Of a DNA stretch of 64,000 nucleotides, positions 1 through 64,000 are shown piece after piece (the first letter of the stretch is position 1; the number at the start of each line of letters is the position of its first letter). The stretch is from Spirochaetota bacterium. Its GTDB lineage: Bacteria; Spirochaetota; Brachyspiria; Brachyspirales; JACRPF01. The notes beneath the pieces are model-generated. The model was not told the DNA's origin and did no database searches. It was given only the letters and a program-made list of their open reading frames with translations. The position numbers and the translations under genes were made by a program. The stretch lies in NCBI GenBank assembly GCA_038043445.1, contig JBBTBY010000072.1, positions 29,887 to 93,886 on the forward strand. The letters are read 5' to 3'.

Positions 1-686
1 AGAACGGGCTTACTGTCATCGTAAGCCCCGGCGGCGTATGGCCGATGGCCGCTGACATCTCCTCCGACGATGCATCCGTTCGGAAAAATGGGATAGCTTG
101 GCATACGAACTGGATTGAAAAAGCCGCTGAGAGCGGAGCAGCAGCATATACCGGTGCGCTCTATTCTCATCCGGGGCATGTCGACCGGAGAAAAATATCG
201 GATGAATTCGAACATGCGGCCGAAGGGCTCAATCATCTCGCGGAGCACGGGAAAAAGCTTGGGGTGAATATCGTCATCGAACCGATGAGCCATTTTCGCG
301 TAAGCCTTATCAACACGCCGACGCAGGCAATGCTCCTTATCGCAGCGGCCGATCATCCGAATCTCGCGGTGCTCCTTGACACCTACCATTTGACGACCGA
401 GATACGCGATTATGCGGAGGCGGCGCGCACTGCGCTCCCGCGTCTCTGGGGCGTACACACCTGCGAGAACGATCGCGGCGTGCCCGGCGGCGGTATAGTT
501 CCCTGGGAGCCATTTCTCGATACATTATCAAATGCGATGTTTAACGGCTACTGTATATTCGAATCGTACAACAGCGCATTACGCGGGGGGGACTTCGCTT
601 TCTCCCGCGGCATGTTCCATGATGTCTGCCCCGACGGTGATGCGTTCGTTCGTCAGGGCATACGGTTCATCTCTTCCGTACAGTGA
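1..686 (+). CDS. sugar phosphate isomerase/epimerase, ketose 3-epimerase-like (xylose-isomerase-like TIM barrel); 5' end lies outside the window
   Basis: Frame 3 is open from nt 3 (NGLTVIVSPGGVWP precedes the tool's Met at 45), so the gene enters from upstream. TGA stop at 684-686. The blocks IEPMSHF, LLDTYH, HTCENDRGVPGGG and FESY resemble the metal-ligand blocks of D-psicose/D-tagatose 3-epimerase-type enzymes (from memory). Confidence 0.7.
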   Translation, partial: NGLTVIVSPGGVWPMAADISSDDASVRKNGIAWHTNWIEKAAESGAAAYTGALYSHPGHVDRRKISDEFEHAAEGLNHLAEHGKKLGVNIVIEPMSHFRVSLINTPTQAMLLIAAADHPNLAVLLDTYHLTTEIRDYAEAARTALPRLWGVHTCENDRGVPGGGIVPWEPFLDTLSNAMFNGYCIFESYNSALRGGDFAFSRGMFHDVCPDGDAFVRQGIRFISSVQ

Positions 687-871
687 CCCGCATTATCCCT
701 GGCCCCAGTGAACTCCGTGAGAAATATTTCTTCTCTCAGTAGAGCAGGGTCCACAGCTCACAAGGTGATACGGCATGAACGTTATATCGGACAAGTAAAG
801 CATCCTATCGGCTCTTGACGCATCCGCATCAAAGAAGTAGATTATGGCCACACACTGATGGAGCCAGACGT

Positions 872-1918
872 ATGAAGAACAGATCGGTCGCTATCGACGG
901 TGCGGGTAAAGCGTATATCCATGACGGAGAACTCGGCGACCCCGGCGAAGGGCAGATACAGGTACAAATGGCAAAAAGCCAGATAAGCGTCGGAACGGAA
1001 ATGATGGGTGTCATTCCGCGGCGCAAGAAGCCGGATCCGAAGGCTTCACCGACGTTCCCGGGATATTCGATAGCCGGTACGGTCATCAAGACAGGAAAGA
1101 ACGTGGACGGTTTCGCCGAGGGCGACCGCGTGATGGCCATGGGTGCCGGGCAGGCGACGCATGCGCTCTATTCCAATGTCAATCAGAACCTCAGCATGAA
1201 ACTCCCGAAAGCGATGTCCTTCGAGGACGGTGCAAATGTGGCGCTTGCGATAACCGCCATGCATGCGGTGCGCCGGCTTGATCCGGAATTCGGCAAGGCA
1301 TACATCATCGCCGGTCTCGGCATTGTGGGACAATTCGCGTCGCAGATACTCACGAGCGCCGGATGTACGGTCATCGGCCTCGATATATCAGACTTCCGTC
1401 TGAAAAAAGCGCTCAGCAACGGCATGCACCTCGGCGTAAAATCCATTACCGACGATGCCGGGCAAAAAGCCGTGAAAGATATCACCGAAAGCGACGGCGT
1501 TGACGGCGGTATCATATGCTTCGGCGGCGACGGCACGGAAACGCTCAAAGGGATCTATAATCTGATGATAACGCCGCCCGACACGCATCGCACGGGCCCT
1601 ATCGTGGTCGTCGGCGGGGCAACGTTCACGATACAGCTCGCCGCAGCGCTCGGCAACATCGATATACGCAGCGCCGCGCGCACCGGCCCCGGGTATAAGG
1701 ATGAATCGTGGGAGAAGGGACGCGACTATCCGGCCGGTTGGGTTCGCTGGGATACGCGGCACAACATGCGCGTATTTCGCGACTATGTGCTCAGCAAACG
1801 CATGAATGTCGCTTCGCTTGCGACGCACACGTTCACGCTCGATGAAGCGGCGAAGGCGTACGATGCCGTCGCGGAGAACACATTGCCCGATGCCCTCGGG
1901 ATATTCTTTGAACCGTGA
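872..1918 (+). CDS. zinc-type medium-chain (MDR) alcohol/polyol dehydrogenase
   Basis: ORF 815-1918. I prefer ATG 872 (MKNRSVAIDG) with GGAG about 9 nt upstream. GroES-like N-terminus followed by a Rossmann GLGIVGQ (GxGxxG). Length and layout are typical of the MDR family. Confidence 0.7.
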   Translation: MKNRSVAIDGAGKAYIHDGELGDPGEGQIQVQMAKSQISVGTEMMGVIPRRKKPDPKASPTFPGYSIAGTVIKTGKNVDGFAEGDRVMAMGAGQATHALYSNVNQNLSMKLPKAMSFEDGANVALAITAMHAVRRLDPEFGKAYIIAGLGIVGQFASQILTSAGCTVIGLDISDFRLKKALSNGMHLGVKSITDDAGQKAVKDITESDGVDGGIICFGGDGTETLKGIYNLMITPPDTHRTGPIVVVGGATFTIQLAAALGNIDIRSAARTGPGYKDESWEKGRDYPAGWVRWDTRHNMRVFRDYVLSKRMNVASLATHTFTLDEAAKAYDAVAENTLPDALGIFFEP

Positions 1919-1938
1919 CAGGCGCACTTACCGCTCGC

Positions 1939-3579
1939 TCACTCCTGGCTGAAAAGCTTTGATAATTCCCTGCTCATGGCGAGTTCGGAGAACACGTCCA
2001 CTATCGCCGGATCGAACTGCGTACCGGAACATCGTTTGATCTCGTTGACGGCATCCTCTACCGCCATCCGCGTCCGGTATGGACGGTCCGACGTCATCGC
2101 ATCGTAGGAATCGGCAACAGCGACGATGCGCCCGAGCATGGATATCTTCGTCCCGGCTATCCCATCCGGATAACCGGCACCGTCGAATCGCTCATGATGT
2201 TCACGTATCGCCGGAAGTATGTCCGGATGCGTCTTGATGTGCTTCATTATCTCAACGCCGTTCATGACATGCTTCTTGATAATATCATATTCGCCGGGCG
2301 TAAGCCGATCGGGCTTTTTCAATATCGCTTCATCGACGCCTATCTTGCCGATATCATGGAGTATGCCCGCCACCTGAAGGTTCATCCGCATCTCACGGGC
2401 GAGTCCCATCCGCTCAGCGATGAGCAGACTGTACAGGGTGACACGCTCCGAATGCCCGCGCGTGTACGGGTCTTTCATCTCGATCGCGTCAGAAAGCGCC
2501 TTTATCGAAGACAGGAACAACTCCTGCAGATCGCGAAAATGGCTCGCGTTCTTTATCGCCATGGCGCACTGCTCGGCCATGGCCGTGAAAAGCTTCATGT
2601 TCCCGTTATTGAAATCCCCGCCGTCGACGCGATTGACCGCTTCGGCCACACCGAGCACCCTCCCGCCGTACGTGAGCGGCACGGCCAGCACCTGTTTCGT
2701 CTTGAAACGCGTCTGTTCATCCGCCGTCTGATAGAAGCGCTTGTCACGGGCCACATCGTTCACGATACAGGGTTTATTCTCCTCTGCCACCCATCCGGCA
2801 ATGCCCTTGCCGCGAGGGATCTTCACCTCTTTCACGCGGCTCTTCCTGCTCCCGGTGACGGAGCGAAACACAAGGTCGCCGTTCACATCGACGAGCAGGA
2901 GCGATGAGCCCTCGACACGCATGACCTTTTTCGTCAATTCCATTATCTTGTCAAGCAGGAGCGAGATATCGAGCGTTGAGTTCACCGCCGAACTTACCGC
3001 GATAAGACTTTTAAGCTCGAGCATACGCTCACGGGCCTTCTCGGCAAGGAGATTGTTGTGTATAAGCATCGCCATTTGATTTGCGATGGCGGTAAGCACG
3101 CGCACATCCTTGAGGACGAATTTACGCTTTCTCGCATTATTGTTCAATATCTCCACCGCACCGATGACCGTCTTCCCGGCGATGAGCGGAACACATATCA
3201 TGGAACGCGTCCGAAAATCGATCTCACGGTCGATCTCTTTCTTGAAACGTCGGTCAAGATACGGGGCGTTCGTAAGGACCGGCTTCGTATGTTCGATCAC
3301 CCAGCCGCAAATGCCTTCCCCCGGCTTCAGCCGATAGCTCACGATACGTTTCGACCTCTTACCGCGCGCATGAAAAAAGTAGATCTTTTCCGACAGCTCG
3401 TCCTTGAGTATTATCGATGCCGCCTCCGACTGGAAATACTCGTTGATATAAGCGAGGATATGCCCAAGCACCGTCTTCAGATCATCCGCCCTGCTGATCG
3501 ACAGGGCGATATCCTCGAATATCCTCGCCCGAAGCGACATGAGCCGTACCGTATCCGCCGAACGATCGATCCGTTTCAT
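1939..3579 (-). CDS. GAF-GAF-HD-GYP domain protein (putative c-di-GMP phosphodiesterase)
   Basis: ORF 1939-3585. ATG at 3579 with GAGGA 8 nt upstream is preferred over GTG at 3585. Two GAF-like segments are followed by HD-GYP signatures HDIGKIGV and HHERFDGAGYPDG. TGA stop. Confidence 0.8.
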   Translation of the reverse strand: MKRIDRSADTVRLMSLRARIFEDIALSISRADDLKTVLGHILAYINEYFQSEAASIILKDELSEKIYFFHARGKRSKRIVSYRLKPGEGICGWVIEHTKPVLTNAPYLDRRFKKEIDREIDFRTRSMICVPLIAGKTVIGAVEILNNNARKRKFVLKDVRVLTAIANQMAMLIHNNLLAEKARERMLELKSLIAVSSAVNSTLDISLLLDKIMELTKKVMRVEGSSLLLVDVNGDLVFRSVTGSRKSRVKEVKIPRGKGIAGWVAEENKPCIVNDVARDKRFYQTADEQTRFKTKQVLAVPLTYGGRVLGVAEAVNRVDGGDFNNGNMKLFTAMAEQCAMAIKNASHFRDLQELFLSSIKALSDAIEMKDPYTRGHSERVTLYSLLIAERMGLAREMRMNLQVAGILHDIGKIGVDEAILKKPDRLTPGEYDIIKKHVMNGVEIMKHIKTHPDILPAIREHHERFDGAGYPDGIAGTKISMLGRIVAVADSYDAMTSDRPYRTRMAVEDAVNEIKRCSGTQFDPAIVDVFSELAMSRELSKLFSQE

Positions 3580-3604
3580 GGACACATCCTCGCGTCTTCG
3601 TTCC

Positions 3605-4978
3605 TTAAAAACCCGGTATCTTGTTCTGCTTCAGAAGGTCCGTCGCCTTGTTCTTCGCTTCCGATTCCGCTTTCTTCTTGCCTTCGTCCGCTTTGCGGTT
3701 AAGCTCGTTCTGATATGCGTTCAGATTGTTCTCTATCTCTTTTTTCTTCTGATCGAGCTTATCGCGCTCGGCAAAGACCGCCTTCTCCTGCGCACCGAAA
3801 CCCGCCGTTATCGACGCACGGTCGGCACCGATGCTTGTCAGCACGCGCCGCTGCTCCGCCCCTGCGACACGGTCGAACTCCTTCTCCAAGTACCGCGTAA
3901 GCTCATCGGCCTTGTCGCCGAACAATTTTTTGAGCCGGGCGGCGAGTTGATTATCGAGGTCCGAATCGACCGACGTTTCAACACGCCCGTTCTCACTTTT
4001 CATCGCAAGCGTAAGCGTCATGTTCTTCACCGATGAAAGGGTGTCGCGTACGATGCCTGAGAATGCATCGAGGCGTTCGTTGGTATTGAATTCAAGATCG
4101 ATACGCCTGAGCGCGACACGCACCACCGCATCGGACCGGTTCGAGGAGAACGTTACTCCGGCATCGGCGTTCGCTGTGCAGCTCCGCATGCGCATCGGAA
4201 GCCCATTGGCGCCGTTCCCGAGCACGAGATCGGCTATCGGCATGTCCTTTACTGTTATCTTGTATGAGTCGATCGATGCACCGCCGCGGCGATCGAACAT
4301 CGCGGAAACATCCCCTGCCGCGTTGCGGTATGCGGGCACCATGACGGAAAGCTTCGCCGTCATCGGCATACCGGCATGGTCCTGATCGGAGGTGATATCG
4401 CGTATCTCGCCGGCGATGAAGGGCGATGTGAGCGCCTCGTCCGCGTATGCTTTTTCGTTGCAGGAGATGCGCATCACACCGATGCGGAACGAGGGATACG
4501 CCATCTCCCTGAGCGGGAATTCGATATCGTACCCGCGGGAACCGAATTTATTTTTTTGTATCGAGATGTTCTTCCGAACGTTCGGCGGTATGGTCTTATT
4601 GATGCGGTCAAGCCAGTACATGCCGTTAAAAAGCCTGCCCGTCACCTCGGGGCCGAACACCATTTCCGCAACATTACCGATCGATACGCCTTCGATATTG
4701 AGCTTCCGGAGCATGCCGTTATACTCATCGCGTGCCGCGCTCTGTGCGGCTTGAGTAAGCTGAGAAAGCGAGTCCATATCCGCATCGAGCGCACGTTTCT
4801 TCGCCGTCATATCATCGACGATGGTATCAAGTCGTTTCTTTGCGTCGGTGATCGCCGCTATCTTCGTGCGTGCATCTTCCTGTGCCTTGATGAGGTTCGA
4901 GGTATCGAGCTTCGTATCGAGCGACTTCACCTTCTCCACCGCAGCGGCCGCCTGTTTCCCGTAGTCCATCGCGCCCAC
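3605..4978 (-). CDS. TIGR03545-like protein, C-terminal 457-aa portion (downstream of an in-frame TAG)
   Basis: Long ORF in the same frame as 4994-5521, separated only by TAG (4994-4996) plus 5 sense codons. No convincing SD precedes its GTG (4978) or ATG (4969). Coiled-coil-like N-terminal third followed by a beta-rich region. Sits beside a TIGR03546/DUF2062-like gene, as I recall for this family pair. Confidence 0.55.
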   Translation of the reverse strand: MGAMDYGKQAAAAVEKVKSLDTKLDTSNLIKAQEDARTKIAAITDAKKRLDTIVDDMTAKKRALDADMDSLSQLTQAAQSAARDEYNGMLRKLNIEGVSIGNVAEMVFGPEVTGRLFNGMYWLDRINKTIPPNVRKNISIQKNKFGSRGYDIEFPLREMAYPSFRIGVMRISCNEKAYADEALTSPFIAGEIRDITSDQDHAGMPMTAKLSVMVPAYRNAAGDVSAMFDRRGGASIDSYKITVKDMPIADLVLGNGANGLPMRMRSCTANADAGVTFSSNRSDAVVRVALRRIDLEFNTNERLDAFSGIVRDTLSSVKNMTLTLAMKSENGRVETSVDSDLDNQLAARLKKLFGDKADELTRYLEKEFDRVAGAEQRRVLTSIGADRASITAGFGAQEKAVFAERDKLDQKKKEIENNLNAYQNELNRKADEGKKKAESEAKNKATDLLKQNKIPGF

Positions 4979-4993
4979 CGCGGTCTTCCATTT

Positions 4994-5521
4994 CTATGTA
5001 ACACCCGTACTGGACGCCTCGAGGGAGCGGTCATCCTTTACTGATGCGAGTTCCCCCTTGAGCAGCGAATCTATCTCAAGCTTCTTCTTCGCAGTATCCA
5101 TCGCCCCCTCGGCGAACGACGGGCGCCGTGATGCTTCCGGTTTCTTTGCAGCAGCCGATCTCGTACGCCATACCCTGCCGTCGTAACGGCGTTTCGTGTT
5201 CAATCGGATGTTCTCGACAGCCGCTACGTCAATGATGGTTTTCGATTCGAGGAGCGCATTCAAGTTCAGCGCCAGCCGTATACGGCCGATATCGACGATA
5301 TTGTTCTGCGTGTTGTTCACATCGGTCACTTCAAGCCGCGTAAGATCGACCGAAATATCGTGGATGCGTACCGTCGCTGCGCCGACATCTACCTTGGCAC
5401 CGACAAGCGCGGTACCGCCCGTCTCTATCGCCCACTTTACAAGCAGCGGTGAACACAGTATTTCAAGGGATATCGTTCCGACTGAACCGATGACAAGTAT
5501 TATTACATTGATCCAATTCAT
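4994..5521 (-). CDS. TIGR03545-like protein, N-terminal 175-aa portion (TM anchor plus AsmA-like beta-rich start)
   Basis: Starts MNWINVIILVIGSVGTISLEIL (single N-terminal TM helix). Its ATG overlaps the stop of the upstream gene in ATGA (5518-5521). It ends at a TAG that is in frame with ORF 3605-4978. Confidence 0.55.
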   Translation of the reverse strand: MNWINVIILVIGSVGTISLEILCSPLLVKWAIETGGTALVGAKVDVGAATVRIHDISVDLTRLEVTDVNNTQNNIVDIGRIRLALNLNALLESKTIIDVAAVENIRLNTKRRYDGRVWRTRSAAAKKPEASRRPSFAEGAMDTAKKKLEIDSLLKGELASVKDDRSLEASSTGVT

Positions 5522-6027
5522 CGTGCGCCCCCTGCGGTAACGCTCACCACCGAGCCCGTTTTCTTTTTTGGCCTCAGGAACGGGATCTTATCGCGCACCT
5601 TGTCCCGGTAGAATATATACGCCTTTTTTCCGCCCAGGAACATCGGTAGAAATCCGATAATACCGACAAGGAAGCCGCCCATGACGGCCGTATTGTAGAA
5701 TTTCGTTTGCGGGACTATGGGGATGTTCCGGAGCTTCGCCCAAAGCGGGACAAGGAAAGGAATATCCATGAGGACAAAAGCCCCGAGCGGAACGACAGCA
5801 GGCTCAACGGCGACCGCGATGATCTTAAAGAGGAAGAGACTTAAAAAACCGGCAGCCTTATTCACCTTGATGACGAAGAATATCACGAATATGACCACGG
5901 ACAACAATGAAACCGGCTGAAAGGCCATGACAAAACCGAACGCAATGGCAAGCCCCACCTCTGTCGGATTCTGGTCCTTTTTGAGCAGGTCCATGAGATG
6001 TTTGAAGATATTCAGGATATCGAGCAT
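5518..6027 (-). CDS. TIGR03546 / DUF2062-like small polytopic membrane protein
   Basis: Tool ORF runs to 6132, but ATG 6027 (MLDILNIFKH) has AAGGGGG 5-11 nt upstream. About 169 aa with 3-4 hydrophobic helices and a basic tail. Translationally coupled (ATGA) to the TIGR03545-like ORF. Confidence 0.55.
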   Translation of the reverse strand: MLDILNIFKHLMDLLKKDQNPTEVGLAIAFGFVMAFQPVSLLSVVIFVIFFVIKVNKAAGFLSLFLFKIIAVAVEPAVVPLGAFVLMDIPFLVPLWAKLRNIPIVPQTKFYNTAVMGGFLVGIIGFLPMFLGGKKAYIFYRDKVRDKIPFLRPKKKTGSVVSVTAGGAR

Positions 6028-6117
6028 CGTCGCCCCCTTTGGGTTTAACTTCAGCGCAAGTATACACCCAATTCGACGCGTCATCAAGTCGATAGTAGAA
6101 CTGTCGCGAAAATAGAG

Positions 6118-6141
6118 AACAGCGGGTTGCAACCCGCTGTT
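6118..6141. repeat. perfect 24-bp palindrome AACAGCGGGTTGCAACCCGCTGTT in a divergent intergenic region
   Basis: Read directly; the sequence equals its own reverse complement. Lies 91 nt upstream of ATG 6027 (minus strand) and 122 nt upstream of ATG 6263 (plus strand). Confidence 0.9.
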
Positions 6142-6262
6142 TCGTTATTCCTGGGTATGGCACACACCTGGCTGCCCCCCCCCTGCCTTGCTCTGGATTA
6201 ATTTGAACTACCGCTATATAAATACTTTCGATACCCGAAAACAGACTTGCGGGACGGAACAC

Positions 6263-8302
6263 ATGGAAACAACGACGTTCTATATCTCCCCCACCGGCAA
6301 TGATCGCTGGTCGGGTTCTCTCGATGCGCCCACTGCGGCAAAAACCGATGGCCCGTTCGCATCGATACCCCGTGCGCTGAAAGCGGTACGCGAGGAACAC
6401 AGCCGCGGCACACTCGTATCACCGGCCGTGATATATCTTCGCGGCGGGACATACCGGATACGCGAGACCATTGTGCTGACAATGGCTGATTCCGTGCCGG
6501 TTACCCTGCGTGCGTACGAGAACGAAACGCCTGTCATCGACGGCGGAGAATGCATAACCGGTTTCTCAGCCGAAAAGATCAACGGGCATGATGTGTGGAC
6601 TGCCTCCATACCGCAGGGGAATACCGGCTGGTATTTCCGGGAGCTCTTCGTCAACGGACAACGGCGTCCGCGGGCGCGCCTCCCGAAGGTCGGCCCGACA
6701 CCAAGCGAACGGGGTTTTTTCTGGATGGAGAGTGTTCCCGATATCACGTTGCAGGCGGAGCTCTTCGACGGGAGCCGGCGGTTTCAGGCAAAAAAAGGTG
6801 ATATGCGCCCCTGGAAGAACATCACGGATGCAGAGATAGTCGTTCTTCATTATTGGACAGAAGAGCGTATGCCGATAGCCTCGTTCGATGACGCCTCCGG
6901 TATAGTGACATCAGAGCGCCGAAGCATTTTTGCGCTTAAGGATGATTTCAAACCGCAATGGGCGAAATACTACATCGACAATATCATCGAAGGCCTCACC
7001 GAACCGGGCGAATGGTATCTCGATAAAGAAGCATCAAAACTCTATTACTATCCGCGTCCCGGTGAAACGCCTGAGAACACCGAGATAGCCGCTCCGCGCG
7101 TAACAGCCCTCATGCGCTTCGACGGTGATCCCGACACGAACCGTTTCATCGAGAACATAACGCTCCGCGGCATCACGTTCCGGCATGCGGACTGGATAAT
7201 GCCGCGCGGGGGCGCGCCGGTGCACGACAAAGTCCCCGACATCGAGTATGCGGCTTCCGCGCAGGGGGCATCGCATGCGGGCGGCGCGATAGAGATGACC
7301 GGCACACGCGGCTGCGCGTTCGAGGACTGTACCGTGGAACATGTCGGGCTCTATGCGTTCAATATCATGGATGGCTGCATCGGCAATCGATTCGCGCGCA
7401 ATACGATGAGCGACCTCGGCGCGGGCGGTATAAAGCAGACGGGATCTCGCGCGGAAGGGCCGACAGTACGACGCACGGGGAACAGCGTTATCGCGGACAA
7501 TCACATCCATCACGGCGGGCAGGTATTCCACAGCGCCACCGGCATCATGCTCATGGATACGTTCGGCAATGAAGTATCACGCAATCATATACATGACTTC
7601 TATTATTCCGGCATATCAAGCGGATGGGTATGGGGATTCGCCGACAGCGTATCGAAAGACAATCACTTCATCGACAATCATATTCATGATCTCGGCTTCG
7701 GATGGCTCTCCGACATGGGCGGCATCTATCTCCTCGGCGTGCAGCCCGGGACCATCGTCCGCGGGAACATCATTTACAATATCGAGAACGCTAATTACGG
7801 CGGCTGGGGCATCTATCTTGACGAAGGAAGCGCGCATGTCATCGTGGAGAACAATATCTGCCATCACACCGCATGCGAGCCGTTCCACATGCATTATGGA
7901 AGGGAATGCATCGTGCGAAACAATATCTTCATCGCGGAGAAAACCGCGGCGATAGCGCTCGGGCGCGAAGGAACGGAAGTATCGCTCACCATCGAACGGA
8001 ATATCCTCATCGTGAACGGCACACCGATATACGCCGGCGGCTACGGCACGGATATCCGTAAACGCGTCATCATCGCCGATGCGAACTGTCTTTGGGATGT
8101 GCGCGGCAAACTTCCGGTGATCGCAGGGAATGCAGCGGGCAAAGAGCCGAAGGACGGCATCGATCTTGCCGCGTGGCGCGCGCAGGGAAATGATATTCAC
8201 ACCGTTATCGCCGATCCGAAGATCATCTGGCGCGATGGGAAACCGTGCGCCGCTGCGGATTCTCCGGCATTATCGACAGGGTTCCGTCCGTTCACAACAT
8301 GA
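6263..8302 (+). CDS. right-handed parallel beta-helix repeat protein (pectate-lyase fold, putative glycan-active enzyme); no signal peptide
   Basis: ATG 6263 (METTTFYISPTGNDRWSG) within tool ORF 6188-8302. The start 'YISPxGxDxxxGS...PFASI' and repeated GxxxxxNxI/HD-type beta-helix rungs (NHIHHGG, NHIHDF, NHIHDLG, GNIIYNI, NNICHH) are typical of the family. Confidence 0.65.
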   Translation: METTTFYISPTGNDRWSGSLDAPTAAKTDGPFASIPRALKAVREEHSRGTLVSPAVIYLRGGTYRIRETIVLTMADSVPVTLRAYENETPVIDGGECITGFSAEKINGHDVWTASIPQGNTGWYFRELFVNGQRRPRARLPKVGPTPSERGFFWMESVPDITLQAELFDGSRRFQAKKGDMRPWKNITDAEIVVLHYWTEERMPIASFDDASGIVTSERRSIFALKDDFKPQWAKYYIDNIIEGLTEPGEWYLDKEASKLYYYPRPGETPENTEIAAPRVTALMRFDGDPDTNRFIENITLRGITFRHADWIMPRGGAPVHDKVPDIEYAASAQGASHAGGAIEMTGTRGCAFEDCTVEHVGLYAFNIMDGCIGNRFARNTMSDLGAGGIKQTGSRAEGPTVRRTGNSVIADNHIHHGGQVFHSATGIMLMDTFGNEVSRNHIHDFYYSGISSGWVWGFADSVSKDNHFIDNHIHDLGFGWLSDMGGIYLLGVQPGTIVRGNIIYNIENANYGGWGIYLDEGSAHVIVENNICHHTACEPFHMHYGRECIVRNNIFIAEKTAAIALGREGTEVSLTIERNILIVNGTPIYAGGYGTDIRKRVIIADANCLWDVRGKLPVIAGNAAGKEPKDGIDLAAWRAQGNDIHTVIADPKIIWRDGKPCAAADSPALSTGFRPFTT

Positions 8303-9573
8303 TAACCCTCCGCGTCCTCGATATCGGCCGAACGGAAACATCGTACCGCGCTGTTTATGAACCGCCGACGATGTATACGCGCATTGAGCTCGCCGTTGCC
8401 GGAAGCGCACGCTTTACCGCAGGTGAGCCGCTCGTGCTGAAAAAAGGCATGATCGGTATTTTTCCGCCGGGGACGTTCCGCATCGAATTCCCTGACCGTA
8501 CCTACCGCTCGGTATTCATTCACACGATGATGCTTCCGCCGCTGCATCGGCCTATCGCACTGCCGATCAATCGTTATTCGACCGCGGGAAAGATATTCAC
8601 CCTGCTAACATCCATGCCGTCAGGAACGGACCGCTCGGTGATAGCACGGCTTGCCGAATCGCTCCTCACCGAAGTGAACCGTACGGAAAAGATATTCCCC
8701 GGCGCTGATACGCGCATGGCCGCCGTCATGCGTCACATCATCGATTCGGAAGGCCGCACATCGGTAGCCATGCTCGCCGGGATTACGGCGCTGCACCCGA
8801 AATATTTCATGAAAGCGTTCAAGCGTGAATTCGGCATGACCGCTGAAGCATGCATCGACACCGAACGGCTCGCGACCGCGCGCAGATCCCTTTCAGAGAG
8901 CCGCTCCGTGCCGGAGACCGCAGAACGCGCCGGGTTCAGTAATGAGAAATCGTTCGGCAGATTCTTCAAGCGCCGAACCGGGATAACGCCCGGCGAATTC
9001 CGCAGCATGCATAAGGTGCCGTCGATATGCGTACCGCGTATACGCGCATCCGACCTCGCGCATGCTCCGTGGGATGAAGGAACCCTCCTCGACCGATGGT
9101 TCACCATCTACGAAGCGACGCCGTATGAAAAAAAGATCACCGGACGCATCATGCACGATACGTCCCATCTTTATGTACGCATCGAGGAGCGCTGCGACAC
9201 ATCGCGTCTGATAGCGGACACGACAATACATAACGGCGATGACTGGGAGATAATGTTCGGTCCGCGGCGCGATCATCCGTACCGATACATCAAGGCATCG
9301 CCCGACGGAAGGATAGAACGCCTTATCCGCGACGGTACGGGGAACCGGCCATGGCGGAGGAATGTTCCCGTCATCATCGAGAGAAAGCGGCATGCATGGT
9401 CCATCGCCGCACGGATACCGCTCTCCGACATCGCATTCGAAAAGAACGGACGTACCGTCGTCTACGGGAATCTTTTCCGGCAGCGCTATCACGGGACGCA
9501 TATCGCCCTCGCAAGCACCCTGAGTTTCTCCTTCCATACGCCGTCGCGCTTTGCGTACTTCGAACTCGCATGA
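8299..9573 (+). CDS. AraC-family transcriptional regulator with cupin-like N-terminus and C-terminal CBM9/DOMON-like domain
   Basis: ATG 8299 overlaps the upstream TGA in ATGA. AraC HTH region: VAMLAGITALHPKYFMKAFKREFGMT ... AERAGFSNEKSFGRFFKRRTGITPGEFR. The C-terminal ~160 aa (WDEGTLLDRWF...DDWEIMFGP...YRYIKASPDG...WSIAARIPLSDI) resembles the CBM9-like module in the next gene. Confidence 0.7.
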   Translation: MITLRVLDIGRTETSYRAVYEPPTMYTRIELAVAGSARFTAGEPLVLKKGMIGIFPPGTFRIEFPDRTYRSVFIHTMMLPPLHRPIALPINRYSTAGKIFTLLTSMPSGTDRSVIARLAESLLTEVNRTEKIFPGADTRMAAVMRHIIDSEGRTSVAMLAGITALHPKYFMKAFKREFGMTAEACIDTERLATARRSLSESRSVPETAERAGFSNEKSFGRFFKRRTGITPGEFRSMHKVPSICVPRIRASDLAHAPWDEGTLLDRWFTIYEATPYEKKITGRIMHDTSHLYVRIEERCDTSRLIADTTIHNGDDWEIMFGPRRDHPYRYIKASPDGRIERLIRDGTGNRPWRRNVPVIIERKRHAWSIAARIPLSDIAFEKNGRTVVYGNLFRQRYHGTHIALASTLSFSFHTPSRFAYFELA

Positions 9574-9583
9574 ATGCTGAGGT

Positions 9584-9648
9584 TACTTTGGGCAACCATT
9601 ATATTACCGGCAATTCCTTGACAAAGGGGCTGAGAGCGCTCATAGTAT
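9584..9648 (+). promoter_or_regulatory. putative promoter of the DUF4838 gene, with a direct repeat abutting the -35
   Basis: TTGACA at 9618-9623. Candidate -10 is CATAGT (9641-9646, 17-nt spacer) or TAGTAT (9643-9648, 19-nt spacer). Direct repeat TTACtttGGCAA (9584-9595) / TTACcGGCAA (9604-9613) lies just upstream. GGGAGGA SD precedes ATG 9670. Confidence 0.3.
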
Positions 9649-9669
9649 AGGTACGAACCGGGAGGACGC

Positions 9670-12669
9670 ATGACGCCGATACGAACGATATCCATCCTTA
9701 TCGCTGCTGCATGCATATGCAATGCGCAGATGCTTTCCATTAAACAGGCGAACCGATCATCAAAGAACCACAACGCTCAGTACAAGGCCGATGCACCGCT
9801 CATACTTGCCGAAAATGGCACTTGGAAAGCAGTGATCGTTGTTCCGAGCGATGCAACGCCTACGGCACGCACAGCAGCCAATGAAATGAAGGCGGTCCTT
9901 GAACGCATCATTGCCGCGCCTATCGCAATCTCAGATACTCTCGTTGACGGAAAAGTGAATATACTCCTCGGAGAGAACAGCATATCATCGCCGCTTGCCC
10001 CCGGCATCGCCGCCCTCCCCCGAGACGGCTTCATCATTCGTCACATCCGTACATCCGCCGACATCATCATTATCGCAGGGCATGACGACGCCGCGAGCGA
10101 CCCAGGATCCGTGATGCGCCAGAACACGTTCTGGAACTGGTTCAGGGAAAAAGGCACGCTCTTCGGCGCGTACGATTTCCTCGAACGCTTCTGCGGTGTC
10201 GGCTTCTTCTATCCCGATGAAACGGGAACACCGGTGCCGCGCTGTTCGGGCATTACGGTGCCGTCCATGGACATCCAGGAAGCGCCCGATCTCGAGGAAC
10301 GCATGTGGACATACGGATTCCCCTCATTCGTCACGCAAGACAAGAAAATGGCCTTCCACGGCACGGATACTATCGCATGGCTGAACCGCGAGCGTCTTAT
10401 GTACCGCCATGACACATTACGTATCCCCTACGGGCACGGTATACGCATGTTCAATCTCAACAAACGGTTCGCGGCAACACGCCCGGAATATTTCTCGCTA
10501 CTCCCCAACGGCAGGCGCGACCTGGAGACCGGCGAATGCAGAGGGCATCTTTGCCTCATGAACCCGGAACTTGAGGACACCATTGTGCTCGATGCGATAT
10601 CCTTCCTCAAAGGCGAAGCGCCGACGGTTCGGGATATGCAGTATCAGAACCCGGCAGTATGGCCGATATCGCTTACGCCGGGATATATACCCGTCATGCT
10701 CGAGGACGGCTTTGGTCCCGATAATTTCTGCCGCTGCCCGAACTGTACGCCGTTCAATAGAGCGAATGGGAATCACAGCGATTATGTCTTCGGCTTCTAT
10801 TCGCGCATCGCAAAGCGCATCAAGGAAAGCGGTCTTCCGGGCACGGTGACGACCATGGCGTATTCGACCTATAAGTCGCTGCCGTCATTCGATCTTCCGG
10901 ATAATATGCTTCTTCAAGTCGCCACCCCCGGGCCGTGGGCGGAAACGGGACGTGCATTTCAGAAAGCTGAGGAGGAGAACATTCGCGATTGGAATAAAAA
11001 GCTCGGCGGTGAACGCGCGGTTTCGCTCTGGACATACATGAACGATTTCGGGAACAAGGTGCCCGCAGGCATCCCTGCTGTCAGTCCGAGGCTTGTCGTC
11101 TCATATTTCAAGCGTGTCGGCCCGATGGTGCGCGGTGCATTCGTCGAATCGGAGATAAGCTACCGATTTTATCATTATCTCAATTGGTATGCGTTCGGAA
11201 AAGCCGCATGGGACAACAGCATCGACGCAGAGACGCTCCTCGCCGATCATCACGCGAAGATGTTCGGCCCTGCCGCCGCCCCGATGGCAAAGGCATACGA
11301 CCTCATCGAAAAGCTCTGGACGTCGTGCCTGCAGGGCTATGAGAACACCGTGGTAGGACCGGTGCTGAAAACGCCGTACGAGTCTGATATGTGGGAAACG
11401 ATATTCAGTTCAGAAAGGATGAACGAACTTGATGCACTCGTCAAAGAGGCTGAGTCGCTTGCAAGGAACGATGCTGGCGCACTCGCCCGAGTCCGCTACA
11501 TCGGGGAGCACCTCATCGGCGCTGTCGCCCGATACCGCAATGCATTCCTGGCGACACGGCGGGAATCGGAAGACCTTGTCGTTCATTCGTTGAGCACGCC
11601 GGATGATATACGCATCGACGGCTCGCTCGATGAAGCGGCATGGCTCGCGAAACCGGTCTATCTCGTACCGCTCAAACGCACGGATGACCCGAATGCGCTG
11701 ACCGCCGTACGCACAGCATGGTCGGACAAGCATCTCTCTATCGCCTTTGTCTGCGACGAGGGCAGCTTCGATGACGTATCGGTTATCAAACGCACCAATG
11801 ATGACGGATCGATTTGGCAGGATAACTCAGTAGAGCTGTTCATCGGTCCCGCGGGGGAGCGCCGGTATTTCCATATCGCAGTGAACAGCGCAGGCAGCAT
11901 ATCGGACTGGGCGGTGGACGGCATCAAAAAGGATATCGCCTGGAACAGCGGCGCACGCATCGGCATTACACACGACGGCGAGCGATGGACGGCGGAGATA
12001 GCAATACCATTCGACGCCATCGGCGGAAAGCCCGAAAGCGGATGCATAGTAAATTTCTGCCGATCCCGCATCATGCTCAAGAGTAAAAAGCTCGATCAGC
12101 TCTCGACATGGTCACCGTTCCTGAAAGGCGGTTTCCATGAGCCTGAAAAATTCGGGAAGATGCTTTTCGTCAAGGACGCATCAACACTACCCGACGACGG
12201 CAATCTCCTCGCCAACGGCAGTTTTGAGAACGGCGACGGCACCGAGGGATGGAAATTCGCCGAGGGGTGCTCCGTTGACACAGCAACGTTCCGTGACGGG
12301 CGTCGATGCGCCCGGTTCACGCTCCAGGAATTCAAGGATGCCCAGACACGCTCATCGCATCCGCTTCCCGACCTGAAGCCGAACACCGAATATGTCATCA
12401 CCTATTTCATACGGACGAAGGATGTTGAACTGAAACCCGGCGCGCGCTATGCCGGCGGCTTTGTGAACATCTGGAGCGGCTTGAATCACTGGTTCCCGAT
12501 CAATGCCTATGAGCCGACGAAAAGCTATCAGGGATCACGGCCGTGGACAAAGGAAAGCTATGTGTTCAAGACCGGCGAGAAGATAACCCCCTGCGATGTG
12601 AAATTCGGTTTTCACCCGGCAAAAGGGACGATGTGGATAGATGATATACGCGTACGGGAGAAGCGATAA
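9670..12669 (+). CDS. DUF4838-type putative glycoside hydrolase with CBM9-like and C-terminal CBM4_9-like modules; secreted
   Basis: Signal peptide MTPIRTISILIAAACICNAQ. The block DGFIIRH...IIIAGHDD...GTLFGAYDFLERFCGVGFFYP matches my memory of DUF4838. CBM9-like block IRIDGSLDEAAW...DNSVELFIGP...YFHIAVNSAG. C-terminal NGSFENGDGTEGW...MWIDDIRV is CBM4_9-like. Confidence 0.65.
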   Translation: MTPIRTISILIAAACICNAQMLSIKQANRSSKNHNAQYKADAPLILAENGTWKAVIVVPSDATPTARTAANEMKAVLERIIAAPIAISDTLVDGKVNILLGENSISSPLAPGIAALPRDGFIIRHIRTSADIIIIAGHDDAASDPGSVMRQNTFWNWFREKGTLFGAYDFLERFCGVGFFYPDETGTPVPRCSGITVPSMDIQEAPDLEERMWTYGFPSFVTQDKKMAFHGTDTIAWLNRERLMYRHDTLRIPYGHGIRMFNLNKRFAATRPEYFSLLPNGRRDLETGECRGHLCLMNPELEDTIVLDAISFLKGEAPTVRDMQYQNPAVWPISLTPGYIPVMLEDGFGPDNFCRCPNCTPFNRANGNHSDYVFGFYSRIAKRIKESGLPGTVTTMAYSTYKSLPSFDLPDNMLLQVATPGPWAETGRAFQKAEEENIRDWNKKLGGERAVSLWTYMNDFGNKVPAGIPAVSPRLVVSYFKRVGPMVRGAFVESEISYRFYHYLNWYAFGKAAWDNSIDAETLLADHHAKMFGPAAAPMAKAYDLIEKLWTSCLQGYENTVVGPVLKTPYESDMWETIFSSERMNELDALVKEAESLARNDAGALARVRYIGEHLIGAVARYRNAFLATRRESEDLVVHSLSTPDDIRIDGSLDEAAWLAKPVYLVPLKRTDDPNALTAVRTAWSDKHLSIAFVCDEGSFDDVSVIKRTNDDGSIWQDNSVELFIGPAGERRYFHIAVNSAGSISDWAVDGIKKDIAWNSGARIGITHDGERWTAEIAIPFDAIGGKPESGCIVNFCRSRIMLKSKKLDQLSTWSPFLKGGFHEPEKFGKMLFVKDASTLPDDGNLLANGSFENGDGTEGWKFAEGCSVDTATFRDGRRCARFTLQEFKDAQTRSSHPLPDLKPNTEYVITYFIRTKDVELKPGARYAGGFVNIWSGLNHWFPINAYEPTKSYQGSRPWTKESYVFKTGEKITPCDVKFGFHPAKGTMWIDDIRVREKR

Positions 12670-12714
12670 CGCCCAGCGACAGCTGCCGTTCACACCCCTG
12701 TTGACAAGACACGC

Positions 12715-13668
12715 ATGGTTTGGTATCGTAGCAGCATGAGATCATTCCGTATCACGGTACTCGCATCGACTCTCTGTCTATTCCTCTTTTCCCCTGCTTC
12801 CGGCTGGGACGGCGGCGGGCATATGCTCGTCGCACGTATCGCGCACGACCGACTTGATGCAGCCGCACGCCAACGCGTATCGACGATCGCATCGCGGCTG
12901 AACAACAACGGCACGAATTACACGTTCATCACCCTCGCCTGCTGGATGGATGACATCAAGGACAGGAATTCGACATCGCCGTACAAAGGGAAATTCCGGA
13001 CATGGCATTACATCAACATCGGCTGTTCCCCGAGCGACCCCGATGTGTTCGCCGACAGCGCTGCCCTCACCGCAACGAACGGCGATATCGTCCGTGCGCT
13101 ATCACATGCGACATCAGCGCTCAGGATAGGAAAATTCGACGAAATTATCCCGGATGAAGCGATCGCCCTCGCTGTCATCGTACATCTTGCAGGCGATATA
13201 CATCAGCCGATGCATACGGCATCGCGGTATGACCCGAATCCGACGAAGGGTGAAAGCCCCAATGACGCCGGCGGCAATGCGGTGAGCATTGCGAATCTCG
13301 CCGATACGCCTTGGAAAAAGAACCTTCACACATTCTGGGATGAAGCCTATCGCCGATATTACGATGACGGAAAAGCACGCGCGCTCCCGGAGCTTACCGC
13401 GGACGACGGCACCGGTATGCATGAATGGCTCGATCGGCTTACACCGCATACCCCGACCAACCTTGCCTTCGATGCACATCGCTGGGCGCGGGAAACGCAG
13501 TCGCTCGGCTGCACGCTCGCATACGGGGAACTCCGCGAACCGTACGGCGCGAAGAATATCGTGCTGAAAGAGCGGTATGTGACAGGGGCCGCAGCGGCAG
13601 CACAGCGGCAGATCGTGCTCGCCGGGTGGCGTCTCGCGTCGCTGCTGCAGGGGATGTACCGCAAATAA
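12715..13668 (+). CDS. S1/P1-family nuclease (secreted, zinc-dependent single-strand nuclease)
   Basis: Signal peptide, then the mature N-terminus motif WDGGGHMLVARIA. Other family blocks: WMDDIK, HLAGDIHQPMH, GGN, HTFWD. Alternative start at ATG 12736 (MRSFRITVL). Confidence 0.8.
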   Translation: MVWYRSSMRSFRITVLASTLCLFLFSPASGWDGGGHMLVARIAHDRLDAAARQRVSTIASRLNNNGTNYTFITLACWMDDIKDRNSTSPYKGKFRTWHYINIGCSPSDPDVFADSAALTATNGDIVRALSHATSALRIGKFDEIIPDEAIALAVIVHLAGDIHQPMHTASRYDPNPTKGESPNDAGGNAVSIANLADTPWKKNLHTFWDEAYRRYYDDGKARALPELTADDGTGMHEWLDRLTPHTPTNLAFDAHRWARETQSLGCTLAYGELREPYGAKNIVLKERYVTGAAAAAQRQIVLAGWRLASLLQGMYRK

Positions 13669-13723
13669 CTCTGTTTGCGCGATACCGATATCCGTGATAT
13701 AGTGCGCACCGGAAGTAACCCCT

Positions 13724-14893
13724 ATGAAAACCGTCACGCTCGCAAAGAAAAAAGAAAAGCTCCCCCTCTCCCATCACCCGTGGGTATTCTCCGGCGCTAT
13801 TGCCGAAAAGGGTGAAGCGGCCCCCGGCGAGATAGTGCGCGTCGTCACGAGCGAAGATAAATTCATCGCCTATGGGCATCTCGGCTCGCGCGCGCAGGTG
13901 GCCATGCATCTCCTCGAATGGGATGAACGCGCCGTTGTCGATGGGGCATGGTTCACGAAGAAGATCCATGATGCTGTCGCACGCCGCACGCCGCTCCGCG
14001 AACGGGCGGATACGGATGCCGTTCGGCTCATCTATTCCGAATCGGACCTCCTCCCCGGCCTCATCGTCGACCAATACACGGACGTACTCGTCGTAATGAT
14101 ACTGACGCCCGGTATGGACGCGCTCCGTCAGGTCATTATCGATGCGCTCATTTCCGCAGTATCTCCGAAAGCGATATACGAACGCTCCGATGCGCATGCG
14201 GCAAAAGCCGAGGGGATGACGGCACATGAAGGGCTCCTCTACGGAGCACTCCCGCCTGAGATCGTCATCCATGAGAACGGGAGAAAGTTCATCTGCGACG
14301 TTGCAGAAGGACAGAAAACGGGGTTCTTCCTCGATCAGCGCGAGAACAGACGCATTGCCGCTTCCTTTACGCAGGGGCGTACCCTTGACTGTTTCTGCTA
14401 TACGGGCGGTTTCTCGATGAGCATGGCTTCGCGCGCAGCCTCCATGACCGTCGTCGATTCATCGGCGGCGGCACTGGATATCCTGAAAAAGAACGCGGGC
14501 TTGAACGGTCTATCGCTCCCTGATGAGAACATCATCACTGCGAATGCGTTCGAATATCTCCGCGGGGTGAAGAAGGATTCCTTTGACACCATCGTGCTCG
14601 ATCCGCCGAAGCTCGCGCCGTCGCGTTCTGCCGTACCCAAGGCACTCCGCGCGTACAAGGATGTGAACCTCTCCGCAATGAAATGCCTTTCCCCCGGCGG
14701 TATGCTCATAACGTTCTCATGCTCAGGCGGCGTATCGCGCGAGGAATTCAGAACGGTGATAAGCTGGGCGGCGAAGGATGCGCACCGCGAAGTGCAGTTC
14801 ATCCATGCGCTCTCGCAGGCGGAGGATCACCCCGTCCGAGCATCGTTCCCGGAATCGGAATATCTCACCGGCGAGGTGTGCCGGGTCATCTGA
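13724..14893 (+). CDS. rlmI: class I SAM-dependent 23S rRNA (cytosine-C5) methyltransferase, RlmI-like (PUA + MTase)
   Basis: 389 aa. HPWVFSGAI start (PUA-like), TGFFLDQRENR motif, DPPK catalytic motif (VLDPPKLAP) and TFSCSG motif, as in RlmI/RlmK-type m5C methyltransferases. Confidence 0.8.
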   Translation: MKTVTLAKKKEKLPLSHHPWVFSGAIAEKGEAAPGEIVRVVTSEDKFIAYGHLGSRAQVAMHLLEWDERAVVDGAWFTKKIHDAVARRTPLRERADTDAVRLIYSESDLLPGLIVDQYTDVLVVMILTPGMDALRQVIIDALISAVSPKAIYERSDAHAAKAEGMTAHEGLLYGALPPEIVIHENGRKFICDVAEGQKTGFFLDQRENRRIAASFTQGRTLDCFCYTGGFSMSMASRAASMTVVDSSAAALDILKKNAGLNGLSLPDENIITANAFEYLRGVKKDSFDTIVLDPPKLAPSRSAVPKALRAYKDVNLSAMKCLSPGGMLITFSCSGGVSREEFRTVISWAAKDAHREVQFIHALSQAEDHPVRASFPESEYLTGEVCRVI

Positions 14894-15623
14894 CCCTGCG
14901 CAAACGATCGCTTCGGCACTTAAGCATCTCCTGTGCATGTCGTTCAAGGTCTCGCTCGCTGTAGCGGAACGAGGGAAATTGCACTGTTATCGATGCGATC
15001 GGGCCGTCAAGGAACACCGGCACAGACGCCGCCATTATCGCCTCTTCATACTCGCCGCGATTGAGCGCATAGCCGTTCTTTTTCACCGCCGCTAATTCTT
15101 CCCGCAGTGTCGCCTTTACCGTGATCGTTCTGTCAGTATATTTCGTCAGCGGTGTGACGGATAGATATTCATCGAGCCGCGCCTCATCCCAGAACGCGAT
15201 AATGGCCTTTCCCGCCGCCGTCACATGGGGCAGATAGGATATAGTTGCGTCATTGATTATCTGTACCGGCCTTGAAGACTGCAGGCGTTCGATGAATAGA
15301 AGCCTGTCCCCGGACAGCACGCCCAGGAGCACGTTCTCGTCAAAACGCTCATGGAGTTCATGGATGATACCGGATGTCACCCTCTTGAGCTCACTGAAAC
15401 AGCCGGCGGCGGTATTGGCAAGCTCGCCGATGCGTGCCGTGAGATGATATCCGTCCGCATCTTTCACCGCAAATCCCTCGCTCATGAGCGAGTTGAGAAA
15501 GAGCGTCATGTTCGACGCGGGCATATCGAACGCTGCCGCGATATCGGAGAGCCTGGCCCCGTCATGTGAAGCCAGATGCGACAGTATCTTCAGCCCTTTG
15601 GAGAACGATCCGATGACCCTCAT
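14886..15623 (-). CDS. IclR-family transcriptional regulator
   Basis: 245 aa. N-terminal wHTH (LKILSHLASHDGARLSDIAAAFDMPASNMTLFLNSL) plus a C-terminal IclR effector-binding domain. Starts 3 nt after the ALDH stop. Confidence 0.8.
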   Translation of the reverse strand: MRVIGSFSKGLKILSHLASHDGARLSDIAAAFDMPASNMTLFLNSLMSEGFAVKDADGYHLTARIGELANTAAGCFSELKRVTSGIIHELHERFDENVLLGVLSGDRLLFIERLQSSRPVQIINDATISYLPHVTAAGKAIIAFWDEARLDEYLSVTPLTKYTDRTITVKATLREELAAVKKNGYALNRGEYEEAIMAASVPVFLDGPIASITVQFPSFRYSERDLERHAQEMLKCRSDRLRRVR

Positions 15624-15626
15624 GGA

Positions 15627-17045
15627 CTACCTTCGTACCGAAACACGTTTGACATCGAAATAATCGTCAAGACAGAGATGACCGATGTCCTTTCCGTACC
15701 CGCTCTGCTTTAACCCGCCGTGCGGGAGCTGTATCGAGTAGTGAACTCCGTTGACGCAGATATTCCCGTACAGGAGCCGCTCGGTCGCATCCATGATACG
15801 GGCATTGCTGTCCGTGAACAGGTACGATGCAAGCCCCGCATCGCACTCGTTGGCAACGGCGAAAATGTCATCAGTATCGGTGAACCGCACGATGGGCATG
15901 ACCGGCCCGAATATCTCGTTCGCACAGATATCCATCGATGCACTCGGTGTTTCCAGTATCGTCGGAGCGATGAAGTATCCGGGTTTTTTCATCCGTGTGC
16001 CGCCGCAAATAAGGTTCGCACCGTCCTTCATGGATGTATCTATCGATGCCAGTATGCGGTCGAACGCTCTCTTCGATATGACCGGCTGTATCGCGGGTGC
16101 CTTGCATGCGCCGCTCCCCGGCGTATATGCCTCGGCAAGACGCTTTGCTTTGGAAAGAAATGATGCATACACTTTTTCATGCACGAAAACACGATTCGGC
16201 GCAACACATATCTGCCCGGCATTCGAGAATTTCAGATCAACAATGGCTTCGACTGCCGTATTGACATCGGCGTCATCGAAGACAATGACCGGCGCATTGC
16301 CGCCGAGTTCAAGCGAAAAACGCTTCACGCTCGATGTTGAATTCTCTATCAGCTTCATGCCGCCGTATGTCGACCCGATCATCGTAAGCAGCCGCGGTAT
16401 GTTCGAATGGGCAAGCGCATATCCAATATCCGTCGATTCACCGAGCACGATATTCACCGTACCGGCGGGGAATGCGGTCTCCGCGATAAGCTCACCGACC
16501 AGCGCAGTGGCAAGCGGTGTTTCCGCCGACGGCTTTATCACGCACGTGCATCCGCTCGCGAGAATGGGGCCGAGCTTGTAGCCGAGATTGAGGAGCGGGA
16601 AATTCCAAGCAAGGAATGCCGCGACAACGCCCGTCGGTTCGTAAACGAGCTGATTGAAGAATTTATTGTCGTAGTCGGGGATGCTTTTCGCATAGTGCCG
16701 CTTCACCTCTTCAATGAAAAAGGCGAGGCAGTCGACGAGCATGGAGAAGTCATAGCCGGCATTCTCATTCGTCTTCCCCGTCTCGGCAACGAGAAGATCG
16801 ATGATCCCTTCCTTTCGTGAGATGATCTTCTCCCTGAGCGTCATTATCAGCGATGCACGTTCATTGATGGACAGGTGCGAGTACACAGGGAATGCGTTCT
16901 TCGCCGCGAGGAGCGCTTCGTCTGCAAGCGCGATCGATGCTTTTTCCTGCGTGCCGCATGGCGCTTCGGTCGCAGGATTGATCACCGGCGCGGGATTTCC
17001 GCTCTCGATAAGCGTGCCATGTATCAGGTTCTTTGCATGGAACAT
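15627..17045 (-). CDS. NAD(P)+-dependent aldehyde dehydrogenase
   Basis: 472 aa. Catalytic Glu block LELGGNAP and Cys block NAGQICVAPNR. AGGAG SD upstream of ATG 17045. TAG stop at 15627-15629, which shows TAG is used as a genuine stop here. Confidence 0.85.
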   Translation of the reverse strand: MFHAKNLIHGTLIESGNPAPVINPATEAPCGTQEKASIALADEALLAAKNAFPVYSHLSINERASLIMTLREKIISRKEGIIDLLVAETGKTNENAGYDFSMLVDCLAFFIEEVKRHYAKSIPDYDNKFFNQLVYEPTGVVAAFLAWNFPLLNLGYKLGPILASGCTCVIKPSAETPLATALVGELIAETAFPAGTVNIVLGESTDIGYALAHSNIPRLLTMIGSTYGGMKLIENSTSSVKRFSLELGGNAPVIVFDDADVNTAVEAIVDLKFSNAGQICVAPNRVFVHEKVYASFLSKAKRLAEAYTPGSGACKAPAIQPVISKRAFDRILASIDTSMKDGANLICGGTRMKKPGYFIAPTILETPSASMDICANEIFGPVMPIVRFTDTDDIFAVANECDAGLASYLFTDSNARIMDATERLLYGNICVNGVHYSIQLPHGGLKQSGYGKDIGHLCLDDYFDVKRVSVRR

Positions 17046-17201
17046 TGATATTCTCCTATTGGCTTATTTTGGCATAATCATAAGAAAGTCTTGACTTTAT
17101 TTTGGGAACGCATAAAACAGACACCATGTCCTTGCCGTCAGCGCGCCGCGATGGCTTTCGTAATTGCCATAATTTTCTGATATCTGTCATTCGGCATTGC
17201 C

Positions 17202-19247
17202 TTATGCCAGCGGCAGCCATATCGACATCTTCGATATACCACGGTTCGCCCATGCGTAGTACGGGATAAGCCGCACCTTTATTTTCTTCATCATCCCCCG
17301 CGGCATCTCCTGATATAATGCTCCATCCCAATCCTTTGAAGGCCCCGCCGTGGCGATCGTCGATACGGTCACTATTCCCCCAAGACATTTCGGCTCAACG
17401 TGCGTTTCGAATTTCGCATTACGCGAAATATGTACACGGAAGAGATCGATCTTCTTCGGCAGATCGGGGGATTCAAGACAGTAGATGATCGGTCCGCGCG
17501 CAACGGCAGCGTGATTCGATGCGCTTTCAACCTTCGGGTGTGCAGCGATGAGCCGGACACCCATTGGCATTACCAGTTCGATGCTGTCGCCGGCTTTCCA
17601 AGTTCGTGTGATGGAGCAGTACGTGCCTGGTGTCAGTGTTCCTTTTTGTATCACCCCGTTAAGCTTTATCATCGCCTTTGCCGCCCATTCGGGGATACGA
17701 AGCGAGATACGCATCTTTGCGGACGGCGCACGGCGTACTGTGATGCGTACCCTGCCGTCCCACGGATAATCCGTTCTCTGATCGATCTCGATGCCGCTCC
17801 CTGCATAAGTGCTGCTGCCGTAATGATGTATCCATAATCCGTTATCCGATACGCCATAGAAATACCCGTGCATCGCGGCGATCACCCTCGTCATATTCGT
17901 CGGGCAGCAGGTGTGTGTTGCCGCAGGCTGATTCCTCACGAGCGTGCCGTTATGCGCAAGCACATCCTGCTCTTTGCCGTGCGAGGCGAGGGGATTTATA
18001 TAGAACCAGCTCTCCCCGTCCGCGGAAAGACTCGAAAGGAAACCGTTGTACATCTCACGCTCCATGATCTCGGCATAGCGCGCCTCACCGCTCATACAGA
18101 GCATTCGGTATGCCCACAGGAATACGCCGATCTGCGAACAGGTCTCATTGTAGGTCTGTGTCGTCGCATTCGTCAGTTCATAGGAATGGCCGACCGCCTC
18201 ATGCACATCGTCGCAGCTCGTATATTTTCCCTCAGCGGTTTTACGCACGGTAAATCCGTGATGAAGCGCCCCCACGCCGCCGGTTACATACATCTTTGAA
18301 CGTACGAGGTCGCCCCACAGACGCTCAAGCGCGGTACGCAGACTTTCGTCGCCGGATTCAAGATATGCGTCCGCCGCACCGGCATAGAGATATGACCAGA
18401 ACACCGAGTGCCCCACGACGACAGTCTCATCGCGAAGGGGTATGCGTGTCTGATTGAGGTCGCTTCCTCCCGGCCCGCCGATGCTCGGATGCGGCGGTAT
18501 GGTCCGTTCTTCAGGTGGCAGCTGCTGCTGCGCCTCGCCCTTCGGCGCCGAGCCGCGCATATCGATGAAGCAGTTCGCAAGATCAAGATATTTCTTTGCC
18601 TTCGTTTCGCGATAGAGATCGACGCACGCCATGATGATGGACGGATTTATGCAGAAATGTGCATGCTTGGGCGATCGGGGAATGAATACTGCATGGATGT
18701 GATCGGCAGCCTTTGTCGCGATCGAAAGGAAGCGAGTTGTACCCCGCAGGCGATGATCAAGACAGGCTGCGGTGATAAGATGCCCCATCACATAGAGTTC
18801 ATGCCGATACGGGCTCGTGTATCGTTCTTCGGGTTTGGTTATATGCGTGGTGACATATCCGTCGCGCGCCTGTGTTTTTTCGACGAGCGCAATGCATTCG
18901 TCGATATGTGCTGCGAGCGTTTCGTCCCTTGTAACATCATGGATAGAGACCCCCGCTTCTATCCACTTATACATCCATTCGTCTTTCCAGTCGCTGCCGT
19001 TGCGCTCACCCTGCGAAAGCCCTGCCGCGATACGGAAATTCTCGATAAGATGCCCCCGCGCCGGGTCGGCCCCGAGATCATAGAGGAGCGGGAGCGTTCT
19101 GTGCGCGCATTGGTCGAAACGCTGTCCCCAAAAACCGCCGGTCCACCGCACCTGCGAAAGCGGTACGCTTCCGCACACGGCATGCGGGCTTTTTTGCTCC
19201 GCCACTGTTCGACCACTCATGTTTTTTTTCTGTTCGTTCTTTTGCAT
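17202..19247 (-). CDS. glycoside hydrolase family 127 (DUF1680, beta-L-arabinofuranosidase-like)
   Basis: 681 aa. The N-terminal 'VRWTGGFWGQRFD' and YNETCSQIG (Cys-containing catalytic block) match my memory of GH127/HypBA1-type enzymes. Confidence 0.8.
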   Translation of the reverse strand: MQKNEQKKNMSGRTVAEQKSPHAVCGSVPLSQVRWTGGFWGQRFDQCAHRTLPLLYDLGADPARGHLIENFRIAAGLSQGERNGSDWKDEWMYKWIEAGVSIHDVTRDETLAAHIDECIALVEKTQARDGYVTTHITKPEERYTSPYRHELYVMGHLITAACLDHRLRGTTRFLSIATKAADHIHAVFIPRSPKHAHFCINPSIIMACVDLYRETKAKKYLDLANCFIDMRGSAPKGEAQQQLPPEERTIPPHPSIGGPGGSDLNQTRIPLRDETVVVGHSVFWSYLYAGAADAYLESGDESLRTALERLWGDLVRSKMYVTGGVGALHHGFTVRKTAEGKYTSCDDVHEAVGHSYELTNATTQTYNETCSQIGVFLWAYRMLCMSGEARYAEIMEREMYNGFLSSLSADGESWFYINPLASHGKEQDVLAHNGTLVRNQPAATHTCCPTNMTRVIAAMHGYFYGVSDNGLWIHHYGSSTYAGSGIEIDQRTDYPWDGRVRITVRRAPSAKMRISLRIPEWAAKAMIKLNGVIQKGTLTPGTYCSITRTWKAGDSIELVMPMGVRLIAAHPKVESASNHAAVARGPIIYCLESPDLPKKIDLFRVHISRNAKFETHVEPKCLGGIVTVSTIATAGPSKDWDGALYQEMPRGMMKKIKVRLIPYYAWANRGISKMSIWLPLA

Positions 19248-19284
19248 ACGTCCCCGTCCTTTATGCCCTCATGCGTGCCGGGCG

Positions 19285-22200
19285 TTAGAATCCGATGATC
19301 GTGAAATGTCTCGGCGGTATCGATACTGATAGAATGCCGTCCTTTACCGCGACCGGTCTTCCTGCATATTCGTCGGTCGCGGCGGATGCAGTCGTTACAC
19401 CGCGAATATCTATCGCCGCCCGCTGTTCCTCTGCGCTGCTATTCCCGATAACGGCAAGCGTGCGTCCGCCGGAACACATATAGTATGTTACGGCGACTTT
19501 CGGGTTCGATGATGTTATCTCCTTCTGTGAATAATAGTATCGCACCTTCGCGCTGTCCATTCGGTATTTCATCCACACGCCCCACAGCGTGTTGATGACA
19601 TTCCCGTCCTCGAACGCTATGGTGAGCGGGACATCGTTCAGGAGAAGCTTCGTGCACATGGCGCGCGTCTCTTCCTCCGTCCCGTACGCCTTATTCGCCC
19701 GCTTAAGATTGCCGAGGAAAAGGATCGCCGATCCCTTCGTGTGCATATTCAGCTCGGAGCGATATACGTCATCGCTGATGAAGTCAGAGTAGTAATACGG
19801 GGTATTCTTCTCCTGCATCATCGAGCAGTATTGTTCCCCGGGGTACCAATAGTCAGCAAATGCATGGATCATGGGATTGAAGTAGCTGTGCGCGTGATAG
19901 ATCGTGTTCCGTCCGCGGCTGTGGCAATAGCTTGTCGTGCGCTTCAAGTGATCGCGAAGGCCGACGATGATATAGGTGTTTATCCACCGGCCGAACGCAT
20001 CCTGAAAACGCATCCCGTTCCTTTCGTTCGCGCTCAGATAATTGACGCACAGGTCGTAGTACACGGCGGCGTGCGCCTGCTTTGGATGATCGAAAAGCTG
20101 TTTGATGTTTGCGAGAATGAAATCGCTGTACGCGGTCTTCGGATCGGCATTGATGGTCATGCACTGCTGTTCGTTCGATCCGCGTGTATACGAGGGGCGC
20201 ACGGGAAAGGCGAATGAATTGTCATTTCCTGTTATATCCCAGTATGCGCCGAAGTATCTCCCCTCGGGGCTGTAGTTGTTGAGCGCGGTCGATGCGCCGA
20301 AGATGGCAAGGTTCGTTTTTGCGTTCTTCTGGAATTTGATCTGATCCTTCCAGTGATCAACATAGTCGCCGAAGAACGCATTGGGCTTGAGCGTGAATAT
20401 CGATTCAGTGCCTTCACCGGCATGATGCACGAATGCGATATCACAGTTCGAATACTGCCCGTAGCCGCCGAAACGATACGTGCGCGAGCGCTCAGGGAGC
20501 GGACGCGACGGGGTAGCAATGAACATAGCGTGATAGTAGGCGCCGGCAGGGATAGTGGTACGTCGGTGTATCATCGTTACTTCGGCGTGACCGCCCGTAT
20601 CATCGATGGACGCCTTAATGGACTTGTCGACCAATGGATCATAGACCCAGTTCGCATCATGTTCCGGCGACCAGGAAAAGCCTTTCCGGTCTGAGGTGAA
20701 CCATAGACATGTTCTTTTGTCGCCAAACTGTATCGTCGTTCTATCGCTTGAGGGAAATGCGGTTTCATACACACCGGTACCGGCTATCTGCAGGAGCGGC
20801 GTCATCAGGTAGCGCGCATAGCGCCGGTCAACCGTCCAGACGATCTTCATCGAATCGATAACGGGACTTCCCTCGACGGTGTAATCGAGCCGGATGAATC
20901 CGTCGAATTCGACCTTGGTCCTCCACGTGATCGTGAAATTCTTCGATTTTCCTGTACCCTTAAGCCCGATGAAGGAGTTCTTTATCACTCGCTGCGTGAC
21001 CGTATAGGTGATATCCGCTTTCCCCTCTGGCGTCATGATCACGATCTCCGGGGCTTTCGTCAGCAGCGAGGCACCCGAATGGACGATCTTTTCCGGCAGC
21101 GGCGAATACCCAAAGTGATAGTCGCGTTCCCATACCCGCACCACATTCTTGTCATCAATGCTCATAGATGTCCACGGAGAGGGAACGACATCATCGCAAC
21201 CGAGCGTATTGCCGAACCAGCTCGTATCCGGGCGGACCACCTTCTTTACTGCCTCCTCAGACGAACCCTCTGCCGATATCACTTTCACGGTAAGCGCATA
21301 TTCCCCCGCCTCGCTCACATTCGAAATTATCCGCATATCCCTTACGGGGACTGCGCTCCATACTCCTTTCGCGATCTTACCCGATGGGGCAAGGAGCGAA
21401 TACTCCGCACGCACGCCCCCTTTGTGTATCCGCCCCTGCCACTCATCCGAGAGCGGTCTGAGATCGATGACCGCTTCCAGCCGGTCGAGATCGCCTGCAC
21501 CGTCATCGACGCCGCTCAGCTGTATATCAAAGCGAGAGCGCTCCGCCTTAACACCGGCTTCGCCGCCGCCCGCAGCATCGTCATAGCTGCTTCGCACCTC
21601 GGATTCCGTGAGCGCGCGGGAATAGATCTTTATATCGTCGATCACGGTATCCCTGCCGGTATCGTCAAAATCGGGATTGTTCCCTTTCCACAGCATTTCC
21701 CTCACTGCTATATATGACTTCGAACCAACCGGCGTGAAATTGTCGGGAAGCTTCGCCTCCTGCGGCAAGGGCGTCGACTTTTGCATTTCACCGTTGAGAT
21801 ATATCCTGATCTGTTCATCGTCCCATGTCGCAGCTATGTGGAACCACATGCCCCTATCGATGACATTGAGCGGTGCGCCCGCCAGTTTGTATGTTTTCTG
21901 CCCGCAGCCGGAGTTCTGCCAGTAGAAGATGGCGGTTGGCGTGCTGTGATACTGATACAGGAACAGTTGTGTCCACCGTTCACCGTCGCTCAGATAGATG
22001 TTCAGGTATGGCTTATGGCATTTCTCGGTATCGGAACTTTTCACACCGCCGGGGCTGTAATTCTTCGCCATTATCCAGAACGATACCGTGCCTTGTTTCC
22101 AATGGATGTTCTTTACCGCATCATAGCGCAGCAGCTCGGACGGTGTTTTTCTATTGAACGCGTTCTTCCCGTCACGGCCGACTACCGATCGGAATTCGAG

Positions 22201-22410
22201 ATTATCCTTGAACGTCGTCGATGCCGATTCTCCGCAAGCGGCATCGGCCGCCGTCGACATCTTGTCGAACGTCACGCAGAATGTCAGATCACGGTCCAGA
22301 CATTTCGCCTCGGCAGCAGACAGTGCTGTGCACAGGAGCATGCACGCTGCATACAATATACTGCCCTTGACTGCTGTGCGCACCGTCGAATTCGTCATGC
22401 CTTTGCTCAT
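19285..22410 (-). CDS. secreted LamG/concanavalin-A-like lectin domain protein with ~700-aa C-terminal region of unknown (putative glycoside-hydrolase-like) function
   Basis: Signal peptide. LamG-like block: GTVSFWIMAKNY...WFHIAATWDDEQIRIYLNGE...IDDIKIYSRALTESEV. I could not place the remainder in a named family. The start overlaps the stop of the upstream dehydratase gene by 4 nt (22407-22410). Confidence 0.55.
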   Translation of the reverse strand: MSKGMTNSTVRTAVKGSILYAACMLLCTALSAAEAKCLDRDLTFCVTFDKMSTAADAACGESASTTFKDNLEFRSVVGRDGKNAFNRKTPSELLRYDAVKNIHWKQGTVSFWIMAKNYSPGGVKSSDTEKCHKPYLNIYLSDGERWTQLFLYQYHSTPTAIFYWQNSGCGQKTYKLAGAPLNVIDRGMWFHIAATWDDEQIRIYLNGEMQKSTPLPQEAKLPDNFTPVGSKSYIAVREMLWKGNNPDFDDTGRDTVIDDIKIYSRALTESEVRSSYDDAAGGGEAGVKAERSRFDIQLSGVDDGAGDLDRLEAVIDLRPLSDEWQGRIHKGGVRAEYSLLAPSGKIAKGVWSAVPVRDMRIISNVSEAGEYALTVKVISAEGSSEEAVKKVVRPDTSWFGNTLGCDDVVPSPWTSMSIDDKNVVRVWERDYHFGYSPLPEKIVHSGASLLTKAPEIVIMTPEGKADITYTVTQRVIKNSFIGLKGTGKSKNFTITWRTKVEFDGFIRLDYTVEGSPVIDSMKIVWTVDRRYARYLMTPLLQIAGTGVYETAFPSSDRTTIQFGDKRTCLWFTSDRKGFSWSPEHDANWVYDPLVDKSIKASIDDTGGHAEVTMIHRRTTIPAGAYYHAMFIATPSRPLPERSRTYRFGGYGQYSNCDIAFVHHAGEGTESIFTLKPNAFFGDYVDHWKDQIKFQKNAKTNLAIFGASTALNNYSPEGRYFGAYWDITGNDNSFAFPVRPSYTRGSNEQQCMTINADPKTAYSDFILANIKQLFDHPKQAHAAVYYDLCVNYLSANERNGMRFQDAFGRWINTYIIVGLRDHLKRTTSYCHSRGRNTIYHAHSYFNPMIHAFADYWYPGEQYCSMMQEKNTPYYYSDFISDDVYRSELNMHTKGSAILFLGNLKRANKAYGTEEETRAMCTKLLLNDVPLTIAFEDGNVINTLWGVWMKYRMDSAKVRYYYSQKEITSSNPKVAVTYYMCSGGRTLAVIGNSSAEEQRAAIDIRGVTTASAATDEYAGRPVAVKDGILSVSIPPRHFTIIGF

Positions 22411-23564
22411 GGCGCCTCCGGAACAAATCGTTTTATCCGCGCTTCATCGATATCGACGCCGATACCCGGCGCATCGTTCAGGATCAGCGATCCGTTCTTC
22501 ACTTCATGCCATCGCGAGAAAATGCCGTCTCGCACCGGATGCTCCGTCCTGTCCATCTCAAGGGACACCTCGCGTTTTTCGTATCGCCCTGGGTTCGCAG
22601 GCAATGCGGTTATTGCGCTTGCCGCCACCGCCTGATTTATGCGAAGCCCCCAGCAATGCGGCATCATATCGATATGCGCCGCCGATGCGATGGCGGCTAT
22701 CTTCTGATACTCCGTTATCCCTCCGCAATAGGCGATGTCCGGCTGCATGATATCAAGTGCATGAACATTCGCAAGGGCGGCGAAGCCGTATCGCGTCTGC
22801 TCGCATTCACCGCCGGCGATGGGTACCGTCACACACTCCCGCAATCGCGCATGATCGGCAATGTTCTCCGGTGAAAGCGGCTCCTCGAACCATGCGTACC
22901 CATTGTCAGAGAGACAGCGGCCTATATCGACGGCTTCTTTAAAGTTATACGCATGATTTGCGTCAGCCGCAATACAAAGATCGGGGAATTTCTTTCGAAA
23001 TTCGATAATAAGCTTTTTATCGAACGCGATGTTCTTTCCGATCTTTATTTTTATCATACGAAATCCTTCTCGTATATAGCCGTCAGCTTCCTTGAGAAGT
23101 GCTGTCATCATCTCGCTTTCGCCCATAGCGGGCTTGAAGTACATGCCGGTGGCATAGCACGGTATCGCGCCGCCCTTCCCTCCAAGGAGCATCCATAACG
23201 GCATGTTCGCACTCTTCGCTTTGATATCCCAGAGCGCTATATCGATACCCGACAGCGCCGCCATCATGGGCCCTTTGCGTGCATAATCGAGCGATCGCTG
23301 CCAGAGATGAGCCCATACCTGTTCATGCTGCCGCGGATCGAGCCCGATAAGGAGTTCACGGTAAAATCCGTTCACTGCTTCTGCAGCAAGTGATGCGGGG
23401 CCATAACATTCTCCCCAGCCGGCAATACCCTCATCGGTAGATATTTTAACGATCACATTCATTCGCCGCTGATAATACCACTGGGAAAAGCCGAACGGCG
23501 ACGCCAGGTCAGCCCCGAGAACAAATGTATCAACAGCGGAAATCTTCATGCGAGCCTGCGCCAA
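22407..23564 (-). CDS. enolase-superfamily (mandelate racemase/muconate lactonizing) sugar-acid dehydratase-like enzyme
   Basis: 385 aa. KIKIGKN, AADANHAY, FEEPL, AGGE and DIMQPD blocks correspond to the metal-ligand and acid/base positions of MR/MLE-family dehydratases. Confidence 0.8.
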   Translation of the reverse strand: MAQARMKISAVDTFVLGADLASPFGFSQWYYQRRMNVIVKISTDEGIAGWGECYGPASLAAEAVNGFYRELLIGLDPRQHEQVWAHLWQRSLDYARKGPMMAALSGIDIALWDIKAKSANMPLWMLLGGKGGAIPCYATGMYFKPAMGESEMMTALLKEADGYIREGFRMIKIKIGKNIAFDKKLIIEFRKKFPDLCIAADANHAYNFKEAVDIGRCLSDNGYAWFEEPLSPENIADHARLRECVTVPIAGGECEQTRYGFAALANVHALDIMQPDIAYCGGITEYQKIAAIASAAHIDMMPHCWGLRINQAVAASAITALPANPGRYEKREVSLEMDRTEHPVRDGIFSRWHEVKNGSLILNDAPGIGVDIDEARIKRFVPEAP

Positions 23565-23589
23565 GGCACTTCGAATAGCAATGGAGCTG

Positions 23590-23646
23590 ATAAACGTTTA
23601 TTATATATTATATAACTCATATAATATATAATATAATACTTAAACA
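23590..23646 (-). promoter_or_regulatory. 57-nt, ~90% A+T tract upstream of the dehydratase operon (probable promoter / UP-element region)
   Basis: TAAACGTTTATTATATATTATATAACTCATATAATATATAATATAATACTTAAAC, read directly. Lies 26-82 nt upstream of ATG 23564 on the minus strand. Contains several TATAAT-like hexamers on both strands. Confidence 0.5.
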
Positions 23647-23647
23647 G

Positions 23648-23673
23648 GCCACGGTCAAGCTTCGTGTCGTGGC
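23648..23673 (-). terminator. weak hairpin downstream of the 628-aa ORF (possible terminator)
   Basis: GCCACG (23648-23653) pairs with CGTGGC (23668-23673) across a 14-nt loop. On the minus strand it is followed by the T-rich side of the AT tract. Confidence 0.3.
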
Positions 23674-23741
23674 TCATCCGACAGCGGGCTCTGTGCTGAA
23701 CAGATCGTTCTATTTTTTCATTCTTGTCCGGACGGGACGCG

Positions 23742-25628
23742 CTAGCCTTCTGCACCGCCGGTACTGCCGGGCCCATCGTCCTTCTCTATTTCGATATTGA
23801 GATCTACGCCGGTAGATTCCTCTATCCCCGCCGCGGCCTTCTCCGCTTTTTCACGTTTCGCTTTTTCAAGCGCCTCGACGATATGGGACCCGGTCTTCGG
23901 CGCCGCTGCGACTTCGGCTTTCGCCTCTGCGGAAGACTCATCGGCTTGTACCACCGGTGCCGATTCTTCAACGAGCAGCCCCAGACCCGAAAGTTCCCCC
24001 ATGGTGAGAAGATGATGGAACCCGCAGATGAAATAATATGTCTCAGTGAGCGCCTCGAGCGCCGTATAGCCGTTGATGCGCTTATCCCCGTGAATGAGCG
24101 GGTCGAACATGAGCTTCTCCGCAGGATTAGCGATGACCGCCTCGCGCAAAGGCTTATCGAGGAGCAAATGCCCGAGATTGTCCTTGATCTCGCGAATGAA
24201 CGTCATGATGCTCGTACGGGCGATCTTCGCGAATTTCGAGCGCGTCGCCTCCTTTGTCTGCATAAGGAGCGCCTTCTGCGTGAAATGCATGTCGCGGTCA
24301 GCGTCGAGCAGCGATATTTCGCGGACCATCTTCACATAATCATCGATGCGCCGGCCGACGTCGTTTATCGTCGAGAGTGAATTGCTGAACAGATTGCCGA
24401 AATCCGTCTTTGTCGCCGTGGACAGGAGCACATTGAATTTTATCTTGTTCGTCGTCAGTGTCAGGGAATATTCCCTGTCAAAATAATCGAGTATCAGCTT
24501 CGCCCGATATATCTTATCGCGGCTGTCGAGAAAAAATAGCGAATGCGTATCGTCATGGATGCTGTTGCGGTCCTTGTCAAAGTTGATGAGCGACGCGATA
24601 AGGGACAGCCCAACCTGCGAATACTGATCGACATCCGGCTTCTGCTCGGGCCCTTTCTCTTTCTTCTCTACCGCCTGCCGCTTTGCTTCCTCCGCTTCGC
24701 GTTTCTGCTGCGCGGTACGGAAACCGATGACATCCTCAGCGCCCATGCCGATGTACTCGCCGAGCTCTTTATCGGCGATGTCGAAATTCCGTTCCGCGAG
24801 GATCTTCACAAGCACCAACAGCTTCGGGAACAGTTTATAGAAAACGAGATCGACGGCCTTTTTTATGACGGTATGCCGCTGATTCACCACAAGCCGGTCC
24901 ATCGATTCCATCTGGCCGTACGCGGCAAGCGCCTGCATGATGGCCTCGCGGAGGCTGCTCATATAATTACGAAGGAGGTAGATGCGCTTAAAGAGCAGGA
25001 TGACCGCGTCCCGTTTCCGGGCTATGGTCACCGCGGTATTCCCCTTCAGGAGCTTGTACTCGGTGAGTATGCTCGCATAGATCTCCTCATCGTAGATCTC
25101 GCGGAAACGTTCGAGTATCTCGAGCTTGAACGTGTTCTCGAATATCGCCCGCATGCGGTGCTGCTTTTCCAGCGTCGTTTCCTCTGTCGCGTCGATGGGA
25201 AAAAGCGTGGAGGTGAGGAGCGCTTCCGCCTCGAGGAGCCCGGTCAGGAGCCCGGAATCGATGAAACGCAGGAAGCCGCTGCTGATGAGCCTGCCCGAAA
25301 GATCGGTAACCCCGTTGATAACGCCTTCGAAATAGAGGGACACCTTCAGGAACAATTTCCCAATACCGCCGCCCGATGACGGCTGGACATGCGGAACCGC
25401 GCTTTCTGCACGCGCATCCTTCTCATCACGTTTCTGCATGATGCGCTCTTCAAGACGCCGGCGCAGGGGGGAAAGCTTCTCGGCCGCTTTTTGTTTAGCG
25501 GCTCGTTCGTCCTTCTCGGTTATCACCTTGCCGCCGTGCTCGACGAATTTACCGAAGAGCTCCTTGCGCTCTTTATCGTCAAGTTCTCCGAGCTTTATAT
25601 TGCTTCGCGTCTTATCGACGTTCGACAC
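23742..25628 (-). CDS. hypothetical protein, 628 aa, no recognisable domain
   Basis: Long ORF with a GTG start preceded by GGGGGAGGA. Charged K/E-rich N-terminus, predicted helical core, second K/E-rich linker (REAEEAKRQAVEKKEKGPEQK) and acidic tail. TAG stop. Confidence 0.6.
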   Translation of the reverse strand: MSNVDKTRSNIKLGELDDKERKELFGKFVEHGGKVITEKDERAAKQKAAEKLSPLRRRLEERIMQKRDEKDARAESAVPHVQPSSGGGIGKLFLKVSLYFEGVINGVTDLSGRLISSGFLRFIDSGLLTGLLEAEALLTSTLFPIDATEETTLEKQHRMRAIFENTFKLEILERFREIYDEEIYASILTEYKLLKGNTAVTIARKRDAVILLFKRIYLLRNYMSSLREAIMQALAAYGQMESMDRLVVNQRHTVIKKAVDLVFYKLFPKLLVLVKILAERNFDIADKELGEYIGMGAEDVIGFRTAQQKREAEEAKRQAVEKKEKGPEQKPDVDQYSQVGLSLIASLINFDKDRNSIHDDTHSLFFLDSRDKIYRAKLILDYFDREYSLTLTTNKIKFNVLLSTATKTDFGNLFSNSLSTINDVGRRIDDYVKMVREISLLDADRDMHFTQKALLMQTKEATRSKFAKIARTSIMTFIREIKDNLGHLLLDKPLREAVIANPAEKLMFDPLIHGDKRINGYTALEALTETYYFICGFHHLLTMGELSGLGLLVEESAPVVQADESSAEAKAEVAAAPKTGSHIVEALEKAKREKAEKAAAGIEESTGVDLNIEIEKDDGPGSTGGAEG

Positions 25629-25743
25629 GGCGAGTCCTCCCCCGTTTTCGTGACGAATTCAGTATACTCGAAAAGCATGGGAAGCGCAACAAGCGCACGA
25701 CAATAACGTGCCACGCCGTCCATCTTTTCTGTCAAACAATACA

Positions 25744-25773
25744 TTGACTCAGGCGAGCACCTTGGCATATACT
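25744..25773 (+). promoter_or_regulatory. putative sigma70-type promoter of the GH55-like gene pair
   Basis: TTGACT (25744-25749), 18-nt spacer, TATACT (25768-25773). GAGGAG SD precedes ATG 25801. Confidence 0.35.
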
Positions 25774-25800
25774 GAACTATCGAACGGCGAGGAGACGCAC

Positions 25801-28041
25801 ATGAGAATTCGGCTCAACGGAATTATCGCAGCCCTTATCGCAGCGTGCGCTTCCGCCCAGACAATTCCCTCCGACTACGTCATCGACACGGTACGCACAC
25901 CGCTTGCCGACGGCATGCGTCTCGATCTGCCGACCGAGCATATGGGGAACCGTACGCTTGCTGAGATGGGATATGTGGACGTAACAGCCGCCCCGTTCGA
26001 TGCCGATCCGAGCGGAAAGACCGATGCAACGAAAGCCCTCCAATATGCCATCGAATATGCCTGTACGAACCATATGGCATGTTTCTTCCCCTCCGGGACG
26101 TATCTCGTATCCGACACACTCACCTGCACAGCCCCCATGTATCGCCGGCAGAACGGCAAGACCACCGGCAGCGCGCGCAATGCCCCGAATATTCTCCTCG
26201 GTTCCAGAGCAGGAAAAGGTCGTGCGGTGATAAAACTCGCAGCGTCATCCCCTCGTTTCGGCGACCCGGAAAAGCCGGCATACGTCGTGTATTTCTGGAC
26301 ACGTTCCCTGGAAGGGCTCGACAGGGAATACAAGCCATCCGGGAATATATCAATGTCCCAGATTTTTGTCGGCATCGATATCGTCATCGGTGAGAACAAT
26401 CCGGGTGCGGTCGGGATCCGTCACCGTGCGGCGCAGGGCTCGAGCATTCAGGACATCACCGTCGATGCGACGCATGGCCTCAAAGGCCTTGAAGCCGGTG
26501 CGGGCAGCGGCGGCAGTCACCACCGCATCACCGTCATCGGCGGAGACATTGGCGCCGATTACACCGAGGCGCAGCCGGCACCGACGGTAAGCGGATTCAG
26601 ATTCATCGGCCAGCGCAAGCATGCGATAGTATACAGCGGCATGGAAACACTTTGCCTCGTCGGATGTTCGATGCAGAGCAGCGGCCACGGCCCGCTCATC
26701 GTCGGCAAGGCGCTGAACAAGTCGGCTGCGGAAGGGCTCATCACTGCGGTCGACTGTGTTCTATCGTTCGACAGCGCCGACAACACCACGGCAGTGGATA
26801 CCGAACGAAGCATCTATCTGAAGAACGTTTACGTGAAGAACGCCGCGCGCATCGCCGTATCGCAGGCATCATCGATACCGGGGAAAAGCGGATGGATGCA
26901 TGTAAAGGAGCTCGCTCTCGCCGTTGATACCGAAGCACATGGAAAAAAATATGTGACCGCACCTGTCATCGACGGAACAACGCAGGAAAGGATCGTCGAT
27001 ACTGCGGACGGCACACCGCCGGACGACATCGTCTCCCGCCATTATTGGAAGGATTCGCCCACGTGGGAACATCCGGATGCCGTGAACATGAAAAAGCTCG
27101 GCGCTGTCGGCGACGGCAAGACCGACGATACGGCCGTCATTCAAAAAGCGGTCGAAGGCCATGAGATACTCTTCTTCCCGCGCGGCGTATACCGCATCAC
27201 ACGCACGATAACCCTCAGACCGCGGACAAAGCTCATCGGTGTTTCCGAGCAGCACTCCATCATCGCGGCGACCATGGACTCGCCGTACTTCAGCGATACG
27301 CACAACACGAAACCGCTCATTGCGACAGCGGACACTTCCGACGCGGATACGCACATCGCCTTCATCGGGACATATTCCCCGGAGGAACTTACCGGCGCGT
27401 TCGACCTGCTCTGGCGTTCAGGGGGCACATCAGTGGTGCGCTCCTATCACGGCCATCACCGGCCATGGAACGGATACGGCTACAGCGGAAAACCGATAGC
27501 AGGCGATGAGTACATCGGCGCATACCTTGTCATTACCGGTCATGGCGGGGGCAAGTGGTTCAATTGGTATGCGGAAGGTCATGGCATGGTCTGGGGCAGG
27601 GAAGAACAGGACCAGCGTTTCCGTCAGGTGCTCATCTCGAATGCCGCATCGCCCTCGTTCTATCAATTCAATCCGGAGGGCTCGGAAAGCGCCGCACGTG
27701 TTGAAATAGTCGGTTCGAAAGCAGTGAACATTTACGGCCTGAAAAGCGAAGGCAATCATTCCGTGCTCTGGGCGCATGATACGGGGAGCGTACACCTATT
27801 CGGCTACGGCGGGAACGGCACCGCCCTGAGCGGCTCGTCAATATTCCGGTTCGAGAACGTCGACACCATCATCGTCGCCAACGCCATGCCGCGTCCGGCA
27901 AAGGCGGGGCAAAAGCTCCTCGGCAATTCGGTCACACAAGACCCGTCTACATGGCAGCTTATCATCGATCGATACAACGGGAATGACGGCGGTACCAAAC
28001 CGCTTGAACGGCCTGTCGTGTACCGGAGGGTGAAACTATGA
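25801..28041 (+). CDS. secreted double beta-helix protein, GH55-like (two Pectate_lyase_3-type domains)
   Basis: ATG 25801 (MRIRLNGIIAALIAACASAQ signal) within tool ORF 25708-28041. Two copies of the 'GA(V/A)GDGKTDDT..IQKA' type start: YVDVTAAPFDADPSGKTDATKALQYAIEYA and NMKKLGAVGDGKTDDTAVIQKAV. Confidence 0.6.
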   Translation: MRIRLNGIIAALIAACASAQTIPSDYVIDTVRTPLADGMRLDLPTEHMGNRTLAEMGYVDVTAAPFDADPSGKTDATKALQYAIEYACTNHMACFFPSGTYLVSDTLTCTAPMYRRQNGKTTGSARNAPNILLGSRAGKGRAVIKLAASSPRFGDPEKPAYVVYFWTRSLEGLDREYKPSGNISMSQIFVGIDIVIGENNPGAVGIRHRAAQGSSIQDITVDATHGLKGLEAGAGSGGSHHRITVIGGDIGADYTEAQPAPTVSGFRFIGQRKHAIVYSGMETLCLVGCSMQSSGHGPLIVGKALNKSAAEGLITAVDCVLSFDSADNTTAVDTERSIYLKNVYVKNAARIAVSQASSIPGKSGWMHVKELALAVDTEAHGKKYVTAPVIDGTTQERIVDTADGTPPDDIVSRHYWKDSPTWEHPDAVNMKKLGAVGDGKTDDTAVIQKAVEGHEILFFPRGVYRITRTITLRPRTKLIGVSEQHSIIAATMDSPYFSDTHNTKPLIATADTSDADTHIAFIGTYSPEELTGAFDLLWRSGGTSVVRSYHGHHRPWNGYGYSGKPIAGDEYIGAYLVITGHGGGKWFNWYAEGHGMVWGREEQDQRFRQVLISNAASPSFYQFNPEGSESAARVEIVGSKAVNIYGLKSEGNHSVLWAHDTGSVHLFGYGGNGTALSGSSIFRFENVDTIIVANAMPRPAKAGQKLLGNSVTQDPSTWQLIIDRYNGNDGGTKPLERPVVYRRVKL

Positions 28042-30440
28042 GCGATAGGATATTCAGTTCGATCATCAGGGCATGCATGATCCTGTGCACGACAGCCGTC
28101 ATTTTCGGCGACGATGCGTTCCCCGAAGATTTGATCAGCAGGATGAAAAAGATCAATAAGTTATCCGATACCATACTGCTGCAATATATCCGCTACATCT
28201 ATCCGCCGGTAAAACATCCTATAACCGGCGCACTCATCGGGTCGGAGGAGATGTTCCTCACCGACGTCCCCGCCGAGCTCGGCGATCAGAAACTCGCGAC
28301 ACGGGGGTATGTGGATATCACCGCCGCTCCGTTCAATGCGGATGTGTCCGGTTCCGCCGATGCCACAAAGGCGATACAGGATGCCGTTAACTTTGCGCGC
28401 GATCATCAGATGGCATGCTATTTCCCCGCGGGGACATACCGTATATCCGATACGGTAGAATGTCTGCAGAAAATAACCGTACGGGAGAACGGCAGGATAT
28501 CGGGCGGCGATGCCGTCCCCTGCATACTTATCGGGGCTTCCGGAAAACGGCCGCGGTTATTCCTCGCACCGAATTCGCCGGGGTTCACCGATCCGAACAA
28601 CAGAAAGATCATACTGCATGTTGTCAATTGCAACACCGCTTTGGAAATAAAACCCGAGCTCGGACCGCTCCATCCGCAGGCGAACATCAGTTTCAATCAG
28701 ATGGTCCGCGGCATAGACATAGTCATCGGCGAGGGGAATGCCGGCGCCATCGGGGTGCGCATGCAGGCGGCAGAGGGGTCGTCCATACAGGACATGACCA
28801 TCGATGCAACGCACGGCCATACGGGCATGCAGGGAGCCGCAGGGAGCGGCGGGGCGCATCACAACATGACCGTCATCGGCGGACGCGTGGGTATAGACAC
28901 GCGCGGCTTCCCGCCGCAATTTGAAACGAACAGTTTCGGCACGCAGCCGGGCCCGACGATGAGCCGTGTAACTCTTATCGGACAGACCGAAACGCCGGCC
29001 ATCGTATATTCGACCGGCCCCTTCACCGCGGCCGGATGGCATATCCGAACATCGTGCGACGTCGCCATCAGAGTATTGAACAATACCGGGCAGTATTATT
29101 TCAGCCAGATGAATCTCATCGACAGCATCATCGAATTCTCCTCGCCGGGCACGGTCGCCGAGGCATCGCAGGGGCTGTATATGCGCGATGTATTCGCGAG
29201 CAATACGGCACGCATTCACGAAGGCGTTGATGGAAGAACGCAATGGGCGCACATTTCAGAATACGCCGCCCCCGGAAAAGCAACGCAATACAAGGGAAAA
29301 AATAGCGTTCACGACATTGAACAGCCGGTATTCATGAACGGTAAAAAGCAGACCGCACCCTTCATCGGCGGCATCGATGGCCGGTCACCGCCGAAGGACC
29401 TATGCACGCAGCACGGCTGGGGTGACCAATTCCCGTCACCGGAAATGAAAGAAGCGGCGAACGTCAGGGAACGATACGGCGCGGCAGGCGATGGGCGCAC
29501 CGACGACACGAAAGCCCTGCAGAAAGCAGTCGATGAGAATGACATCGTATTCCTGCCGAAAGGGCTCTATCGCGTTTCCGATACAATCCGCCTCAAGTCA
29601 GGGACAAAATTGATCGGCGTACACCACACGCTTTCACTCATCGTCGCGTATGATCCGTTCGGCGCTCTCGCGGAGAACGGTCCAAAACCAATCGTCGACA
29701 CGCCGGACGATGCGAACGCTGACACTGTCATCGCCTTCGTCGGCATACGTGTGATGAAATGGTGCGATACCGCCCGCGCGAAGGGAATGGACCATACCGC
29801 ACCGTTCTATGCGCTCCGTTGGCGCACGGGCGAACGCTCCATGGTACGTTCGCCGTGGATACACCGCGCGTTCAGCGGCATTTCCTTCGCGGGAACGCAT
29901 ATCAATACAGGAAGGACGAACCTCACATGGAAACACCCCTTCATTCTCATCGAGGGAAACGGCGGCGGTAAATGGTATAACTTTTTTTCTCAAGGGGTCG
30001 CATACAGCGATACGCCCGATTTCCGCATCATGCAGATATCCGGCACAAAGAACCGGCTTTCATTTTATCATTACCATGCACAGCATTCGGAAGGCGATTT
30101 CCAATGCGGTATTACCGGCTCAAAAAACGTGAACTTCTACGGCGTAAAGACCGAATGCGAAACGGCATTCATGCGCATTGCCGATTCAAGCGCGGTGCAT
30201 ATTTTCGGCCATGCAGGCTGGGGCTCGGCGCTTCCCGGACTCGGGCTCTACACGTTCTCCGGGGGGTCGGACATCCTGCTAAGCTGCTTCGGAAGCTTTA
30301 TACGAGATGACGGCACCGGCGAAAAGGTGCCATGGCGGAAATTCACGAGAACGCCGTTCAATGAATGGCATCCCGTAGTCGATGACCATACGCAGTTCAA
30401 GATGCCGCCGACCGAGCGCGCAGTACTGTATAAAAGGTAA
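28038..30440 (+). CDS. GH55-like double beta-helix protein, paralog of the preceding gene
   Basis: ATGA overlap with the upstream stop. Collinear blocks with the upstream paralog, e.g. GYVDITAAPFNADVSGSADATKAIQDAV; GIDIVIGEGNAGAIGVRMQAAEGSSIQDMTIDATHG; YGAAGDGRTDDTKALQKAV. Confidence 0.6.
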   Translation: MSDRIFSSIIRACMILCTTAVIFGDDAFPEDLISRMKKINKLSDTILLQYIRYIYPPVKHPITGALIGSEEMFLTDVPAELGDQKLATRGYVDITAAPFNADVSGSADATKAIQDAVNFARDHQMACYFPAGTYRISDTVECLQKITVRENGRISGGDAVPCILIGASGKRPRLFLAPNSPGFTDPNNRKIILHVVNCNTALEIKPELGPLHPQANISFNQMVRGIDIVIGEGNAGAIGVRMQAAEGSSIQDMTIDATHGHTGMQGAAGSGGAHHNMTVIGGRVGIDTRGFPPQFETNSFGTQPGPTMSRVTLIGQTETPAIVYSTGPFTAAGWHIRTSCDVAIRVLNNTGQYYFSQMNLIDSIIEFSSPGTVAEASQGLYMRDVFASNTARIHEGVDGRTQWAHISEYAAPGKATQYKGKNSVHDIEQPVFMNGKKQTAPFIGGIDGRSPPKDLCTQHGWGDQFPSPEMKEAANVRERYGAAGDGRTDDTKALQKAVDENDIVFLPKGLYRVSDTIRLKSGTKLIGVHHTLSLIVAYDPFGALAENGPKPIVDTPDDANADTVIAFVGIRVMKWCDTARAKGMDHTAPFYALRWRTGERSMVRSPWIHRAFSGISFAGTHINTGRTNLTWKHPFILIEGNGGGKWYNFFSQGVAYSDTPDFRIMQISGTKNRLSFYHYHAQHSEGDFQCGITGSKNVNFYGVKTECETAFMRIADSSAVHIFGHAGWGSALPGLGLYTFSGGSDILLSCFGSFIRDDGTGEKVPWRKFTRTPFNEWHPVVDDHTQFKMPPTERAVLYKR

Positions 30441-30524
30441 TGCCATGAAACAGCCGCACACCGTGGACGAACGATAGAACGTCAATTTTGCATTTTCCGG
30501 CAACGGGATATATACTGTCCGCCG

Positions 30525-31520
30525 ATGAAGAACCGTTTCCTCGCATACATCGGCAAGCGCCTCATTCAGGCAGCAGCGACCTTTATCGGCATCATCACCA
30601 TCGTATTCTTCGTGATGCATCTCATACCGGCTGACCCCATACAGATGCAGAGCGGCGGCGCCATGGCGAAGAACCTTGACCGCTCGGTGGTCGAATCGGT
30701 ACGCAAGCTCTACGGGCTCGATAAGCCGCTTCACATCCAATACGCCATGTGGCTCAAGCAATTCTTCACCTTCGATTTCGGCCGATCCATCCATGACGAC
30801 CGCCCGGTGATAGTGAAGATAGGCGAGGCCTTGCCGGTGACGCTTGCGCTCAACATCCTTTCCATCATCGCCGCGCTCATCATCGCCATACCGATAGGCG
30901 TCCTCAATGCCATGCGCGACAACGGGATATTCGACCGCGTATCGAACATCATACTCCTCGTTCTCTACGCCCTCCCTACCCCCCTGGTGGCGCTTTCGCT
31001 CATCAGTATCGCCAGCATACAGCTCAATATCTTCCCGCTCACCGGCCTCGTGTCCGATGACTATGCGCTCCTCTCGTTCCCGGAGCAGCTCCTCGACATG
31101 TTCTGGCATCTCACGCTCCCGCTCATCTGCTACACCTACGGCTCGCTCGCCTTCATCACGCGGCTCATACGGGCGAGCATGCTCGATACGTTAAGCCGTG
31201 ATTTCATAAAGACCGCGTATGCGAAGGGGCTCTCCGAACGCGCGGTGATGCTCCGCCATGCGCTGCGCAATTCCATCATGCCGGTGGTAACGATATTCTC
31301 CACGCTCCTCCCCTCGCTCATCGGCGGTTCGGTCATCGTCGAGAAAATATTCTCGATACCGGGCATGGGATATCTCATGTTCGAATCGATACGCATGTTC
31401 GATTACCCGGTCATCATGACGGTACTCTCGTTCTCCGCCTTCCTCACGCTCATAAACATCCTCATCGTCGATATTTCGTACGTATTCATCAATCCGCGCG
31501 TGAGCTTTGAGAACACCTGA
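30525..31520 (+). CDS. ABC transporter permease, DppB/OppB/NikB type (binding-protein-dependent transport inner-membrane component)
   Basis: 331 aa. N-terminal 'FLAYIGKRLIQAAATFIGIITIVFFVMHLIPADP' and the EAA-loop region 'DFIKTAYAKGLSERAVMLRHALRN' are typical of the family. Confidence 0.8.
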   Translation: MKNRFLAYIGKRLIQAAATFIGIITIVFFVMHLIPADPIQMQSGGAMAKNLDRSVVESVRKLYGLDKPLHIQYAMWLKQFFTFDFGRSIHDDRPVIVKIGEALPVTLALNILSIIAALIIAIPIGVLNAMRDNGIFDRVSNIILLVLYALPTPLVALSLISIASIQLNIFPLTGLVSDDYALLSFPEQLLDMFWHLTLPLICYTYGSLAFITRLIRASMLDTLSRDFIKTAYAKGLSERAVMLRHALRNSIMPVVTIFSTLLPSLIGGSVIVEKIFSIPGMGYLMFESIRMFDYPVIMTVLSFSAFLTLINILIVDISYVFINPRVSFENT

Positions 31521-31537
31521 CGCGAAAAGGAAGCCCC

Positions 31538-32182
31538 ATGGCAGAAAAAATAGCCGTCATGCGCGATGTGCGCGCGGAGAACAACGCTATCGCCGAACGC
31601 ATTCGGAGCGAACACACCGCCCGCGGCGTATTCATCATCGATGTGCTCGGTGCTCCCGGCGTGGGGAAGACTTCCGTCATACGTGAGATCGCGAAACGCA
31701 TGACGCGGACGGTCACCGTCATCGAGGGCGATATCGAAGGAAATATCGACACCGTAGCGCTCAACGCGCTCTCCATCGACGCGTTCCAGATAAACACGCA
31801 CGGCGGCTGCCATCTCGATGCGAAGATGATGGAGAAAGCGTTCCGCGATCACCCGGTAAAGGATGATTCGATAGTATTCATCGAGAACGTCGGCAATCTT
31901 GTCTGTCCCGCCGGCTGGTTCATCGGCGAGCACATGAAGCTTCTCATCGTCTCATCGGCCGACGGCAGCGACAAACCGTACAAATATCCGCGCGCCTTCG
32001 AGCGAGCAGCAGGCGTCGTTGTCAACAAATCCGATCTGCTGCCGTATGTCGACTTCGACCGCGAGTATTTCATGAACGGCGTACTCGCCTTGAACAAGGA
32101 TGCGGTAGTGTTCGAGGTGACAGCTAAGACAGGGGTCGATCTCGATTTTCTGGCCGCATGGGTGGCGAAGAAAGCAAAGTAA
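31538..32182 (+). CDS. hypB: HypB-type G3E GTPase (hydrogenase/nickel-enzyme maturation nickel-insertion GTPase)
   Basis: P-loop GAPGVGKTS; EGDI; CHLDA; ENVGNLVCPA; NKSDLL. These blocks match HypB as I remember it. No N-terminal His-rich or CxxCGC extension. Confidence 0.8.
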   Translation: MAEKIAVMRDVRAENNAIAERIRSEHTARGVFIIDVLGAPGVGKTSVIREIAKRMTRTVTVIEGDIEGNIDTVALNALSIDAFQINTHGGCHLDAKMMEKAFRDHPVKDDSIVFIENVGNLVCPAGWFIGEHMKLLIVSSADGSDKPYKYPRAFERAAGVVVNKSDLLPYVDFDREYFMNGVLALNKDAVVFEVTAKTGVDLDFLAAWVAKKAK

Positions 32183-32203
32183 GCGGTTTCGCCGGGGGGA
32201 TAG

Positions 32204-33454
32204 ATGTTCATTGCAAGAGCACTATCACTATTATTCCTATCGTTCTCACTTATCATCATCCGCTCCGATCACCGTCATATCGACTACGACGATATCGATC
32301 GGTTCATTGCACAGATGAGCGTGCGCGAGAAGATCGATCAGCTCCTCATCCCCTTCGCAAGCTACACGACCGAAGCGTTCGGCGGGTTCATCTTCATGGG
32401 CGATCATTTCAACGGCACCGTGTTCTCCGATGTGAAAGCCGCCATGTCGTTCGCGCCGCCTCACGCGAAGCCGTTCCTCTTCGTCGACCAGGAGGGCGGG
32501 CGCGTTGACCGGCTTGGGCGCATGTTCGGCACCGAATTCCCCGCGCCGAAGGACATTCGCACCCTGCCCCGTGAACGGCGTATCGCCGAGGGAAGAAGGA
32601 TAGCCGCTGCGCTCTCGAAGGCGGGGCTCAATGCGCTCCTGGGTCCCGCGCTCGATATCGGCACACGGGATAATCTCATGGAGATATCGGGCCGCTGCTA
32701 CGGACGCGACGCGGATGAAGTGCGGACGACCGCAGGTGATATCATCGCCGGTTTACGGGAGAAGCGCGGGATACTCCTCTTCGCGAAACACTTCCCGGGA
32801 TATATCGCACGCGAGAACAGCGATGCCGACATTGTGTCGAACGATGCGAGCCCTGACGCCGTCGCCCGCTGCGCGGAACTCTTCTTCGACACGAACATCG
32901 CCCCCCATATCGCCGGATTCATGGTGAACAACATCTGGTACCGCAACTGCGGGGATGCCATCGGCATTTTCAATCGCGCGATAATCCGATATGCCAGACG
33001 CAATGCGCCGGACAAGCTCATCATCACCGACGATCTCTACAGCTCCTCATCGCTCTACTCACGGCCGATACGCAAGCACGCATATCTATCGTACATCAGC
33101 AATCGCTACATCGCGGCGGGACTTCCGCTGCCTGACATACTGCAGAACGATTACACTGCCATCACGAACGAATTCCCCTCCGCCGCGTTCAGGGATGAAT
33201 GCAGAAGCAATTTCTGCCGGGAGATAGGCCTCGTGGCGCTCCGTGCCTTCAACGCCGGCTGCGACATGCTCATGATAAGCGATTATCGCGGCGTGCATCT
33301 CGTGCGTGCGGCGTTCGGGGACGCGCTCAGGAAAGACCCCGCCATGCTTCGCGTTATCGACGAGCGCATCCGCCGCATATTGATCATAAAAAAACGAAAT
33401 GGGTTGTTCACGCCGTATCGCATGTATCTGGCGGCACCGGCGACCGCCATGTAA
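32204..33454 (+). CDS. glycoside hydrolase family 3 N-terminal-domain protein (NagZ-like beta-N-acetylhexosaminidase), membrane-anchored or secreted
   Basis: N-terminal hydrophobic segment. FVDQEGGRVDRL, KHFPGY and ITDDL blocks are typical of the GH3 catalytic domain. Confidence 0.7.
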   Translation: MFIARALSLLFLSFSLIIIRSDHRHIDYDDIDRFIAQMSVREKIDQLLIPFASYTTEAFGGFIFMGDHFNGTVFSDVKAAMSFAPPHAKPFLFVDQEGGRVDRLGRMFGTEFPAPKDIRTLPRERRIAEGRRIAAALSKAGLNALLGPALDIGTRDNLMEISGRCYGRDADEVRTTAGDIIAGLREKRGILLFAKHFPGYIARENSDADIVSNDASPDAVARCAELFFDTNIAPHIAGFMVNNIWYRNCGDAIGIFNRAIIRYARRNAPDKLIITDDLYSSSSLYSRPIRKHAYLSYISNRYIAAGLPLPDILQNDYTAITNEFPSAAFRDECRSNFCREIGLVALRAFNAGCDMLMISDYRGVHLVRAAFGDALRKDPAMLRVIDERIRRILIIKKRNGLFTPYRMYLAAPATAM

Positions 33455-33486
33455 TGCCGTGCCTATCGTTCCCTCTCGAGCATTGT

Positions 33487-34269
33487 CTATCGTCTTCGAA
33501 CGGCTTTTGGACGCATAAGAACATAGATGATACATGCGCAGATCAGAACGACAGCGCCGACGGTCATGACCATGACGGGCATGAGAACGGGATGATCGCC
33601 CGAGCGTTTTATCACGATGCCGACAAGGGCCCAGACTACGACCAGCGCATATGCCGCATCACGCCGCGTCAGGAGCATCGCAATGGTAATGGCGAGCGCG
33701 GCCGCTGTCACCGCGACCGTCCAGAATACCGGCGAGAGCCCGAACCCGTTCCAGCCGGCATGCACAAGAAGCGCCGTCACATTCGCGATCGTCGCTACCG
33801 TTATCCAGCCGAGGTAAACGCTCACCGGCAGATGGATAAGCCATCGCTCAAGCATCGTGACCTTCTGCCTGCCGATGCCAAGCCGAATATATATCGTGAT
33901 GAGCGAAATAAGGAGTATCAGCATGAGAAGCAGTGATGCGAGCACCTTCTGATAATGCCAAGCAAATATCCAGCCGATATTGGCGGCCGATGACAAAATG
34001 AAATAGATCCCGATGGTATCGACAGAAGCGTTCCTGCGCTTCCCGAAACCCTTGAGCTGATAGACCGAGAACAACAGCAGGAGCAGGTAAATGACGCCCC
34101 AGATGGCGAATGTCAGGCCGGCCGGCACGAAGAGGTTCGGATAGCTGTCTGAAAGCGCACCGGTAGTCCGGTTGTTGATCGGCAGTATGTTCGCAAGCAC
34201 GTTCACGGTCACCATCGCCGCGAACGAAAGCACGTTGATGATCTGCAGGACTCGTGTCTTCATATGCAC
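33487..34269 (-). CDS. polytopic membrane protein, TspO/MBR-related ('tryptophan-rich sensory protein'-like)
   Basis: 260 aa with about 7 hydrophobic helices. The N-terminal block NVLANILPINNRTTGALSDSYPNLFVPAGLTFAIWGVIYLLL resembles proteins I recall being annotated this way. Weak assignment. Confidence 0.45.
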   Translation of the reverse strand: MHMKTRVLQIINVLSFAAMVTVNVLANILPINNRTTGALSDSYPNLFVPAGLTFAIWGVIYLLLLLFSVYQLKGFGKRRNASVDTIGIYFILSSAANIGWIFAWHYQKVLASLLLMLILLISLITIYIRLGIGRQKVTMLERWLIHLPVSVYLGWITVATIANVTALLVHAGWNGFGLSPVFWTVAVTAAALAITIAMLLTRRDAAYALVVVWALVGIVIKRSGDHPVLMPVMVMTVGAVVLICACIIYVLMRPKAVRRR

Positions 34270-34396
34270 CGCTCCTCGTTCCGTTAGCAGATATTCGATC
34301 GATCGCAGACAGCCAACGGACGTGTTTCAGTATACTCCGCTCGGCATGCACGTCAATAGAGGATAGGCCGACCCAAACACCACGTAAGAAAAAAAT

Positions 34397-34524
34397 AAAA
34401 CCACGGAGGACACAGAGAATGCGATGGAGAACATAGAGAATAGTATGGCAGGATTCATCTTAGGGGTAAAAATACAAACTGCCTTCTACGCATTCTCGGC
34501 CTTATCTCCGTGACCTGTGGTTTC
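34397..34524. repeat. 128-bp gene-less mini-cassette bounded by imperfect inverted repeats of the same family that flanks the GxxExxY gene
   Basis: Left arm AAAACCACGGAGGACACAGAGAATGCG (34397-34423). The reverse complement of the right arm (34489-34524) is GAAACCACAGGTCACGGAGATAAGGCCGAGAATGCG. A degenerate tandem copy GGAGAACATAGAGAA sits at 34426-34440. Core CGGAGGACACAGAGAA matches CGGAGGGCGCAGAGAA at 48192-48207 in 14 of 16 positions. Confidence 0.6.
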
Positions 34525-34619
34525 TCTTCATTAACTTAGCGAGTATATGGGGCCGATATTCGCCTTGAAAACCAACACCCTTGTGATATAGTACGATGCA
34601 CATCGCAAGGAGTTCTCAC

Positions 34620-35717
34620 ATGCCGCTGTCCATAAAACCGAAATCGCAATGCAAATGGGACGAGGTCTCGCTCGGTGAGATAATGATACGCCTGGACCCC
34701 GGCGATACGCGCATCAGAACGGCACGTGAATTCAAGGTATGGGAAGGCGGCGGCGAGTACAATGTCGCGCGGGGGCTCAAGCGCTGCTTTAAGCTCGAGA
34801 CCTCCGGCGTCACCGCGATACCGGAGAACGATGTGGGCTACCTCCTCCTCGATCTCATCTGCCAGGGAGGTGTCGATACATCGCATATCCAATGGGTGAA
34901 ATTCGACGGTGTCGGGCGCAATACCCGCGTGGGCCTTAATTTCACCGAACGCGGTTTCGGCGTTCGTGCGGCGCTCGGCGTATCCGACCGCGGCTTAAGC
35001 GCGGCATCGCAGCTTAAGGTCGGCGACATCGACTGGAATGCGATATTCAAGACCGAAGGGGCGCGCTGGTTCCACTGCGGCGGCATCTTTGCTGCGCTGT
35101 CCGCGACCACCGCGGATGTCACCATTGAAGCGATGAAGGCTGCGAAAGCGAACGGCACCGTCGTAAGCTATGATCTCAATTACCGTGAGTCGCTCTGGAA
35201 ATCCATCGGCGGCAAGGCGAAGGCGCAGGAAGTGAACCGCGAGATAGCGAAGTACGTCGATGTCATGATAGGAAATGAAGAGGATTTCACCGCCTCGCTC
35301 GGATTCGAGGTGGAGGGCGTGGATGAGAACATCACCGGACTCAATGCCAGTGCGTTCAAGAATATGATAGAGAAAGCGGTGAAGGCGTACCCGAATTTCA
35401 AAGCGGTAGCGACGACGCTCCGCGAAGTGAAGAGCGCCACCGTCAATGACTGGGCAGCCGTTCTCTGGTACGACGGGAAATTCCATGAATCGCGGAAATT
35501 CACCGCGCTCGAAATATATGATCGCGTCGGCGGCGGCGACAGCTTCGCCTCGGGACTCGCCTACGGTTTCCTCGCCGGCAAGGATGCCCACTATGCCGTT
35601 GACTGCGGAGCTGCGCATGGTGCACTTGCGATGACCACACCGGGCGATACGTCTATGGCGAGCCTCGCCGAGGTTGAGAAAGCAATGAAGGGCGGCAGTG
35701 CGCGCGTTCAGCGCTGA
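34620..35717 (+). CDS. PfkB-family sugar kinase, 2-dehydro-3-deoxygluconokinase (KdgK)-like
   Basis: ATG 34620 with AAGGAG 8 nt upstream (tool ORF starts at 34596). GGGEYNVARGL near the N-terminus and the C-terminal DRVGGGDSF...GAAHGAL anion-hole/catalytic block are typical of ribokinase-like kinases. Confidence 0.7.
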   Translation: MPLSIKPKSQCKWDEVSLGEIMIRLDPGDTRIRTAREFKVWEGGGEYNVARGLKRCFKLETSGVTAIPENDVGYLLLDLICQGGVDTSHIQWVKFDGVGRNTRVGLNFTERGFGVRAALGVSDRGLSAASQLKVGDIDWNAIFKTEGARWFHCGGIFAALSATTADVTIEAMKAAKANGTVVSYDLNYRESLWKSIGGKAKAQEVNREIAKYVDVMIGNEEDFTASLGFEVEGVDENITGLNASAFKNMIEKAVKAYPNFKAVATTLREVKSATVNDWAAVLWYDGKFHESRKFTALEIYDRVGGGDSFASGLAYGFLAGKDAHYAVDCGAAHGALAMTTPGDTSMASLAEVEKAMKGGSARVQR

Positions 35718-35753
35718 ACGATACAAAATATTTCACATAATGCGAGGTGGGAC

Positions 35754-36770
35754 ATGATCTTCATGAGATGGTTCGTATCGATAGCGCTGGCGGCCGTATG
35801 CGCTTCTTGCTTCGGCTGGGAAATGCCCAAGCTTAACAAGATCGCCGAGGCGGCGCCGAAACCGACAGCGACCATGGAGCGCTTCGACATCAAACAGATA
35901 TCGCTCAGGGATATCACGTTCACCTTCGATGTGGCGGTACATAACCCCTACCCTGTGGCCCTTACGCTCGACGGCGTGGACCTCGACCTTTCTGTTGAAA
36001 AGCAGCCGCTCTTTAAGACGACGACATCAAAGGGATTCTCTGTCGCCGCAAAGGGAAAGCAGACATCGTCATTCGATGTGACGCTCACCTATGGATCCAT
36101 CATGAAGATCATCGCCGATTATTCCGCGCGCGATTATCTCGTCTGCGATATCGATGCGCTCGTGAAGATACCCCTCCCCAAAGTGATAGCAGGACTTCCC
36201 CCGTCGGTTAATCTCCCGTTCAAACTTTCGCAGAAGATACCGGCGATAAAACCGAAAGTATCCATAGCGAATTTTGCCGTTACCATGCCGACGGAAAGCG
36301 ATGTACGCGCCGCGCTTACGGAAAGCACCTCAGCGCAGCTGAAAGCTGTCGATGCGAAAAAAGCGCAGGGCATGTTCGCTTCCCTATTGTCCGGCAAGCC
36401 GGTCGCCGCACCCGTTATTAAACCCGCGGACATCGATCTTAAGATAAAAGTGCTCTTCGATATCGTGCTCGAGAATCAGGCAAAAGCCCCGATAGATTTC
36501 AGTTCGCTTTCATTCCAATTCTTCATCAATTCGAACGCCATGGTCGCGGGCGAGACATCGTCAATAGAAAAACGGGGAAATACCATCGTCATGCACGTGG
36601 TCAATGAGTTCAGTTCAAAAAGCCTTTCGACGAGCGTGTTAAGCGTATTTAAAAGCGGCACCGGGGCATTCACCGTTACCGGGAGCACAACAATGGACCT
36701 CCCGCCGGCGGTGCTGTCGCATCCGGTGAAGCTTTCCTTCAGCGAGAACGGCTCCTTCAAGGTGCGGTAA
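35754..36770 (+). CDS. lipoprotein with two LEA_2 / WHy (LEA14-like) domains
   Basis: Lipobox-like ALAAVCASC. The block FDIKQISLRDITFTFDVAVHNPYPVALTLDGVDLDLSVEKQPLF and a second similar module (KIKVLFDIVLENQAKAPIDFSSLSFQFFINSNAMV) match the LEA_2 pattern from memory. Confidence 0.6.
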   Translation: MIFMRWFVSIALAAVCASCFGWEMPKLNKIAEAAPKPTATMERFDIKQISLRDITFTFDVAVHNPYPVALTLDGVDLDLSVEKQPLFKTTTSKGFSVAAKGKQTSSFDVTLTYGSIMKIIADYSARDYLVCDIDALVKIPLPKVIAGLPPSVNLPFKLSQKIPAIKPKVSIANFAVTMPTESDVRAALTESTSAQLKAVDAKKAQGMFASLLSGKPVAAPVIKPADIDLKIKVLFDIVLENQAKAPIDFSSLSFQFFINSNAMVAGETSSIEKRGNTIVMHVVNEFSSKSLSTSVLSVFKSGTGAFTVTGSTTMDLPPAVLSHPVKLSFSENGSFKVR

Positions 36771-36957
36771 CAGCACTATCAATGTCCTTTCGGCATTGAT
36801 AATGCTCCCGCCCGTGTTGCGGGATATTCTCTGGGCATTGATAGCCGTTCCCTTTACCAGCCCCGTCACACAATGACATTCCGCCTGAATTCACTTATAT
36901 TCTATTGCCAACGATTACGTCGAACATCTTCCTACTAGAATATATTGGGGGATACTA

Positions 36958-37004
36958 TTTTTGTCTGCATATCCTTGACAAAGCAACGGATATGCAGACA
37001 AAAA
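36958..37004. repeat. 17-bp perfect inverted repeat (TTTTTGTCTGCATATCC / GGATATGCAGACAAAAA) with a 13-nt loop containing TTGACA
   Basis: Read directly. Arms at 36958-36974 and 36988-37004. Located 20 nt upstream of the putative -35 of the next gene. Confidence 0.9.
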
Positions 37005-37024
37005 TAAACAAACCTGACATACCG

Positions 37025-37052
37025 TTGTCACAGCCCTGAAGTATGATATACT
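37025..37052 (+). promoter_or_regulatory. putative sigma70-type promoter of the GyrI-like/GNAT/lipoprotein genes
   Basis: TTGTCA (37025-37030), 16-nt spacer, TATACT (37047-37052). AAGGAG SD at 37077-37082 precedes ATG 37090. Confidence 0.4.
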
Positions 37053-37089
37053 CAGACCATACCGATACCGCATGGATAAGGAGTTTCAT

Positions 37090-37701
37090 ATGAGAATGTT
37101 CATTTCACTGTCCGGGCTCTTGGCCGCTTTCATAGTAAGCTGCGGTCCGAATCCCGCTGAATACAAAAGCCGTGCTCAGCCGCGTATCGTCGAAAAAGCC
37201 GATCAATACATTCTCGAAGCGCCTTTCAACGGCAAGCCGAAAGTGTGCGTCGGCGAAGGTTTCGGTGCGCTTTTCAGCGCTTATTTTTCCATGAAGGGCG
37301 TGCCCAAGGGTCCGGGAATGCCTGCACCTGCCGCGCGATACGAGGACTTCGGCGAACTGCCCATTGGCAAAAAACAGATGGAAATGTATCTCGACAGCGT
37401 TATCTGGAAAGGCGTTGTCGGCATAAGCGTCCCGGCAGCAGTAACGAATGTTCCGCAGGTAAAAGGGGCAACACAACCGCGACTTACGACCTGGAAATAC
37501 GGTACGGTGGCGGAGGTAGTGCATTTTGGACCATACGAGGACGAAGCGCCGATAATAGACAACCTAAAAAAGTTCATTGCTTCGAAGGGATATCGCATAG
37601 CGGGGCTTCATGAGGAAGAATACATCAAAGGCCCGGGCCTGCCGTTCGTATCGCCCAAGGATTACATTACGGTAATTCGATATCAGGTCAGAAAAAAATG
37701 A
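37090..37701 (+). CDS. GyrI-like (SbmC/AraC-effector-binding fold) domain lipoprotein
   Basis: ATG 37090 (MRMFISLSGLLAAFIVSC lipobox) sits 7 nt after AAGGAG. C-terminal VHFGPYEDEAPIIDNLKKFIASKGYRIAGLHEEEYIKGPG is typical of GyrI-like small-molecule-binding domains. Confidence 0.6.
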   Translation: MRMFISLSGLLAAFIVSCGPNPAEYKSRAQPRIVEKADQYILEAPFNGKPKVCVGEGFGALFSAYFSMKGVPKGPGMPAPAARYEDFGELPIGKKQMEMYLDSVIWKGVVGISVPAAVTNVPQVKGATQPRLTTWKYGTVAEVVHFGPYEDEAPIIDNLKKFIASKGYRIAGLHEEEYIKGPGLPFVSPKDYITVIRYQVRKK

Positions 37702-38495
37702 GCTCATCGAAGGATGTTTCTATAATTTCTTTAAAACCGGACACGATAGGAACATACGGTGTGTGCGGATACAAGGACGGTGCGAAGCATCCAGCTGTCG
37801 GGAGAAAGATAGAATGGTTCTCCCGCTACTATCCGAAAGGGCTTCGCATGCTCGCTCTCATCTCTGCAAAGTCTGGGTATCAGGGAATGATAGAATACCT
37901 CCCGGGAAAACATGCCCATCGCCCCGTACGGGCGGACGGATTCATGTTCATTCACTGCATATTCACGGGTTTCCGCAAGGAATTCAAAGATAAGGGATTC
38001 GGTTCATCGCTCATTGAAGCATGTGAGAAGGATGCAAAACGTGAAGGCATGCATGGTGTCGCCGTGATTACTCGCCAGGGGCCGTTCATGTCGGGCCATG
38101 AGATATTCAAAGGCCGCGGTTATAAAAAAGCGGATACATCGCCGCCCGATTTTGAACTATGGTCTCTGTCATGGAATGCAAAGGCAGCCATGCCGTCATT
38201 TGCACCCGATCTGCCCTCGTGCCTTACACCGTACCGCAAAGGGCTCACGATATTCCGTTCACCGCAATGCCCTTACACGGAGCGTAATGTCCGTGAAATA
38301 ATCGAAACTGCGAAGAATGATCTCGGCATACGTGCACGCATCATCGATATGGACGATGCAAAAGCCGCACAGGCATGCCCTTCGCCGTTCGGCACGTTCT
38401 GCATTGTCCATAACGGGGATATAATAACGCATCACCCGATAAGCGATACGCGGTTTAGGAATATCATGCGTGAACGGCAAGTGCACAGCATTTGA
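37698..38495 (+). CDS. GNAT-family N-acetyltransferase with YoaP-like C-terminal domain
   Basis: ATGA overlap with the upstream gene. GNAT core (FRKEFKDKGFGSSLIEACEKDAKREGMHGVAV). The C-terminal ~80 aa with SPQCPYTERNV...CPSPFGTFCIVHNG resembles the YoaP-like domain (from memory). Confidence 0.65.
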   Translation: MSSSKDVSIISLKPDTIGTYGVCGYKDGAKHPAVGRKIEWFSRYYPKGLRMLALISAKSGYQGMIEYLPGKHAHRPVRADGFMFIHCIFTGFRKEFKDKGFGSSLIEACEKDAKREGMHGVAVITRQGPFMSGHEIFKGRGYKKADTSPPDFELWSLSWNAKAAMPSFAPDLPSCLTPYRKGLTIFRSPQCPYTERNVREIIETAKNDLGIRARIIDMDDAKAAQACPSPFGTFCIVHNGDIITHHPISDTRFRNIMRERQVHSI

Positions 38496-38554
38496 CCATT
38501 ATCAATTCTTCGGGTTCTTATCGGCAGCCGGATGAGACCGGCAGGAGTATTCGC

Positions 38555-39001
38555 ATGAAAAAAATGGTGCTTGCAGTCATCGCTGCTGTTTTCGCTGTCG
38601 GATGCACGGCAAGGAACATTGTCGCCGATGATGTCGAAACGGTCACTATCGCCGCTTTTGTCGCGCAGGGGGAAAAATATCTTTCGAGACTGAAGGATGG
38701 CGGCAAGGGTGTCATCGTGCATATTCCGAGCGGAACATCCGTGCCTGTCGGTATTAACCTTTCCATGAAAGCGATCGAATTGAAGGCCGAACGGCCAAGC
38801 ATCATTGTAAAGACGGATGTATACCTCTATCTGACCGCGCAGGGTATATTGATAAGCACGGATAAACGTTCATGGGCTCGCATTGAGGACAGCGCTCAGA
38901 TGAAAGAGATATTCGGCATACAGAAGGGCTCGGTCAATGCAGGGCTCGCAGTGACAAAAGAGAAAGGCGCACAGATACAACTTGACATCAAAGCCGAGTG
39001 A
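38555..39001 (+). CDS. hypothetical lipoprotein
   Basis: ATG 38555 (MKKMVLAVIAAVFAVGC lipobox) within tool ORF 38492-39001. 148 aa with no recognisable domain. Confidence 0.55.
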   Translation: MKKMVLAVIAAVFAVGCTARNIVADDVETVTIAAFVAQGEKYLSRLKDGGKGVIVHIPSGTSVPVGINLSMKAIELKAERPSIIVKTDVYLYLTAQGILISTDKRSWARIEDSAQMKEIFGIQKGSVNAGLAVTKEKGAQIQLDIKAE

Positions 39002-39196
39002 TCCGGCGATATCATTCGTTCAGTTCCATTACGATGACAGCAGCCGCACTCGTAGGATAATGTCTGTGACATCCTTTGCTCTGCACTACCACCGATCGGA
39101 ATGCACCAAAGGATATAGAAGCATGAATATACTTACGATTTGCGGCACCAGCTCCCTCGGCTCGCGCATTGCTCGGAACAGTGATGGCGCCTTTTC

Positions 39197-39754
39197 TCAG
39201 GAGAACAAGCGTTCGGGCGGACCACATCGCATTGAATAACGACAGCCGCAGTAGTTCTGTCGATAGAACCCCTCCGCTCGCGATAACACCGATGCCTTTT
39301 TGAACCCGTCATTTTTCTTGAAATCGACGGGGATATACTCCACGCCGGAAGCAGCCGACACGTCAGCGCCGATGCGGTCAAGCATAGCCGTATCCTTATG
39401 CGGACTTATGCTCATCACGGTAGTAAATTCCGTCGCGCCGATACGCCCTGCATATTCCGCCGTTTTTGAAAGACGGAAACGGAAACAGCGTTCGCAGCGC
39501 CTGCCGCGCTCCGGTTCATTCTCATATCCGCGTATCGCTTCTTCCCACGCCGCCTCATCTCCGGCCTCTACGACGAAGCGCATGTCGGACCGTTCAGCAA
39601 AGCGCTTCACTTCGTCCCGGCGGCGTGCAAATTCCACGGCCGGATGAATGTTCGGATTGTAGAAGAAGAACACTGCATCATAGATACGATGCATGAGCGT
39701 ATAGGGATAGACCGCACACGGGGCGCAGCAGGTATGGACCACGATACGCGCCAT
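39197..39754 (-). CDS. queH: epoxyqueuosine reductase QueH (DUF208)
   Basis: Starts MARIVVHTCCAPCAVYP. YNPNIHP block. C-terminal YRQNYCGCRYS. These are the conserved Cys blocks of QueH as I remember them. Confidence 0.8.
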   Translation of the reverse strand: MARIVVHTCCAPCAVYPYTLMHRIYDAVFFFYNPNIHPAVEFARRRDEVKRFAERSDMRFVVEAGDEAAWEEAIRGYENEPERGRRCERCFRFRLSKTAEYAGRIGATEFTTVMSISPHKDTAMLDRIGADVSAASGVEYIPVDFKKNDGFKKASVLSRAEGFYRQNYCGCRYSMRCGPPERLFS

Positions 39755-39757
39755 ACC

Positions 39758-40450
39758 CTATTTCGACTTATATGCCTCAAGCGAGGATGTCAGCCGCTTG
39801 TCCGTGCCATCAACGCCGTCGTAGTAGACAAGGGCATGCGTTCCGGCCGCATCGTAATAAAAATCGTACTTTTGTTCAAGCTTGATGAACGCGAAACCTG
39901 CTGAGAGTTTCACGACATTCGCCGAATAAATCCCCGAACCGGTCTTCACCGGAACGTTTTTCCGCGCGACCCGCAGCACCGCATCGAAATACACACGCCC
40001 CTTCTCCACGCTGAAAATGAAGAAATCAGCGGACACATCCTTTCCCCACGGATAACCGCGGAACACTTCGGCGACCATGTACGCGCAGATAGTGTTGGGT
40101 CTGAGATCGAGCGTCTGCTCAAGAGGCTTTCCCTCGACAATGCCGTTAAACCGTATCTTCATCGCTGTCCAGTCGTATATGACGGTCTCAATGAGCTTTG
40201 CGCTTTCATACTTCCTGTGCTCGAGCGGTTTACCGGTTATCGTGAACGAATAGAGGTTCGCTTCGCTGCCGTTCGTATAGTAAATGCGGATAGTGTCGTT
40301 CGTACGGTACAGATATGAATACGCGGTCTCCGTCCCCTGCGCGGTGATGCGCTTGAATGCTCGATATTCGAATGAGGGCACCGATGACAGATCGATCTGA
40401 GAGAAAAGCATTCCCGATGCAAGAAAAAATACGATGATCATCCCGCGCAT
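39758..40450 (-). CDS. hypothetical exported protein
   Basis: 230 aa with signal-like MRGMIIVFFLASGMLFSQ. Beta-rich with no recognisable motif. Ends 3 nt before the queH start (same strand). Confidence 0.55.
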   Translation of the reverse strand: MRGMIIVFFLASGMLFSQIDLSSVPSFEYRAFKRITAQGTETAYSYLYRTNDTIRIYYTNGSEANLYSFTITGKPLEHRKYESAKLIETVIYDWTAMKIRFNGIVEGKPLEQTLDLRPNTICAYMVAEVFRGYPWGKDVSADFFIFSVEKGRVYFDAVLRVARKNVPVKTGSGIYSANVVKLSAGFAFIKLEQKYDFYYDAAGTHALVYYDGVDGTDKRLTSSLEAYKSK

Positions 40451-40557
40451 ATGCGCCTCCTCAATGATGTACGTCGAGTATACTATCGGGAAAATCTTAT
40501 TGCAAGTCCGGCCCGTATCCTGTACGTGATAACACAGTGAAGTCCCGCTTCGCCATG

Positions 40558-41604
40558 CTATATCTTATAATTGAGGATGATGCCGCCGCCCTTCTTGCGT
40601 GCATGCTCGAGACATTCCTGCGCACGATTGACAAGCGCCATCGTCTCCTCGTACACGTTCACCGCGAGAAAACATTCGGCCGCGCCGACGCTTACGCTGA
40701 TCGGGCAGATATCCTTCCCATCCTTCTCTATCCCGTACTTGGTGCGCTCACAGGTATAGAAGAGCGAGTTCTGCGCCATGTTCGATATGTAGATAATGAA
40801 ACGATCATGATCATACCGCGCGATAAGATCGGCACGCCGCACATTCGTCCTCAGGTACTTCGCAACGAAAAGGAGCATCCTGCTTATTGTCCGATAGTCG
40901 TCTTTGGGCGAAGCTGCCGCGAGATTATCGAGCGATACGAGTATGATGCCCACGTTGAATCGGTTGCGCTGCGCAAGGAACGTAAGCGGTATTATCGTCT
41001 GCAGGAACCCCTTCTTGTTGAAGAGGCCGGTCAGCGGGTCATAGGGCTGACTCACCGCAACGGTAATGCTCTGCCGAAGAAGATCACCCGCGATATCGCC
41101 GATGAGCCCCATGGCGGGCGTCGACGTATGCTCGCGCCAGACATCGATGAAATGCACGAGGTGATTGAGATAGTCATGTTCTGCGGAGATATTGCGGAAC
41201 GCCGAGTAGAAAAAATTAACGAGCGTCGCGACACCGGGCTTCAGCACATAGAGCTCATAGCGCGCAGCGGCGACAAAATCCTCTTCGATCGTGCCGTTGC
41301 TCTGTGCCTCTTCACGGATGCGCGCGGCCGTTCGCTCCATATCCGCCGCAAGCTCATCAAGATGCTCTATCGGACGTCCCAGTTCTATCTTCGTAATGAT
41401 GTCGGCCGTATAATCCCAATACGCTATCATCGCCTCCTTGTGCTCGCCCATTCGATGCCAGAGCACCTTGAGCGCACCGTCACTTCGGGCGTTCAAGGAG
41501 GTATAATACGAGAGCGCCGCGGAATCGATGGCGCGGCATGATGCGATGACCGATGTCAGGAGTGCAATATCGTTCACGACCGTTCCTTGCGTTCTTTCAC
41601 GCAT
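40558..41604 (-). CDS. GGDEF-domain protein with degenerate active site (DHDRF) and intact I-site (RRAD); helical N-terminal sensor-like domain
   Basis: DPLTGLFNKKGF at the domain start. VRRADLIARYDHDRFIIY sits where RxxD-x5-GGDEF is expected. SVSVGAAEC near the end. Confidence 0.7.
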   Translation of the reverse strand: MRERTQGTVVNDIALLTSVIASCRAIDSAALSYYTSLNARSDGALKVLWHRMGEHKEAMIAYWDYTADIITKIELGRPIEHLDELAADMERTAARIREEAQSNGTIEEDFVAAARYELYVLKPGVATLVNFFYSAFRNISAEHDYLNHLVHFIDVWREHTSTPAMGLIGDIAGDLLRQSITVAVSQPYDPLTGLFNKKGFLQTIIPLTFLAQRNRFNVGIILVSLDNLAAASPKDDYRTISRMLLFVAKYLRTNVRRADLIARYDHDRFIIYISNMAQNSLFYTCERTKYGIEKDGKDICPISVSVGAAECFLAVNVYEETMALVNRAQECLEHARKKGGGIILNYKI

Positions 41605-41684
41605 TCCCTTGGATGTTTTTTATTGTACGCGGATGATGCGAAAAAAGCAAGAGAAACGCCGGAACAATACCGCCGCTTCCGGTA

Positions 41685-42476
41685 TTACCGTTTCGGCAGA
41701 ATGCCGGCGTCCGCATCGCGGCCCATCTCAAGGAGAAGCCGCCGCACCTGCGTGAAGAATTCGAGCATGGACATATACGCCGAAAGGACGAAGCCCTCCC
41801 AGCCGTCACGATAACCCCTGCGCTCGATATAGAAGCGGATGAAAAGCTTCATCGGCTCGATGAGGGAGAATTTGATGAGCCGCCATTTCGTCACCCTCAC
41901 ACGGCCCTTGAATTTCCCCCGCGCTGCGAGCGATGAATACATCATCGTCTTTCGAAGGACGCTGTCGACATCGGGATATGAATGATGGAGCAGTGCCCCG
42001 CTCACGACACCACTCGACCCGGTATGACGCATGGTCTCATGCAGCTCGCCCTCGTAGATCACGGTTCCCCGCCTGAAGAGCCGCCGCTGCTGTATCTTCC
42101 ACCCGCAATTATCGATGTAACGACCGAGGAATGAGGAACGAATGCCGAGAACATAGCCGTCCTTGCCGTCGGGATCGCCGCTGAGCACGTGCTTGATCGA
42201 TGAAGCAAGCGTATCATCGACAGCCTCATCGGCATCGAGCATGAGTATCCACTCGGAACGAGCCTTCTTCACGGCGAAATTCTTCTGATCGCTGAACGAG
42301 GTGAATTTCCGGCGGATCACTTTCGCACCGTGCTTCCGTGCGACGGGAACGGTCCTATCCGTGCTGAAGTCATCGACAACGATGATCTCATCGCACCAGG
42401 ACACGCTCGCAAGCGTCCGCGGGAGGTTCTTCTCCTCGTTCTTCGTTATCATGCATACACTGATGCTGTCCATCAT
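41685..42476 (-). CDS. family-2 glycosyltransferase (LPS-core/KdtX-like)
   Basis: SVCMITKNEEKNLPRTLASVSWCDEIIVVDDFSTDRT ... LDADE (DxD). 263 aa. Confidence 0.8.
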   Translation of the reverse strand: MMDSISVCMITKNEEKNLPRTLASVSWCDEIIVVDDFSTDRTVPVARKHGAKVIRRKFTSFSDQKNFAVKKARSEWILMLDADEAVDDTLASSIKHVLSGDPDGKDGYVLGIRSSFLGRYIDNCGWKIQQRRLFRRGTVIYEGELHETMRHTGSSGVVSGALLHHSYPDVDSVLRKTMMYSSLAARGKFKGRVRVTKWRLIKFSLIEPMKLFIRFYIERRGYRDGWEGFVLSAYMSMLEFFTQVRRLLLEMGRDADAGILPKR

Positions 42477-42477
42477 C

Positions 42478-43701
42478 TTACTCCATCGGCACCGGCACGC
42501 CGCGTCCTGAACGTTTCTTCATCACTGGTATAACATGCTTCAAGCGATAGAGTGCAATGACCATCGCCGTGAAACCGAGGCATATCACCTGCGCAAGGAA
42601 CGTGGTTCGGATATCGTATGCGATCGCTACCGCGCTCCCGGCGATCGGTGCCGCAAAGAATCCAAGCGACCCGACCGTCGTAAGCATGCCGAAGACCATA
42701 CCCCGCTGTGACGGGCTCGTCGTGCCGCCGATGAACGACTGCAGTATCGGCTCCGATCCGCCGGCAAAATATCCCGCTAAGACAAAGAACACCGCGAAGA
42801 ACAGAAGATCTCCGGTCACAAAAAGCGGAGCGACCGCGAGTGCACCGAGAGCGAGCGCCCCCATGAGCACACCAAGCTTTTCAACCCTGTCAGCAAGCCG
42901 CACAATGGATATGCCCGCGAGCGCGATGATGATGCTCCTCACTGCAAGGATGATCCCGGTCATCCCCGAGGGGTCCTTAACGCCCGCCACTTCCTCGATC
43001 CTGAGCGCCGTGAACGGCATCGCTATCGATATGCTGAAACGCACGAAGAATATCGTGATGAGCGCAAAGATGAACGTCCGGTTGAGGAGCAGCGTCATAT
43101 CCCTGAACGAAGCCGCTTTCACCCGCGCATCGGGACGATCCTCTTTGATGAGCGTTAGCGCAAGCACGAATGCAACGCCGACGAATGCCGTACTCATGAA
43201 GAATGTACCGCGGTAACCGATGATATGCGCGAAGTAGCCGCCTATCATCGGACCTATCGACATGCCAATGAAGGTCGCCGTCGAGAGGACGCCCAAGGCA
43301 TAGGACAGCCGTTCTTTCGGCGTGGAGGCGGAGACGAGCACCGCGGCGGCAGCGATGGAGCCGGTAAAGAGCCCTTGCACGAAGCGCAGTACCGTAAAGG
43401 CCTGGACGTTCGGCGCAAAACCCATACAGAACGATACGATAGCCCCGGCGAGCGTCGCCCGCAGCAGCATGACCTTGCGCCCATGCCGGTCGGAGAGAAC
43501 GCCCCAGACAGGCGCTGTTATCGCAGCGGCGATGGAGAGCGCCGCGGTAGCAACACCCACCCAGAATTTTATCGCATTCGCATCGGTCACACCGAGCGTA
43601 CGGATATAGAACGGAAGAAAAGGCATGGATATGGAGAACCCGGTGATGGTGAATATCTGTGTGAACCAGGTGGCGAAAAGGTTCCGCTTCCAACTCGTCA
43701 C
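42478..43701 (-). CDS. MFS transporter
   Basis: 407 aa with about 12 hydrophobic helices. GVLSDRHGRKVML (MFS motif A, loop 2-3). Confidence 0.8.
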   Translation of the reverse strand: MTSWKRNLFATWFTQIFTITGFSISMPFLPFYIRTLGVTDANAIKFWVGVATAALSIAAAITAPVWGVLSDRHGRKVMLLRATLAGAIVSFCMGFAPNVQAFTVLRFVQGLFTGSIAAAAVLVSASTPKERLSYALGVLSTATFIGMSIGPMIGGYFAHIIGYRGTFFMSTAFVGVAFVLALTLIKEDRPDARVKAASFRDMTLLLNRTFIFALITIFFVRFSISIAMPFTALRIEEVAGVKDPSGMTGIILAVRSIIIALAGISIVRLADRVEKLGVLMGALALGALAVAPLFVTGDLLFFAVFFVLAGYFAGGSEPILQSFIGGTTSPSQRGMVFGMLTTVGSLGFFAAPIAGSAVAIAYDIRTTFLAQVICLGFTAMVIALYRLKHVIPVMKKRSGRGVPVPME

Positions 43702-43708
43702 GAGACGG

Positions 43709-45238
43709 CTATTCCCACTCTATCGTCGACGGCGGCTTCGATGATATATCATACACGACGCGATTGATGCCTTTCACTTCATTGACGATACGGTTCGATA
43801 TGCGCGCAAGCACATCATGATCGATCTTCACCCAGTCGGCCGTCATCGCATCGAGGCTTTCGACGATGCGAAGGGCCGCCACCTGCGAGTAGGTACGCTC
43901 ATCGCCCATGACTCCGACCGTGCGTATCGGGAGCAGCACGGCGAACGCCTGCCACACTTTGCCGTACCATCCGCTCTTCTTTATCTCTTCGACGACGATG
44001 GCGTCCGCATCGCGAAGAAGCGCCAGGCGTTCCTTCGTCACCTCGCCAATGATGCGCACCGCAAGCCCCGGACCGGGGAACGGATGACGGTTGACTATCT
44101 CATCGGGAACGGAAAGCTGACGGCCGATCTCACGGACCTCGTCCTTGAAGAGCTCGGCGAACGGCTCAACGATCTTTCCTTCCTTCTGGAGCTTCAGTAT
44201 CTCATCGACGCGATTGTGATGCGTCTTTATCTTATCGGAGGGGCCCTTCGTCGAAACGCTTTCGATAACGTCGGGGTAGAGCGTTCCCTGCGCGAGAAAA
44301 TCTATCTTCCCCGCCTTCTTGAAGAATTCCTCGACGAAAAGCCTCCCTATGATCTTGCGCTTCTTCTCGGGATTCGTGACGCCTTTGAGCGATGCGAGGA
44401 ATCGCTTCCCCGCATCGACGAAAATGAGATCGATATCGAAGCTTTTCTTGAAACGCGCACGCACCTGATCCGCCTCATCCCTGCGCAAAAGTCCATTGTC
44501 GATGAATATCGGTTTCAGCCTGTCGCCGACCGCCTTATGGAGCAGCACCGCAAGCACCGACGAATCGACGCCGCCGGAAAGGCCGAGTATGATCTTCTTG
44601 TCGCCGCACAATTCGCGGACCTCGCGCACCTTGTTCTCGATGAACGACGCCATGGTCCAGTTCTCGCGGCAGCCGCACATGGTCACGAAATTACGCAGCA
44701 TCGCAGTCCCATGCACGGTATGGACCACTTCCGGATGGAACTGCACGCCGTAGATACGGCGCTTCTCGTCGGCCATAGCGGCTGTCGAATTCTCCGTTTT
44801 TGCCGTCACGGTAAAACCAGGCGCAAGGGAAACGACCTTGTCCGAATGGCTCATCCAGACCTTCTGCGAAGCATCAAGCCCGGCAAAGAAAGCCCCGGGT
44901 GATGACACCGTCATCACCGCATGACCATACTCGCGGCGCTCGCCGCGCTCGACCTTGCCGCCGAACAGGTTCGTGATCAGCTGCATGCCGTAGCAGATGC
45001 CGAGCACCGGGATGTCAAGATCGAAAATATCCCTCGAGATGCGCGGGGCGCTCTTATCGTACACGCTCGATGGTCCGCCGGAAAGTATGATGCCCTTGGG
45101 AGCGAACGCGCGTATCTTCTCAATGGGATATGAGAACGGCACGATCTCGGAATACACCGAAAGCGAACGGATGCGCCGGGCGATAAGCTGCGTCACCTGC
45201 GATCCGAAATCGAGCACTAATATCCTGTCGAATTCCAT
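43709..45238 (-). CDS. guaA: GMP synthase (glutamine-hydrolysing)
   Basis: 509 aa. GATase block [11 protein letters not shown]-PPase P-loop [11 protein letters not shown]-terminal PPSTIEWE. Confidence 0.95.
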
Positions 45239-45270
45239 CGGCCCACCCTCACTTCATACCGTCGTAAAAC

Positions 45271-45303
45271 AAAAACGCCCCCGTTTGAACGGGGGGCGTT
45301 TTT
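45271..45303 (-). terminator. Rho-independent (bidirectional-looking) terminator after the cyclophilin gene
   Basis: AAAAACGCCCCCgtttgaacGGGGGGCGTTTTT: a 7-bp G/C stem flanked by an A-run and a T-run. Lies 13 nt downstream of the stop at 45316. Confidence 0.7.
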
Positions 45304-45315
45304 GTGTAAGCATCG

Positions 45316-45912
45316 TTACTTCACGTCTTTCAGGGACACCTTCATTTCAATACGCTGCAGCGGATTATCGTTCTGGTCTCGCTTGACGGCAACGATTGCA
45401 TCAGCTACTTCCATGCCCTTGATGACCTCACCCCATACCGTGTACTGGCGGTCGAGGCCGCTGACCGATGGATTACTCGCTACACAGATGAAGAACTGTG
45501 AGCCCGCAGAGTTCGGGTTCTGCGAACGCGCCATACTGCAGACGCCGCGTTTATGAGGCACATCGTTGAATTCGGCGGGGATAGTGAATCCCGGGCCGCC
45601 CATGCCGTGCATTGCGCGATTTTGGCTCTTGGAATTCGGATCGCCGCCCTGTATCATGAAACCGGGAATGACGCGATGGAATGTCGTCCCATTATAAAAG
45701 CCCTCGCCCGTGAGCTTTTGTATCGCCTCAACATGCTTCGGCGCTTTGTTCGGATAGAATTTTATCTCTATACTCCCGAACGATGTTTCGATCACCATGA
45801 TCTTCTCTGTTGTCACGTTCTTTCCTTTGTTATTATTTTTCGCCGCATCCGCGCATGTCGAAACAGCGGCGAATGCGAAGCACACGACCAGGAACAATGA
45901 TGCTCGTTTCAC
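45316..45912 (-). CDS. exported cyclophilin-type peptidyl-prolyl cis-trans isomerase
   Basis: GTG 45912 preceded by GGAAGGAG; the tool's longer ORF to 46029 would overlap the LysM gene. Signal peptide KRASLFLVVCFAFAAVSTCADA. FHRVIPGFMIQGGDP and SAGSQFFI blocks. Confidence 0.85.
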   Translation of the reverse strand: MKRASLFLVVCFAFAAVSTCADAAKNNNKGKNVTTEKIMVIETSFGSIEIKFYPNKAPKHVEAIQKLTGEGFYNGTTFHRVIPGFMIQGGDPNSKSQNRAMHGMGGPGFTIPAEFNDVPHKRGVCSMARSQNPNSAGSQFFICVASNPSVSGLDRQYTVWGEVIKGMEVADAIVAVKRDQNDNPLQRIEMKVSLKDVK

Positions 45913-45964
45913 GGTACAACTCCTTCCAGCTAATGTCCCCGGGGCAGCGCCTCGGGGCACGTCA

Positions 45965-47365
45965 TCAATATCTCGCCCCCGGCATGCGCGTCGGTTCCTT
46001 AGGCTTCGTTTCCTTCGCCGGGAGAGCATCCCCCGCCTTCGGGTCCGCCGCCTTCGTTTCCGGCTTCTTCTCCACCTTCGGTACTTTCACTTCCGGTTTC
46101 TTTTCCGTCTTCTTTTCGACATGCGGAGGTACCGGCGTTACATTCGCACGTACCGGGCCCGGGTAAAGGGATTGATTATACGGCGCATAGCGCTTGTTCG
46201 GATCGTACGTCCCCTCTCGCTTCTCACCTTTCAAACTGGGGAGCATGAACACCTGTCCGGGGAATATGAGGTCCGGGTTGTCCGGGTACTTGAGCGAATC
46301 GCGGTTCGCATTGTAGAGCACATGCCAGTACGCGCCGTTCTTGTACACGAAATCGTATTCGGCGATGCGCCACAGGCAGTCGCGGCGCTTCGGTATGAGC
46401 CGCACCTTGTAATACTTCGGGAGTATAGCCCCGCCGCCGATACGGTCGAGAACGGCGAGCGCATCCTTCGAGAACTTGATGCAATCGTCGTAATTCTCCT
46501 TATCGAGGGCCGTCTTCGCATTATCGATATGTCCCGAAGCCTCCTGTATCTCCTGAGGCTTTTCGGTACCAAGCTTGCTCTGTTTCGCCCCGTCAAGTGC
46601 AGCGGACGCGAGCGAGAATATCTTTTCCGCTTCGTCGCGCTTTCGTATCGTATCGGTAAGGTCGACCGCGGCACGGGCCTTGCTGTCGGCGGTCTCATAG
46701 TCCTTCGCCTTGAACGCCGCCTCGGCATCGGTGATGAACGCAAGTATCGACTTGTCATCCTCGTCGCCGGTCTTGATGAGCCTGTCGCGTATCAAAGCGG
46801 CACGATTCGCCTTCGCTTTCATTATGAGCCCGGGGAATGCGGCCTTCAATGCCATCTGCCGCTCCCATGCGCGTATCGCATCATTCGCTTCTATGGCCTT
46901 GCCGGCGGCATTGCTGTACTGGCCGATAGCCTGCTCGTAGGTGTTCGATATGGAAGGCCAGCCGGCAAGCGATTCTCCTGAGGCCGACATATCATTCCCC
47001 TCGCGGTAATAATTCGTGGCCATGGTGAACTGCGTCTTGCCGATACTGTTCGTCGCGGCGCCCTTCTGCGTCGCATAGCGGATCTGTTCTTCCGCACGGT
47101 TCTTCCAGGAATTGGCGCGGTATTTCACGAACATGATAAGCGTACTTTCCTGCGCCTTCTTCGCGAACTCCTTCGCTTTCTGCGAATTCGCATAGCCCGA
47201 GTCATAATCACCGCGGTCGAAATCCGCCTTCGCCTTGTTCTGATGATCCTGCGCCTGCCGGTAATCCTCGTTCTTCTGGAGGAATTCCTGCATCGACTGG
47301 GCGGCGAGATACGTGGCCGACGCCGCACAGATGAGAGAAACGATAACGGTTAGTGTGCGTTTCAT
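45965..47365 (-). CDS. LysM-domain envelope protein with helical N-terminal region and Lys/Pro/Glu-rich tail
   Basis: Signal peptide. LysM-like block CLWRIAEYDFVYKNGAYWHVLYNANRDSLKYPDNPDLIFPGQVFMLP. Tail VEKKTEKKPEVKVPKVEKKPETKAADPK. Confidence 0.7.
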   Translation of the reverse strand: MKRTLTVIVSLICAASATYLAAQSMQEFLQKNEDYRQAQDHQNKAKADFDRGDYDSGYANSQKAKEFAKKAQESTLIMFVKYRANSWKNRAEEQIRYATQKGAATNSIGKTQFTMATNYYREGNDMSASGESLAGWPSISNTYEQAIGQYSNAAGKAIEANDAIRAWERQMALKAAFPGLIMKAKANRAALIRDRLIKTGDEDDKSILAFITDAEAAFKAKDYETADSKARAAVDLTDTIRKRDEAEKIFSLASAALDGAKQSKLGTEKPQEIQEASGHIDNAKTALDKENYDDCIKFSKDALAVLDRIGGGAILPKYYKVRLIPKRRDCLWRIAEYDFVYKNGAYWHVLYNANRDSLKYPDNPDLIFPGQVFMLPSLKGEKREGTYDPNKRYAPYNQSLYPGPVRANVTPVPPHVEKKTEKKPEVKVPKVEKKPETKAADPKAGDALPAKETKPKEPTRMPGARY

Positions 47366-47368
47366 CGG

Positions 47369-47983
47369 TTACTCCGTTTTTGCTGAATTCTTTTCTTCGG
47401 CCTGTAATCGCTCTATTTCTTTGGCCGTCGCCTCGATGCCCGCGAGGTCCTTGTCCGTCGATCGTATGGCTGTATCGGCCTTGGTCCTTTTTTCCTTCGC
47501 TTTTTTAGCGACCACTTGGAATTTCTTCTTTGATTCCTGAAGGAGATCGATGGCCTTGGCATAATTCGTCTCGGATTTGGCTTTGAGCGCCGCATCGTAC
47601 AGCGCCTGCGCCTCGTCGTATTCGGTCTTTACCGCAACGCTCGCCTTGATATCATCGGCCTGTTTCTTCGGCTGATCCGCCTCTTTCTTGGAGTCGGCCG
47701 TAGCAGCCGGAAAACCCTTATCCATGACCAATTGATAGTTCGATAATGCCTTATCGAGCGATTCCTTCGATTTGCCGTTGTCGTTGCTGTAGTATCCCTT
47801 GCCGGCAGTATAATTCGTCTCGGCGGCGATGAATTCGTTCGATGCGTACTTGTCAAGCTTGTACTTCTTAAGCGTATTTCGCCGCTCATTCGCGAGCGAA
47901 AATTCCTTTTCCGGGAGCGCCGCACAGGCGATCATAAGCCCGATAAGGGCAAGCCCGGATAGCATTGCGAGAGTGTATTTCAT
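47369..47983 (-). CDS. helical lipoprotein (DUF4398-like)
   Basis: ATG 47983 preceded by GGAGGAGAG. Lipobox LIGLMIAC. Repeated 'A..Y..A...Y' helical segments resemble the N-terminal region of the downstream LysM protein. Confidence 0.6.
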   Translation of the reverse strand: MKYTLAMLSGLALIGLMIACAALPEKEFSLANERRNTLKKYKLDKYASNEFIAAETNYTAGKGYYSNDNGKSKESLDKALSNYQLVMDKGFPAATADSKKEADQPKKQADDIKASVAVKTEYDEAQALYDAALKAKSETNYAKAIDLLQESKKKFQVVAKKAKEKRTKADTAIRSTDKDLAGIEATAKEIERLQAEEKNSAKTE

Positions 47984-48015
47984 TCTCTCCTCCTCACGCC
48001 TATGACGTAAACATA

Positions 48016-48044
48016 ATCCTATCACTCGCGCGCTGAAATGTCAA
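48016..48044 (-). promoter_or_regulatory. putative sigma70-type promoter of the lipoprotein/LysM/cyclophilin operon
   Basis: On the minus strand: TTGACA (48044-48039), 17-nt spacer, TAGGAT (48021-48016). Confidence 0.4.
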
Positions 48045-48170
48045 GAGAAAGACACACTTCCCGCAGGTGAGCTGGCTCCAAACCAGCCGAACCATCGTAC
48101 ACGCAACGCTTAATGAACCGGCGTATGGGTGTCACCCTTCAGGGCTGCGCTTAGGTTGTTGGAATGAAAC

Positions 48171-48210
48171 GAAGATATATCTCGCAGAGGCGCGGAGGGC
48201 GCAGAGAAGA
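48171..48210. repeat. left inverted-repeat arm flanking the GxxExxY gene
   Basis: GAAGATATATCTCGCAGAGGCGCGGAGGGCGCAGAGAAGA. Pairs with the reverse complement of 48849-48882. Contains the core CGGAGGGCGCAGAGAA shared with 34402-34417. Confidence 0.65.
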
Positions 48211-48431
48211 AACTCCTTTTTCTTAAATGTACGCACTCACTCGTCCGATCGGCGCAAGTCGGCATCCATGCCTCGCACCGACTGACACGTCCATGTGTCA
48301 CGGTCAAGTGTAAAAACCACACGCGCCCTTGACCGTAGCGCAGGATGCGCGAGTGATCACGATCCATGGATGGCGATTTGTGCGACGCAAACTCGTTCGT
48401 GAGTATGGGAAAAAGAAAAAGGAGTTTCCCC

Positions 48432-48809
48432 ATGAATCACAACGAAATATCAGGAATAATCATTCAGAAGGCTACCACAATCCATCAATCGCTTGGCCCC
48501 GGGCTGCTAGAATCCGTTTATAAAAACATTCTCATCCATGAGTTGCTTGCCTGCGGCTTACACGCCGAGCCGGAAGTCATGATTCCCGTAAACTACGGCG
48601 GCAAAGTGTTCGAGTTCGGCTTCCGCGCAGACATTATCGTAGAAAATAAAATCATCATAGAAGTTAAGTCTGTAGAGAACGTACAGGCAATGCATATGAA
48701 ACAGCTGCTCACATATCTCAAGCTGACCAAACTTAGACTCGGCCTGCTCCTTAACTTCAACACCGTTCTTCTCAAAGACGGCATAATCCGCATTGTAAAC
48801 GGTCTGTAA
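48432..48809 (+). CDS. GxxExxY protein (PD-(D/E)XK nuclease superfamily, PDDEXK_3-like)
   Basis: ATG 48432 preceded by AAAAAGGAG. LGPGLLESVYKNILIHEL carries the G-x-x-E-x-x-Y signature. FRADIIVENKIIIEVK carries the D...ExK nuclease core. 125 aa. Confidence 0.8.
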   Translation: MNHNEISGIIIQKATTIHQSLGPGLLESVYKNILIHELLACGLHAEPEVMIPVNYGGKVFEFGFRADIIVENKIIIEVKSVENVQAMHMKQLLTYLKLTKLRLGLLLNFNTVLLKDGIIRIVNGL

Positions 48810-48848
48810 AACAGCTATCACGTCGTCACGTAACATTCTTCTTCCTAA

Positions 48849-48882
48849 TTCTCTGCGTCTCTGCGTGATATCTCTTCTCTTC
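48849..48882. repeat. right inverted-repeat arm flanking the GxxExxY gene
   Basis: TTCTCTGCGTCTCTGCGTGATATCTCTTCTCTTC. Its reverse complement GAAGAGAAGAGATATCACGCAGAGACGCAGAGAA aligns with the left arm (GAAGA...ATATC.CGCAGAG...CGCAGAGAA). Confidence 0.65.
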
Positions 48883-49379
48883 GTCTTGCTTCCCGTCGCG
48901 GCTTCCTAGCGGCTATGCCGCCAGCTGCGCCCATGGCCGCACGGCAGTCGTCGCGAGATGCCTCTTCCCAACATCTTTTCTCCTAAATCTTTCCGGCTCC
49001 AAGATCAAATTCGAAAAAACAGTAGGTTCCTACTCTATACGATTTCGCCCTTCCTTCGTATATTCCCACGCATGACCCGCGGAACAGTACGCACAGCGGG
49101 TGTTGAAAACGGAAAACGACAGGAGGACGCCATGAGTTCAACAATACGCGCCCACCCGTAGCGGCGACGAGGCGGTCCAAAGCGGCTTCGGACCTTGTTC
49201 GCTTCAGGTTCGCTTCAGGTTCTATCTCGGTTCGAGGGCGGAAGACGCCTCCCGGCATTGATGATGTATAATATATACACACCTGATGCCGTCGAGTATC
49301 TTCCGCGGCTTTTGAGTGAATACAAGGAGTTTTCAAATGGCCGCACACTCGGCAGAGGTATAAAAAACGCGGAATTGCG

Positions 49380-49407
49380 TTGACATAATCATCGTATTTG
49401 CTATAAT
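49380..49407 (+). promoter_or_regulatory. near-consensus sigma70 promoter of tRNA-Ser
   Basis: TTGACA (49380-49385), 16-nt spacer, TATAAT (49402-49407). The tRNA starts 12 nt downstream. Confidence 0.6.
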
Positions 49408-49418
49408 CCCTGCGACCA

Positions 49419-49506
49419 GGAGAGGTAGCCTAGCTGGTTAAGGCGTCAGTTTGCTAAACTGAAGTGGATTTATTTCCACGCGCGGGTTCAAATCCCGCTC
49501 TCTCCG
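49419..49506 (+). tRNA. tRNA-Ser (anticodon GCT), class II with long variable arm; CCA not encoded
   Basis: Hand-folded. Acceptor stem GGAGAGG/TCTCTCC. D-arm GCCT-AGCTGGTTA-AGGC. Anticodon stem TCAGT/ACTGA with loop TTGCTAA. Variable stem GTGGA/TCCAC. T-arm GCGGG-TTCAAAT-CCCGC. Discriminator G. Confidence 0.9.
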
Positions 49507-49532
49507 TATTCTGCTCCATCAAAAAGGATCAC

Positions 49533-50144
49533 ATGCATAAAGCCGCACTGTTACTCCTCGCCGCCGTCATCGTCTGCTCCGTACCGGCACACGCTGCAAA
49601 AGCGTCTGTTGCGACGAACGTACAGGCGACGAACACCGCGGCGGACACCCCGCTCTTCCTTACCGATCTCGAACGTGAGCGCTCCCCCGGGGTTTCGGGT
49701 TATTTCTGGATGGTCGTGCGTGCGCTCGTTACGATAGCGATATTCATCGGCGTACTCTATTTCATTTTTCTGTATCTGAAACGCCGATCGAACCAGCTCG
49801 GTCATTTCAATACGCTCGTCAAGGTTCTCGGGCTTACCCTTGTTGCGCCCAACCGCTATGTCTGTGTCATCGAGGTGGCCGAGGAGATATTCCTGCTCGG
49901 TGTCAGCGAGCACAATGTCAGCATCATCAAGGAGATAACCGAAAAGCACGCGAAGGACGCAATACGCATGCAATCGTCGCTCAATCCGCTCCCCGGCGAG
50001 AGCGTTCCCGGCACGCCGTTCTCCGAGGTCATCGCCACGGTCATGGAAGCGTTCAAGGTAAAACGTGCCGATAAAAAACCCGTCGATTTCGTCAACAATA
50101 TACGCGACCGCATTCGCACCCTCGGCCCGAAAAAAGATGAGTGA
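49533..50144 (+). CDS. FliO/FliZ-like single-pass membrane protein
   Basis: The start must be ATG 49533 because the tool ORF from 49464 overlaps the tRNA. Signal peptide, then a TM segment (VVRALVTIAIFIGVLYFIFLYLKRR), then LVKVLGLTLVAPNRYVCVIEVAEEIFLLGVSEHNVSIIKEI. This parallels the B. subtilis FliZ(FliO) layout as I recall it. Confidence 0.45.
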   Translation: MHKAALLLLAAVIVCSVPAHAAKASVATNVQATNTAADTPLFLTDLERERSPGVSGYFWMVVRALVTIAIFIGVLYFIFLYLKRRSNQLGHFNTLVKVLGLTLVAPNRYVCVIEVAEEIFLLGVSEHNVSIIKEITEKHAKDAIRMQSSLNPLPGESVPGTPFSEVIATVMEAFKVKRADKKPVDFVNNIRDRIRTLGPKKDE

Positions 50145-50147
50145 TCT

Positions 50148-52304
50148 ATGATGGACCGCGGACGGTTCTTCAGCATCGTAAAGCGCGTACTCGTCCCTGT
50201 CATACTTGTCGCATTCGCCGCCGTCGTCATCTACGCGATCTATTTCACCTATCTGGTGCTCACCGTACGCGGGGAATGGGAATCCCGAAAGGATGAAGCG
50301 CTCTCGAGCATAGCAGAATATCATCGCCTTATCGTGCAGGCGGCCGCTGATAAGCGCTCGTTCAATCCCGACGACCCCTTCAGCGAAATACCGCCGACGC
50401 GCATCTATGACCGCAACAATATCGTTATCGGCGAATATCTCCCGCCCAATGCCGAGATAGTATACCTCGACGAGATAAATCCCCTCCTCATCCAGGCGCT
50501 CACCATCATGGAAGACCAGCGTTTCTATCAGCATAAAGGCATCAATGTCATGCGCGTCATTTACCTCGCCGTCAAGAACGCGCTCACGTTCAGGATATCC
50601 GGCGGCGGCAGCACGATAACCCAGCAGCTCGCGAAGAACCGGCTCACGCGCTCCGAGCGGACGTTCAAGCGCAAGGTGTATGAACTTTTCGCCACCATAG
50701 AGATAGAAAAGAACTATGCGAAAGAAGATATCCTTGCCATGTACGTGAACACCGTCTATCTCGGCGAGGGCAATTACGGGTTCGATGCTGCGAGCAGATA
50801 CTACTTCCAGAAGCCGCTCCGGCAATGCCGTCTCGTGGAATACGCCATTCTCGTCGGCATGCTCCCCAATCCGCGCGCGTTCTCGCCGGTGAACAACCCC
50901 CCGCGCGCGCGGAAAAAAGTGGCGCAGATACTCGCGCGTATGCGCTCGCACAAGCTCATCGACATGCAGGCGGCGGCGGGCGAGCTCACCTATTTCGACG
51001 AACACTACGGCGAAAAAATGGCCTCCTCGGTACGCGGCTCGCAGTGGAACATGAGCATCAATCTTGCGCCCTATGCAGCGGAGAAGGTCCGTCAGATCAT
51101 CGAGACGTATTTCCCGCGCGAGGAGATGATCTCCTCCGGCATGAAGATATACACCACCTTCGATTATCATGAAACGGCGGCGGCGGAGCGTGCGCTCAGG
51201 GCAACGCTCGCCGGGCTCACCTCCGGGACGAACCGCTACGAAGGCGCCGTGGTGAGCATGGTCCCGCATACGGGCGCGGTGCGTGTGCTCATCGGCGGGA
51301 GCGGCTATTTCATCGAGAACGAATTGAACCGCGCGACGTCCGCCCGACGGCAGATCGGTTCGCTCATAAAGCCGTTCATCTATGCAGCGGCATTCGACGC
51401 ATCGCTTCTCCCCTCGAGCACCATGGTCGACAAGGCGTACTCCTATCCCATCGACGGCGGCAGGAAGTGGACACCGAAGAATTACGACGGCACGCATGCC
51501 GGCGAGATAACGCTCGAGAAGGCGCTTACGCGTTCGGTCAACACCGTGGCAGTGCAGCTCACTAAGCAGCTCGGCATATCGTCGGTCATCGATCCGATAA
51601 AGCGCATCATCCCCGGTGTTGCCGTGCCCAACAATCTCTCGCTCGCGCTCGGCACATTGGAATTGACCCCCATGGAAGCGGCCGTCGCCTACAGCGTGTT
51701 CGCCACGTACGGCCGCTCGCCGACACCGTACTACATCGAAAAGATACTCGACCGGGGAAATGCTCCCATCGAGATCGATGCGCTTCGCCGTGCGGACGCC
51801 CGCGATACCGGCGCCTACGGTCAGGCGGCGTTCTATCTCGTCAATAGAACGCTCACCGGCGTCACGCGCGAAGGCGGCACCGGCTATTACGCGGCGAAAG
51901 CAGCAGGCTTCACCGCAACGGTCTCATCGAAAAGCGGCACGACATCGGACGCGAAGGACGCCTGGTTCGCTGTGTACACACCGGCGCTCGTATCGGTGGC
52001 ATGGATTGGCAATGACGGCGGGCAGCCGCTCCCCGCCGGCACTACCGGGGGCGGTGCGGCGGCACCGGTGCTGTTCAATTATCTCGGTCAATTCATACAG
52101 TCGACGAACGAGTGGCATCGCCCGATAAGTGTCGAAGAGGTATTCCTCTGCCGCGATTCCGGTCTCTTCACGAACGGCTTCTGCACGAACGTGAACGTCA
52201 TCGAAATGCTTCGCATAGAAAAGAAGTACTGCACGAACATGCATGGATACGATGCGCGGACGAATGCCGTTGGAACGGATACAAGTACGAATTCGAACCC
52301 TTAG
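50148..52304 (+). CDS. class A penicillin-binding protein (PBP1A-type transglycosylase/transpeptidase)
   Basis: GT51 motifs [12 protein letters not shown] and [12 protein letters not shown]. Transpeptidase motifs SLIKP (SxxK), SVN (SxN) and KSGTT (KTG-like). N-terminal TM anchor. Confidence 0.9.
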
Positions 52305-52993
52305 CCGAAGACGTTATACCGGATGATGCAGTACAGGGCCCTGAACGCATCCTTTAATCCGATCTTCTTCCCTTCTTCGTACGTCCTTCCGCTGTAGGAT
52401 ATCCCCACTTCATAGATGCGCGCATTGAGCTTCGCCACCTTCGCCGTTATCTCCGGCTCGAACCCGAACCGATTTTCCTGTATCGTAATGCGCTTGAGTA
52501 TATCGCGGCGGAACGCCTTGTAGCATGTCTCCATATCGGTAAGGTTCAGATTGGAGAACATATTCGAGGCCATGGTGAGCATCTTGTTCCCGACGGCGTG
52601 CCAGTAGTAGAGGACACGATGCGCTTCCGAGCCGATGAAACGGGAGCCGTACACGACATCCGCACGGCCGTCGACGATGGGGGCGAGCACTTTCGCTATT
52701 TCCCTGGGGTCATATTCAAGGTCGGCGTCCTGCACGATGACGATATCCCCTGTCGCCGCAGCGAACCCGCTCCGAAGCGCGGCGCCCTTGCCTTGATTCA
52801 CCTCATGGTACACTACTTTCTGCACTTTGCCTTTCAGCCGTTTCTCAATGACCTGCCGGGTATTATCGCGTGAACAGTCATCGACGAGGATTATCTCCTT
52901 TTTCGCCGGCATCTTCGCAGCGCGGACATGCGACACGAGCTCCTCAAGCGTTTTCTCTTCGTTGTAGACAGGGATCACGATAGTGACGGTCAT
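52301..52993 (-). CDS. family-2 glycosyltransferase, polyprenol-phosphate sugar transferase-like
   Basis: [16 protein letters not shown]...[10 protein letters not shown]...[10 protein letters not shown]. 230 aa. The stop overlaps the PBP1A stop (convergent, 4 nt). Confidence 0.75.
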
Positions 52994-53095
52994 TGCGGGC
53001 TCCTTTGTCGCTGCGGGAAGTATATACTATGTCAGTATACTTTCAATATATATGCCGATTTTTGCGCGCGTTTGGAACACACGGCATGATAGTCT

Positions 53096-53752
53096 TCACT
53101 TTATCGCGAATACCCAGAACTGCCCTTTCGCCATCATAAAACCGCAGGGGCTGAAGCCGTCGCTTACGCGGCCGGCCATATCCTTCTCGAGCGCAGCGGC
53201 CGTCTTGTACGCGGGCATTTCATACTCATCGATGATCGGCTCCGCCCACTTCACGAACAATACTGCGGCGACACCCTCGGATTCAAGTGTGAAGCCGATC
53301 GGACAATAGCCTTTGCCTTCATAATCGTCGACAAGATTATCGAACGTCGAGCCGAGTTTTGCAGACAGAACGATCGCCTCGGTCACCGGCTCCTCGAAAC
53401 GCACATAGAGCACGAAACATTGCGTCGCCGACCACGCGATATCGCACGGCGTATTCCCTTTCTTGATCTCGGCGCCGATGGCGGCGACGGCTTCGGCCGA
53501 ATTCCTGTAGGTGCCGATATGCCATGCCTTGGCTTCCTTATCGGGATCGATGTCGAAGAGCACATACAGCGTTTTCGCCGTACCCTGCACTGCAAGCTCA
53601 ATGCCCACCGGCGCATAGCCCTGTGTCACCATAGCATCGATCTCATCTTTTATCTTCTGCTTGCCGGGCGTGTACTGCTTCATGACGACCGGCGCGGCCG
53701 ATATGCCGACAGCGAATGCCGCGAGTACCGCAAGGAACCGATATGCACGCAT
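53096..53752 (-). CDS. secreted protein built from four divergent ~45-aa repeats (G-[YFN]-x-P-[VCI]-[GD]-[IF] motif); function unknown
   Basis: Signal peptide MRAYRFLAVLAAFAVGISA. Repeat cores TQGYAPVGIELAVQG, KKGNTPCDIAWSATQ, GKGYCPIGFTLESEG and SDGFSPCGFMMAKGQ are each followed by a hydrophobic strand (LYVLF, FVLYV, AVLFV, FWVFA). Confidence 0.55.
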   Translation of the reverse strand: MRAYRFLAVLAAFAVGISAAPVVMKQYTPGKQKIKDEIDAMVTQGYAPVGIELAVQGTAKTLYVLFDIDPDKEAKAWHIGTYRNSAEAVAAIGAEIKKGNTPCDIAWSATQCFVLYVRFEEPVTEAIVLSAKLGSTFDNLVDDYEGKGYCPIGFTLESEGVAAVLFVKWAEPIIDEYEMPAYKTAAALEKDMAGRVSDGFSPCGFMMAKGQFWVFAIK

Positions 53753-53791
53753 GGAATACTCCCGCCGCCGTTCGCGGCCAGATATCTTGTT

Positions 53792-53820
53792 CGTACCGTG
53801 CGCTCAGTATAATCAATCGG
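53792..53820 (+). promoter_or_regulatory. putative promoter of the NRPS gene (perfect -10, poor -35)
   Basis: TATAAT at 53815-53820. The best -35 candidate is cTTGtt around 53793-53798. Confidence 0.3.
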
Positions 53821-53866
53821 CATGACAATGCAAGTCAGATATCCTCTCTGCTGAGAATAGGCCCCG

Positions 53867-56800
53867 ATGGCTGGCAAAAATCATGTTTCCATCGTACAGT
53901 ACCGGGAACTAACTGGAAATATCGATCGTCATACCGGAAGCCGTATGGATGCACTATCATTCCTTGCAAACCCCGTCCCATCGCTTCTCGGCGAAGGCTC
54001 GCTCGTCGGGCTTTTTGACGACAGCGCGCGGCGCCACCCGGAGAACATAGCCGTCGATCATGACGGCGCGCAGATAACCTACGATGCCCTTTCTGCGAGC
54101 GCTTCCCGATTCGCAGGCCATCTCACGCAACGCGGTATCGGCAAAGGCGACCGCGTCGCGATACTCATGCGCAAGTCGCTCGGGCTCTACGCATCCATCA
54201 TCGGCGTTCTTCGTACGGGCGCGTCCTACGTCCCTCTCGACCCCGAATATCCTGCCGACCGCATCGCCTTCGTGCTCGATGATTCGCGCGCGAAGTGCAT
54301 CGTAACGGCGGCTGAATTCCGGGGCATGCTTTCAGGAAAGACACCGGCGATATGCATCGACGATGATGAAGCCGCTATCCGCGGACATGAACCGCTCTTT
54401 CGCGCATCACCCGCCGCTCCCGATGACGAAGCGTATGTCATCTATACCTCGGGCAGCACCGGCAGGCCCAAGGGCGTCATGGTATCGCACGCGAACGCGC
54501 GGCATCTCGTCATAGCCGAACAGACGATGTATCGTGTGCAGAAGAACGATCGCGTACTGCAGGGGTTCTCCATCGCATTCGACGCTTCCATCGAGGAGAT
54601 ATGGGTGACATTCCATGCTGCGGCAACGCTCGTTGTCGGCACCGAGCGCATCATGCGCGGCGGACCGGAAACACGGGAGATGCTCTCTGCACGCCATATC
54701 ACCGTGCTCTCCTGCGTGCCGTCATTTCTCACGATGTTCGAGGACAGTGTGCCATCGGTACGCATGCTCATCGTCGGCGGCGAGGCATGCCGCGAACAGC
54801 ATGTAGCCGCATGGTTCTCACCCGGACGCGTCATCTATAATACGTACGGACCGACCGAAGCCACCGTCGTTGCGACGATAAGCAGGATGCATCCCGGAAA
54901 AGCGGTGACGATAGGACGCCCCATCCCCAACTACACATGCTCCATCATGAATGCCGCACAGGAGCTGCTCCCGCGCGGTGAAAGCGGCGAGCTCGTGCTC
55001 GGCGGCGCCGGGGTGACAAAAGGATACGTGGGCCGAGACGACCTTACCCGCGAACGATACATCGAGAACCGACACACCGCCGTTACCGGCGACACGAGCC
55101 CCCGATTGTACCGCACCGGCGACCGTGCGCGTATCAACGAGCAGGGGGAGATCGAATTCCTCGGGCGTACCGATTCGCAGATAAAGATACGCGGCTTCCG
55201 TATCGAAGTGAGCGAGATAGAATCGGTGCTCGTCGAGGTCACCGGCGCACGGAACGCCGTCGTCGTCGCACGTCGGGAAAAGGAGAACCACTTCCTCTGC
55301 GGGTATGTGGAATCGGATACCGCATTCGATGAACGATCGGCGATTGCCAGGCTCAGGGAAAAGCTCCCCGCATACATGGTCCCGGCATCCATCGATGCGC
55401 TCGCCGAATTCCCGCGGCTCCCGAGCGGCAAGATCGATACGGGGCGTCTCCCCGCACGCACGATATCCCCGGCGAAGACCGACCTCAACGACCCCGTAAA
55501 GAACCATATCTATCACCTCTGGTGCGAACTCTGCGGGACGACGGCGATCGGCGAGAACGATGATTTCTTCACCGCGCTCGGCGGTCATTCGCTCCTTGCG
55601 GCGCGATTCGTTTCACGCATGCGCACCGATGCGCGGTTCTCGCGGCTCTCCATGCGCGATCTCTACGACCACCCCTCGATCGCATCGCTTGCAGGACTTC
55701 TCGCGAACGCCGCCCCGGAATCAGCACGGCAGCGCGCGTTCAGACCGATACCGCAGTGGCGGCATACGATAAGCGGCATCGCCCAGGCGCTCATGCTCTT
55801 TATCGTCATCGGGTTCTATTCCCTGCAATGGGCGACACCGTTCGTCGTATACAGTTACTTTCACGCATATGAATACGAACAGCTCTACTCGGTCATCGCA
55901 GCTGTCGCGGCGCTCTGTCTCGTCTACCCCACCATGCTCATCATCGCAGTGCTGCTCAAATGGATAGTGCTCGGCCGGGTCCGGGAAGGCGATCACCCCC
56001 TCTGGGGCGCGTATTATCTGCGATGGACGTTCGTGCATCACATGCTCGGCTGTCTCCCGCTGCAATTCCTCTCCGGCACACCGCTCATGAACGCGTATCT
56101 CCGCGCATTAGGTGCACACATCGGTGCACGCACCCACATCGATTCCGATCTCGTCGGCGGACTCGATATGATATCCGTCGGCGCGGACACGGTCATCAAT
56201 GCCGATGCGAACATCTCCTGCCACGCGGTAGAGAACGGGCTCCTCAAGATACGTTCGATACGGATCGGGAACGATGTCTGCATCGGCGCGCGCGCGGTCG
56301 TGGCGCAGGATACCGTCATCGGATCCAATGTTCTGGTCGATGAGCTCACCGCTATCGCACCGGGGATGCGCCTCTCGGACGATACACGCTGGGGCGGATC
56401 GCCTGCGGCATGCATCGGGGGACGGGCGTCCGCGGGGGCGCCCTCCGCCGTACCGCCGGTGAGGAACGCACTGGTGACCATGTTCTTTGCGGCATGCTTC
56501 TTCATTCTTCCGACGCTCGGTCTTCTCCCGGTGTTCCCGGGCGTCATGCTCATGTACAACATCGACTATGCGAGCGAGAATTATTTCTACCTCATTGTCG
56601 CCCCGCTCGTCGGCGCATCGTTCGTCCTTTTCTCCGCGATCATGATAGTCGCCGTGAAATGGCTCGTGCTCGGGAAACTGCGGGAGGGGTCCTATCCCCT
56701 GCGGAGCGTTTTCTATGTCCGCAAATGGCTCTTCGATAAATTCATGGAGATAAGCCTCGGCACGCTCGGCACGCTCTATGCCACGCTCGCCGTGCTCCCC

Positions 56801-57871
56801 TGGTATCGTGCGCTCGGCGTATCGCTCGGCAAACGCGCGGAAGTGTCGACCGCGTCGTTCATACTGCCGGACCTGCTCGAGATCGGACAGGAAAGTTTCA
56901 TCGCCGACGGCGTAGGGCTCGGTGCGGCGCGCATCGAAGCGGGGCGCATCATCCTCAAGCGGACGAAGCTCGGCAGCCGAACGTTCATCGGCAACAGTGC
57001 GTTCATCCCGAACGGCACGGTCATCGACGATAATTGCCTCATCGGATGCCAGACCATACCGCGCGATGCGTCGGTACCGTCGGGCACGGCCTGGGTAGGT
57101 CATCCGGCCATGTATCTCCCGCGGCGCGCGAGCGGCACCGGATTCGCGGAGGAAACGACATACACCCCGAGTATAAAGCTCTATCGCAGGCGGCTTGCCA
57201 TCGAACTCCTCCGCATCATACTCCCCTCGACGGCGTTCATCGTCTTCACATCGCTCCTTCTCTCATTGTTCATCATCATCGAAGATCACGTACCGATGTG
57301 GCAGGCGCTCCTGGCATTCCCGCTCATCTACTGCGTGCTCGGCACCGCCGCCATCGCCGTCACGGCGCTCCTCAAACGCATCGTTATCGGGCGCTACGAA
57401 CGGGGGGAACATCCGCTCTGGAGCACCTTCGTCTGGAAGACCGAATTCATGACGGGTTTCATCGAGAATTTCACCAACCCGGTGTTCGCATCGCATCTCA
57501 GGGGCACGGTGTTCCTGCCATGGTATTTCCGCCTGCTCGGGATGAAGATCGGCAAGCGCGCGGCGATGCATACCATGGATATCACCGAATTCGATCTTGT
57601 CACGCTCGGCGACGATGTAGCGCTCAACGACGACTGTACGATACAGACGCATCTCTTCGAGGACCGTGTCATGAAGCTCGGGACCATACGCATCGGGTCG
57701 CGGGTCTCCGTGGGAAGCGACACCCTGGTGCTCTACGACACCGAACTCGAAGACGATGTATCGGTCGGCGATCTTTCGCTCGTCATGAAAGGAGAGCACC
57801 TCTACGCACGGGAGTCATGGGCCGGATCACCGGTAACACCGACGGTACGCCCCGGCGAAAAGCAGGTATGA
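53867..57871 (+). CDS. Pls/PosA-family single-module non-ribosomal peptide synthetase (A-PCP plus three [2 TM + hexapeptide-repeat] C-terminal modules); epsilon-poly-L-lysine-synthetase-like
   Basis: Adenylation core motifs YTSGSTGRPKGV, NTYGPTE, YRTGDRAR, GRTDSQIKIRGFRIEVSEIE and PSGKID. PCP motif FFTALGGHSLLA. These are followed by three repeats of two TM helices + KW(I/L)V(L/I)G(R/K)xxEG(D/S/E)(H/Y)PLW + a left-handed beta-helix hexapeptide segment. No C or TE domain. Alternative start at ATG 53945 (MDALSF). Confidence 0.85.
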   Translation: MAGKNHVSIVQYRELTGNIDRHTGSRMDALSFLANPVPSLLGEGSLVGLFDDSARRHPENIAVDHDGAQITYDALSASASRFAGHLTQRGIGKGDRVAILMRKSLGLYASIIGVLRTGASYVPLDPEYPADRIAFVLDDSRAKCIVTAAEFRGMLSGKTPAICIDDDEAAIRGHEPLFRASPAAPDDEAYVIYTSGSTGRPKGVMVSHANARHLVIAEQTMYRVQKNDRVLQGFSIAFDASIEEIWVTFHAAATLVVGTERIMRGGPETREMLSARHITVLSCVPSFLTMFEDSVPSVRMLIVGGEACREQHVAAWFSPGRVIYNTYGPTEATVVATISRMHPGKAVTIGRPIPNYTCSIMNAAQELLPRGESGELVLGGAGVTKGYVGRDDLTRERYIENRHTAVTGDTSPRLYRTGDRARINEQGEIEFLGRTDSQIKIRGFRIEVSEIESVLVEVTGARNAVVVARREKENHFLCGYVESDTAFDERSAIARLREKLPAYMVPASIDALAEFPRLPSGKIDTGRLPARTISPAKTDLNDPVKNHIYHLWCELCGTTAIGENDDFFTALGGHSLLAARFVSRMRTDARFSRLSMRDLYDHPSIASLAGLLANAAPESARQRAFRPIPQWRHTISGIAQALMLFIVIGFYSLQWATPFVVYSYFHAYEYEQLYSVIAAVAALCLVYPTMLIIAVLLKWIVLGRVREGDHPLWGAYYLRWTFVHHMLGCLPLQFLSGTPLMNAYLRALGAHIGARTHIDSDLVGGLDMISVGADTVINADANISCHAVENGLLKIRSIRIGNDVCIGARAVVAQDTVIGSNVLVDELTAIAPGMRLSDDTRWGGSPAACIGGRASAGAPSAVPPVRNALVTMFFAACFFILPTLGLLPVFPGVMLMYNIDYASENYFYLIVAPLVGASFVLFSAIMIVAVKWLVLGKLREGSYPLRSVFYVRKWLFDKFMEISLGTLGTLYATLAVLPWYRALGVSLGKRAEVSTASFILPDLLEIGQESFIADGVGLGAARIEAGRIILKRTKLGSRTFIGNSAFIPNGTVIDDNCLIGCQTIPRDASVPSGTAWVGHPAMYLPRRASGTGFAEETTYTPSIKLYRRRLAIELLRIILPSTAFIVFTSLLLSLFIIIEDHVPMWQALLAFPLIYCVLGTAAIAVTALLKRIVIGRYERGEHPLWSTFVWKTEFMTGFIENFTNPVFASHLRGTVFLPWYFRLLGMKIGKRAAMHTMDITEFDLVTLGDDVALNDDCTIQTHLFEDRVMKLGTIRIGSRVSVGSDTLVLYDTELEDDVSVGDLSLVMKGEHLYARESWAGSPVTPTVRPGEKQV

Positions 57872-57889
57872 CGATAGATACATCCGCGC

Positions 57890-57947
57890 ATGATCCAAAA
57901 TGATCCATAAATGATTCATTGACAACATGCTCGCTGCGATATATAGT
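57890..57947 (+). promoter_or_regulatory. Rrf2-gene promoter preceded by three phased direct repeats ATGATYCA
   Basis: ATGATCCA (57890-57897), ATGATCCA (57900-57907) and ATGATTCA (57911-57918), spaced 10 and 11 nt. Immediately followed by TTGACA (57919-57924), a 17-nt spacer and TATAGT (57942-57947). GGAGG SD precedes ATG 57992. Confidence 0.5.
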
Positions 57948-57991
57948 ATCGCCGGAATCGAAAATGACTACCGGGTGGAAGGAGGCAATAC

Positions 57992-58438
57992 ATGAAAGTG
58001 TCCACCATCGGCAGATACGCCACGTGCGCGCTCATCTGCCTTGCAGAACGATACGGCAAAGGACCGACGTCGCTCTCGAAAATAGCGAATGAGCAGCAGA
58101 TATCGGTGAAGTACCTTGAGAACATCATGCGCATTTTCATAAGCCACGGGGTGGTCGCAACGACCAAGGGCGCGCATGGCGGTTTCACCCTCACAAAGAA
58201 CCCGCGCACCGTACGCATGGGGGATGTGATAACCCTCGCCGAAGGCGTGGTGCTCCCCATTCACTGCATGGAGGACAGCGATCTCTGTCCGCGGCGGGGC
58301 ACCTGTCCTGCGAAATACATGTGGAGGGACCTGCAGAACGGCATCATCGACAGCCTCAACAGGAATACGCTTTATTCTCTCGCGCAGCAGAAAAAGAAGC
58401 TTGCGCAGGAAAAACCGAAGCGCAGACAGAGCGCATAA
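57992..58438 (+). CDS. Rrf2-family transcriptional regulator (IscR/NsrR-like, probable Fe-S cluster ligands)
   Basis: MKVSTIGRYATCALICLAE...ISVKYLENIMRIF wHTH. Cys cluster HCMEDSDLCPRRGTCPAKYMW (C-x6-C-x5-C). Confidence 0.85.
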   Translation: MKVSTIGRYATCALICLAERYGKGPTSLSKIANEQQISVKYLENIMRIFISHGVVATTKGAHGGFTLTKNPRTVRMGDVITLAEGVVLPIHCMEDSDLCPRRGTCPAKYMWRDLQNGIIDSLNRNTLYSLAQQKKKLAQEKPKRRQSA

Positions 58439-58458
58439 CAGGCGGCATCCGTCCACCG

Positions 58459-59241
58459 CTATTGCCCATCCCCCAAGTCCAGTTCGTTCGCATCTTCCGC
58501 CGGGGCGACACCCGAATTCGAATCGCATTCTGCGTGGTAATCGCAATACGCGCATGACTTCCCTGCATTGGGATCGTACACCGTATCATGCTCTATCTCT
58601 TCGACAAGTTCGCATATCATATCATGGATGCGCGCTATCTTTTCGTGCGTGAATTCGACCGTATCGCAGCAGTCCTCACCGAGATGATAATACACCCCGG
58701 TCTCGACCGGGCGCTCTTTACTGTTCAGGAGGAGCGCATATACCTTAAGCTGCATCGTATGGCGTTCGCGGTCCTTCCCTTCCAGCTCCTTGAAACGGTT
58801 CGTCTTATAATCGATGATGGAGAGCGCGCCCGAGGGCGATATATCGACGCGGTCGACGCGGCCGTAGAGAATGAAACCGTTAAACCGGTTCTCCATGTGC
58901 TTTTCCATGATATACGGCTTCACCGCGCCGAAACGGCGGTGGAAGTTCGCGAGCATGCGAAGCCCCTCCTCGCCGAATTCCTTCTCCTTCTCGCGCGAGT
59001 CGAAGAATTCCCTTGCGGAGCTCCGCTTCCATATCGAACGGAAATCGGCATGGAGCGCATCGAGCGTACGCGCCTCGGCGTTCAAACGGTAGAATTCCTT
59101 GCAGGCTAGATGCACATTGCCGCCGAGTATATTGTACGGCGTAACGGCCATCGGCGTTCTTTTTTCCTTGATGTAGCGGTGATAGTACTTGCGCGGACAG
59201 GCGAGATACATGGCAAGCCGGTATTCGCTGTAGCGTATCAT
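58459..59241 (-). CDS. Cas4/RecB-like PD-(D/E)XK nuclease with 4-Cys (Fe-S) signature
   Basis: N-terminal Cys (YLACPRKYY). GRVDRVD...IIDYKT (D...D-x-K core). QLKVYALL (QxxxY). C-terminal CAYCDYHAEC (C-x2-C-x5-C). Confidence 0.7.
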   Translation of the reverse strand: MIRYSEYRLAMYLACPRKYYHRYIKEKRTPMAVTPYNILGGNVHLACKEFYRLNAEARTLDALHADFRSIWKRSSAREFFDSREKEKEFGEEGLRMLANFHRRFGAVKPYIMEKHMENRFNGFILYGRVDRVDISPSGALSIIDYKTNRFKELEGKDRERHTMQLKVYALLLNSKERPVETGVYYHLGEDCCDTVEFTHEKIARIHDMICELVEEIEHDTVYDPNAGKSCAYCDYHAECDSNSGVAPAEDANELDLGDGQ

Positions 59242-59248
59242 CGATGCC

Positions 59249-59998
59249 TCAGCGAAAGAGCGGAGGTATCACGGACAGTATTTCCGGCCCAAGGAACATT
59301 CGCCAATAATAAAGTATGGGACTTAATATCTTCCCTATGATACCGAACATCATGAGCAGTAATAGTATTAAAAAGCCTTTTGAATAGAACCGGTCGAACA
59401 GCATCTTGCCGCTGACCGGCAGGAAATATCTGAGCACCCAGCCGCCATCGAGCGGCGGTATCGGCAGCAGATTGAACACCATGAGTATCATATTGACGAT
59501 ATACGATGTATAGAATATCACGATAAGGGTGACATACGCTATGACCGCTGCCTGCGCCATGCCTTCCGGCACCATGCGGATGAGCGCAAATGCCGCCGGC
59601 GCATTCCCGCCGGACATCGACGGGAGCGTGAACGTGAGCAGTTTGAGCATGCCGAATGAAACGGCGATGAGCAGCAGGTTCGAAAGCGGCCCCGCGACCG
59701 ACACAACGGCCTGATGGCGCTCAGGGTGGCGGAAATTAAGCGGGTTTATCGGCACCGGCTTCATCCAACCGAACACCGGCAAGCGGAGGAATATCGCCAT
59801 GAGCGGGAGAATTATCGTTCCGAATATATCGATGTGTTTCAGCGGATTGAGCGTGAGCCGCCCCTCGGCTTGCGCTGTCCTGTCACCGAAGTACCGCGCG
59901 GCAAGCGCATGACCGAATTCATGGCAGGTCGCCGAAAAAATAAAGATGATAAAGAAGACGGAGCCATGTATTATTGTTGCAAGTATGTTCGCGATCAT
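59249..59998 (-). CDS. site-2 protease family (M50) membrane metalloprotease
   Basis: ATG 59998 (MIANILATII); the tool's longer ORF to 60178 would overlap nnr. HEFGHA zinc motif in the first TM region. Polytopic. Confidence 0.75.
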   Translation of the reverse strand: MIANILATIIHGSVFFIIFIFSATCHEFGHALAARYFGDRTAQAEGRLTLNPLKHIDIFGTIILPLMAIFLRLPVFGWMKPVPINPLNFRHPERHQAVVSVAGPLSNLLLIAVSFGMLKLLTFTLPSMSGGNAPAAFALIRMVPEGMAQAAVIAYVTLIVIFYTSYIVNMILMVFNLLPIPPLDGGWVLRYFLPVSGKMLFDRFYSKGFLILLLLMMFGIIGKILSPILYYWRMFLGPEILSVIPPLFR

Positions 59999-60047
59999 TG
60001 CTGAATTATACTCACTGAGGATCGATTTTGCAACACAACGTTTCTGC

Positions 60048-61619
60048 TCATTTGATGATCCGTGTTCGTATCGATCGAAGTGCATGCCCGACCGCCCGCG
60101 ATACATCCGACGGCTGAATCTCATCGGCCGAGCTTCGGGTGCGCATGATGCGGAACGCCTTTCCGTGCGCATATACACCGAGCGTCATTGCGTCATGCAT
60201 CGAGAACCCGCGCGCGAGAAGACCGGTGATGATGCCGGCGAGCACATCGCCCATGCCGGCTTTCCCCATTCCGTATTGAGGGCGCGCATGAACCGCTATG
60301 CCTGCATCGTCCGAGATGAACGTGACCGCGCTTTTAAGAACAACACCCGCCTTCGTACGTTCGCGGAATGCGGCGAGTTTATTGAACGCATCGCTCTGTA
60401 TCTCATCCGCCGGAATATCGACAAGGCGCGAAAATTCGTCGACATGCGGCGTCAGCACCGTCGATGATGACAGTTTCGGCATCAGCTCCTTGTTGCGCGA
60501 AATGAAATAGAGACCGTCCGCATCGACGACAAGCGGTCTGTCGATACGCGGCACGAGCGCATTGAGAAGATCGCCCGTCTCGGCATGACGGTCCACGCCG
60601 CAGCCGATGAGCACGGCACGCGCATGCTTCATCTCTTTTTCGATCTGCGGGATATGCGGTGCGGAAAAATGCCCGTCACCCTTCCGCCCTACCCCGACGG
60701 TAACGACTTCCGGCGGAAGACGCTTTCTTATATCGTCGCGAATGGCGTACGGCACGAGCAGACGAATATACCCGACGCCGAGGCGATAGACCGCACTTGC
60801 CGCCAGCACCGCTGCACCGGGATACTGTTCGCTCCCGGCGATGATACACACGGATGCCGATCGTTTGCTCGCAAAGGCATCATCGGGACAATTGATCTTG
60901 GAAAAGCCCCGAGCGGAGAGGAGCATCGGTGCGCCCGGCTTGCGGAGCCGCTCGCGGGGGAACATCGACGGGACTACGGACAGCCGCCCGATGAAGCGAG
61001 TATACGGCTCGAGAAAGAATATATCCTTGGGGGCGCCGACGGTTATCGTATGATCCGCCTTGACGCATACGCTGCCGCTGCCTATCGCCGGCAATCCGGA
61101 GGGTATATCGAGCGATATCCGTATCCCTTTCGATGCGTTCATCGCCTCAACCATACGCTTCGGCACGCCTTCGATATTCCTGTCAACGCCGGTACCGAAA
61201 AGCGCGTCGACCATCACTGCCGACGACAATATCCTTCGGCATGCATCATCGACAGAAGTTTCATCGATAAAAGCAGCATCGACGCCCTCGGAAGAAAGGA
61301 GCGATAGATTCGTACGCGCATCAGCGCTCAAATGTTCACGCGTACCAATGACAAGCACATCCGCTGCGACATCGCTTCGTACGAGAAGACGCGCGAGCGC
61401 AAGGCCGTCACCGCCGTTATTGCCGGTACCGCAGATGATGATCGATCGCCCACGGCGGGCATATCGTATGACATGGCGGAACATTCCCGCGGCAGCATGC
61501 TCCATGAGAAGCAGCGACGGCATACCGTCCGCGATGACGCTTCTGTCAAGCGCCTGCATATCGGCTATGGAAAGTATGTTCACCGCTTGCGCCAGGAGGG
61601 CGCTGCTGGCGGCGGCCAT
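60048..61619 (-). CDS. nnr: bifunctional NAD(P)H-hydrate epimerase / ADP-dependent NAD(P)H-hydrate dehydratase
   Basis: 523 aa. The N-terminal YjeF_N part carries GTGNNGGDG. The C-terminal carbohydrate-kinase part carries GGAGMGDVLAG-like GKAGMGDVLAGII. An alternative GTG start at 61583 would give a 4-nt GTGA overlap with the upstream stop instead of a 40-nt overlap. Confidence 0.85.
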   Translation of the reverse strand: MAAASSALLAQAVNILSIADMQALDRSVIADGMPSLLLMEHAAAGMFRHVIRYARRGRSIIICGTGNNGGDGLALARLLVRSDVAADVLVIGTREHLSADARTNLSLLSSEGVDAAFIDETSVDDACRRILSSAVMVDALFGTGVDRNIEGVPKRMVEAMNASKGIRISLDIPSGLPAIGSGSVCVKADHTITVGAPKDIFFLEPYTRFIGRLSVVPSMFPRERLRKPGAPMLLSARGFSKINCPDDAFASKRSASVCIIAGSEQYPGAAVLAASAVYRLGVGYIRLLVPYAIRDDIRKRLPPEVVTVGVGRKGDGHFSAPHIPQIEKEMKHARAVLIGCGVDRHAETGDLLNALVPRIDRPLVVDADGLYFISRNKELMPKLSSSTVLTPHVDEFSRLVDIPADEIQSDAFNKLAAFRERTKAGVVLKSAVTFISDDAGIAVHARPQYGMGKAGMGDVLAGIITGLLARGFSMHDAMTLGVYAHGKAFRIMRTRSSADEIQPSDVSRAVGHALRSIRTRIIK

Positions 61620-62587
61620 TGCTGGCCATAGCCGCTATGCATTCCCGAGCGCGCAATAAGGTCGTCGATGAGCGCGGTAAGCCCTTTGCTCGCTGCAGTC
61701 ACCGTCCGCACGGCGCGAAGCGCCTTCGAAAGATAATCGTATGCCAGGCGATTGTTCGCCTCGATGCCGCCGGCGTCCTCGATACAGCGCGTGAGGGCAT
61801 GCGCCTCTTTCGTACCGAAAGGTTTCGTTGCGGCAAGCGCCTTCATCATCCGCCTGTCCCTGAGCGGCGCCCTGCGCACCGCATGAATGAACGGATAGGT
61901 GAAGAACCCCTCGGCGATATCCTCCCCCGAAGGAAGATCGTTCGCGTCATCGAGGAGCTGAAAGGCCATGCCGAGATCGTAACCGAAGCGGCGTACCGCC
62001 GGGCGATTAAGCCCTTTGAGCACATCGACACCATAACCGCATATCTCGAAAAGGGCGGCTGTCTTCCCGCCGATGACCGAAAGGTACTGGTCGCGGCTCA
62101 CTTTATCGTTGCCGCGGAGCACATCTTCCTGTATCTGCGCTTCGCACATCGCACCGATGACGGCGAGCACTTTTTTGCTGAGCGGCCGGCAGTCGATGGC
62201 GTGGAAAAGCTCGAACGCGCGCACGAACACGAGATCGCCGAAGAGAACGGCCTGCGTATTGCCGAAGCCGTCATTGAGCGTCGCCATGCCGCGGCGCACG
62301 CGTTCATTATCGATGATGTCGTCGTGGATGAGACTTGCCGCATGGATGAGCTCGACACCGGCGGCGAAATCGATGATGGTGCGGTCGATACCGCCGGAGA
62401 CGCGGGCAAGGAGCAGTATCAGCGACGCGCGTATCATCTTGCCGTCATGCGAAAAGAAATGAGAGGAGAGCCGCGAAGTGACGCCCCGTTCGCCGGAGCA
62501 CATGGCACGCATACGCCTGCGGACGAGCGATAGTTCGCGGCCTATCTCCCTCCGGATGAGCTGATATTTCGTCTTGCCGTTCGCCAT
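61580..62587 (-). CDS. polyprenyl diphosphate synthase (IspB/HepT-like, trans-type)
   Basis: First Asp-rich motif LIHDDIIDN and second DDANDL. 335 aa. Confidence 0.85.
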   Translation of the reverse strand: MANGKTKYQLIRREIGRELSLVRRRMRAMCSGERGVTSRLSSHFFSHDGKMIRASLILLLARVSGGIDRTIIDFAAGVELIHAASLIHDDIIDNERVRRGMATLNDGFGNTQAVLFGDLVFVRAFELFHAIDCRPLSKKVLAVIGAMCEAQIQEDVLRGNDKVSRDQYLSVIGGKTAALFEICGYGVDVLKGLNRPAVRRFGYDLGMAFQLLDDANDLPSGEDIAEGFFTYPFIHAVRRAPLRDRRMMKALAATKPFGTKEAHALTRCIEDAGGIEANNRLAYDYLSKALRAVRTVTAASKGLTALIDDLIARSGMHSGYGQQWPPPAAPSWRKR

Positions 62588-62643
62588 AGCCTCGTCGTCC
62601 TCGGGTGATAATATATGAAAAAATTTCGCTGAGATCTATCCCG

Positions 62644-63663
62644 CTAGAATTTCATCCCGAATTTCTCTTCGATGAATTTCGTCAGGGCATACAGCTTTCG
62701 GAGGCTTACGAGCTTCAGCTTCTCGTCCTTCATGTTCTGCGTGGGCGAACCCCAAAGCAGGGAATTCGCGGGCACCTTCACATTGGACATGACGCCCGCC
62801 TGCGCCCCGATGACGGTCTTATCGCCGATATCGCAGTGATCGGAAATGCCGACCTGTCCGGCAAGAATGACGCCGCTGCCTATCCTCGTACTCCCCGCAA
62901 CGCCCACCTGCGCGACGATGACGGCGTGCTCGCCGACCGTGCAGTTATGCGCGATGTGCACAAGATTGTCGATCTTCGCACCGCGCTTGATGATGGTGGC
63001 GCCGAGCGTTGAGCGGTCTATCGTCGTGTTAGCGCCTATCTCGACATCATCCTCGATGATGACCTTCCCCTTCTGCGGTATCTTTTCGCGGCCGACGGGT
63101 GTTTCGCGATAACCGAAGCCGTCGCTGCCGATGACGGCGCCGGCATGGATGATAACATGCGAACCGATCTCCATGCCTGGATACAGCGTAACGTTCGGAT
63201 GAATGACCGTATCCGCACCGATGACAGAGCCCTTTCCGATGACGGCACCCGATTTGATGACAGAGCGCTCACCGATGACGACATGCTCGCCGATGACGAC
63301 ATTATCCTCGACACATGCCGAATGAGGCAGCTTCGCGCTCGATGCAACGGACGCTTTCGGCGAAACGCCGGGAGTGACAGCATCATCCGGATAGAAGAAC
63401 GTGAGCAGACGGAAGAACGCTTCCTTCGTATCGGGAACGATTATCTCCGTCTTTCCGCTCGCAAGCACCTTCGCCGTGACAATGGCAAGCGCGCGGGATG
63501 CGAGCACCGCGGGAAGGAATTTCTCGTCCTCAAGACATACGATCGATCCGTCGGCGATGGCGTCGGTGCCGGAGAACCCCGAAAACACGACGGAGGCATC
63601 GCCCTGCACGGTGCCTGAAAGGAATGATGCGACCTCGGCGGCGGTCCTTTTTACCAGTGACAT
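62644..63663 (-). CDS. lpxD: UDP-3-O-(3-hydroxyacyl)glucosamine N-acyltransferase
   Basis: 339 aa. N-terminal uridine-binding region followed by long hexapeptide repeats (IGxxxxIxxxxxIG...). Conserved HIAHN block ([10 protein letters not shown]). Classic position downstream of skp. Confidence 0.9.
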
Positions 63664-64000
63664 CTATTTCTTACCGGCTTCCTTTGCAAGCTGCTTGAGA
63701 TAATCGATGACCTTCATGCTGATATCGTATTCCGGCTCGGCGAACATGATCCCCGACTCTTCGCGGACGAATATCATGCTGTAGCCCTCTTTCCGTGCGA
63801 GCGCGCGCACCGCTTCGGATATCTTCCGGTTGGATTCCTTGAGATAATCATCGCCCTTCGCATTGATGGACTGCTCCTGCTCCTTCACGAGCTTGGTGAG
63901 CTCATCGTTCTTCCAGTCGATATCGTTGCGCAGCTCTTTCTTGCGGTTCTCCGAAAGCGTCGTGTCCGTATCCAGCCGCTGCTTCAGCTGCTTTATCTGC
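63664..64000 (-). CDS. skp: OmpH/Skp-family periplasmic chaperone; 5' end lies outside the window
   Basis: The frame stays open upstream of the tool's start to the window edge (QIKQLKQRLDTDTTLSENRKKELRNDIDWKNDELTKLVKEQEQ...). Coiled-coil K/E/Q-rich sequence. Stop abuts the lpxD start. Confidence 0.7.
   Translation of the reverse strand, partial: QIKQLKQRLDTDTTLSENRKKELRNDIDWKNDELTKLVKEQEQSINAKGDDYLKESNRKISEAVRALARKEGYSMIFVREESGIMFAEPEYDISMKVIDYLKQLAKEAGKK

Follow-up and report, generated by a model that had tools for sequence, protein, structure and literature searches.

One segment of the window, that is, of the whole 64-kb stretch of DNA that was analysed, is a copy of a widespread chromosomal cassette in which the gene for a GxxExxY-type PD-(D/E)XK nuclease lies between two inverted arms. 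Each arm of the family opens with a short head, (A)TCTC(A/G)C, behind which two to four 8–9-bp units of the form C-R-C-N-R-A-G are arrayed in tandem. The arms and the nuclease together fit an element that is selfish or was mobile at one time and that carries a PD-(D/E)XK enzyme, and the cassette suggests a nuclease-plus-repeat selfish system that has so far been undescribed. As to how such a system might operate, we put at about even the chance that the arms are a REP/MITE-like repeat family served by the nuclease, which would recognise and cut the arms and thereby propagate or maintain them.

Architecture of the cassette

The nuclease gene occupies positions 48432–48809 of the plus strand and encodes a protein of 125 amino acids. 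The left arm (48171–48210, plus strand) is composed of the head GAAGATATATCTC, three tandem units (CGCAGAG at 48183–48189, CGCGGAG at 48191–48197 and CGCAGAG at 48200–48206) and the tail AAGA. The right arm (48849–48882, minus strand) is an inverted copy of the left one with two CGCAGAG units (48851–48865) and a head reading GATATC..GAAGAG, and it starts 39 nt past the stop codon of the gene. The original prediction had described the gene as bracketed by inverted arms built from CGCAGAG-type units, and both the sequences and the coordinates proved to be as claimed. An inverted-repeat search pairs positions 48166–48197 with 48851–48882 (32 nt, 81% complementary), and Smith-Waterman alignment of the left flank with the reverse-complemented right flank scores 34, as compared to 20.2 ± 2.0 (maximum 28) for 60 dinucleotide shuffles. 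As the window arms do not match perfectly and belong to a metagenome-assembled genome, their resemblance might have been due to chance or to faulty assembly of a low-complexity region; however, the score lies some 7 standard deviations above the shuffles, three independent assemblies contain this locus, and the same arrangement is found in about 80 unrelated genomes, so that this explanation can be regarded as refuted.

Further downstream, a 15-nt stretch on the minus strand (48953–48967) matches the arm head at 80% of positions (GCGAGATGCCTCTTC versus GAAGATATATCTCGC); the match is weak, and this possible second, decayed copy of the head may lie outside the element. A comparable decayed right end is seen about 200 nt past the stop codon of the paralogous L004 locus. 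The cassette is flanked by a lipoprotein gene and a tRNA-Ser gene, and the tRNA that had been pointed out next to it is present but incidental, since none of 60 other loci has a tRNA gene; a tRNA-linked integration was rejected on the same grounds.

Arms are scarce in this genome, with only three sites in the 64-kb window, and the motif CGGAGGRCRCAGAGAA, allowing for up to two mismatches, has three matches against 0.17 expected. A palindromic element at 34397–34529, which contains no gene, belongs to a second arm subtype, ACCACGGAG/CACAGAG, and has a left arm ACCACGGAGGACACAGAGAA at 34400–34419 followed by degenerate units, and a right arm at 34505–34523. The motif CGGAGGRCRCAGAGAA does recur here, although at 34404–34419, two bases off the originally predicted 34402–34417. 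By score alone this inverted repeat is weak (20 versus 14.5 ± 2.2 for shuffles), yet the second subtype also forms a gene-less hairpin elsewhere in the same genome (locus L008, 1176–1250) and brackets GxxExxY genes of other phyla (L077 and L090), for which reason the arm is considered genuine and the second gene-less inverted-repeat pair proposed at this position stands.

Leader hairpin and expression

The left arm is adjoined by a leader of about 220 nt (48209–48428, plus strand), which is predicted to fold into a long nested hairpin with a perfect 16-bp outer helix (48209–48224/48413–48428), a middle helix (48252–48275/48360–48383) and a conserved tip (GTCAAG..CCCTTGAC, 48300–48308/48328–48336). 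The 9-bp leader hairpin of the original prediction is real and corresponds to this tip, whereas the degenerate units reported in the leader are not units at all, but pieces of the nested hairpin. The Shine-Dalgarno sequence AGGAG (48420–48424, plus strand), located 7 nt before the ATG, falls within the 3′ strand of the outer helix and is thus sequestered by it. Four leaders of differing lengths were folded one by one. The window leader has a fold energy of −106.7 kcal/mol (z = −4.5), and the equivalent leaders of the loci L004, L011 and L256 reach z-scores of −8 to −9; the outer helices of these three differ in sequence but retain complementarity, indicative of covariation. The tip motif is confined to these leaders of the spirochaete lineage, in which, according to the predicted fold, the Shine-Dalgarno sequence is paired with sequence adjoining the left arm. 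A sigma-70-type plus-strand promoter was not found either upstream of the nuclease gene or internally. Expression would accordingly appear to be held down, in the spirochaete lineage by the leader hairpin hiding the Shine-Dalgarno sequence and in most phyla by the arms that abut the start and stop codons.

The GxxExxY nuclease

The window protein matches the Pfam family PDDEXK_3 (PF13366) with E = 2e-37 and 128.4 bits (cut-off 22) over residues 5–121, and TIGR04256 with 130.5 bits (cut-off 35), exceeding both curated family cut-offs over its full length. The GxxExxY motif is represented by GLLESVY at residues 24–30 (G24-E27-Y30), and the PD-(D/E)XK catalytic residues D67, E77 and K79 are intact and invariant in an alignment of 27 sequences. 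An AlphaFold2 model (pLDDT 94) has a restriction-endonuclease-like α/β core, for which the closest folds in the PDB according to Foldseek are those of Cas4 SSO0001 (E = 1e-4) and lambda exonuclease; by sequence, no significant similarity to solved structures was found, with the XisH-like protein 2okf as the best match (E = 0.86). Judging from the intact invariant residues and the likeness of the predicted fold to these DNA nucleases, the enzyme looks active. Both the predicted fold and the catalytic motif are common with the Cas4/RecB-type and lambda-exonuclease nucleases, but the GxxExxY protein differs from them in being a minimal single domain with neither an Fe-S cluster motif nor a CRISPR context. 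Two-domain tandem fusions of GxxExxY also occur, which suggests that the nuclease works as a dimer.

The large GxxExxY/PDDEXK_3 family is represented by 15,484 clusters at 50% identity whose representatives match with E-values up to 0.001. Its function is listed as unknown (PMC3424549), and full-text literature searches returned no papers on GxxExxY biology. Family searches of the cassette give PD-(D/E)XK matches only, with no recognised transposase encoded. Membership in a defence system finds no support, as the PADLOC anti-phage defence models gave only marginal, partial matches (best E = 5e-4 over 36 residues).

Association of the gene with the arms

Across the family, the association of the gene with the repeat is very strong. 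Three-unit arms reach a density of 6.5–7 per kb up to 100 nt from the gene but only about 0.1 per kb beyond 500 nt, a difference of approximately 50–70-fold, in a sample of 80 GxxExxY loci that covers more than 12 phyla. An inverted repeat between the upstream and downstream regions scoring at least 30 is present in 52 of 82 loci, whereas controls score around 14–22, and in these 52 loci the arms stand at a median distance of 25 nt from the ATG and 14 nt from the stop codon, with gaps of 0–6 nt in many cases; in the 80-locus sample, too, the arms are often as close as 0–10 nt to both codons. Since GxxExxY loci in many phyla thus carry the same kind of inverted repeats, the concern that other loci might lack them is dispelled, and the nuclease and its repeats hold up as a unit. 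The usual order is arm, gene, inverted arm, with exceptions in which the arms are reversed, with their heads next to the gene, or in which both arms are upstream of it (L008 and L011), so the geometry of the cassette is not fixed. The gene can also lie outside the hairpins.

When viewed from the side of the arms, no gene other than that of the nuclease is repeatedly found with the arm family. Of 25 ORFs tightly bracketed by arms, 23 are GxxExxY, while ORFs near arms other than GxxExxY are diverse or spurious and include no four-helix-bundle (S23p-type) family.

Gene-less arms

The arms are far commoner without the gene, as short intergenic hairpins and solo copies, which argues for a repeat family of the REP/MITE kind. 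Starting from nothing but the arm sequence, of one subtype, the analysis covered 154 loci (1.0 Mb of separate loci, not whole genomes), and just four of them contain a GxxExxY gene. In metagenomes, 111 arms could be evaluated, of which 52 form hairpins, 47 are solo and one has a cassette-sized spacing, so that about 40% of the arms in this sample are partnerless. Parts of the gene are retained in some gene-less copies, as a 73-aa gene remnant in the L240 hairpin and as 22 C-terminal codons in the loop of L176 (E = 1.6e-5). Solo arms are also found upstream of ordinary genes, and arms occur in viral contigs as well. In a collection of 72,556 plasmids, arm-like matches are limited to eight records, seven of them from Nostocales, the chromosomes of which carry GxxExxY cassettes; the gene itself is practically missing from collections of plasmids and phages. 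Rfam searches, at the gathering threshold for the window and with permissive E-values for the region and 17 strong loci, gave no match at the arms or the leader, and literature searches with arm sequences retrieved unrelated eukaryotic primers only. The original prediction had allowed for the repeat being simply a genome-wide REP-like element with no link to the gene; the wide dispersal and the gene-less majority agree with this idea, but the strength of the gene-to-repeat association does not, and the proposed nuclease-plus-repeat unit is therefore refined towards a REP/RAYT-like arrangement instead of being refuted.

A different account of the same imbalance would be that the repeats spread by some other means and that a free-standing, homing-type nuclease gene parasitises them, cutting empty hairpins and recombining into their loops via arm homology. 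The position of the gene is exactly that of the loop in a gene-less hairpin, several paralogues are present per genome, the arms greatly outnumber the genes, the enzyme has the fold of a DNA nuclease, and PD-(D/E)XK homing endonucleases, such as I-Ssp6803I, do exist. However, nothing else that could spread the arms is recurrently associated with them, the remnants of the gene in some loops suggest that cassettes have lost it by deletion, and not only that it was inserted, the paralogues in this genome are old, and the cross-phylum conservation of the arms would be left unexplained, all of which makes a homing parasite quite unlikely. The classical form of a homing endonuclease, borne by an intron or intein, finds no support, as Rfam shows no match to group I or group II introns and the ORF is free-standing.

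Conservation and concerted change of the arms

The left arm of the window is 89–93% identical to arms at GxxExxY genes in Planctomycetota, Bacteroidia (Bacteroidota), Nostoc and Opitutus, whereas the proteins of those cassettes are only 50–57% identical. It is rare for a 28-nt non-coding sequence to outdo its partner protein in conservation across phyla, and the higher conservation of the arm suggests a tight co-constraint between protein and DNA. The type of unit tracks protein similarity weakly (59.6% versus 56.7%, permutation p about 0.002), in a relationship that is confounded by host phylogeny. At an orthologous locus in Nostoc the arms change in concert, with all units of both arms differing alike (CAGAG/CGGAG versus CAAAG). 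Mismatches between arms include 50 G-U pairs in the sense strand and 45 A-C pairs, and this lack of a G-U bias, together with the large share of solo arms, indicates a constraint on the sequence and not on RNA pairing.

The same observations bear on the possibility that the cassette is an RNA-level element akin to the intervening sequences (IVS) of 23S rRNA. The arms would then pair in the transcript, forming a stem around the ORF that is cut by RNase III or that blocks translation, the gene-less hairpins would be decayed cassettes acting as terminators or RNA stabilisers, and the nuclease would have an unrelated, cellular role. Intervening sequences with an S23p (four-helix-bundle) ORF are found in Coxiella and Leptospira, and the Coxiella IVS has a 28-bp terminal stem, heptamers by the start codon and a small ORF, and loses its Shine-Dalgarno sequence when excised by RNase III (PMC4990558). 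In the cassette, too, terminal inverted repeats surround a small ORF, tandem heptamers lie between the stem and the start codon, and the Shine-Dalgarno region is within or next to the stem; a selfish nature has long been suspected for the IVS elements too. The proximity of the arms to the start and stop codons, the concerted changes, which keep the arms complementary, the clear sequestration of the Shine-Dalgarno sequence in the spirochaete leaders and the failure to find an internal promoter would all be in line with an RNA-level function. On the other hand, solo arms are unable to pair, the unit sequence itself, and not the pairing alone, is conserved across phyla, the gene is sometimes outside the hairpins or in the reversed geometry, and the mismatches do not favour G-U, although the latter is a weak argument. 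Furthermore, no sampled locus lies within rRNA: the window contains none, and conserved rRNA motifs are missing from all 257 loci. The window cassette also differs from the IVS in being located outside an rRNA gene, between the lipoprotein and tRNA-Ser genes, in having an ORF of a different protein family, with no S23p-type ORFs next to arms, and in its unit, which is CRCNRAG as opposed to GACAGAT. An RNA-level element is therefore considered unlikely.

Copies, synteny and mobility

At least three paralogous cassettes are present in this genome, the paralogues being 75–79% identical, and near-identical recent copies were not found among them. Similarity between the window and the L004 paralogue of the same genome has an abrupt start at the left-arm head, and L004 additionally has a solo arm at 7496–7530. 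The assembly GCA_016214035.1 contains at least two GxxExxY paralogues, and in related genomes the cassettes are found at different loci, with the copy number and location of both genes and arms varying. A shared 128-aa neighbour gene was rejected, the 128-aa neighbours of L004 and L008 being unrelated. Target-site duplications, which had not been visible to the original prediction, were not seen at 24 well-preserved hairpins or at the inspected cassettes either. As to a coincidence of the cassette boundaries with a presence/absence polymorphism, the nearest relatives offer no clean filled/empty site: the cassette is absent there and the flanking gene blocks are not adjacent, which places it at a synteny breakpoint. 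Since the blocks are on different contigs in these relatives, the boundaries can be read from one side only, with conserved promoters ending near 48060 and 49375. Two Nostoc species have kept the cassette at the same locus, suggestive of long vertical persistence and not of frequent jumping. The proposal of a small selfish or mobile unit thus holds in part: the family-wide arms, the sharp L004 boundary, the varied loci and the gene-less copies with remnants speak for it, whereas the absence of target-site duplications and of a clean polymorphism and the persistence in Nostoc do not.

Such persistence would also suit a host-serving regulator, in which the arms are operator-like arrays for the GxxExxY protein or a host factor, serving autoregulation or some task across the genome, for example in organising the nucleoid or in processing at repeats, and nothing is mobile. 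The high conservation of both protein and site and the solo arms upstream of ordinary genes would be compatible with this; however, the invariance of the catalytic residues suggests that cutting and not merely binding is under selection, and the variable number and location of genes and arms among related genomes, the arms in viral contigs and the occurrence of decayed cassettes all argue against it, making a purely host-serving function improbable.

Comparison with known systems

If the arms are a repeat family served by the nuclease, the enzyme would recognise the arm units sequence-specifically as DNA and cut at or near them, and the cutting would serve to spread, repair or homogenise the arms of the family, those on either side of the nuclease gene included. 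The nuclease would thereby take the role that RAYT transposases have for REP/REPIN elements, using a different enzyme fold; a nuclease of 125 amino acids cannot by itself suffice for strand transfer. The REP/REPIN elements are short extragenic palindromic repeats with an associated transposase (Nunvar 2010; Bertels and Rainey 2011, PMC3116915; PMC5581495). Similarly to these, the enzyme gene is itself located between inverted copies of the repeat, the repeats exist as hairpin doublets and singlets, and there are no target-site duplications while long vertical persistence is possible. In the samples gathered from one arm subtype, with four gene-bearing loci among 154 and with 52 hairpins and 47 solo arms, the repeats also greatly outnumber the one associated enzyme gene, while the window has just three arm sites in 64 kb. 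In contrast to REP/RAYT, the enzyme is a PD-(D/E)XK nuclease and not an IS200/IS605-type Y1 (HUH) transposase, several paralogues are present per genome instead of a single gene, and the arms abut the ORF. The arm is also a tandem array of 8–9-bp units and its sequence is about 90% conserved across phyla, whereas a REP is a single imperfect hairpin with a GTAG head and is lineage-specific.

The cassette further resembles insertion sequences and MITEs in the terminal inverted repeats around an enzyme gene, the shorter gene-less derivatives arising by internal deletion, and the ribosome-binding site hidden in a hairpin that involves repeat-adjacent sequence. MITE derivatives and fold-back inhibition of transposase translation are known for IS elements such as IS10 and others. 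Unlike these, the cassette has no DDE, serine or tyrosine transposase and no target-site duplications, and its arms are arrays of short units conserved between phyla.

In a broader sense, and with somewhat less than an even chance of being correct, GxxExxY and the CRCNRAG-unit arms could constitute a previously unrecognised pan-bacterial replicator system, similar to REPIN-RAYT but run by a PD-(D/E)XK enzyme, with a recognition sequence constrained to about 90% identity from spirochaetes to cyanobacteria, to whose architecture the ORF-bearing intervening sequences of 23S rRNA may be related as an offshoot; the architecture may in that case bear on the origin of the latter. Should the nuclease indeed service the repeats, the system would represent a second, independent enzyme-plus-repeat partnership besides REP-RAYT, spread over many phyla. 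The link of the GxxExxY family to a specific DNA repeat provides a testable substrate for an uncharacterised family of proteins. In practical terms, the arms can be recognised as a repeat at which assemblies break and which yields spurious small ORFs.

The nuclease cassette and its leader

The GxxExxY gene of the window is flanked by a minus-strand lipoprotein gene (47369-47983) and a tRNA-Ser gene (49419-49506), and the locus is present in three independent assemblies, including GCA_964356905.1, a groundwater Spirochaetota metagenome-assembled genome. The 125-aa product of the ORF (48432-48809) matches the GxxExxY/PDDEXK_3 family profile over its full length, and its catalytic residues D67, E77 and K79 and the motif G24-E27-Y30 are all intact and invariant across 27 aligned homologues from many phyla. 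A sequence search detected no related solved structures; the confident AlphaFold2 model (pLDDT 94) is closest in fold to two DNA nucleases, Cas4 SSO0001 (E = 1e-4) and lambda exonuclease. Some family members of ~275 aa (P0127-P0132 and others) contain two tandem GxxExxY domains, which suggests that the single-domain form functions as a dimer.

The inverted repeats bounding the gene in the original prediction are real; the arms align with a score of 34 against 20.2 +/- 2.0 for dinucleotide shuffles. The left arm (48171-48210) consists of three tandem units, CGCAGAG, CGCGGAG and CGCAGAG, and the right arm (48849-48882) of two. The further degenerate units proposed for the leader were not borne out; the entire leader is instead predicted to fold into a nested hairpin (z = -4.5), in which a 16-bp perfect inverted repeat (48209-48224 / 48413-48428) joins the sequence adjacent to the left arm to the Shine-Dalgarno region, with the AGGAG (48420-48424) inside its 3' part. 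Leaders are likewise present in two paralogous cassettes of the same genome, L004 and L008 (79% and 75% protein identity), and in cassettes L011 (68%) and L256 (63%) of another spirochaete genome. Those of L004, L011 and L256, with fold z-scores of -8 to -9, bury the Shine-Dalgarno as well. The outer helices diverge in sequence with complementarity kept (AACTCCTTTTTCTT, ACCTCCATCGTTTT, GCGCCTCCTGTT), and the tip GTCAAGGG..CCCTTGAC is conserved; in all fetched sequence its exact-spacing pattern is confined to the leaders of the window, L004 and L011, and L256 has this tip around a longer loop. Since the leaders bury the Shine-Dalgarno and no sigma-70-type promoter was found on the plus strand upstream of the gene, translation of the nuclease looks tightly restrained.

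Arms flank GxxExxY genes across phyla

Comparable repeats were sought at 80 GxxExxY loci fetched from GTDB species representatives, including Bacteroidota, Planctomycetota, Cyanobacteria, Acidobacteriota, Verrucomicrobiota, Nitrospirota, Chloroflexota, Ignavibacteriota, Desulfobacterota and several Pseudomonadota classes. Arms of the same design adjoin the gene in nearly all of them: after a head, (A)TCTC(A/G)C, come two to four CRCNRAG-type units of 8-9 bp in tandem (for example CGCAAAG, CGCAGAG, CACAGAG, CACGGAG and CGCCAAG). The upstream/downstream inverted repeat is well over controls in 52 of 82 loci, and the density of three-unit arms is 6.5-7 per kb up to 100 nt from the gene versus ~0.1 per kb beyond 500 nt. 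The commonest order is arm, gene, inverted arm, the arm tails often lying 0-10 nt from the start and stop codons; some loci have reversed geometry or a complete hairpin on each side of the gene. The left arm of the window is 89-93% identical to arms of Planctomycetota, Bacteroidia, Nostoc, Chroococcales and Opitutus, whose proteins are just 50-57% identical to that of the window. The initial observation is thus confirmed and extended, and the window cassette very probably belongs to a conserved gene-arm association. Rfam holds no model for the arms or the leader; a SAM riboswitch (RF00162, 62 bits) at one Flavobacteriales locus (L090 54-187) lies upstream of an adjoining methionine-related gene and is unconnected to the cassette.

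A dispersed repeat family

Searching public collections with one arm subtype, CACGCARAGRCGCARAGRCGCARAG, returned 34 viral-contig and at least 120 metagenome loci. Among the matches listed, a GxxExxY-like gene is found in just 4 loci of the arm-derived 1.0 Mb, and the 111 evaluable metagenome arms comprise 52 gene-less hairpins (inverted partner no more than 300 nt away, loops mostly below 100 nt), 47 solo arms, 11 arms partnered on the head side alone and 1 with cassette-sized spacing. Solo arms neighbour ordinary or phage genes. The arms therefore constitute a dispersed REP/MITE-like family, in which the nuclease gene is a rare component that almost always has flanking arms; GxxExxY alone recurs among arm-bracketed ORFs (23/25). 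One gene-less hairpin (L240) retains a 73-aa nuclease gene remnant and the loop of another (L176) the 22 C-terminal codons, so at least some gene-less copies are internally deleted cassettes. In predicted viral contigs (L092-L125, IMG/VR; e.g. L101, L105, L116 and L118) CGCAAAG-subtype arms often lie 5-45 nt upstream of ORFs resembling phage structural or packaging genes, and no GxxExxY gene is present on these contigs.

The second gene-less inverted-repeat pair predicted near 34.4 kb is indeed a gene-less palindrome. Alone it is a weak inverted repeat, and its arms belong to a different subtype, ACCACGGAG-CACAGAG. It has counterparts in a hairpin at another position of the same genome (L008 1176-1250) and in arms flanking GxxExxY genes of Flavobacteriales and Zetaproteobacteria. 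At L004 7496-7530, 3 kb from the L004 cassette, lies a solo arm of CGCAGAG type (CTCGCAGAGCTCGCGGAGTTCGCAGAGAAA), and at L004 1058-1076 a short CACAAAG-type fragment, which brings the arm subtypes of the genome to at least three. A ~450-bp array of degenerate ~40-nt repeats (CCAGTGTACGCTGAACGTACAC...; L008 4440-4900) lies downstream of the cassette at L008.

On the sense strand, mismatches between paired arms are about equally A-C (45) and G-U (50), ~40% of arms are partnerless among the metagenome matches listed, and the unit sequence itself is kept across phyla, which together favours recognition of the arms as DNA, by sequence, rather than selection for a stem in RNA. Arm-to-arm pairing may nevertheless have a role in RNA. 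At an orthologous locus of two Nostoc species, with flanks 78-85% and the gene 72% identical, every unit of both arms has changed alike (CAGAG/CGGAG versus CAAAG); this is concerted evolution, and the locus also shows long vertical persistence.

Mobility and synteny

Past movement of the cassette is evidenced by three paralogues at unrelated loci in the genome of the window, different cassette loci in the related spirochaete genome, paralogue similarity that stops sharply at the arm head, and arms in viral contigs. The proposed selfish nuclease-repeat unit is partly supported. No target-site duplications or clean empty site were found, nor any recent identical copies. Plasmid and phage collections are essentially free of the GxxExxY gene, and arm-like matches in plasmids are nearly all from Nostocales, which have the cassette on their chromosomes. 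In the best model, a REP/MITE-like repeat family would be serviced by the PD-(D/E)XK nuclease, whose own gene would sit within one repeat copy and be held translationally quiet, a mechanism to which we give about an even chance.

The closest relatives, with neighbouring proteins 82-85% identical, keep the promoters of the lipoprotein gene (TTGACA-17-TAGGAT, 48016-48044, minus strand; kept in L246 and L249) and of tRNA-Ser (a perfect TTGACA-16-TATAAT, 49380-49407; kept in L253), yet on different contigs, so that the unique DNA of the window (about 48060-49375) falls at a break in synteny. The apparently non-coding ~400 nt separating the cassette from the tRNA-Ser promoter (48968-49375), absent from the closest relatives, contain the tandem 11-mer GTTCGCTTCAG x2 (49197-49218) and a 21-nt imperfect hairpin (49238-49258 / 49286-49306).

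In L011 both arms are upstream of the gene, and a 22-nt sequence X (GGGGCGC.TCCCGCA.GCGACA; L011 3722-3746 and 4379-4400, L256 3030-3055) directly flanks the cassette on both sides. The elements run X, inverted arm, arm, leader, gene, X, which permutes cyclically the order in L256 (arm, leader, gene, X, inverted arm). Such an arrangement would arise if a cassette integrated in circular form, or would be seen in the inner part of a tandem dimer; X itself resembles a piece of another repeat family. Immediately upstream of the L008 cassette is an IS91-family (Y2) transposase gene (L008 2396-3673), and 2.5 kb from the L011 cassette is a Y1 (IS200/RAYT-type) transposase gene (L011 6886-7644); no arms flank either, so their proximity is probably coincidence.

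Relation to known systems

The gene-arm association is undescribed in the full-text literature searched for GxxExxY, PF13366, PDDEXK_3 and the arm sequences, and the one survey listing the family gives its function as unknown (PMC3424549). The closest way of working is that of REP/REPIN-RAYT, in contrast to which the cassette enzyme is not a Y1 transposase, the defining feature, and is multi-copy. ORF-bearing 23S rRNA intervening sequences have the same build, whereas the cassette lies outside rRNA and carries a different ORF; that of Coxiella, which RNase III cuts, has a 28-bp inverted-repeat stem and three tandem heptamers ahead of the start codon of S23p (PMC4990558).

Follow-up and report, generated by a model that had tools for sequence, protein, structure and literature searches.

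The closest described relatives of the locus studied here are two Pls/PosA-family enzymes, Pls of Streptomyces albulus (BAG68864.1; 7WEW) and PosA of Acinetobacter baumannii (ATY43264.1; 8G95-8G98). The adenylation pocket of Pls carries the ten-residue code DAESIGTVVK, for which L-Lys is experimentally confirmed as the substrate (Patel & Gulick 2023, PMC10522769, Suppl. Table 2). In the characterised members, the alpha- and side-chain amines of the substrate are bound by two conserved residues, Asp at position 1 of the code and Glu at position 3. At position 2, Lys-activating enzymes have Ala, the enzyme for Orn has Met, and those for Dap and Dab have Phe. In the C-terminal domain of Pls, the thioester is attacked by a side-chain amine, either that of a free lysine or that of the growing chain, which is also free (PMC8506220); a hexapeptide acyltransferase fold has been suggested for Pls, and the published model of PosA has three beta-helices packed on a helical bundle. 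The pls genes of Streptomyces and Corynebacterium form an operon with a PldII-type epsilon-PL-degrading peptidase. PosA is the only diderm family member studied: polymer formation has been demonstrated in vitro only, and a slight biofilm change is the only phenotype of the knockout. Although the code nearest to its own is a Lys code, PosA prefers Orn by a factor of 160, and its M218A mutant still prefers Orn. Spirochaete members of the family have already been mentioned (Patel & Gulick 2023, PMC10522769).

The window analysed is a 64-kb stretch of DNA from a Spirochaetota MAG, and its synthetase gene (53867..57871, plus strand, stop included) is the longest open reading frame, a single intact ORF of 1334 aa with an ATG start. 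Homolog N-termini and the GenBank model indicate that M27 (nt 53945) is probably the real start, which would give a protein of 1308 aa. GC3 of the ORF is host-like (0.74, against 0.69 +/- 0.04). The gene adds a new member to an already known family, Pls/PosA, and its family-level name in GenBank ("Pls/PosA family non-ribosomal peptide synthetase", MEK6795423.1) is already correct; with spirochaete members also on record, it contributes little as annotation. Pfam matches comprise AMP-binding at residues 50-387 (2e-79), AMP-binding_C at 450-522, PP-binding at 548-612 (1.5e-9) and Hexapep, and TIGR01733 scores 409 bits. Together with alignment to 7wew (Pls) and 8g95 (PosA), these place the adenylation domain at residues 50-522 (54014..55432, plus strand), followed by the Pfam-defined carrier (thiolation) domain at residues 548-612 (55508..55702, plus strand). 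Ser575 (nt 55589-55591), within the motif GGHSL, is the site of phosphopantetheine attachment and is invariant in 120/120 aligned sequences, i.e., the query and its 119 best homologs; the A-domain core motifs and every family-invariant residue are likewise kept. Pfam detected no condensation, epimerisation or thioesterase domain in the synthetase. NCBIfam TIGR02353, the Pls/PosA family profile, matched the C-terminal 685 residues (639-1323, profile positions 2-695 of 695) at 613.5 bits, above its curated cut-off of 423.1 bits.

The C-terminal part consists of three homologous units, each built of a pair of hydrophobic segments followed by a hexapeptide/LbH domain, and supplies the six transmembrane helices of the family. 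Unit 1 (residues 633-864; 55763..56458) contains TM1 (633-661), TM2 (672-705), the motif KWIVLGRVREGDHPLWG and domain C1; unit 2 (residues 865-1108; 56459..57190) contains TM3 (865-897), TM4 (905-939), KWLVLGKLREGSYPLRS and C2; unit 3 (residues 1109-1334; 57191..57868, all on the plus strand) contains TM5 (1109-1144), TM6 (1145-1175), KRIVIGRYERGEHPLWS and C3. The hydrophobic segments come from a hydropathy scan, and BLASTP and an AF2 model support the units. Pairwise BLASTP (E 2e-22, 8e-29 and 1e-14; 25-30% identity) puts the similarity among the units well beyond chance. Residues 620-1334 (715 aa) gave a confident AF2 model (pLDDT 91.4, pTM 0.91) that agrees with the published one of PosA, and each modelled soluble unit matches LbH N-/O-acetyltransferases (Foldseek probability 1.0, TMt 0.4-0.54). 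The helices are paired and a K/R-rich motif follows each even-numbered helix, from which we predict that the three soluble units all lie in the cytoplasm. An earlier note made from the DNA letters alone had described a complete adenylation domain and a carrier domain without condensation, epimerisation or thioesterase domains, a Pls-like layout, and three tandem copies of two TM helices plus a beta-helix. All of this is borne out, every quoted motif being present in the translation, and its consensus for the post-helix motif was approximately right.

Within these three units, an invariant His/Glu/Asp motif is kept in unit 3 only. QTHLFEDR (residues 1260-1267; 57644..57667, plus strand), a pattern picked by the search tool in one sequence search, is invariant together with K1270 in 120/120 aligned sequences, and the equivalent positions vary in units 1 and 2. 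It also occurs in PosA and in a C-terminal fragment from Streptomyces diastatochromogenes that is probably Pls. On this conservation we infer that QTHLFEDR is the catalytic centre of the polymerase; it offers a concrete candidate for a C-terminal domain that is structurally unsolved.

The specificity code was read in two ways, by the GrsA register and by HMMER alignment to the PosA and Pls A-domain crystal sequences, and both gave D239, A240, E243, S282, I302, G304, T326, V334, V335 and K522, i.e., DAESIGTVVK, the code that the earlier note had read by hand. That note had called it Lys-like and closest to the Lys-activating code DAESIGSVCK, which is that of BacB; the match is stronger than claimed, being 10/10 with S. 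albulus Pls. Alignment to 7wew confirms the strict-sense Pls pocket, with Ala at position 2, and D239 and E243 supply the Asp and Glu of the family. The pocket segment scores 113 bits to the PosA and 103 bits to the Pls A-domain crystal sequence, and no more than 50 bits to any other NRPS. DAESIGTV[V/I]K is found in 114/120 of the aligned sequences. The PosA-type code DMEHNGTV[S/T]K, with Met at position 2, was considered and rejected, the query having A240, S282, I302 and V335. The predicted monomer is therefore Lys rather than Orn, given the code differences from PosA, including Met to Ala at position 2.

We consider it fairly probable that the gene encodes an inner-membrane-anchored, iterative homopolymer synthetase of the Pls/PosA type, most probably using the side-chain amine of L-lysine to build a polycation of the epsilon-poly-L-lysine type. 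Because the ten-residue pocket is the same as that of Pls, the cytoplasmic A domain should adenylate L-Lys. The activated Lys would be tethered as a thioester to the phosphopantetheine arm on Ser575, for which a PPTase encoded outside the window would be needed. The C-terminal domain, in which a six-helix membrane bundle carries three fused LbH acyltransferase-like units, would then catalyse attack on this thioester by free Lys or the free chain, with QTHLFEDR of unit 3 possibly contributing the catalytic base. Chain growth by such an attack would therefore require neither template nor TE domain, as Yamanaka et al. reportedly found for Pls in 2008, and the helix bundle may lead the chain out of the cytoplasm. 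The product, its linkage, its chain length and the biological role are what we infer from these comparisons, and the antimicrobial polycation that the earlier note expected the organism to secrete would be one outcome.

The neighbourhood is as the earlier note had described it, with a secreted repeat protein and an Rrf2 regulator as flanks, and it was also right that neither a PPTase nor a self-resistance peptidase lies nearby, which holds for the whole 64-kb window. Upstream and divergent is the gene for a 218-aa signal-peptide protein with four ~50-aa repeats (MEK6795422.1; 53096..53752, minus strand), which matched no Pfam family. A 41% identical, full-length homolog is encoded directly upstream of a 59%-identical synthetase (L001); the protein family is rare, and its distant members do not adjoin any pls gene. 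A link to the synthetase may just possibly exist. Downstream, the Rrf2-family gene (57992..58438, plus strand) has its own promoter-like site (57919-57947) and is probably unrelated, because it is not conserved beside homologous synthetases; it stands where a PldII-type operon partner, a contextual rather than strictly defining feature of pls loci, would be expected. No Pld-like peptidase was found in the 64-kb window, the only peptidase near the synthetase being of the M50 family (59249-60178, minus strand); the missing PldII-type partner is a point against the Lys-polymer reading. Neither tblastn (E<=1) nor a Pfam scan of every sizeable ORF detected a PPTase in the window. In the closest homologs (L001, L002 and L003; 56-59% identical), an ACPS-type PPTase gene (PF01648) overlaps the synthetase stop codon, at the position taken here by the Rrf2 gene, and this counts against the Lys-polymer reading. 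Genes for related PPTases are also found beside L019, L020 and L021, and L004, L005 and L006 have no adjacent PPTase.

The alternative that survives best accepts that the polymer is made and differs as to its destination. Spirochaetes are diderm and have an outer membrane, and because of this, export beyond the periplasm lacks an explanation, which counts against the main reading. The polymer could instead remain periplasmic or at the cell surface, serving envelope charge, adhesion or biofilm modulation, or nitrogen storage rather than acting as a secreted antibiotic. No outer-membrane export component lies nearby, and the missing linked self-resistance peptidase and the slight biofilm phenotype of the PosA knockout point in the same direction, as do nearby envelope genes (PBP1A, GT2, LpxD, polyprenyl synthase and an unknown secreted protein). 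However, this context may be coincidental, because the neighbourhood is not conserved among homologs, and every characterised polymer of the family is antimicrobial. Such a role is possible, though we think it less likely than otherwise.

Unlikelier is an enzyme of unchanged family and mechanism with another monomer or product: delta-poly-ornithine, a beta-lysine or Dab polymer, a mixed or very short oligomer, or a polymer of an unknown basic amino acid. By sequence comparison, the synthetase belongs to a large uncharacterised clade of environmental bacteria. Its nearest studied enzymes are PosA (34% identity) and the probable Pls fragment of S. diastatochromogenes (37-39%, over the C-terminal half only); the criterion that PMC8117764 applied for a strict-sense Pls asks for at least 40% identity and 80% coverage relative to an enzyme confirmed by experiment. 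When the C-terminal domains are arranged in a crude NJ tree, the clade of the query lies among Orn-type (DMEHNG...) enzymes, mostly Gram-negative, and the actinobacterial lineage with the probable Pls fragment is separate, which counts against Lys and favours another monomer. Code-based prediction has also misled once in this family, in PosA, where the nearest-code match was wrong and M218A alone did not switch preference to Lys; this, too, is counted against the Lys reading. Family members with unusual codes moreover activate unexpected substrates, e.g., Arg. Against this, the identity with Pls extends beyond position 2 to all ten positions, the Orn (DMEHNGTVSK), Dap/Dab (DFE...) and beta-Lys (DGESVSVVNK) codes are clearly different, and the Lys-type code is conserved throughout the clade.

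Least convincing is the idea that the gene is intact and effectively silent or its product an inactive apo-enzyme because the dedicated PPTase of its closest relatives was lost or displaced: the PPTase genes beside L001-L003 and L019-L021 and the empty result in the window speak for it, but the uninterrupted ORF with its retained core motifs, carrier serine and family-invariant residues, the similar lack in L004-L006, and the fact that a PPTase can act in trans while the search covered 64 kb of the genome make it improbable.

Turning back to the lysine-polymer reading, we also entertain a broader and quite doubtful hypothesis. A large uncharacterised Lys-coded clade in diderm environmental bacteria (Spirochaetota, Planctomycetota, Verrucomicrobiota, Acidobacteriota and Methylococcaceae) would have its polymerase domain from a PosA-like rather than the actinobacterial Pls lineage, so that lysine-polymer synthesis would have had an independent origin or re-assortment. 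In spirochaetes, the lineage-specific, secreted, acidic four-repeat protein (53096-53752) would then bind, anchor or neutralise a periplasmic polycation, and the product would be a cell-envelope component, not a secreted antibiotic. Epsilon-polylysine, a polycation that can penetrate cells, has approval as a food preservative. Should the product be confirmed, production of such polymers would extend to Spirochaetota, and uncultured diderms would hold a very large pool of uncharacterised Lys-coded synthetases as a source of chain-length variants. The synthetase is also a compact test case for the location of the catalytic centre and for the job of a polycation in an outer-membrane bacterium.

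With Pls the synthetase shares the arrangement A-T-(TM1-2)-C1-(TM3-4)-C2-(TM5-6)-C3 without C or TE domains, an identical code and a pocket alignment with a single one-residue gap outside the code positions; the Pls-type C3 motif QTHLFEDRVMK is common to the query and the probable Streptomyces Pls fragment. It differs from Pls in lacking a translationally coupled PldII peptidase and in its host, a diderm spirochaete instead of an actinomycete. The soluble units appear to share the fold of LbH acyltransferases (maltose/galactoside O-acetyltransferase, serine acetyltransferase and LpxD). Those enzymes are trimeric; the synthetase units are modelled as packing trimer-like but are fused in one chain, have diverged from one another and have TM hairpins interleaved, and their acyl donor would be a carrier-protein thioester instead of acyl-CoA. 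PosA has the same architecture and TIGR02353 family, aligns over its full length with a gap-free pocket segment, and is likewise a stand-alone gene in a diderm bacterium. In the NJ tree it falls in a more distant Orn-type subclade, though other Orn-type enzymes adjoin the query clade, and its code is DMEHNGTVSK, whereas the query has DAESIGTVVK, with Met replaced by Ala at the chain-length-gating position 2.

The synthetase is encoded by an uninterrupted ORF of 1334 aa beginning with ATG (window 53867–57871, + strand). The coordinates given in the earlier note are those of the longest ORF, and only its start required correction: position 53867 lies 26 codons 5' of the GenBank start, and since homolog N-termini and the 1308-aa GenBank gene model agree, M27 (nt 53945), preceded by GGAAG, is the probable real start. 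Pfam identified an AMP-binding domain (residues 50–387, E 2e-79), AMP-binding_C (450–522), a PP-binding carrier domain (548–612) and hexapeptide repeats, and detected no Condensation, epimerisation or Thioesterase domain in the protein. The carrier Ser575 is invariant in an alignment of the query and its best 119 homologs. Together with the hydropathy scan and BLASTP between the C-terminal units, these searches recover every element of the synthetase that had been listed from the sequence. The GC content of the gene (0.605) is about 2 SD over the window mean, yet its GC3 is host-like (within about 1.2 SD), and recent horizontal transfer was judged unconvincing.

The assignment to the Pls/PosA family is borne out by NCBIfam profile TIGR02353 ('Pls/PosA family non-ribosomal peptide synthetase'), which the synthetase matches with 613.5 bits (curated cut-off, 423.1) and covers end to end (residues 639–1323, profile positions 2–695 of 695); all other sequence-level tests of family membership agreed. 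The identical database protein, MEK6795423.1, lies on a 134.7-kb contig and is named 'MAG: Pls/PosA family non-ribosomal peptide synthetase [Spirochaetota bacterium]', so the family-level call is already public in GenBank and agrees with the earlier interpretation of the synthetase, which was correct. The next-best homologs share 59%, 58% and 56% identity, the first and third coming from MAGs labelled Spirochaetes or deposited at NCBI. Homologs at about 52–53% identity include Methylococcaceae, a very large set at 42–46% belongs to Planctomycetota, Verrucomicrobiota and other environmental bacteria, and scanning the GTDB species genomes by pattern revealed further relatives in Acidobacteriota, Bacteroidota, Proteobacteria, Cyanobacteria and Actinomycetota.

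To read the substrate code, GrsA positions 235, 236, 239, 278, 299, 301, 322, 330, 331 and 517 were placed by hand and the register was checked by tool alignment. The 134-residue pocket segment aligned to the PosA adenylation-domain crystal sequence (Acinetobacter baumannii delta-poly-L-ornithine synthetase, 8g95-98) with 113 bits and no gap, and to that of Streptomyces albulus epsilon-poly-L-lysine synthetase (Pls, 7wew) with 103 bits and a single gap outside the code; every other NRPS in the PDB scored at most 50 bits. The same alignment columns read DAESIGTVV(K) in the query, DAESIGTVV in Pls and DMEHNGTVS in PosA, and for the latter two they match the published codes. Both the hand register and the tool alignment thus reproduce the code DAESIGTVVK proposed earlier, which is exactly that of S. 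albulus Pls, for which L-Lys has been confirmed experimentally (Patel & Gulick, PMC10522769). According to the same work, code position 2 gates side-chain length, with Ala selecting Lys, Met selecting Orn, and Phe selecting Dap and Dab. In the 120-sequence alignment, 92 sequences carry DAESIGTVIK and 22 carry DAESIGTVVK; the Lys-type pocket, present in 114 of 120, is therefore a property of the clade and not a one-off.

The C-terminal domains were placed in a neighbour-joining tree (BLOSUM62 distances, loci L007–L037 and proteins P0002–P0114) that was built without support values and is indicative only. The query falls in a subclade of spirochaetes and Methylococcaceae. The sister of this subclade is a large clade with the code DAESIGTVIK, found in genomes of planctomycete, verrucomicrobial and acidobacterial type; the two groups nest beside mostly Gram-negative Orn-type enzymes with the code DMEHNGTV[S/T]K. 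PosA itself belongs to a more distant Orn-type subclade and shares 34% overall identity with the query. At least two separate lineages of the C-terminal domain contain Lys-type codes (DAESIGTV[V/I]K): that of the query, and another that comprises Hymenobacter and an alphaproteobacterium and lies beside a beta-Lys-type code. The C-terminal fragment from Streptomyces diastatochromogenes, probably a Pls, groups with actinobacterial Dap-type enzymes, and its actinobacterial lineage is likely a third Lys-coded one. The pocket of the query thus matches Pls, while in this crude tree its polymerase domain sits nearer to Orn-type enzymes and apart from that actinobacterial lineage, which hints at discordant histories of the two parts. 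Mainly because of this position, and because the query's clade contains no characterised enzyme, we rate the product call as probable rather than highly probable.

The C-terminal region shows the three tandem units of paired TM helices and beta-helix described in the earlier note. A 19-residue Kyte-Doolittle scan located hydrophobic pairs at residues 633–661 and 672–705, 865–897 and 905–939, and 1109–1144 and 1145–1175; the three units are mutually homologous (BLASTP E 2e-22, 8e-29 and 1e-14; 25–30% identity). AlphaFold2 modeling of residues 620–1334 from a 60-sequence alignment gave a confident model (mean pLDDT 91.4, pTM 0.91) with three repeats, in each of which a pair of long helices is followed by short helices and a beta-helix. 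A PDB sequence search returned no solved full-length relative of the polymerase domain, only weak left-handed beta-helix (LbH) matches, and Foldseek against the PDB gave local matches only, to trimeric hexapeptide N-/O-acetyltransferases, serine acetyltransferase, LpxD and gamma-carbonic-anhydrase-like proteins. These results fit what AlphaFold and RoseTTAFold predictions have shown for PosA in published work, where a six-helix bundle carries three beta-helices that pack in the manner of an acyltransferase trimer.

Conservation is distributed unevenly over the units. The motif QTHLFEDR, which occurs in unit 3 only (Q1260–R1267, nt 57644–57667), the most conserved stretch as picked by a pattern-scan tool, is invariant with K1270 in all 120 aligned sequences, and the motif also occurs in PosA and in the S. 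diastatochromogenes fragment. Its structural equivalents vary, being H786 in unit 1 (mostly Tyr in the family) and A1021 in unit 2. The literature searched contained no mention of the QTHLFEDR string, and keyword searches for it or for catalytic residues of C1–C3 gave nothing beyond PMC10522769. We infer from this pattern that unit 3 may supply the catalytic base, with units 1 and 2 serving as scaffolding or substrate-channel elements; QTHLFEDR is accordingly marked as a candidate catalytic centre of a structurally unsolved polymerase domain. For S. albulus Pls, work attributed to Hamano (2014) reportedly identifies W646 and L883 as chain-length residues. The only Streptomyces fragment compared (L013, probably Pls) extends past both ends of its contig and aligns poorly in the TM1–TM2 region.

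In the synthetase the Lys-type A domain is intact, the carrier domain has kept its serine, and the pseudo-trimeric LbH domain sits on three TM hairpins. Since the helices are paired and a K/R-rich motif (KW.V.GR) follows each even-numbered helix, a cytoplasmic position is predicted for the A and T domains and for each of the three LbH units. Pls reportedly (Yamanaka is credited, 2008) adenylates Lys and loads it on the T domain, after which an epsilon-amine attacks the thioester. That amine belongs to free Lys or to the free growing chain, and the synthetase itself determines chain length, on which the linkers between TM helices have an influence (summarised in PMC8506220). The same chemistry with L-Lys in the query would yield an epsilon-linked polycation, which might exit through or along the helix bundle.

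The synthetase gene stands alone. Directly upstream, on the opposite strand, lies the gene of a 218-aa signal-peptide protein, and farther upstream are genes for a GT2 glycosyltransferase and a class A PBP. A FliO-like gene (49464–50144, + strand; PF04347, E 3e-11) immediately precedes the PBP gene, with no other flagellar gene near it in the window, and a PDDEXK_3 gene of the PD-(D/E)XK family is situated about 5 kb upstream of the synthetase (48366–48809, + strand). Downstream, an Rrf2 regulator gene comes first, and just past it lies a second PD-(D/E)XK nuclease gene (PDDEXK_1/Cas4-like; 58459–59241, − strand). Genes for an M50 peptidase, NAD(P)HX repair, a polyprenyl synthase and LpxD follow. 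An Rfam scan of 52900–58600 (E<=1) detected no riboswitch or other RNA element, such as a lysine riboswitch.

The absence of a nearby PPTase or self-resistance peptidase, noticed earlier, extends across the window: Pfam on all sizeable ORFs of the 64 kb detected no PPTase (PF01648), and a tblastn search (E<=1) that used three PPTases of homologous loci as queries gave none either. In the three closest homologs, an ACPS-family (PF01648) PPTase gene overlaps the synthetase stop codon (L001 11924–12532, L002 11936–12463, L003 9906–10496), a site (57872–58438) that the Rrf2 gene occupies in the window. PPTase genes also flank the synthetases of three less closely related loci (L019, L020 and L021); other clade members, like the query, have no adjacent one. 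A role for Rrf2 as pathway regulator is unsupported, as the gene has its own near-consensus promoter-like site (TTGACA-17-TATAGT) and is missing from all six homologous loci examined. Nothing favours the M50 peptidase (59249–60178) as a Pld analogue, PldII being described as a binuclear-Zn aminopeptidase-like enzyme translationally coupled to pls.

The 218-aa protein (MEK6795422.1; 53096–53752, − strand) has a full-length homolog with 41% identity (L001 7172–7855, + strand) directly upstream of the 59%-identical synthetase of another spirochaete MAG; apart from these two genes the loci have nothing in common, and the orientation differs. An exhaustive HMMER search found only 65 cluster representatives of this rare family, nearly all of which are about 220 aa long and consist of a signal peptide and four beta-alpha-beta-beta repeats of about 50 aa bearing the motif G-[YWF]-x-P-x-G ... 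VLY. In its mature form the 218-aa protein is acidic (pI about 4.8), and it matches no Pfam family; its AF2 model is confident (pLDDT 92.6) and has no informative PDB match. A role as general Pls partner was rejected, given the uninformative fold and the position of distant members away from pls genes. Two such members have no synthetase alongside, so the possible linkage extends to two genomes only.

Elsewhere in the window, a dense block of plant-polysaccharide degradation genes (6188–33454) comprises GH141-like beta-helix, DUF4838/CBM9, GH127 beta-L-arabinofuranosidase, GH123-like and GH3 genes and two rhamnogalacturonase/pectate-lyase-like genes, alongside those for AraC and IclR regulators, an aldehyde dehydrogenase, an enolase-superfamily enzyme and an ABC permease. 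The block is consistent with a free-living saccharolytic spirochaete.

Compared with Pls in the strict sense, the synthetase has the same pocket code, its identity would be borderline, judging from 37–39% in the C-terminal half against the probable Pls fragment of S. diastatochromogenes, and its locus differs in that the PldII-like peptidase operon partner of Streptomyces and Corynebacterium pls is missing. Family members across bacterial phyla, spirochaetes included, and Lys-type codes outside Actinomycetota were already described by Patel & Gulick (PMC10522769). Beyond the existing annotation, our analysis adds the exact code identity to Pls, the asymmetric conservation singling out unit 3, the PPTase missing relative to the closest kin and a possible link to the gene of a secreted repeat protein from a rare family. 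Judging from its sequence, the synthetase probably works like Pls.
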